This document shows, in pieces, positions 1-28,369 of a stretch of DNA of 28,369 bases. The DNA comes from a virus (Duplodnaviria; Caudoviricetes): positions 1 to 28,369 of the IMG/VR virus record IMGVR_UViG_3300020045_011929. One strand, 5' to 3'. Each line of letters opens with the position of its first letter. Position 1 is the stretch's first letter. The position numbers and the translations under genes were made by a program. The notes under the pieces are model-generated. The model made no database searches and was not told the DNA's origin. It saw only the letters and a program-made list of their open reading frames with translations.

Positions 1-45
1 CTTTGCGGTAAGCAGTAACGCGACTTCGAATGTTTTTTTACTCAT
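1..45 (-). CDS. Probable true N-terminus of the tape measure protein, partial, runs off the window (MSKKTFEVALLLTAK...)
   Basis: The reverse complement of 1-45 reads ATG AGT AAA AAA ACA TTC GAA GTC GCG TTA CTG CTT ACC GCA AAG. This resembles the typical 'hydrophobic strand-A-x-D' tape measure start. It lies directly downstream of the chaperone extension, where the tape measure gene is normally found. Confidence 0.7.
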   Translation of the reverse strand, partial: MSKKTFEVALLLTAK

Positions 46-59
46 ATCTATTCATATAT

Positions 60-92
60 AAAAAAAACCGCAACCGTTATCGGTGCGGTTTT
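60..92 (-). terminator. Intrinsic terminator after the chaperone extension
   Basis: Minus strand reads AAAACCGCACCG-ATAA-CGGTTGCGG-TTTTTTTT: a GC stem with one bulge and an 8-U tract, starting at the TAA (91-93). Confidence 0.75.
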
Positions 93-248
93 ACGTTTCT
101 GCTGGTGGGTTCATTTTTTCGTGCAATTTCAATGCTTCAACAAACCAATAATGAACGTCATTCCCGTCCATTTCAAATAAAAAATTTAACGATGTGTTTG
201 AAAAATGTGCCAGAAAAATTAATTGTTCTGGCGTTATGTAAAAAGCTG
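91..248 (-). CDS. Tail assembly chaperone C-terminus and its -1 frameshift extension (P2 gpE/E'-like, lambda gpG/GT-like), inverted
   Basis: The zero frame ends CAG CTT TTT ACA TAA (QLFT*, 248-234). The -1 frame continues FYITPEQLIFLAHFSNTSLNFLFEMDGNDVHYWFVEALKLHEKMNPPAET, which resembles the GpE' pattern (lA.hF.w....l..M...e...W...A). Confidence 0.7.
209..245 (-). promoter_or_regulatory. Putative programmed -1 ribosomal frameshift signal (slippery run plus downstream hairpin)
   Basis: Minus strand CTTTTTA (245-239), a 6-nt spacer, then the stem GCCAGAA (232-226) / TTCTGGC (215-209). Confidence 0.6.
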
Positions 249-1577
249 AAAAATATGGGTCTTGACCCGTCAGAACAGGCTTTAACCGCATACGGAAATA
301 CAGCTTCGGCAATGGGTAAATCATTGAATGATATGGTTGAAGCGGTTGCCGATGCTGCAACAGGCGAGTTCGAACGTTTGAAGGAATTCGGTATAAAAGC
401 CAGTTCACAGGGCGACAAAGTTTCATTTTTATTTCAGGGTGTGAAAACCACGGTTGGAAAAAACGCAAAGGAAATTGAGCAGTATTTGAAATACGTCGGA
501 AACGTGAAGTTTGCGGGAGGAATCGAAGCGCAAAGCAAGTCAGTAAAAGGGATGCTTTCCACGTTAAAGGATGGTGTGGTTATGACGGCTTCCAAGGTTG
601 GAACCGTGTTTTTGCCACGATTAAAAGAACTTATGAATCAGGTCACGCCTGTAGTTGACAGAATTTCAAATTGGGTAAGCAAAAACCCTGGATTAACCGA
701 AGGTATTTTAAAAGCAGCAGCAGGCGCAATGTTATTAAGTTTTGCAGTTTCAGCAGCGGCTTTCGCATTTGGAGGCGTGTTTAAGGTTATTTCTGCAGGC
801 ATGGCAATTATGAACAGTTACCGAACTTTGATGATCACCGTGACAGCTGTTCAGAACGCTATGGCATTTTCGGCACTATCAGGAGCGACTGGAATTCAGA
901 CACTTTCGGCTGCTTTGAAAGCCGCTAATTTAGCGTTTTTGACTTCGCCTATATTTTGGGTAGTTGCCGCAATTGCCGTGGCTGCATTCTTAATTATAAA
1001 ATATTGGGAGCCTATTAAAAAATTCTTTTCCGGATTGTGGGATGGAATCAAGGCGATATTTTTCAAGGCCTTGGATTTCGTTAAAAAATGGGGTTTGTTA
1101 TTTGTTGGACCGATTGGCTGGATCATTATGATTTGGAAAGCCGTTCCTGACAAATTCAAAAACATTGGTTCTGATATTATGATGGGATTATGGAACGGGA
1201 TTAAATCCAAAGCAATGGCATTATTCGATTTTGTAAAAGGAATCGGCAAAGGTATCGCAACGGCTTTTAAAACTGTTCTTGGTATAGCCTCGCCTTCAAA
1301 GGTATTTATGGATTACGGCGTAAACATAACCGAGGGAGCACACAACGGCATCAAGAAAGGACAGGATAGGGTTATTGGAGCGTCAAAAGGAATGGGAAGT
1401 TCTATAAAACCAACCGCAAGCCGTGGTGGAAGTAGTAGTTCGACAGTATCCGTGACGTTTGCGCCTGTAATTCATGGAGGCTCTGGCGATGTGGCAACAC
1501 AGGTTAAAAATTTGATTCCTGAATTGATACGACAAATTGAGGCACAGATGCAAAGAAAAGCAAGATTAGCTTATTAA
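243..1577 (+). CDS. Tail tape measure protein, central and C-terminal part (5' part separated by the inversion junction)
   Basis: From KLKNMGLDPS...AMGKSLNDMVEAVADAATGEFERLKEFGIK onward it is a typical tape measure domain. It continues with Ala-rich hydrophobic segments, W-spaced repeats and the LGIASPSKVF motif. The first ~70 aa of the listed ORF 30..1577 do not resemble a tape measure protein. Confidence 0.9.
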   Translation, partial: KLKNMGLDPSEQALTAYGNTASAMGKSLNDMVEAVADAATGEFERLKEFGIKASSQGDKVSFLFQGVKTTVGKNAKEIEQYLKYVGNVKFAGGIEAQSKSVKGMLSTLKDGVVMTASKVGTVFLPRLKELMNQVTPVVDRISNWVSKNPGLTEGILKAAAGAMLLSFAVSAAAFAFGGVFKVISAGMAIMNSYRTLMITVTAVQNAMAFSALSGATGIQTLSAALKAANLAFLTSPIFWVVAAIAVAAFLIIKYWEPIKKFFSGLWDGIKAIFFKALDFVKKWGLLFVGPIGWIIMIWKAVPDKFKNIGSDIMMGLWNGIKSKAMALFDFVKGIGKGIATAFKTVLGIASPSKVFMDYGVNITEGAHNGIKKGQDRVIGASKGMGSSIKPTASRGGSSSSTVSVTFAPVIHGGSGDVATQVKNLIPELIRQIEAQMQRKARLAY

Positions 1578-1591
1578 TTATAATATTTTTG

Positions 1592-1599
1592 TATATTTG
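1592..1599 (+). promoter_or_regulatory. Bacteroidota sigma-A -7 promoter element
   Basis: TATATTTG matches TAnnTTTG and is intergenic. Confidence 0.6.
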
Positions 1600-1603
1600 C
1601 GTA

Positions 1604-1687
1604 GGTAGAAACGGAAACGGTATTTTCATTGCCAACTCTTAAAGATCCTTATACAAAAAAAACCACTCCTAACCGAGTGGTTTTTTT
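1604..1687 (+). ncRNA. Candidate ~85-nt small RNA
   Basis: No ATG-initiated ORF on the + strand; the segment is bounded by the promoter element at 1592 and the terminator at 1655-1687. Confidence 0.4.
1655..1687 (+). terminator. Intrinsic terminator, potentially bidirectional
   Basis: A8-CCACTC-ctaacc-GAGTGG-T7. Confidence 0.8.
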
Positions 1688-1737
1688 ATTTCACACCGTA
1701 TCCAAAATTTTATTATATTTACAAAAATAAATTTTCA

Positions 1738-2595
1738 ATGTATGCACAATTAGGGAATATCCGTTTTGAAGGACTGAAAGGTTTTTCTAATTTCTCCCAC
1801 GAAAGGGGCGTAAATTATGCGCAACACGAATTAATAAATGGCAAGCCACGTCTGCAGGCTGTTGGCGATAATCTGGATTCGATTTCATTCGGAATGTATT
1901 TGCATTCAGAATTTACCAATCCAGAAGCCGACATTGAAGCCTTACGCCTCGCAATGCAAAACAGGGAAATTTTACCATTAATACTTGGTAATGGACGTGT
2001 TTTAGGTTTTTTCGTGATCCCTAATTTTTCACAGGAAAATTCATTTACAGACCCGCTTGGGAATCTAATTGAAGCAACTTTAAGTGTTGAATTACTGGAA
2101 TCATTCACGGATGACCCATTAAGGGAATCAGAATTACAAGCGATAAACCAAGCGTTTGCAACTTCACAAAGAAACTCAAATGTACGATCCGTTTTACCTG
2201 CTAAATTATCGCAAGGGATGACAATGACAGCCGAAATTTCGAACATCCAAACATCAACTACATTGACGGGTATTTACACAGATAAAATCGAATCTATTCC
2301 AAGTCGTTCAGAATATTGGAGTGGAAAAATAAATAAATCACTTACCGATATTGAAGGCAGTCTGACAAATGTTCAATCGATTTTGTCCGAAGCTTCGGAA
2401 TTGCAAGAAATGGCTCAAGATATGCCAGTGGCGATAAATGACGTTTATATTCGAGTTCAAAATATGAAAGCTGTTTTGCCAGTTACTGACGTAAACGAAT
2501 TTAAAACTTTGAACCAGCAATTAAACGGCTCAGTTTTAAGCTTAAATTCATCAAATTTAGATATAAGTAATAATTCTATAATCAGACGTATATAA
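1738..2595 (+). CDS. P2 gpU-like tail protein with C-terminal extension
   Basis: MYAQLGNIRF...YAQHELINGKPRLQAVGDNLD...LILGNGRVLGFFVI is typical of gpU, and the gene follows the tape measure gene. Confidence 0.85.
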   Translation: MYAQLGNIRFEGLKGFSNFSHERGVNYAQHELINGKPRLQAVGDNLDSISFGMYLHSEFTNPEADIEALRLAMQNREILPLILGNGRVLGFFVIPNFSQENSFTDPLGNLIEATLSVELLESFTDDPLRESELQAINQAFATSQRNSNVRSVLPAKLSQGMTMTAEISNIQTSTTLTGIYTDKIESIPSRSEYWSGKINKSLTDIEGSLTNVQSILSEASELQEMAQDMPVAINDVYIRVQNMKAVLPVTDVNEFKTLNQQLNGSVLSLNSSNLDISNNSIIRRI

Positions 2596-2816
2596 TGGCT
2601 AATTTTGTAGAATATGTAACCAAACAAGGCGACCGATGGGATACGATAGCATTCAAGGCTTATGGAGATTCCACGCTTATAAATGGGTTAATTGAAGCGA
2701 ATACCAGCATTGTGATTTCACCATTGTTAGAAGCTGGTACACGTGTAATTGTGCCAATTTTAGAGCAGGGAGACATACAGATTGATAGCGAATTATTACC
2801 ACCTTGGAAACGATAA
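2595..2816 (+). CDS. Tail protein X (LysM-like)
   Basis: YVTKQGDRWDTIAFKAYG...LIEAN...LPPWKR, 73 aa. Confidence 0.9.
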   Translation: MANFVEYVTKQGDRWDTIAFKAYGDSTLINGLIEANTSIVISPLLEAGTRVIVPILEQGDIQIDSELLPPWKR

Positions 2817-2828
2817 AAAATTAAAATT

Positions 2829-2951
2829 ATGAAAGAAGCAATGAGATTATTGGTTATCTTGGTTTACATTGGATTGTTTGTAATGGTTAGTGCTATCGGG
2901 TCTATTTCTTTGGCTTTGATGTATTTATTGTTGAAATTCATACTAAAATAA
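2829..2951 (+). CDS. 40-aa hydrophobic peptide (not in the ORF track)
   Basis: MKEAMRLLVILVYIGLFVMVSAIGSISLALMYLLLKFILK*, with an A-rich leader. Its stop overlaps the next start (TAATG). Confidence 0.6.
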   Translation: MKEAMRLLVILVYIGLFVMVSAIGSISLALMYLLLKFILK

Positions 2952-4069
2952 TGAACGTACCAATACCAAAATTCACAGTCTTATACAACAACAAAAATAT
3001 CACTTCCGATATTTCGAAGCATCTTGTTTCGCTTACCTACAACGATAAAACCGAGGGCGAGTCAGACGAAATCGAAATCGAAGTTGAGGACGTGGATTTG
3101 AAGTGGCAAAATTCTTGGTATCCAGAAAAAGGCGCAAAATTAACCGTTACTATCGAATCTTTAAAATGTGGTGTTTTTGAAATTGACGAAATACAATTGT
3201 CTGGACCGCCAGACGTTGTGACAATTAGAGGTATGGCGACTGGTATTGTAAATAATTTACGTACCAAAAAATCAGACGCTCACGAATCCAAGACTTTGAA
3301 ACAAATTGCCGAAAAAGTAGCTTCTAAAAACAACTTGACAATTCAAGGCGAAATTCCAGAAATAACTTTCGGTAGAATTACCCAAAACAAAGAAACTGAT
3401 TTAGCGTTTTTAAAGCGAATTTCGCAGGAATACGGGGTTTTGTTTGCTGTTCGTGAAAACGTAATCACATTTACGTCTATTTATGACGTAGAGAAAAGAA
3501 ACGTGAGTTTTTCCGTGGATAAATCCGAGATTTCTAGCTTTAAATTCAAGGATAAAGCCGATGGAATGATAAAAACCGCATCGGTAAAATCGAAATCGGC
3601 TAAGAAAAACGAGCCTGTTACCGCTAATTTGGATTTTGAAAAATACAAACAGGAACAAGGATATTCAAGCGATACACCTGTGAACCAAGATTCAGGGATT
3701 ACGCATACGAAAGCCGAGAACAAACAGCAAGCCGAAGCTAAAGCCAAGGCAATAATGCACCTTTCCGCATCTAACCAAATTGAAGGCAACATAGATATTC
3801 AAGGCACAGTTTTGGCAGTTGCAGGAAATAATGTTCAAGTGACTGGATTTGGAAAATTGTCTGGAAAATTCCACATAAAATCGAGTTCCCATAAAATTGA
3901 CAAATCGAGTGGCTACACGGTTTCGTTGGAAATGAAAAGATTGAATTTGCCGACAAAAACCGAGCAAATTACCAAGAAAAAGAAAAAACAGCAGTCAAAC
4001 AACGTGACTGTTAGAAATTTTAAATTTCCTGATAATAAATATCCTTACGGAAATCCCACTAAAGCTTAA
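2951..4069 (+). CDS. Phage late control D family / baseplate hub protein
   Basis: SLTYNDKTEGESDEIEI, GVFEIDEI, QNKETDLAFLKRISQEYG, GKLSGKFHI motifs; position between X and V. Confidence 0.9.
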   Translation: MNVPIPKFTVLYNNKNITSDISKHLVSLTYNDKTEGESDEIEIEVEDVDLKWQNSWYPEKGAKLTVTIESLKCGVFEIDEIQLSGPPDVVTIRGMATGIVNNLRTKKSDAHESKTLKQIAEKVASKNNLTIQGEIPEITFGRITQNKETDLAFLKRISQEYGVLFAVRENVITFTSIYDVEKRNVSFSVDKSEISSFKFKDKADGMIKTASVKSKSAKKNEPVTANLDFEKYKQEQGYSSDTPVNQDSGITHTKAENKQQAEAKAKAIMHLSASNQIEGNIDIQGTVLAVAGNNVQVTGFGKLSGKFHIKSSSHKIDKSSGYTVSLEMKRLNLPTKTEQITKKKKKQQSNNVTVRNFKFPDNKYPYGNPTKA

Positions 4070-4076
4070 TATTTTA

Positions 4077-4084
4077 TATATTTG
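4077..4084 (+). promoter_or_regulatory. Bacteroidota -7 promoter element upstream of the spike gene
   Basis: TATATTTG ends 18 nt before the ATG at 4103. Confidence 0.5.
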
Positions 4085-4102
4085 TGTTTTAATTAAAAAA
4101 TT

Positions 4103-4762
4103 ATGCTAAGATTTGGAAACATAACCGAAGTTGACCCCGCCAAAGGATACGCCCGTGTGACGTTTACCGATGATGGTATTGTTTCAGATTGGTTGCAAAT
4201 CATAGTTAAAACAGCCTTAAACGACAAAGATTCGTTTACCTTCAATATCAATGAACAGGTAGCGTGTTTAATGGATGAAAACAGTGAAGAAGGCGTAATT
4301 TTAGGAGCTATTTTTAACGATAAAAATTCTCCAAACGGTGGGGGTGTTGGGGTTTTTAGAACTGTCTTTAATGATAATTCAGTAATTGAGTACGACAGGA
4401 ATACGCATAAATATACTTTGGATATTCAAGGCGAAATTAGCATAAAATCGAGTTCAGTAGTGAATATTGAAGCGGTTACGGCAAATGTAAAAGCAAGTGT
4501 AACAGCTAATGTGGAAGCGTTAAACACCAACATCAAAGCCACGGCAATCGCTAAAATACAAGCTCCAGCAATTCAATTAACTGGTGCTGTTGCGATTTCA
4601 GGTGCGTTAACAGTTGGAGGCACAATTACTGCCCCGGGCGGTGGCGCAATTTCTGGAGATTTGAAAGCAACAGGCGATGTTCAGGCAGGTGTTGTTTCTC
4701 TTAAAACACATAGGCACACGACAACAACCAACGGAAGTCCAACCAGTACACCAATACCATAA
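4103..4762 (+). CDS. Baseplate assembly protein V (tail spike)
   Basis: N-terminal OB-fold (RFGNITEVD...ARV...SDWL...EQV), beta-repeat region and C-terminal SLKTHRH metal-binding HxH. Confidence 0.92.
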   Translation: MLRFGNITEVDPAKGYARVTFTDDGIVSDWLQIIVKTALNDKDSFTFNINEQVACLMDENSEEGVILGAIFNDKNSPNGGGVGVFRTVFNDNSVIEYDRNTHKYTLDIQGEISIKSSSVVNIEAVTANVKASVTANVEALNTNIKATAIAKIQAPAIQLTGAVAISGALTVGGTITAPGGGAISGDLKATGDVQAGVVSLKTHRHTTTTNGSPTSTPIP

Positions 4763-5196
4763 TGGCGACAAAATTAGACGATATAAAAGCAACGAATTGG
4801 CAACTATCTAATCAAATGATTGGGCAAGTTGTCGAAGGCATCGATGATATTCGCCAATGTATGGGAATTATTTTTACCACTACAAAAGGAAGCGATCCAA
4901 TGCGTCCGTTATTTGGCTCTGATATTTGGAAATTTATCGATTCGCCAATCAATACAGCCGTGGCCAATATTTCTGCTGAAATTATTGACTGTATTGGAAA
5001 GTGGGAACAACGGGTAATAATCAAAGAATTGACTTATAATATTTCGGGTTCCAGAATTGATTTTGAATTGACTGCCGAATTGTTGGAATCGGGGGAAATT
5101 ACCCAAATTTTATTTTTCATCGACAGGCAAAAACAAATTGACCCGACAACTATGGGTAGGGCATTTAGTAACGGATTCGATTTTGGATTCTCTTAA
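4762..5196 (+). CDS. Baseplate wedge gpW/gp25 family protein
   Basis: DDIRQCMGIIFTTTKGSDPMRPLFGS...WEQRV, with a C-terminal extension ending AFSNGFDFGFS. Confidence 0.9.
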   Translation: MATKLDDIKATNWQLSNQMIGQVVEGIDDIRQCMGIIFTTTKGSDPMRPLFGSDIWKFIDSPINTAVANISAEIIDCIGKWEQRVIIKELTYNISGSRIDFELTAELLESGEITQILFFIDRQKQIDPTTMGRAFSNGFDFGFS

Positions 5197-5206
5197 ATTT
5201 TAAAAA

Positions 5207-5686
5207 ATGAGTACACCAACGGAAAGACAGAATTTAATAAATTCGTTAATAATTGATAATAACACAATGCAGGTTTCGCCTGCTAAAATGCGTGAAGTTT
5301 TAACCTCGTTAAATCTTGCTATTGTCGTAACTGAACCTTCTGGAGTTTCGGCAGTTTTGCCATTGCAGTATAACAATTTTACAAATCAATTCTCAATCAG
5401 TCCAGCCACGGCATTACAGGATGGTTATTTGACTAAAGAAGATTTTATTAAGTTCAACACGGCAACGTCAAAAAATCAAGCCGATAAAATAACCATAAAA
5501 CATAAAGGCTGGTTCAATGGAATAAAAAACACAAGTGAAAGCATTGAATTAGGCGATATTTGCCAAGGATGGAATGCCGACCATACCGAATTTATGGAAT
5601 CCGGAAGATACATTTTGTTGGGAAATGACCAAGATTTTGCAAATTATGAAATATTGAGTTCTTACGGAGTTGCTTTGATACCGTAA
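5207..5686 (+). CDS. Hypothetical virion/adaptor protein
   Basis: 159-aa ORF in the tail operon between gpW and the fibre-like gene. Confidence 0.6.
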   Translation: MSTPTERQNLINSLIIDNNTMQVSPAKMREVLTSLNLAIVVTEPSGVSAVLPLQYNNFTNQFSISPATALQDGYLTKEDFIKFNTATSKNQADKITIKHKGWFNGIKNTSESIELGDICQGWNADHTEFMESGRYILLGNDQDFANYEILSSYGVALIP

Positions 5687-5699
5687 TTTATTATATTTG
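5670..5699 (+). promoter_or_regulatory. Bacteroidota promoter (-33 TTG, N19, -7 TATATTTG)
   Basis: TTG at 5670-5672 and TATATTTG at 5692-5699, with canonical spacing upstream of the 816-aa gene. Confidence 0.65.
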
Positions 5700-5727
5700 A
5701 ACCAAATTTAAAACTATTATTTATATT

Positions 5728-8178
5728 ATGAAAAAACTTATTTTATTTTTAACCTTATTAATTGTAGGCTTCGGAGATAATTTAGATGCCGTGGCTCAAT
5801 ACTCGCCTTCAAATAACTTAAATTATATAAAACTATTAAAAGCACCTCCAATAGGTTCGGTCGAGGACAGCGTGATGGTTTTTGACGGTTCAGATTCGTT
5901 TGTGAAAATGGTTCCGAAATCATCAGTAGTAGCAGGAAAGGAGAATGTTTCTAATAAAACAAGCACTATTACTAATTATTCAGAAACATTGTATCCTAAT
6001 GAAAAAGCGGTTCACGATGGCTTGAATATGAAACTAAACATTTCCGATCTCCCAACTAACTTAACCTTGTATCCAACAACAACAGCAAGCGATATTGGCG
6101 GATATGTGGTAATGGTTACGGATATTCACGATGTCAGATACGATGATCCGGCTGTGGATGTTTCAACCCCAACAATCACGACAACCGACCAATTAGTTTC
6201 GCAAAGAATTTCAGATGCAGGAGTTTTAATTGGACAGCCAGGCGTTTTTAATATTACAACTTTTGGGAATATCCGAAGATTATCAGGAACCGGAACAGCA
6301 ACATTTTATTTTAGAGTTTACCACCGAGACGCTGCGGGAGTCGAAACTTTAATTGGGCAATCTAGCAATAGCGGTATAGTTTCGAGTAGTTCTTATATTG
6401 AATTTACGGCTGCTATGGTTTGGGATGATGGTGACTTTGTCGCAACAGACCGGATTGTAATCAAGACTTACGCTAACAGAATACCCGGTAACTCCGATCC
6501 CGTTTATCAATTTCAGTTTGGCGGTATGATGCCGGTCAGAACGCTACTGCCAGTCCCTTTCTCAGTTGTAGATGCAGGATATGAGGTTAAGACGAATAAA
6601 CAAAACAGTTTGGCATTAGATGGAACTGGGGTAAAGTTTCCTACGGTTGATGCGGTTAACGCAGCCCTGCCTAAAAACTATTCAAAAGTCGTTTATGTAA
6701 ACACAACAAGCCCAATTACGGCAACGATATTTGACGATGAAAACCCGCCAATTACAAATGATGATTTGCTGAAAAACGACGTTAATAATCTTTATATTGG
6801 GACAGATGCAAGTACGTGGGTGTATAACTCGAGTACTTATGTAACTAAGATTGTTCCCGCCACTTCTAATTTTTTTATAGAATACACGTCTATTGATGCC
6901 GGAAATGATAAAAATTCAAATCTATATAGAAATGGAGCAGCATCTTTTGGTAGTTTTCTTAGATCGAACAGGGCTTTAGTTGTAGATCGTGGGGCGTCAG
7001 ACACTTCTACAATAGGTAGTCATTTGAGGTTAATGGATTCGGCATCTACAAGCGGGGGAATGCTTCAACTAAACGCCTCAAACGGTATTGATTTATGGAA
7101 TTATGCCAGCGGTGTTTGGAATAAACGGTTTACTTTTTCTAGTGCAGGGGACTTGACCGCTAAAACATATAATTTTGCTGGCACAACTATTTCTGAGCCA
7201 GAAAATGCAAGCAGTTACACGCAGGTAAAAATACAGCCAACGGATGGCGATAAAGATGCTGTATTCCAATTTGCTCCAAGTGGCACTGCAACGAATTCTG
7301 TTCTTGAATTTTATTCGTCCCCTACTCTTACAGGAATGAATAGAGGAATTATTAAAAATCAAAACGGCAATTTACAATTTGGTAGCGATGGCGCAAATAT
7401 GCCTATTTCATTTATAATGAGCGGAGTTCCAAAAGTAAACATTGCCAGTGATGGTACTGTTTCAGCAACAAACTACACAGGCTCTGCAACCCTAACAGGC
7501 ACACCAACAGCACCAACAGCACCAGTAGGGACAAATACCACGCAGGTTGCTACAACGGCTTTTGTGCAAACTTCGACCGCTTCGGTTGCAAGTGCTGTCT
7601 ATGGTTCGGATGTCTCTTTGAGTTCAGGTCAAAGTCCATATACTCTGCAATTGTCTGACGCAAACGCAAGATTAACGACAAACGGCACTTTTAATCAAAA
7701 CTACTCAATAGTAATTCCAACGAATTCGGTAATACCTTTTCAAGTTGGTACTAAAATACGAATAAATACATCGAGTTCACCAGGAAACACAACTTTGTCT
7801 GGAGTTGGGATCACTTTTTTAGGGGCTAATTTGCAATTGAGGTATGGTGGTTCTTTTAATTTAACTAAAGTAGCTACGGATACTTGGTTTGTCGAACACG
7901 CAAATATTGTGCAGGCAAACTCTGCTGGCAAGATAGCTTCTGCGTCAGATCTAATTTTTAGTGGTGGGTTTGAAGGAACTTTTAACGGAAATTTAGCAGT
8001 TTCTAAGTTTCCTGTTTACACTGTAGCAACATTACCAAGCACATCCCCTTTAGCTGTTACCGGAAACATGGCATACGTAACAGACGCAACTGCACCGACC
8101 TATCTTGGAACATTGACAGGTGGCGGGACGGTAGTTTGTCCAGTTTTTTACAACGGGACAGCGTGGGTTTCACATTAA
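5728..8178 (+). CDS. Tail-fibre/adhesin-like protein with N-terminal Sec-type signal peptide
   Basis: Starts MKKLILFLTLLIVGFG...AVAQ. It is Thr/Ser/Gly-rich, contains the fibre motif LTGTPTAPTAPVGTNTTQVATTAFV and ends VCPVFYNGTAW. Confidence 0.7.
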   Translation: MKKLILFLTLLIVGFGDNLDAVAQYSPSNNLNYIKLLKAPPIGSVEDSVMVFDGSDSFVKMVPKSSVVAGKENVSNKTSTITNYSETLYPNEKAVHDGLNMKLNISDLPTNLTLYPTTTASDIGGYVVMVTDIHDVRYDDPAVDVSTPTITTTDQLVSQRISDAGVLIGQPGVFNITTFGNIRRLSGTGTATFYFRVYHRDAAGVETLIGQSSNSGIVSSSSYIEFTAAMVWDDGDFVATDRIVIKTYANRIPGNSDPVYQFQFGGMMPVRTLLPVPFSVVDAGYEVKTNKQNSLALDGTGVKFPTVDAVNAALPKNYSKVVYVNTTSPITATIFDDENPPITNDDLLKNDVNNLYIGTDASTWVYNSSTYVTKIVPATSNFFIEYTSIDAGNDKNSNLYRNGAASFGSFLRSNRALVVDRGASDTSTIGSHLRLMDSASTSGGMLQLNASNGIDLWNYASGVWNKRFTFSSAGDLTAKTYNFAGTTISEPENASSYTQVKIQPTDGDKDAVFQFAPSGTATNSVLEFYSSPTLTGMNRGIIKNQNGNLQFGSDGANMPISFIMSGVPKVNIASDGTVSATNYTGSATLTGTPTAPTAPVGTNTTQVATTAFVQTSTASVASAVYGSDVSLSSGQSPYTLQLSDANARLTTNGTFNQNYSIVIPTNSVIPFQVGTKIRINTSSSPGNTTLSGVGITFLGANLQLRYGGSFNLTKVATDTWFVEHANIVQANSAGKIASASDLIFSGGFEGTFNGNLAVSKFPVYTVATLPSTSPLAVTGNMAYVTDATAPTYLGTLTGGGTVVCPVFYNGTAWVSH

Positions 8179-8202
8179 ACAGTAACTTTTAAATAAATAA
8201 AT

Positions 8203-8439
8203 ATGAAAACAAGTAATTTCTTAAGCCTGAATTGGCTCGACCTTGGTAAAATGCTTTTGATAGCACTAGGTACATTTTTTCTTAATTGGCTGCAAATGGA
8301 GTTTGTCCCCTTGTTGGACGTATCACCGGAAACAAGAACACTAATCAGTGGGGCGATAGCTTATTTGGCAAAAAATTTCCTTACTAAGTCAGACGCACCA
8401 TTACCATTAGTAGGTGGACGGCCAGATGACCGTAAATAA
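8203..8439 (+). CDS. Small membrane protein, holin candidate
   Basis: 78 aa with two hydrophobic segments and a charged C-terminus. Confidence 0.5.
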   Translation: MKTSNFLSLNWLDLGKMLLIALGTFFLNWLQMEFVPLLDVSPETRTLISGAIAYLAKNFLTKSDAPLPLVGGRPDDRK

Positions 8440-8743
8440 GACCCTTTGGGCGGCTACGATTATTTCGATAGCCGCTTATCAGTTATGGCCAATATGGTCA
8501 AGTGAATTGTTTTTTGTAGGGATAGCTCTTTTTATATTTATAATTGTGGCAGTTATTTTCTATCAAAACCGAAAATTATTCATTTCTTTTTTCTTACTTT
8601 GTATTGCCTTCAATAATTTGTTAGATGAATTATTTTTCGACCCTAAATCGAATGGCATAAACGAAATAGTAATAGTTTTAATTTTGCCAATAGTATGGTA
8701 CTTAAAAATGAGAAGCAATGCCAGAAAGAATTGTAAACAATGA
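8426..8743 (+). CDS. Multi-pass membrane protein
   Basis: The ATG at 8426 (MTVNKTLW...) is a more likely start than the GTG at 8414; about 4 hydrophobic segments. Confidence 0.6.
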   Translation: MTVNKTLWAATIISIAAYQLWPIWSSELFFVGIALFIFIIVAVIFYQNRKLFISFFLLCIAFNNLLDELFFDPKSNGINEIVIVLILPIVWYLKMRSNARKNCKQ

Positions 8744-9077
8744 GTTCTATATTTTTTTGACTAAAATCATATTTCCTGCATTTTTAGCTGTGGGTATTAA
8801 AATAGCAATTGAAATGAAAAAAAATAAATCGAGAGTGAGCTTTTTTAATATATTTTTATCAATGCTCATAGGGGTTGGGGGTGCTTGGCTTTCAAGCGAT
8901 ATAGTTCTTAGGAATTGTGATTCTCAAAATGTTCCAATAGTGATTGCTTTGATTGCTATAACATCTGAAAAAATAGGTGAATTCATAATTTACAAATTAA
9001 ATGTAGATATGTTTTTGACAGCAATTGTAGATGGATTTTTTGAGTATATCAGTAATATTTTTAAAATAAAAAAATAA
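8718..9077 (+). CDS. Membrane protein, holin candidate
   Basis: 119 aa with about 3 hydrophobic segments and a basic C-terminus. Confidence 0.55.
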   Translation: MPERIVNNEFYIFLTKIIFPAFLAVGIKIAIEMKKNKSRVSFFNIFLSMLIGVGGAWLSSDIVLRNCDSQNVPIVIALIAITSEKIGEFIIYKLNVDMFLTAIVDGFFEYISNIFKIKK

Positions 9078-9078
9078 A

Positions 9079-10185
9079 ATGGCATTACCGATTCCAAGTT
9101 TTATCGATAGAAATCCAACGGCAATAATCGCTGAAATGATTGCTGATTATGAAGCACGTACTGGCAGAGCCCTAGAACCTGCACAAGTCGAAACGCTTTT
9201 AATTAACGGTTTTGCGTATCGTGAATTATTACTTAGAAATCAGATTCAAGACGCTTCATTGCAAAATCTTGTAGAATACGCAAGATTTCCAATGTTAGAC
9301 CATTTAGGGGTTTTGGTTGGCGTAACTCGATTGCCTGCCGAACTTGCTGAAACAACGTTATTATTGACACTTGTTTCTGGTCACGGTGATGTGGTAATTC
9401 CTGCTGGTTTGCGTGTCTCATCAACAGATGGACGTGCTGTTTTTGAACTTGTTGAAGACACTTCTGTATTAACTGGAGTCGATACAGTTTCGGCTACATT
9501 TATAGCACAAACGGCTGGTAAATTATCGAATGATTACGCCATTGGAACAATATCGGTAATTTTAGACCCACAACCTTATTTAGCCACGGCATCAAATACC
9601 AGCGTAACTGTTGGAGGTTCTGACGAAGAAGTTGATGAACAATTAAGAGACCGTATAAAATTGGCTCCAAGTGCGTTTTCAAACGCTGGAAGCTACAAGG
9701 CTTATGAATTTTGGGCAAAATCAACTTCACCATTAATTATTGACGTGGCTGTGACAAATCCAATTCCTGGAACTGTTGAAACCTTTCCTTTAATGGCAAA
9801 TTTAGCGACAACACCAACCGAAATTTTAGACGCTGTTTACGCTGTTTTGAATGCAGACCGAATTAGGCCATTGACCGATACTGTTTTGGTAACTTCGCCA
9901 ACGGCTGTAAATACTGCAATTACTGTAGGATTGATTTTATATGACGGTGCTGTTCAGGGTGATATTTTACCGATTGTGCAAGCGAATTTAGAAGCATTTC
10001 GTGATGGTCGCAGAAAATTATTGGGGCAAGATATTGTAATTGACCAGATCAAGGCATTATGTATGGTGGACGGTGTTTATAAAGCAAACGTAACCGTGCC
10101 TGCAAGTGATTTGGTGATTACTGAAACACAATTTGCGAATATTACAACTATTAATGTTACCGTTACAGGTACTAATGTTGGGTAA
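9079..10185 (+). CDS. Baseplate J/gp47 family protein
   Basis: AYRELLLR, LDHLGVLVGVTRL, GGSDEEVDEQLRDRI, SNAGSYKAYEFWA, IRPLTDTV motifs. Confidence 0.93.
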   Translation: MALPIPSFIDRNPTAIIAEMIADYEARTGRALEPAQVETLLINGFAYRELLLRNQIQDASLQNLVEYARFPMLDHLGVLVGVTRLPAELAETTLLLTLVSGHGDVVIPAGLRVSSTDGRAVFELVEDTSVLTGVDTVSATFIAQTAGKLSNDYAIGTISVILDPQPYLATASNTSVTVGGSDEEVDEQLRDRIKLAPSAFSNAGSYKAYEFWAKSTSPLIIDVAVTNPIPGTVETFPLMANLATTPTEILDAVYAVLNADRIRPLTDTVLVTSPTAVNTAITVGLILYDGAVQGDILPIVQANLEAFRDGRRKLLGQDIVIDQIKALCMVDGVYKANVTVPASDLVITETQFANITTINVTVTGTNVG

Positions 10186-10187
10186 TT

Positions 10188-10397
10188 ATGAAAAAGGAAA
10201 GTGTAGATTACGCAGTAAGAAAAGCTAAAGAGAATTTTGATAAATGGAACGAAGTTTCAGGAGTATTCGAACCGTGTTCGGGCAGTTATTCTGAAGTAAT
10301 GGGAATTATAGAAGATTCGGTGCATATAGGTATCCAAATGGCTTTGAAAAATGAAATATTGCGTGACGATGACGGCAATATAAAATACAATGATTAA
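10188..10397 (+). CDS. Hypothetical protein between J and I
   Basis: 69-aa ORF, tightly packed, with its stop overlapping the next start. Confidence 0.6.
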   Translation: MKKESVDYAVRKAKENFDKWNEVSGVFEPCSGSYSEVMGIIEDSVHIGIQMALKNEILRDDDGNIKYND

Positions 10398-11074
10398 TGA
10401 GCCAAACTAACGAAAATATTTTAGCCGATTCAATTGCAGGCGTTCCGCATTTAGCAGCGTTCGACGCTATGTTGGCGGCACGCATGAACACTATTGAATT
10501 GGAATCATTATTGGTTTACGTGATTGATTCAGTTTCGGCTTCGGCACTTCCAAATTTAGCACGTCAATTTGATGTAGAAGGGTTTGTTGGCTACGGAGTC
10601 GCAACCAACGATACGCAACGCAGGGAAATAATTAAACGTGCCATTGAATTGAAACGATATATGGGTACAGTGTACTCAATTCGTGAAGCAATGCGTATAT
10701 GTGGCTACATAGATGCTACATTGACAGAAGGAATTGATATGGGTAATCCATTAATCGATTGGGCAAGATTTTCTATTGACTCAGAATTGGGTGACACGGT
10801 AGGACTGGATGGAGTTTCTCAATCAAATTTAGCGAAATTGATTCGAGAATATAAAAATGTGCGCTCGCACCTTGAGGGCATATCGTATAAATTAGGTATC
10901 TTTGACACGATACCGCCGCTGGACGACATTCTAAATTTAACTTATGAAGCTCCTTCGTTGGATGAAGATTTAGAACACAAATCGTTCTTTTACGACGGTA
11001 CTTATAATTACGATGGAACGAAAAAATATCTTGAATCGAACGACACTTTAATAATTAATATATCAAACGCATAA
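10397..11074 (+). CDS. Tail protein I (P2 gpI-like)
   Basis: ALPNLARQFDV...RREIIKRAIELKRYMGT...IREYKNVRSHL, with C-terminal YDGTYNYDG. Confidence 0.88.
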   Translation: MSQTNENILADSIAGVPHLAAFDAMLAARMNTIELESLLVYVIDSVSASALPNLARQFDVEGFVGYGVATNDTQRREIIKRAIELKRYMGTVYSIREAMRICGYIDATLTEGIDMGNPLIDWARFSIDSELGDTVGLDGVSQSNLAKLIREYKNVRSHLEGISYKLGIFDTIPPLDDILNLTYEAPSLDEDLEHKSFFYDGTYNYDGTKKYLESNDTLIINISNA

Positions 11075-11514
11075 TGAAAGATACAATAGGGAATTTAAAA
11101 GGTTTGTTTTACCTTGAAATTATTTGCGCAAAAACTGGCAAAATTTTAGAAAAATATCAAGACAATAATTTAGTTGTGAATGGCGGTCGTACCGCTGTAA
11201 CTAATTTATTAGGAGCTGCAACCTCTGGGAAGCAATTGACTAAATTATCAGTTGGAACTAACGGAACGGCTCCTGTCGGAACAGATACCGCAATTACAGG
11301 CGCATTTACAAAAACACTCGGAACTGTCACATATCCTACAATATCAAGTGTGAAATTTGACTTCCAATTAGGGGCTGGCGATGCAAATGGAATAGGTATT
11401 CGTGAATTCGGAATAGTTTGTACCGATAACACACTTTTTGCCCGAAAAACAAGGGAACTAATTAATAAAAACGTCGACATCATTTTGAATGGTAGTTGGA
11501 CAATCAGTTTTTAA
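11074..11514 (+). CDS. Tail fibre attachment/collar-like protein
   Basis: NLVVNGGR...VGTNGTAP...DANGIGIREFG...LFARK...WTISF pattern, located after gpI. Confidence 0.7.
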   Translation: MKDTIGNLKGLFYLEIICAKTGKILEKYQDNNLVVNGGRTAVTNLLGAATSGKQLTKLSVGTNGTAPVGTDTAITGAFTKTLGTVTYPTISSVKFDFQLGAGDANGIGIREFGIVCTDNTLFARKTRELINKNVDIILNGSWTISF

Positions 11515-11538
11515 TACTGGATAAATTTAAATTTAATT

Positions 11539-12018
11539 ATGGCAAACGTAACCGAAACATCACAGTGGGTTGGAGGAATTTACCAACTTGAAATAACCGA
11601 TCCGGTAGAGGCTGGAGCAGGAGGAATTTCGAACCTACAATCCAAACAGCTTGGGGATAGAACTAAATGGCTATATGACAAATTAATCCCAAAAAATAAA
11701 GGTTGGTTTTCAGGATTAGACATTAGCGGCTCAGTAGGTAATTTGACCGTCTCAGGAGACGTGACGGCAGCAGTCGCTTCAATTCCTTCTTCAGGAGACA
11801 GTGTAGTTCTTGTAACTATGCTGAACGCAATGCCTAGTATGAATTATAAGGTGAACAAAGAAATTGAGAGTATGTCTACAAGTATAAATAATGACAACGA
11901 CGTTTCTTGTCCTGTCTTTAAAAAAATATCCACGACCCAATTTCAAATGGGATTTAAAGAAGTTGGAACAGTAATTCAGAACTTGAAAATTCATATCGAC
12001 GTTATATCTTTGGACTAA
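11539..12018 (+). CDS. Short tail fibre protein
   Basis: N-terminus MANVTETSQWVGGIYQLEITDPVEAGAGGISNLQSKQLGDRTKWL is the typical myovirus fibre baseplate-anchoring segment; only 159 aa. Confidence 0.75.
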   Translation: MANVTETSQWVGGIYQLEITDPVEAGAGGISNLQSKQLGDRTKWLYDKLIPKNKGWFSGLDISGSVGNLTVSGDVTAAVASIPSSGDSVVLVTMLNAMPSMNYKVNKEIESMSTSINNDNDVSCPVFKKISTTQFQMGFKEVGTVIQNLKIHIDVISLD

Positions 12019-12030
12019 AAAAAAATAATT

Positions 12031-12486
12031 ATGATAACAACGGCTCAAATAATAAAAAAATATGGAAATCCAGATCCAGATGGAAAATATCTGGTAATGA
12101 TTGATTTGCCTTACCCAATGATTTATGACGGGAAAGAGGTTAAAAGAATGCGCTGCCACATATTGGTAGCCGATAATTTCATGGCTGTTTTTGCCGAAAT
12201 TTTAAAAACGTATGGATTAGCTAAAATAAAAGCACTTGGGATAGATAAATTTGGAGGCTGTTTTAATTTTAGAGTTATGCGAGGCGGTTCGGAATATAGC
12301 CGTCATAGTTGGGGTATTGCGATTGATTTAGACCCCGAAAGAAACTTATTGAAAGAAACCTCCAAAACAGCAAGATTCGCACGTCAAGAGTACAAAAAAA
12401 TGATAGATATTTTTTATAAACACGGATTCGTTTCTCTAGGTCGTGAAAAAAATTACGACTGGATGCACTTCGAAATCAAAGAGTAG
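12031..12486 (+). CDS. Endolysin, M15-family Zn peptidase
   Basis: GCFNFR...[11 protein letters not shown] (SxHxxGxAxD) and DWMHFE motifs. Confidence 0.88.
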
Positions 12487-12537
12487 TATAAGCGTGGGTG
12501 TAGCTACCACATTAAAAACGTGAGGTGCTTATATTTT

Positions 12538-12566
12538 AAAAACCGATATTTAGTATCGGTTTTTTT
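12538..12566. terminator. Bidirectional terminator between the convergent late and recombination operons
   Basis: AAAAACCGATA-tttag-TATCGGTTTTTTT. Confidence 0.8.
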
Positions 12567-12572
12567 ATACGC

Positions 12573-12597
12573 AAAAAACACGCCCGAAAGCGTGTTT
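12573..12597 (-). terminator. Second terminator for the minus-strand operon
   Basis: AAAAAACACGC-ccgaaa-GCGTGTTT; the A-tract gives a U-tract on the minus strand. Confidence 0.65.
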
Positions 12598-12644
12598 AAT
12601 GACCAAAAAAATATCCAAAACTTATCGGGTGTAAATATATGGAA

Positions 12645-13139
12645 TTATTTTAATTTATTGCGTAAATCCGAAATATTTACCATTAAGGCGGTTGAAACTG
12701 TTGTTGGCAAGAACGGCACGGCTTCTGGAAATTCGATTTCAACTCTTTTGAAGGTTCTTAAATTAAAAACAACATTTTCAATTTCAGCCTTCAATTTGAA
12801 TAATTCCTGTTTTTTATCCTTGATTTTGTTTGCCAATTCAAGCAGTTCTTTTGCATCCAATTCATCTGGAGAAAAACAATTTTTGTAAGCTGGTAATTCT
12901 TTGTTAAAATCCAAAGTTTGCCATTCAAATCCGTTTCCAGTACATTGCAATCCTCTTCTTGTTTTTACATAATCAGGGAATTTTTCAAACAATTGAAGCA
13001 CTTCTTTTGGAACTGTTTTTAAATAAATTTCACTAAATTTATTTTCAAGTTCTTTTTTCAAAGAACTGATTTCTGTATTCTTTTTTCGGGTTAATTGAGC
13101 CGCTACATTTTCAGCAATTTGTTTTGTTATTCTAGACAT
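12645..13139 (-). CDS. Nmad5-like (nucleotide-modification-associated domain 5) protein
   Basis: N-terminal RITKQIAENVA and C-terminal LRTFKRVEIEFPEAVPFLP resemble the Nmad5 pattern. Confidence 0.55.
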   Translation of the reverse strand: MSRITKQIAENVAAQLTRKKNTEISSLKKELENKFSEIYLKTVPKEVLQLFEKFPDYVKTRRGLQCTGNGFEWQTLDFNKELPAYKNCFSPDELDAKELLELANKIKDKKQELFKLKAEIENVVFNLRTFKRVEIEFPEAVPFLPTTVSTALMVNISDLRNKLK

Positions 13140-13166
13140 AGTTTTTTTTATTTATTTAGTTTTTAA

Positions 13167-13883
13167 TTAAAAATCATCTTCTTCCTCGGCAACTTCGGTA
13201 ACAACAGTTTTAGGAACCACGGTTTCAGGTTCCACAACCTCGAAATTTTCATAAACAACGGATTCGGGTTGTTTTTCGGCAACGGTGTTGTTTAGTTTTT
13301 CGATAACTGAATTGTTTGAAGGCATTTCAGTATAACCAACATCCTGCACTTCATCTTGTGACTGTATCCCCATAAGCACGTCAGGGCAGTGTAAACGTCC
13401 AAAAAAAGCGGCTGCACGGTACTGTAGCATAAATTCTGGCATAGTTTTCCATTTAGAGCCTGATTTACTCATCCATCCTTCGGCTGTCGCCATTCCAATT
13501 GAGCATTCAGGACCTTCAATTAGTGTGCCGTCTTGACGCTTTGTGAATGCTCGGCAAGATTGTTTGTCTTGCGAAACTTTGAATTGTAACGGGTCTAAAA
13601 ATCGACCACAAGAGTTAATTAATGCAATTATGAACGAACTGCCCCAACTTGGTTTTCCGTGAATCACGTTCATATTTTGCATGACCATTAAAGGCGACAT
13701 TCCAACACGATTTGACATTTCGAGAGCGACAACGCAGTTTGGCAAATTACCCTGATAGGCAGTTGGAACCATTGTTGATTTGGCCAGCAATCCAGCCATA
13801 CGTTGAGCATGTTCGAATGATTGTGTATTATCGAATACTGATACTTGGTGAGTTGATTGTAAACTCGGTAAATTATTTTCCAT
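13167..13883 (-). CDS. RecT/Redbeta-like single-strand annealing protein
   Basis: STMVPTAYQGNLPNC...MQNMNVIHGKPSW...WKTMPEFMLQYRAAAFFGRLHCPDVLMG; in the same operon as the exonuclease. Confidence 0.8.
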   Translation of the reverse strand: MENNLPSLQSTHQVSVFDNTQSFEHAQRMAGLLAKSTMVPTAYQGNLPNCVVALEMSNRVGMSPLMVMQNMNVIHGKPSWGSSFIIALINSCGRFLDPLQFKVSQDKQSCRAFTKRQDGTLIEGPECSIGMATAEGWMSKSGSKWKTMPEFMLQYRAAAFFGRLHCPDVLMGIQSQDEVQDVGYTEMPSNNSVIEKLNNTVAEKQPESVVYENFEVVEPETVVPKTVVTEVAEEEDDF

Positions 13884-13915
13884 TGATAGGTTTTTAAAAT
13901 TATTGATTATTTTTT

Positions 13916-14326
13916 TTAGAACGGTAAATCGTCGGTTTCTTCTTCAAATACAGTCGTAATTCCATTTACACCAAATGCGCCTTGTGCCGGTGCTTGTGGG
14001 TACGCTGGCTGAGGTGCTGGCGCAGGACTTCCAGGATGCTGATAATTAGGCTGTACTTTCACTATTCGCCAACCTTGAATCGTATTGAAATAAACAGTTT
14101 CTCCTTGTGGATTAATCCACTCACGACCTCTTAAATTGATGTCGATTTTCACAGGGTCGCCAACATTAAAACCTGTCAATAGATTGCATTTATCCTGCAC
14201 AAATTGGATTAAAATGTGTTGTGGATATTGCTCGTCCGTTGTGACAACGCAATCCCGTTTTTGAAATCCTGATGAGCCTACGTCTTTGGTTTCGTCGATC
14301 ATTTTTAAATTTCCTGATACTTCCAT
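13916..14326 (-). CDS. DUF3127 family protein (OB-fold, SSB-like)
   Basis: GFQKRDCVVTTDEQYPQ...INLRGREW...YFNTIQGWRI, a Pro/Gln linker and a DDLPF tail. Confidence 0.85.
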   Translation of the reverse strand: MEVSGNLKMIDETKDVGSSGFQKRDCVVTTDEQYPQHILIQFVQDKCNLLTGFNVGDPVKIDINLRGREWINPQGETVYFNTIQGWRIVKVQPNYQHPGSPAPAPQPAYPQAPAQGAFGVNGITTVFEEETDDLPF

Positions 14327-14329
14327 AAT

Positions 14330-14563
14330 TTATTTGCGTTTCTCGCCAGAATTAATTGATTTATTTTTAATCGTCCAGAAAACACCTGCATTCACGCTAC
14401 CCATTAGCGTTCTGAATGGCCAGCCAATAATAAACGCAGTAGATGTTATTCTATGCCTCCAATATATTGATTTCTGATTAGTCAAAACCATAGCCAATTC
14501 TTGCATATCTGATATTTGATTGTCCAAAACAAAATTTTTCGAAATACTATCGCCTGTTTTCAT
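14330..14563 (-). CDS. Hypothetical protein
   Basis: 77-aa ORF packed 3 nt from both neighbours. Confidence 0.65.
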   Translation of the reverse strand: MKTGDSISKNFVLDNQISDMQELAMVLTNQKSIYWRHRITSTAFIIGWPFRTLMGSVNAGVFWTIKNKSINSGEKRK

Positions 14564-14566
14564 AAC

Positions 14567-15367
14567 TTACTTATTAAATGCCCACGCAGGCAATGATACT
14601 TCACTTATTTTTTCATCATAACCTTGCCAAATTCCATTTTCAAGGCATTTAACGTATGTTTCACAATTTCTCAAATATTCGTCACGTCCTAATTGTCGGC
14701 TTCGATTATCGAGATAATGAATGCCGATTTTGAACGGTTCTGTTTTTTCAATATTCACGAAAACAAATCCAGAACGGTCATTTCCAACCGCCTCCAAACC
14801 GTCAAGATAAAACGGGTCTTGCTTATAGTATTTGTATTCCCATGCCGATTTTCCAAAACCGTTTGGAGTTGCGTCTTCGGTTGTTTTTAAATCCACAACC
14901 AAACCTGAATTATTATCCAGCCAATCAGGACGTATCTTGCAATTTGCACATGTATTCGGTTCCTGAAATTTAAATGTTTGTTCTGCTAAACCGTTTTGGA
15001 ACAATAATTTTGCCGTTGGATGCTTAAATATTGCATCACGCATACGTCTAACGAGGTCGTAATCTTCGGGATCAATTAAAACCTGTCCATTTGAAGCGCA
15101 AGCCTCGGTAAGTGATAGAAATTCAGCTTTACCGATATTTGTCCGTTTATTAATTGCAGGCATCACGACATAAGTTTTTTGAAACTCATTCGGCTCTAAA
15201 ACTGATAAATGCACGGCTGTTCCAAAAATCATATCCTTGGTAGGTACGTTTGGTTCACGTTCTGGACGTAAATAGTGCCACCAGTAATCTAATGGACTTG
15301 ATTCTATTTTATCAAGTCCAGATTTTGAAATACTTGACGTGTCGGAGTGGTATTCGGAGTTGGTCAT
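14567..15367 (-). CDS. RecE/ExoVIII-like PD-(D/E)XK exonuclease (DUF3799-like)
   Basis: YHSDTSSISKSGL, FGTAVH...LEP, CKIRPDWL, VDLKTT, YYKQDPFY. The start is moved to the ATG at 15367 because the listed 15394 start overlaps a promoter element. Confidence 0.88.
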   Translation of the reverse strand: MTNSEYHSDTSSISKSGLDKIESSPLDYWWHYLRPEREPNVPTKDMIFGTAVHLSVLEPNEFQKTYVVMPAINKRTNIGKAEFLSLTEACASNGQVLIDPEDYDLVRRMRDAIFKHPTAKLLFQNGLAEQTFKFQEPNTCANCKIRPDWLDNNSGLVVDLKTTEDATPNGFGKSAWEYKYYKQDPFYLDGLEAVGNDRSGFVFVNIEKTEPFKIGIHYLDNRSRQLGRDEYLRNCETYVKCLENGIWQGYDEKISEVSLPAWAFNK

Positions 15368-15391
15368 AATTTTGATAGTTTTTTGATACTG

Positions 15392-15399
15392 CAAACCTA
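15392..15399 (-). promoter_or_regulatory. Leftward -7 promoter element
   Basis: Minus-strand TAGGTTTG, 24 nt upstream of the exonuclease ATG. Confidence 0.6.
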
Positions 15400-15428
15400 T
15401 AACTAAATTTTCTAATAAAAAAACTTTT

Positions 15429-15454
15429 TTAATTAAATTTAATACTTATATTTG
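15429..15454 (+). promoter_or_regulatory. Rightward promoter with conserved 14-bp box (copy 1)
   Basis: TTAATTAAATTTAA-N4-TATATTTG. Confidence 0.7.
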
Positions 15455-15477
15455 CATCAACATTAAAAAATATAAAA

Positions 15478-15669
15478 ATGGGAACAAAAAAACAGATTGA
15501 AATTATTCGTGAAAAATGCGAAAATGCAGGGTTAAATATTTACGATGTTTTTCGTGAGGCAAAAGTGCCAGTTGTGACGGTTTCGAATTGGACACGCAAA
15601 GAACCCGATGCGTTTAATACGGTAAACAGAATTAACGAGGCGATTGAAATTTTAAGTAAAAAAGAGTAA
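15478..15669 (+). CDS. Cro-like helix-turn-helix regulator
   Basis: 63 aa, first gene of a divergent operon; NIYDVFREAKVPVVTVSNW fits an HTH. Confidence 0.6.
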   Translation: MGTKKQIEIIREKCENAGLNIYDVFREAKVPVVTVSNWTRKEPDAFNTVNRINEAIEILSKKE

Positions 15670-15671
15670 TT

Positions 15672-15917
15672 ATGAAAATCACATTGTTTATAATAGCTAT
15701 GCTTATTTTAGGATTTCATTTAGCGAATACTAAAGTAAACTTTAAACCGTTTTCGATTAATTTCGAAACTCCTTACTATCCATTTGCGGTTTTGTTCTTG
15801 GTATTGTCCATTTCGTTGTTTCAAATTCAATCTGAAAAAACGGCATTCAAAAAAGGATTTGAACAAGGCGTAAAAAAATCAATTGAAGTTATTGAGGCTT
15901 TTAATATCGAAAAATAA
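15672..15917 (+). CDS. Small membrane protein
   Basis: Two hydrophobic segments, followed by KKGFEQG. Confidence 0.65.
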   Translation: MKITLFIIAMLILGFHLANTKVNFKPFSINFETPYYPFAVLFLVLSISLFQIQSEKTAFKKGFEQGVKKSIEVIEAFNIEK

Positions 15918-15920
15918 CCT

Positions 15921-17504
15921 ATGCTGCACCTCAGAGCCTATCAGACAAAATGTGTAGCTGGTGTTCGTGAATGTTTTAGAAATTTGATAAAATCAGTTTT
16001 ACTTGTGCTTCCAACAGGGGGCGGGAAAACTGTAATTTTTACTTATATTTCACAGCAATCATCTATCAAGAAAAAACGCGTGCTTATACTGGTGCATCGT
16101 GTAGAATTATTGCGTCAAACATCGAATGCGCTTAATCGTTTTGATGTTGACCACGGAATGATTAACCCACAATATACGCCTAATTTTAATGCGAATGTAC
16201 AAGTTGCCAGCGTACAGACTATTATTAAACGATTGAACTATTTGACCGCTGTAAATTGGGTTCCCGACATTATTGTAGTTGATGAGGCACACCACGCAAC
16301 CGCTGGAAGTTGGCGAAAAATTATTGAATACTTCCCAGAATCTAAAGTTTTAGGCGTAACGGCAACTCCTATTCGTTCAGATGGTCAAGGACTTGGAAGA
16401 CAGTGCGGGGGAATGTTCGACGAATTAGTTGAAGGCCCGACAATGGCGTGGTTAATGGACGAAGGATTTTTAGTAAGACCTCGAATTTTTGGAACTGCTC
16501 AAGAATTGGATTTAGCAAGCGTTCGCAATTCGATGGGCGACTATGCAAAAAATGACCTTTCGAATTTAGTTGATAAACCAAAAATTACGGGATCGGCCGT
16601 CGACCATTATAAAAAATTATGTTCCGGAACGCCTGCAATTGTATTTTGTGTAACCGTGGCACACGCTGAACACGTTGCGGAGGAATTTCGCAATGCCGGT
16701 TTTCGATTTTATTCCATTGATGGCAATACCGAGGATGTTATGCGAAAGCAGTTGATTGACGGCTTAACAAATGGTTCAGTAGATGGATTGACATCCTGTG
16801 ATTTGATTGGCGAAGGCACGGACATTCCGAGAGCTACAACTGGTATTGAATTAAGGCCAACTCAAAGCAAAGGATTGAATTTTCAACATAGAGGACGGGT
16901 TTTGCGACCAGTGTATGCGCCTGGTTTTGATCTTGAAACACGTGAAGGACGGTTGGCGGCTATCGCAGCAAGTGAAAAACCTTATGCGTTCATTTTAGAC
17001 CACGCAGGAAACACAGAAAGGCACGGTTTGCCGTACGATATTCAAGAATGGACATTGGATGGAGAAACTAAAAAACGAGGTAAGAAAAACCAAGAAATAG
17101 CTATCCGTGTTGATATGTGCGAAAGTTGTTTCACGATGTATGAGCCAGCTCCAGTTTGCCCAGAATGTGGACACGTAAACAAAAAACGTGATGCTACACC
17201 TAAACAAGTTGAAGGCGATTTACAAGAAATTACAGCCGAAATGCTTGTGAAAAAAGAAAAGCGAAAAGAACAAGGAAAATCGCAGTCGTTAGAAGACTTG
17301 AAAAAATTAGCTGCCGAAAGAGGTTATAAACCAGGGTGGGCAAATGCTATATTTACTTCACGTGAAAAGAAAGCCGAAAAAATAGAACTTGAACGCCTTC
17401 GAATTGAAGCGGAACGTTTGGAAAAACTCGAAACCGAATGCCTTCAAGAAATTAAATTCGATGAAATTCCTGCAGGCGAATTTGATGATGATTTAGATTT
17501 TTGA
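15921..17504 (+). CDS. SF2 DEAD/DEAH-box helicase with C-terminal Zn ribbon
   Basis: LRAYQ, PTGGGKT, DEAHH, TATP, QHRGRVLR, CESC...CPEC and RGYKPGW motifs. Confidence 0.95.
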   Translation: MLHLRAYQTKCVAGVRECFRNLIKSVLLVLPTGGGKTVIFTYISQQSSIKKKRVLILVHRVELLRQTSNALNRFDVDHGMINPQYTPNFNANVQVASVQTIIKRLNYLTAVNWVPDIIVVDEAHHATAGSWRKIIEYFPESKVLGVTATPIRSDGQGLGRQCGGMFDELVEGPTMAWLMDEGFLVRPRIFGTAQELDLASVRNSMGDYAKNDLSNLVDKPKITGSAVDHYKKLCSGTPAIVFCVTVAHAEHVAEEFRNAGFRFYSIDGNTEDVMRKQLIDGLTNGSVDGLTSCDLIGEGTDIPRATTGIELRPTQSKGLNFQHRGRVLRPVYAPGFDLETREGRLAAIAASEKPYAFILDHAGNTERHGLPYDIQEWTLDGETKKRGKKNQEIAIRVDMCESCFTMYEPAPVCPECGHVNKKRDATPKQVEGDLQEITAEMLVKKEKRKEQGKSQSLEDLKKLAAERGYKPGWANAIFTSREKKAEKIELERLRIEAERLEKLETECLQEIKFDEIPAGEFDDDLDF

Positions 17505-17525
17505 AAATTATTTTAAATAAATAGC

Positions 17526-17554
17526 TTGTTAATCAAATTTAAGTATTATATTTG
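17526..17554 (+). promoter_or_regulatory. Promoter with conserved 14-bp box (copy 2)
   Basis: TTG-TTAATCAAATTTAA-N4-TATATTTG. Confidence 0.7.
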
Positions 17555-17584
17555 CGTATAAAATAACTGTAAAATATAGAAATT

Positions 17585-17665
17585 ATGAAAGCAATAATAT
17601 TTTGGATAGTCGTAATTATAGTGATAATATTAATTCACTTCGCAACATCACCGGCATATAGATGA
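17585..17665 (+). CDS. 26-aa hydrophobic peptide (not in the ORF track)
   Basis: MKAIIFWIVVIIVIILIHFATSPAYR*; first ORF after the promoter, with an ATGA overlap to the next gene. Confidence 0.55.
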   Translation: MKAIIFWIVVIIVIILIHFATSPAYR

Positions 17666-17886
17666 AAAAAATTTCACAAGTATCTAAAGAATGTGGAATT
17701 AAACGTTATTTGGTAGATGAAATAATAAGGAAAGAAGGTTTTGTTTTATCAAAGGACAGGTTTAAAATGCTGTCCAAAGAGCAGGAAGACCTAATCCATC
17801 AAATCTTATATTTTGAAGGCAAAATAACCGAAATTACATTAGAAAGTAAAATGAACATTCCAGAACCAATTCCAAAACAAGAATAA
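17662..17886 (+). CDS. Hypothetical protein, possible HTH
   Basis: KKISQVSKECGIKRYLV resembles a MerR/excisionase-type N-terminus. Confidence 0.55.
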   Translation: MKKISQVSKECGIKRYLVDEIIRKEGFVLSKDRFKMLSKEQEDLIHQILYFEGKITEITLESKMNIPEPIPKQE

Positions 17887-17911
17887 TTTTCTGATTTTAA
17901 AAAACGAACTT

Positions 17912-18343
17912 ATGGCAGGCATAATTTTCACCCCGAAAAAACTTGAATTCAAGATTTCAGAAGCTAAACGCAAAGCAGGTAAAGAGTGTTGTGCTTACGG
18001 GTGTAAATCAGTTCCAAATCCAAAGAAAATCGGTTTATGCCATAAACATTATGCAATTTATCGAAGGCAAAAAGACCCAGTTTATGACCGTTTTGTGAAT
18101 TTCAAGGGTAATGCCTTAAGGCGTGGAAAAACGTTCGAAATTACGCTATCAGAGTTTCGTGAATGGTGTTTAGAAAAAGGATATATCATCAAGAAAGGTA
18201 TGCGGGGTATGCGTTGTACTGTTGATAGAGTCAACAATAAAATAGGTTACAGAATTGATAACATTCAATTACTGACTATTCAGAAAAATATCGAAAAATA
18301 TAACACAACGGATAAAAATCACGAAGATTATACACCGTTTTAA
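17912..18343 (+). CDS. HNH-like endonuclease with N-terminal Cys/His cluster
   Basis: CCAYGC...GLCHKHY, FEITLSEF and TVDRVNNKIGYRIDNIQLL motifs. Confidence 0.65.
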   Translation: MAGIIFTPKKLEFKISEAKRKAGKECCAYGCKSVPNPKKIGLCHKHYAIYRRQKDPVYDRFVNFKGNALRRGKTFEITLSEFREWCLEKGYIIKKGMRGMRCTVDRVNNKIGYRIDNIQLLTIQKNIEKYNTTDKNHEDYTPF

Positions 18344-18354
18344 AATTGGAAATT

Positions 18355-18594
18355 ATGTCAGAAAACTTAAAAACACGTAGAGAACACCTTCAAAAATTAC
18401 CGCTTCAAAAACGTTTACAGGCGATGGAAAACATTAGAAGAAAAGATTTGTTTAGTCAAGGAGTGAAAAAGACTTTAGAAATGGAGTGCCATATAGATTT
18501 AGTTTTAGCAGGCTGTTTTACATACCAAGAGACAAGACAAGGGCATTCTTATTGGTGGAGTATTAATTGTAAATATTACGGATATGTCAAATAG
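18355..18594 (+). CDS. Hypothetical protein
   Basis: ATG at 18355 preferred over the listed start; contains TYQETRQGHSYW. Confidence 0.6.
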   Translation: MSENLKTRREHLQKLPLQKRLQAMENIRRKDLFSQGVKKTLEMECHIDLVLAGCFTYQETRQGHSYWWSINCKYYGYVK

Positions 18595-18988
18595 TCAAGA
18601 AACAAACCTCGTTCGTAAAATTATGCTAGAACTTGGTAAAAACCCAGCAATCAGGATTTTCAGAAATAATGTCGGAAAATGTTGGATTGGAGCTAGTAAA
18701 AAATTTACGAAGGCTCAACACGTTTTCGTTGTTCCTGGAGATGTTTTAATCCAAAATGCACGTTATTTTGATGCTGGTTTATGTCCAGGAAGCTCCGACC
18801 TTATAGGCTTGCAGGCTGTGACAATAACGCCCGAAATGGTAGGTAAAACAGTAGCTTGTTTTGTAGCTATAGAGGTAAAATTACCTTCGGGTCGTGTTCA
18901 GGAAAATCAAATTAATTTTCTTGAAATGGTTAATAAATTAGGAGGAAAGGGGTTAATAGTTAGGGATGAAAATAATATAAATATTTAG
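18584..18988 (+). CDS. VRR-NUC domain nuclease
   Basis: RIFRNNVG...GSSDLIG...FVAIEVK...GRVQENQINFL...GG. Confidence 0.9.
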   Translation: MSNSQETNLVRKIMLELGKNPAIRIFRNNVGKCWIGASKKFTKAQHVFVVPGDVLIQNARYFDAGLCPGSSDLIGLQAVTITPEMVGKTVACFVAIEVKLPSGRVQENQINFLEMVNKLGGKGLIVRDENNINI

Positions 18989-18991
18989 AGA

Positions 18992-19711
18992 ATGATATAC
19001 ATGGGTTCTAAAAATCGGATAGCAAAAGAAATATTACCGATTATTCTAAAAAATAGAAAAGAAGGTCAGTTTTACGTAGAGCCAATGGTAGGCGGTGGTA
19101 ATATGATAGATAAAGTTGAAGGAAATAGGATTGGAAGCGATTTTAATCCTTACGTAATTGAAGGCTTAAAATTAATAAGAGATAATCCAGAATTACTTCC
19201 TAATTCGTTATCAGAGCAAGAATATCAAGAGTTGAAAAACAAAAAAGAATTAAACGGAATTACAGGGGTTTTGGGTTTTGCCTGTAGTTTTGGTTCTAAA
19301 TGGTTTGGTGGTTATGCTCGTGGAAGCTCTAATAATTATGCGTTAAATGCTAAAAAAAACGCATTAAAGCAAAGTTTGTTTTTACAAGGAATTGATTTTT
19401 TAAGTTGTTCCTATAACGAATTAAAATTGCCTCCAAATAGTATTATCTATTGTGACCCACCATACGAAGGAACAACGTCTTATAAGAACGGATTTAATCA
19501 CTCCGATTTCTGGCAATGGTGTAGAGAAAAAACAACCGAAGGGCATATTGTTTATGTTAGTGAATATAATGCACCAAATGACTTTGAATGTGTTTGGGAA
19601 AAACAAATAACCACTTGTTTTTCTGGCTACGGAACTTTAAAACCAACCGAAAAACTTTTTATTTACAACCCAAACAAAACCGACGCTTTCAACGAAAACT
19701 TAGACTTCTAA
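18992..19711 (+). CDS. DNA adenine methyltransferase (Dam/D12 class)
   Basis: YMGSKNRIAKEI, YVEPMVGGG, IYCDPPY and VSEY motifs. Confidence 0.9.
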   Translation: MIYMGSKNRIAKEILPIILKNRKEGQFYVEPMVGGGNMIDKVEGNRIGSDFNPYVIEGLKLIRDNPELLPNSLSEQEYQELKNKKELNGITGVLGFACSFGSKWFGGYARGSSNNYALNAKKNALKQSLFLQGIDFLSCSYNELKLPPNSIIYCDPPYEGTTSYKNGFNHSDFWQWCREKTTEGHIVYVSEYNAPNDFECVWEKQITTCFSGYGTLKPTEKLFIYNPNKTDAFNENLDF

Positions 19712-19914
19712 TGCAGACTAAAAAACACTCAATAATAGAATCGATTACTCAAACAATTATCGGTTTAATTACTTCAATTTTAATTCAAGTTATTTTATAC
19801 CCTATTATGGGTATTCCAGTAACTTTTTCACAAAATTTAATAATCACGACAGTGTTTTTTATTGTATCAATTATTAGAGGTTATTTTATACGTAGGTGGT
19901 TTGCTATTAAATAA
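19711..19914 (+). CDS. Conserved phage small membrane protein
   Basis: Likely start is the ATG at 19711 (MQTKKHSIIES...SIIRGYFIRRWF), coupled to the MTase stop. Confidence 0.75.
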   Translation: MQTKKHSIIESITQTIIGLITSILIQVILYPIMGIPVTFSQNLIITTVFFIVSIIRGYFIRRWFAIK

Positions 19915-19917
19915 TTT

Positions 19918-19957
19918 TAATACGGTTAAAATTAAAAACTTAATCGTATTATTTTTT
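19918..19957 (+). promoter_or_regulatory. Inverted repeat upstream of the primase (terminator/attenuator or operator)
   Basis: TAATACGGTTAA-N10-TTAATCGTATTA (11/12 match), followed by T6. Confidence 0.45.
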
Positions 19958-20000
19958 AACCTAAATTTACCGTCCTGCCAAAACTTCCAAAACTTATCAA

Positions 20001-22793
20001 ATGAACATATCAGAAATAAAACAAAACTATCGAATTGAGGAAGTTATAGGGCAACATATTTCATTGAAAAAACAAGGCCCTGAAATGGTGGGTAATTGTA
20101 TTTTTCACTCAGATGACCACGCTTCTTTAAAAGTCAATCCAGTCAAAAAAAAATTCAAGTGCTTTGCTTGTGGCGCGGGGGGTGATATGATTGATTTTTT
20201 CGAGTTGCAAGGATATTCAAAACCCGAAGCAATGAAATTAATTCAAGACAGATCCATTGTTTCGATAGCTGAAACTGCCCCAAAAATTCAGGAACCAATT
20301 TGGATAAATGCCATTCCTGACCAAAATAATTTACCAGACGTTTCGAAATTGACTTTCAAGGATTACGGCAATCCATCGAATTTCTGGGCATACCACGATG
20401 AAAACGGAAATGTAATTTCTTATGTTTGCCGTTTTGATTTGACCAACGGTAAAAAAGACGTAATTCCTTATTCCTATAAATCAAACGGTAAAACTGCACG
20501 TTGGCAATGGCGAGGCTTGGATACACCTCGTTTGCTGTATAATTTACACGAAATCGTAAATAATCCGACTAAAATAATTTTACTTGTTGAAGGCGAAAAA
20601 ACAGCCGAAGCCGCTAAATTATTGTTTCCAAAATACGTTGTCACCACTTGGATAGGCGGGGCAGACGGTGTGAAAAATGCCGATTGGACACCGTTACACG
20701 GTAGAAAAATATTTTGCTGGGCAGATAATGATATTCCGGGACTTCACGCAATGTTTGGTGGCTGGAGCTACAACGAGAAAACCGAAAAATATAGACGTGT
20801 AAAAGGAATTTCCGAAATGTTTGAGGCTAGTTTTAAGCAAATAAAAAACAGTCCAGAATTTCCAAAAAAATGGGATGTTGCTGACGCTGTTTGGACACCT
20901 GATGAAGCCTTGGAATACTTACAGGCGAATAAATCCGATGTGCCAACGGTTTCAGAACACGCCCCAAATGAAATCCCAGAGGCAGTTATTAATTTGCCTT
21001 CAAGAATTAATGTGCAAATCGAGAATAAAATAATCGAACTGGAACAGCCTGAAATTATCCCACCTGTTTTTAGTCCTGAACCGCCCGAAGAAATCGAAAC
21101 GGAAAACGTTCCAAAAAATCCATATTTCAAATGCCTTGGTCACGAAAACAACGGAGGCACAATTTATGTATTTTTCAACTATCGCACCAATTCAGTAATT
21201 CGTTTTACTTCATCCAGTTTTTCAGGATCCACAATTTTACAACTCGCACCACTCAACTATTGGGAAGGAAATTATTCGAAGGATGGACGTTCAGGAGGTG
21301 TGAAATTCGATATTTCACGAATTACGGATACGCTTATTTCTATTTGTTCAAAACTTGGAATTTTTGATAACAATATGATTCGTGGGCGTGGAGCTTGGAT
21401 GGACAAGAAATCGCCAGTAATTCATTGTGGCAGCCACTTAATTGTAGATGGTGTTGCGAAACGATTTTCAGACCATAAATCACGATATATTTATGAAGCC
21501 GGGAAAGAACTAGGTTTCAATTTATGCAGTCCATTAAAAAAACACGAAGCTTATAAGTTGGTTCAGATGCTGAATCGTTTGAATTGGTCACGACCTTTGG
21601 AGGCTAAATTACTGGCTGGCTGGATAGTTATTGCGCCTCTTTGTGGTGCGTTGAATTGGCGACCTCATTTATGGCTTACTGGAGCTTCTGGTTCTGGAAA
21701 GTCCGAGATTATAAAAATGTTTGTTAAAAATTTTATGCGTGAAATGTTTGTCGATGCGCAATCAGAGACAACCGAAGCAGGTATAAGACAATTTTTGCGT
21801 GCCGATGCTTTGCCAGTAATTTTCGATGAAGCTGAATCCGAGGACAAAAAATCAGCCGAAAGAATGCAAGCGGTCTTGAACATTATGAGGGCTTCTAGTA
21901 CTTCTGATGGTGGAAAAATTATCAAAGGAACAGCCGGAGGTGCCGCAACTGAATTTAATATACGTTCGTGTTTTGCATTTTCCAGTATTGGAGCAGCCAT
22001 ACATCAGCGGTCGGACCAATCGAGAATAACTGTATTGGAAATCAAACCCGATTTATCCGAGGACAAAAAACAACGTTGGACAGAAACGCTTAAAATTTAC
22101 TTCGAAACCGTTACAGAGGAATATGTGCAGGCATTTCAGAGCCGTTCAGTGTGGTTATTACCTACAATATTAATGAATGCTAAGGTGTTTTCGAATGCGG
22201 CCGCAATAGTGTTAAACAACCAACGTACAGGCGATCAATTAGGGATACTTTTAGCGGCTTATTATAGTCTGACTTCAGAAAGTATAATTTCGCTGGATAA
22301 TGCAATGAAATGGATGATTGACCAAGATTTATCCGAGGAAAAACTCGCCAACGATACCCGTGATGAAATAAAACTGATAAATCATTTAATGAGTTGCGAT
22401 ACCGAAGTTGAAACCGTTTCGTATGGCAGGATCAAAAGAACTATTGGCGAATTAGTTATAATTGCACGTGGCGATGTTATTTCAGATGATGAATCACATC
22501 GTGTTAATTCTGATTTGGCCAACGAAACTTTGAAACGCCTCGGAATGAAAGTTTCTGGATTCTGTTTGGTAATTTCCGACAACTCGGAAAAAATAAAACG
22601 ATTCTTGGAAAACACATCATATTCAAGAAATTACCATACTATTTTACGCAGGGTTGAAACTGCTGAAAAAATAATCAATACAACATTTGGAGGTCATATT
22701 AAATCGAATGCCACTAAAATAGATACTCGAGCGATATTTGGAGAGTTTGAGAATCCAGGGATAAGTGACACTCAAAAAGAATTATTCGATTAA
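20001..22793 (+). CDS. Primase-helicase (CHC2 Zn finger + TOPRIM + P-loop NTPase)
   Basis: CIFHSD...FKCFACG, LVEGEKTA, WADND, KWDVAD, Walker A GASGSGKS and Walker B VIFDE. Confidence 0.9.
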   Translation: MNISEIKQNYRIEEVIGQHISLKKQGPEMVGNCIFHSDDHASLKVNPVKKKFKCFACGAGGDMIDFFELQGYSKPEAMKLIQDRSIVSIAETAPKIQEPIWINAIPDQNNLPDVSKLTFKDYGNPSNFWAYHDENGNVISYVCRFDLTNGKKDVIPYSYKSNGKTARWQWRGLDTPRLLYNLHEIVNNPTKIILLVEGEKTAEAAKLLFPKYVVTTWIGGADGVKNADWTPLHGRKIFCWADNDIPGLHAMFGGWSYNEKTEKYRRVKGISEMFEASFKQIKNSPEFPKKWDVADAVWTPDEALEYLQANKSDVPTVSEHAPNEIPEAVINLPSRINVQIENKIIELEQPEIIPPVFSPEPPEEIETENVPKNPYFKCLGHENNGGTIYVFFNYRTNSVIRFTSSSFSGSTILQLAPLNYWEGNYSKDGRSGGVKFDISRITDTLISICSKLGIFDNNMIRGRGAWMDKKSPVIHCGSHLIVDGVAKRFSDHKSRYIYEAGKELGFNLCSPLKKHEAYKLVQMLNRLNWSRPLEAKLLAGWIVIAPLCGALNWRPHLWLTGASGSGKSEIIKMFVKNFMREMFVDAQSETTEAGIRQFLRADALPVIFDEAESEDKKSAERMQAVLNIMRASSTSDGGKIIKGTAGGAATEFNIRSCFAFSSIGAAIHQRSDQSRITVLEIKPDLSEDKKQRWTETLKIYFETVTEEYVQAFQSRSVWLLPTILMNAKVFSNAAAIVLNNQRTGDQLGILLAAYYSLTSESIISLDNAMKWMIDQDLSEEKLANDTRDEIKLINHLMSCDTEVETVSYGRIKRTIGELVIIARGDVISDDESHRVNSDLANETLKRLGMKVSGFCLVISDNSEKIKRFLENTSYSRNYHTILRRVETAEKIINTTFGGHIKSNATKIDTRAIFGEFENPGISDTQKELFD

Positions 22794-22806
22794 TTTTAAA
22801 AATTAG

Positions 22807-22836
22807 TTGTTTAATTGATTTTAATGTTTATATTTG
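22807..22836 (+). promoter_or_regulatory. Promoter with conserved 14-bp box (copy 3)
   Basis: TTG-N19-TATATTTG, containing TTAATTGATTTTAA-N4 just before the -7 element. Confidence 0.7.
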
Positions 22837-22864
22837 CGTATTATTAATTTAAAAATTTATCAAA

Positions 22865-23149
22865 ATGTATAATCAAGATTCAATAATAGAAGAAAGGGCT
22901 AAATCTTTGAAGTCTGAACTGGAAAAGATTCGAGACGATTTTAAAACAAATTTAAAACCAACCCTTTTAAAATATGAATACAGTCCTTTGACACATTCTT
23001 TGTTAGAAAAAATACAAAGAGAAATTGACTTTTTCTTGAGTAACCACCGATTAAGAATATCAGTATATGTGTCAGTTTTAAATCAAAATTTATTCATAAC
23101 TGGAAGGACTTTGATTGACGAAATCGTTTGGGAACAGATTCAATTATAA
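22865..23149 (+). CDS. Hypothetical protein
   Basis: 94-aa ORF after the promoter. Confidence 0.65.
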   Translation: MYNQDSIIEERAKSLKSELEKIRDDFKTNLKPTLLKYEYSPLTHSLLEKIQREIDFFLSNHRLRISVYVSVLNQNLFITGRTLIDEIVWEQIQL

Positions 23150-23176
23150 ATAAACAACAACTTAAAACTCAAAAAT

Positions 23177-24916
23177 ATGTCAAAACTATCAAAACCAAAA
23201 TCCTTCTCGGTTTCAAATGAAATTATTGAAGTTGATTTCCAAGGCACGACCTGCCAATGCGCCAACTTGTTAAAATCAGGAATTACCAATCAAACTATCG
23301 TCTTAATTGATTATGGTGGTAAATGGCACGAAATAAATGTGCTAGACCACGGAGGAGACGATTCTAACTTGCAGGCGTTTGCGAATTTCATTGAAACGAT
23401 GAATCTAGGACTTGTTGACCTTGGAATTATATCCGAAAAAGTAAAAACTGATTATTCGTTAAAGCATCAAGATTTTATGGAATTATCCGAAAAATTTCCG
23501 CCTCACGATTATATTCAAATTTCGAAATTGAATGATTACAACGTGAAACAAGGGTTGAAAGACAGTGTTTACGAATTAAAATCGTGGCTACAAGTTTGCC
23601 AACGTGACAAAATTTCAATTGACGAATTAATCCAAAATAGAGAAATCGAAAAACAAGAAATTATTAATGAAGAAAAATCAAAAAACATTATGAAAGCAGG
23701 ACAAGTAATACCAGGCGAATATGCGCCAGAAGTTCCAGAAGTTCCAGTTGAATCAATTGAGGTTGTTGACGTTGAAGTAGTTAACAATTCTCCAGCGGAA
23801 TTCATTGAAGTAAAAACTGGGTTATCTGGCGAACAAAAAACATCGGCTTTGGTTGCAGAATTCAATTTACCGAAAACACCAGCCAAAAAACCAATTTCAT
23901 TGCAGGTATTCGAAACCTTAACACCTGAACGAATTTCAGAGCTGCAAGGGTTAAACGAACGACAATTGCAAATCGTTAAGGAAAATCCTGTGGTAAAAAC
24001 CATAACTGACAAAACCAGTTATGAGTTGGCCAAGAAAACCGCTGCTGTGTTATTGAAAGCTTCAACCGCTATTGATGGAAAAGAAGGCATCCAGACGTTA
24101 GGAATGAAATATTTGAATAATTTCAAGGATTTATTCAAAAAATCAACCGATCCGATTATTAGAATTACCCGAGACCCATACGACGAACAAAAAACAATTA
24201 TTTCTTCTTGGGAGAATTCCGAGTTACTTCGTGAACAAGCCGAACAGCGTGCAAAATTAGCAAAAATTAAAAAACGTACTGATGAACTATTTGCGGTTCC
24301 GTTTACTTTTAACGGTACAATTTATAGCATTGGAACGGTCTACTGCACGCCTTCACAAGTTGAAACCGCTACGGATGAAGATTTTGCTGTTATTGTGGAA
24401 AACGGTAAAACGATAAAACAGGCGTTGGATGCTGAAGCGTTGAAAAATGATGCCAAAGATAAGGAGATTGAGGATTTGAAAGCTAAATTAGCTGCATTGA
24501 CTGGATTAGCCGAAATGAGTAATACAGAACCTGAAACTGTAGTTGTTCATAAACCATCAGGAAATGGCCCAACACAAACTGTGCCAGTAGAATTAAAATC
24601 ATCACCCGCAAATCAAGTGTCTAATTTTATGAATCCTAATGTTACCGAAAAACCGGCAGTTACTGTACCAACAAACACGACTATTCCTGCTTATGTTTTA
24701 CCATCCATTGAAAACACGCTGTTAAATGCCTTGGATTTAAAAAATGCTGAACACTTGGAAAAACCCGCATACATCAAATGCCGTGGATATTACGTTCAGG
24801 GATTGATTGACGTGGCTAAGGAGATAGAATTTATCTTAAACGATGCCGTGCCAAATCCTGTCAAAAAATCGGAAAGAATCAGTAATTTATGTACAATTCT
24901 TAAAAATTCAAAATAA
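23177..24916 (+). CDS. Large hypothetical coiled-coil protein
   Basis: 579-aa ORF with heptad-rich segments and Pro/Thr/Val linkers. Confidence 0.75.
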   Translation: MSKLSKPKSFSVSNEIIEVDFQGTTCQCANLLKSGITNQTIVLIDYGGKWHEINVLDHGGDDSNLQAFANFIETMNLGLVDLGIISEKVKTDYSLKHQDFMELSEKFPPHDYIQISKLNDYNVKQGLKDSVYELKSWLQVCQRDKISIDELIQNREIEKQEIINEEKSKNIMKAGQVIPGEYAPEVPEVPVESIEVVDVEVVNNSPAEFIEVKTGLSGEQKTSALVAEFNLPKTPAKKPISLQVFETLTPERISELQGLNERQLQIVKENPVVKTITDKTSYELAKKTAAVLLKASTAIDGKEGIQTLGMKYLNNFKDLFKKSTDPIIRITRDPYDEQKTIISSWENSELLREQAEQRAKLAKIKKRTDELFAVPFTFNGTIYSIGTVYCTPSQVETATDEDFAVIVENGKTIKQALDAEALKNDAKDKEIEDLKAKLAALTGLAEMSNTEPETVVVHKPSGNGPTQTVPVELKSSPANQVSNFMNPNVTEKPAVTVPTNTTIPAYVLPSIENTLLNALDLKNAEHLEKPAYIKCRGYYVQGLIDVAKEIEFILNDAVPNPVKKSERISNLCTILKNSK

Positions 24917-25008
24917 TGAAACATTTTTTTCAACATAAAAAACCCCAATTAATTTTGGGGTTAATCATCGGATTTTATTTTGTAACCAGAATTCTAATAA
25001 ATATTTAA
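24916..25008 (+). CDS. 30-aa hydrophobic peptide (not in the ORF track)
   Basis: MKHFFQHKKPQLILGLIIGFYFVTRILINI*; TAATG-coupled upstream and ending 2 nt before the next ATG. Confidence 0.5.
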   Translation: MKHFFQHKKPQLILGLIIGFYFVTRILINI

Positions 25009-25010
25009 TT

Positions 25011-25307
25011 ATGGAAAAACTTACAGATTTTAACGGAATATTTTTGTATTTCGTATTTTTACTAATCGTTATTTTTGGACTCCTAAAATGGATTATCGAT
25101 TTATTGGAATCGATTAAAGAGCTTAAAACCAAGAATGTTAGGTTGAATTTCGCTCATAACTTTGAAGCTAAAGAGTATTTGAAACTTCAAAAAGAATTCG
25201 AGGTAATTTCTGATTTATTAGATAAGGTTACTGAAAAAAATGTGGAATTAAAAAAACTACTCAAGACCCAAGAAGAAATTATTAACGATTTATCAAAAAC
25301 CGATTGA
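25011..25307 (+). CDS. Membrane-anchored coiled-coil protein
   Basis: N-terminal hydrophobic helix followed by heptad repeats. Confidence 0.65.
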   Translation: MEKLTDFNGIFLYFVFLLIVIFGLLKWIIDLLESIKELKTKNVRLNFAHNFEAKEYLKLQKEFEVISDLLDKVTEKNVELKKLLKTQEEIINDLSKTD

Positions 25308-25309
25308 TT

Positions 25310-25480
25310 ATGGAATTCAAGATAAAAAACGGTCGGTGGGTAATTGGAAATTTATATGATGCACTGACAGCTTCGAATTTCGATGTTTTTGTAAATTCAA
25401 GACGGGAACCAGAAAAAATACCCATCAAGACTAAACTGTCCAAAAATCACAATTATAAATTTTTAAACAAATTACAGTGA
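25310..25480 (+). CDS. 56-aa hypothetical protein (not in the ORF track)
   Basis: MEFKIKNGRWVIG...NKLQ* fills the gap, with a GTGA overlap to the next gene. Confidence 0.55.
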   Translation: MEFKIKNGRWVIGNLYDALTASNFDVFVNSRREPEKIPIKTKLSKNHNYKFLNKLQ

Positions 25481-25788
25481 AAAACATTCAGCCTTACATT
25501 ATTGCAGGCATGACGATTACTATCGTTGTGCTTTGCTTTTTTTTGTATTCAGCAAATTCAAGTGTTGAAGTTTATAAAAAACAAATCGAGTTATCAAAAC
25601 TTGAAAACAGTAAAAAAACGGTTCAAAAACAAAGTGAAGCGGTAATTTCAGAAATATCTGAAAAATCAACTAAAACCGTGAAAAACGGAAATTTATTAAT
25701 CAAAAAACTAAAATATGAAACACCTAAAATTAGCGATACTACTGGCGTTTATATGCTTGAGTATATTAGGAATTACCGCCCAGAATAG
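25477..25788 (+). CDS. Membrane-anchored coiled-coil protein, i-spanin candidate
   Basis: A single N-terminal TM segment followed by a coiled coil; overlaps the next gene by 74 nt. Confidence 0.45.
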   Translation: MKNIQPYIIAGMTITIVVLCFFLYSANSSVEVYKKQIELSKLENSKKTVQKQSEAVISEISEKSTKTVKNGNLLIKKLKYETPKISDTTGVYMLEYIRNYRPE

Positions 25789-26137
25789 AACCGAAATAAC
25801 ATCGGTTTACAAACAAGATTCTGTAAGCATTCAGAAGCCTCAGGTTAAGAATATTTACGTGGGATTGAAACAAGGCGAGGCGTACCGAGGTTATTACTTA
25901 GAATGCCTACAAATCTCAAACGAACTTAATCAAATAATAAACAATCAGGACCAGGAGTTGCAAAAATCACTAAAACAGATCACTGTTTTAAATTCTGACA
26001 CCGAGATTTTAAATCGAAAAATAATCGAATCAAATACCGAAATAAAACGGTTGGAAAATAAAAAAATACCGATATGGAAGCATCCAATTTTATATGGATT
26101 GCTTGGATTTATTGGAGGAATTTATTTAATGAAATAA
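25715..26137 (+). CDS. Signal peptide + coiled coil + C-terminal TM protein, spanin candidate
   Basis: Starts MKHLKLAILLAFICLSILG... and ends PILYGLLGFIGGIYLMK. Confidence 0.45.
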   Translation: MKHLKLAILLAFICLSILGITAQNRTEITSVYKQDSVSIQKPQVKNIYVGLKQGEAYRGYYLECLQISNELNQIINNQDQELQKSLKQITVLNSDTEILNRKIIESNTEIKRLENKKIPIWKHPILYGLLGFIGGIYLMK

Positions 26138-26148
26138 AAATAGAAATT

Positions 26149-26616
26149 ATGAAATCAGAATTAAAACATTTATCTGGGTATTTGCCTTATGAATTGAAAT
26201 TTAAAACTCCTTTAGGAATATTAGTATTGAATTTAATTTCCACAAAAAAACCAGAACTATGGTTTAAGTTCGGTTTCAACTCTAAAGATAAATCCGAAGA
26301 GTTTAATTATCAAACCGTAAAACCAATTAATTACATTGGAAAAGGTTATAATCCAAGTGAAGTAAAACCAATATTTCACCCAATTTCTGATTTATTAAAA
26401 CATTGTGACGATTTAGGATTAGTACCCATTGATTTTATAAATAAAGAATATAATTGGGATTACGTTAAGAACAATATGCGTGACATCATAAAAAATAATG
26501 ACTATTCTTTGATGGAATTCCTTCCTAAAATTGTGACAAACAAGTTGCAAGAATGGCACTTCGATATTTACGGATTAATTCCAGCAGGTTTAGCAATCGA
26601 CATTAATACTATTTAA
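26149..26616 (+). CDS. Hypothetical Bacteroidota phage protein
   Basis: Likely start MKSELKHLSGYLPY at 26149; contains KPIFHPISDL and WHFDIYGLIPAGLAID. Confidence 0.7.
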   Translation: MKSELKHLSGYLPYELKFKTPLGILVLNLISTKKPELWFKFGFNSKDKSEEFNYQTVKPINYIGKGYNPSEVKPIFHPISDLLKHCDDLGLVPIDFINKEYNWDYVKNNMRDIIKNNDYSLMEFLPKIVTNKLQEWHFDIYGLIPAGLAIDINTI

Positions 26617-26638
26617 CGAATTTGCCATTTTAAAACCA

Positions 26639-26671
26639 AAAAACCCGATATAATAAGTATCGGGGTTTTTT
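26639..26671. terminator. Bidirectional terminator
   Basis: AAAAACCCGATA-taataag-TATCGGGGTTTTTT between convergent genes. Confidence 0.8.
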
Positions 26672-26691
26672 ATTAATATGATTTTATGGAT

Positions 26692-27711
26692 TTAAAAACC
26701 ATCGTCTTCATCCTCTTTGTCTAAAGAATCCCAATCGAATTGAATTGGCTCCGGACCATCTTCGTCATCATCATTATCATTGTCAAATCTGGTATCCAAA
26801 TACAGTTCGTCATCACTATTATCATTGTTTTCTATATGTTTTTCTGAATCATCGTTACCATCGTTATCAGATGTGTTTTCATCATCTAAATCAATTACTT
26901 CTTCATCATCTAAATCAGTGTCAATTTCTTTTTCTTCATCCTGTTCTTCTGGAAATTCAAAGTCTAAAAATTCGTGAAACAAAGCTGTAATATGCTCTTT
27001 GGTGTCTATTTTTTTCATTGACATTATAACGTTTTTTAGCAATATTTCATTTTTTTCGTTTTCGGTAAAATCCCTAAATATTACAAAAATTTCATACCCG
27101 TGAACCTCAACAGCAAATTTTTTATTTACCATTTTACCGAAAGAACTAACTGCATTTCTTACAGATTGAAGGTTTGATCTATAGGATGAAAAACAGATAC
27201 TTTTATCGCCATTTAAATAAGATTCACGTATTTGTCCAATAACTCCACCGCCGATTTTTTTAGGTTTGCCACCTTTCCTGTTTGTGGCATCGAAACGGTT
27301 TTCTCTAAATTTTACATTGAGAATTAAACCTAAATTACGGTAATATTTTCGTAATTTAACATCGATATTAAGGTGTCTTGAAATGTTTTCAAAATTAGCG
27401 GTTTCTTTTAAAATTTCTTCTCCATCATAATTATCTTGGTGCAACAATGGAATAGGGCAATTATGCTTGCAATAAACCAAAGAAATAACCCCTTTTAGGT
27501 TATTAGAAAAAGAACCATCGGAAAGCTCTATAAACGAGGGTTTTCCTTCGTAAATAGCCAGAGAATCAAAATAAGCATTCAAGACGGTCACCTTTTCTAA
27601 TGTGATTTTTTTAGCCTGTTCGTTGTCGTAAATAATAAGATTTTCTCCATATTGAAGGTTTTCTAAAATATTCAAATGATTTTCGATTGTAATTTTTTTT
27701 ACATTTTTCAT
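26692..27711 (-). CDS. Hypothetical protein with long Asp/Glu-rich C-terminal tail
   Basis: 339-aa ORF whose last ~85 aa are strongly acidic; it has its own promoter and terminator. Confidence 0.75.
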   Translation of the reverse strand: MKNVKKITIENHLNILENLQYGENLIIYDNEQAKKITLEKVTVLNAYFDSLAIYEGKPSFIELSDGSFSNNLKGVISLVYCKHNCPIPLLHQDNYDGEEILKETANFENISRHLNIDVKLRKYYRNLGLILNVKFRENRFDATNRKGGKPKKIGGGVIGQIRESYLNGDKSICFSSYRSNLQSVRNAVSSFGKMVNKKFAVEVHGYEIFVIFRDFTENEKNEILLKNVIMSMKKIDTKEHITALFHEFLDFEFPEEQDEEKEIDTDLDDEEVIDLDDENTSDNDGNDDSEKHIENNDNSDDELYLDTRFDNDNDDDEDGPEPIQFDWDSLDKEDEDDGF

Positions 27712-27742
27712 TTTTGATGTGTTTTAATTAATAATAAAGAAA

Positions 27743-27750
27743 CAAATGTA
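27743..27750 (-). promoter_or_regulatory. -7 promoter element for the acidic-tail gene
   Basis: Minus-strand TACATTTG, 31 nt upstream of the ATG. Confidence 0.6.
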
Positions 27751-27898
27751 ATAAATAACAGTTAATTATCATAACATAAAATGAAGTATTTTAAAATTTA
27801 ATTATACAATAATAATAAAATTATTAAATTATAAATAATAATAATTATTCAATAATAATCAAAATAACGTAAATTACTATTTTTTTATTATGAAATTG

Positions 27899-28275
27899 AA
27901 AAAGTCCGCAAAATCCGCAAATCAATTGCGGACAAGAATAAATCACTAAAACCTTATAAACGTTGATATTTTTAACAAAATAAAAAATCCGCAATTTTTC
28001 AAGGTATAGACACATAGGGGTTAAGCAGTTTTTTATTTGTTATTATTATGTAATAATAATACTAAAAAAATAAATGAAAACAGGTCATCATATCTATATA
28101 TATTTTAATAGATTTTCATATAATATATATAAAGAAGCCTTGCTGTCATTGACTTTGTTTGTCCGCAAACTTGTCCGCAACGTATCCGCAAACGTGTTTT
28201 ATTTTGCGGACTTTTTATAAAAAAAATCATAAAACGTTAAAAATCAATGGTTTAGCAATTTCAATTTATCCGCAA
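27899..28275. repeat. TCCGCAA iteron cluster, putative replication origin
   Basis: Direct copies start at 27905, 27914, 27988, 28162, 28174, 28185 and 28269; inverted copies at 27926 and 28204. The region is non-coding and adjoins a very AT-rich tract (27720-27900). Confidence 0.75.
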
Positions 28276-28339
28276 CGAAGAATCATTCTAAATAACGCAT
28301 TAAAACAACTATTTAACTACATTTACAAAAAATATCACT

Positions 28340-28369
28340 ATGGAAATCCAAAACAAATCAATACAGGCT
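28340..28369 (+). CDS. Possible start of a gene running off the window (MEIQNKSIQA...)
   Basis: ATG after an A-rich leader and a TACATTTA near-promoter element; only 10 codons are visible. Confidence 0.3.
   Translation, partial: MEIQNKSIQA

Follow-up and report, generated by a model that had tools for sequence, protein, structure and literature searches.

A strand flip beside the predicted tail-chaperone frameshift site at the end of a viral contig is most probably a fold-back chimera

Genes and features at the left end of the contig

The window analyzed here is the entire virus record G000, a linear contig of 28,369 bases with an estimated completeness of 62%. It carries genes of a P2-type contractile tail and baseplate (GpU, tail X, GpD, gp25, baseplate J and P2 gpI), which are followed by recombination and replication genes. 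Positions 20001-22793 encode a 930-aa primase with a CHC2 zinc finger and DUF6371, and its neighbours are helicase, RecT-like and exonuclease VIII genes and a D12-class adenine methylase. At the right end of the window, a neck/tail-completion-like gene of 217 aa (PHROG 27 in the related contig G002) begins, with its first 10 codons at positions 28340-28369; it stands apart from the structural operon, after the replication genes. Dispersed intergenic repeats containing TATATTTGC lie at positions 1567-1603, 15405-15466, 17505-17566 and 22787-22848, and we take them to resemble the Bacteroidota -7 promoter box TAnnTTTG. Together with DUF3127 in the window, these repeats hint at a Bacteroidota host. 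Among GenBank phages, no close isolate of the window's phage was found. Genome contigs yielded no relative of the tape measure protein, only three distant tube genes (53-60%), so that neither a host nor a prophage was identified.

The minus strand of positions 1-248 reads as the end of a tail chaperone gene, a frameshift extension, a terminator and the start of a tape measure gene, in agreement with the first-pass annotation. The last chaperone codons (QLFT*) are read on the minus strand from 248 to 234 and correspond to the INQLFV* and INQLFT* ends found in relatives. The T-run at this chaperone end is a likely slip site, as predicted from the conserved overlap of the two frames. The -1 frame that encodes the gpE'-like extension (positions 91-246, minus strand) is intact, with 51 codons and a stop; it reads AFYITPEQ...PPAET* from 246 to 94, with the stop codon at 93-91, and its product is 94% identical to the extension of the related contig L002. 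Between the extension and the tape measure gene, positions 56-92 of the minus strand hold a terminator-like hairpin (92-64) followed by a T-run (a U-run in RNA). The hairpin is conserved in relatives and folds with -15.7 kcal/mol (z -3.6); a simple terminator scan reported it on the plus strand only. The first 15 codons of the tape measure gene (MSKKTFEVALLLTAK) occupy positions 1-45 on the minus strand, where the gene is truncated at the contig end, and alignment finds the same N-terminus in the tape measure protein of L002 (559 aa).

On the plus strand, positions 243-1577 are an open frame of tape measure codons 115-559. The product matches residues 115-559 of the L002 tape measure protein with 91% identity and also matches PHROG 28 (E 6e-37), so that the earlier assignment of the plus strand from about 243 to the middle of the tape measure gene stands. 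At the nucleotide level, window positions 6-248 match L002 positions 5697-5457 (92%) on the opposite strand, and from 243 onward the window aligns with the same strand of L002, beginning at L002 position 6001. Of a segment of about 545 nt, the contig carries the first 248 nt in reverse, fused to codon 115 of the tape measure gene, and about 296 nt of the segment lie off the contig. Since the contig ends 248 nt into the segment, any second junction would lie beyond it. The first-pass annotation had taken the whole segment from the chaperone end to the middle of the tape measure gene as flipped; the strand flip is confirmed, whereas the contig holds one junction only, and the inversion of a segment is therefore not itself observed.

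The junction lies at positions 242-249. Its certain overlap is AAGCTG at 243-248 (6 nt). The 7-nt AAAGCTG (242-248) that had been reported as readable in both directions holds for these six bases, whereas A242 belongs to the overlap only on the assumption that ATA was the lost Ile codon, as found in 1 of 13 aligned relatives. A249 belongs to it if the lost Asn codon was AAT, which occurs in all four QLFT-type relatives. Judged from these codons, the total overlap is probably 6-8 nt.

Both pieces on either side of the junction are under purifying selection and show no decay. In comparisons with L002, L004 and L005, the extension gave pN/pS values of 0.07-0.14 and the tape measure piece values of 0.10-0.16. 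Since neither piece has decayed, any natural event would have been very recent. An old broken prophage was rejected on the same ratios.

The tail module and the junction sites in related contigs

A scan of viral contigs found 52 loci related to the tape measure protein, the best of them 91% identical. L002 has, in this order, a tube gene, a chaperone gene that ends in INQLFV*, an overlapping -1 frame and the 559-aa tape measure gene starting MSKKTFEVALLLTAK; in the relatives the order is sheath, tube (PF04985), chaperone, overlapping -1 frame and tape measure. The two junction sites were compared in 22 related contigs, a set that leaves out L026, L031 and L041 because their chaperone ends are too divergent. 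The -1 frame of the extension is open and conserved in all 22. The two sites are co-oriented and 541-565 nt apart in 19 of the 22, and 825-1180 nt apart in the remaining three, which carry insertions. Insertions of about 280-640 bp between the extension and the tape measure start were seen in L012, L019, L056 and L068, and other relatives have variable inserts between the tube and the chaperone. These tail-operon insertions look like moron slots.

Profile searches gave weaker results for the chaperone and its extension. The extension peptide of the window had no match to the PF06528 (gpE) profile, and one of 13 aligned members, the homolog in L041, matched it with an E value of 0.0052. In the Atlas, the extension hit at rank 4 (score 0.94) a cluster with PF06528 on 72% of its members. 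The chaperone match to PF10109 was weak (E 0.11). The putative link between the extension and P2 gpE' is weak by profile and firm by position and by the conserved -1 frame.

Alignment to related phage contigs set the window apart. In 25 distinct related contigs, the extension occurs together with the middle part of the tape measure gene, and the two are co-oriented in 25/25, the window alone being mixed; some of the 25 are near-identical strains, which makes their independence incomplete, and contigs lose rare variants, which bears on the count of 0/25 inverted. No other strand flips were found in the rest of the window when it was compared with six related contigs. We then scanned with a degenerate junction pattern in which the crossover was allowed to move. 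In a collection that may be without records very near the window's genome, this pattern recovered the window once and no other viral contig or metagenome contig, and the reciprocal junction to which the first-pass annotation had pointed was found in none of the viral contigs and in 0 of 128 sequences compared. Exact-strain patterns for both junction sides and for the contig start matched no viral contig, and the native sequence of the strain was not found there. A pattern for the extension start recovered 23 viral and 15 metagenome stretches, from which 3 and 14 chance matches, respectively, were dropped for want of the extension frame. Two different related contigs (L006:1 and L007:1) begin at an identical base within the part of the tape measure gene that encodes the N-terminus, a sign that assembly may have broken off where strains have common sequence.

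The shared bases at the junction had been interpreted as the crossover core of a short inverted repeat. The relatives do not support this interpretation: in 1 of 22 the hexamers pair as a perfect 6-bp inverted repeat, and the core is not conserved. Site 2 has nine different hexamers among the 22 relatives, which differ at wobble positions, as would be expected for codons that are free at those positions. Within 40 nt of the two sites, perfect inverted matches in the relatives reached 5-8 nt at most; the window has 2590 inverted pairs of at least 7 bp at 100-1000 nt spacing. In-register inverted pairing at the junction averaged 13.2 of 30 bases (44%) in the relatives versus 7.9 ± 1.9 of 30 in the neighbouring registers (1681, non-independent), which puts the junction register in the top 0.3%. 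Such pairing suits a mispriming 3' end that chooses the best local match. Another reading would be a degenerate recombination site, for which this pairing is the one result in favor. Since the identity is 44% and much of it is fixed by the encoded amino acids, the pairing is far from a recombination site.

The first-pass annotation saw no invertase in the window, and the profile searches bear this out, with no serine recombinase (PF00239) and no tyrosine recombinase (PF00589) detected in it. In 30 related contigs, all of them fragments, none 90% complete and several covering at least 6 kb on either side of the site, PF00239 and PF07508 serine recombinases were found in none and PF00589 was found in one, G020. 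The G020 gene (L118:199-1035) encodes a 278-aa tyrosine recombinase (PF00589, E 4.5e-40) and lies just upstream of a small gene before the portal. It is about 8 kb from the junction site, and the variable slot that holds it, upstream of the portal, lies outside the window; G020 itself is co-oriented. G003 has three small ORFs of unassigned function between the large terminase and the portal. The pairing of a linked enzyme with conserved inverted repeats, which marks a tyrosine-recombinase switch, was not seen in the contigs compared.

Inverted contig ends and the origin of the junction

The last 1.5 kb at both ends of the 30 related contigs were compared mutually, with mixed-strand rows from 60-100-bp internal repeats left out (G011, G022, G027 and one under G001). 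A short flipped tail was found on 3 of the 30 contigs (3/60 ends), each at another gene. Since 7 of the 60 ends were compared with themselves alone, three flipped tails is a lower bound. With the window included, short inverted tails were seen on 4 of the 31 contigs that were examined in this phage family.

The end of G001 (L093:11273-11590) is a 318-bp, 100% inverted duplicate of the contig's own interior with a 2549-nt loop, and the end of G002 (L092:7705-7810) is a 106-bp, 100% inverted duplicate of its own interior with an 880-nt loop. Since G001 and G002 keep the normal copy too, a fold-back makes such ends and a reciprocal inversion cannot. The end of G015 (L116:13658-13767) has 110 reversed bp, an overlap of about 7 nt and a span of about 534 nt, and it breaks the major capsid gene. 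It has the same geometry as the window junction, of which it is a twin. Of the G001 and G002 joins, one is situated 69 nt upstream of the gene for the small terminase, and the other 42 nt past a neck/tail-completion gene whose homolog begins at the right end of the window. A physical genome end may lie near these two joins, although this is a guess, and the G001 and G002 tails, where overlaps are not measurable, may have a different cause near such possible genome ends.

We conclude, with a probability of about 0.85, that the start of the contig is a fold-back (template-switch) chimera that arose in DNA amplification or library preparation and was kept by the assembler. The first-pass annotation had mentioned an inversion chimera near a sequence end, and this is now the best-supported explanation, with like ends at unrelated genes in the related contigs. 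In such an event, the minus strand would be copied leftward along the tape measure gene to the chaperone end, about 545 nt further. The 3' end would then anneal to the same-sense strand at codon 115 of the tape measure gene, through 6-8 complementary bases (AAGCTG/CAGCTT) aided by imperfect pairing in the flanks, and rightward extension would produce an arm-loop-arm molecule, of which the assembler would have retained 248 nt of the loop and the long arm. We infer both the in vitro origin and the step responsible. The phage itself would have the ordinary order of tube, chaperone, frameshift extension and tape measure.

It was considered whether the join had formed in nature. Microhomology-mediated rearrangements happen in cells too, and a chance microhomology could have led to a one-off illegitimate inversion or in vivo fold-back; the genome would then be that of a dead-end phage or of a prophage broken very recently. 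Such an event would agree with the single junction in the contig, the reciprocal of which would fall off its end. We regard it as unlikely. It would wreck two essential tail products (for the role of the frameshift product, see PMC5009743), and neither piece has decayed. The like tails in relatives are always at contig ends, and two of the three have a duplicated arm. On the other hand, the join may have been made by cutting and ligation, with a blunt cut at AGCT (presumably an AluI site) on both sites followed by ligation, as in proximity-ligation libraries. AGCT does lie within the overlap on both sides, and the joined sequence fits the ligation prediction; the overlap, however, exceeds AGCT by at least 2 nt, the contig start is not at AGCT, and AGCT is absent from the join in all three other terminal junctions (G001, G002 and G015), which makes a ligation product very unlikely.

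The first-pass annotation had also raised an ON/OFF tail switch, in which a phage or host recombinase acting at degenerate sites would reversibly invert the segment from the chaperone end to the tape measure gene. The junction coincides with the predicted frameshift site, the in-register pairing stands out among neighbouring registers, the G020 recombinase occupies a slot outside the window, and a host enzyme could act in trans. A programmed switch predicts both orientations, conserved sites and an enzyme, and it is not supported. None of the 25 related contigs is inverted, the perfect core and site 2 are not kept among the 22, serine recombinases were not found in the 30, and the G020 enzyme is distant in a contig that is co-oriented. 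Conserved repeats, a second contig with either junction and a linked invertase were all sought and not found, and the OFF state would be without a usable product. We therefore consider the programmed inversion extremely improbable, and equally so its variant in which a recombinase in trans turns tail assembly off by reversible inversion at degenerate sites, cutting both the chaperone frameshift product and the tape measure gene, as a minority state in the phage family. Were the switch real, phage phase variation would gain a new form (tail/no tail), but nothing beyond one junction was found in its support.

With the fold-back chimera as the preferred explanation, the phage most likely has an ordinary P2-type tail module, and the junction is most likely of no biological consequence. 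Since 4 of 31 contigs have short inverted tails, strand flips within a few hundred bases of viral contig ends should be presumed artefacts absent reciprocal-junction reads.

Comparison with known systems

The Gin and Cin invertases act on tail fibres. The window junction is like the Gin, Cin and Hin switches in that a sub-kilobase segment stands in opposite orientation, here in a phage tail region. Unlike them, the window's family has no conserved site pair of the 26-bp class, no linked serine invertase and no second orientation in relatives, and here a flip would disrupt genes instead of exchanging one version for another. For Hin, PMC3798978 describes two 26-bp sites and an enhancer.

The gene order of the relatives is like that of a P2-type contractile tail with a chaperone and -1 frameshift, as described for lambda G/GT and P2 E/E' in PMC5009743. 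According to the same source, lambda cannot assemble its tail without the frameshift product, and this gene arrangement shows wide conservation, P2 included. Further along, the window has genes for GpU, tail X, GpD and the baseplate, as in a P2-type tail. Unlike in P2 and lambda, the chaperone and extension were assigned here by position and by the conserved -1 overlap; the frameshift is predicted, and the family profiles are weak.

The junction also resembles chimeras formed in multiple displacement amplification (MDA). According to Lasken and Stockwell (2007, PMC1855051), 85% of MDA chimeras are inverted, with complementarity of 2-21 nt and segments mostly less than 10 kb apart. Tu et al. 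(2015, PMC4595205) give overlaps of mostly 5-8 nt, with a peak at 6 nt, and distances of 0-5000 nt with a peak at 250-300. Unlike those chimeras, the window junction is known from an assembled contig and not from reads, and other library steps could give it. Like them, it is an inverted join of nearby segments, less than 10 kb apart within one genome, with an overlap of 6-8 nt (against the peak of 6 nt and inside the 2-21 nt range) and a distance of about 545 nt (against 0-5000 nt).
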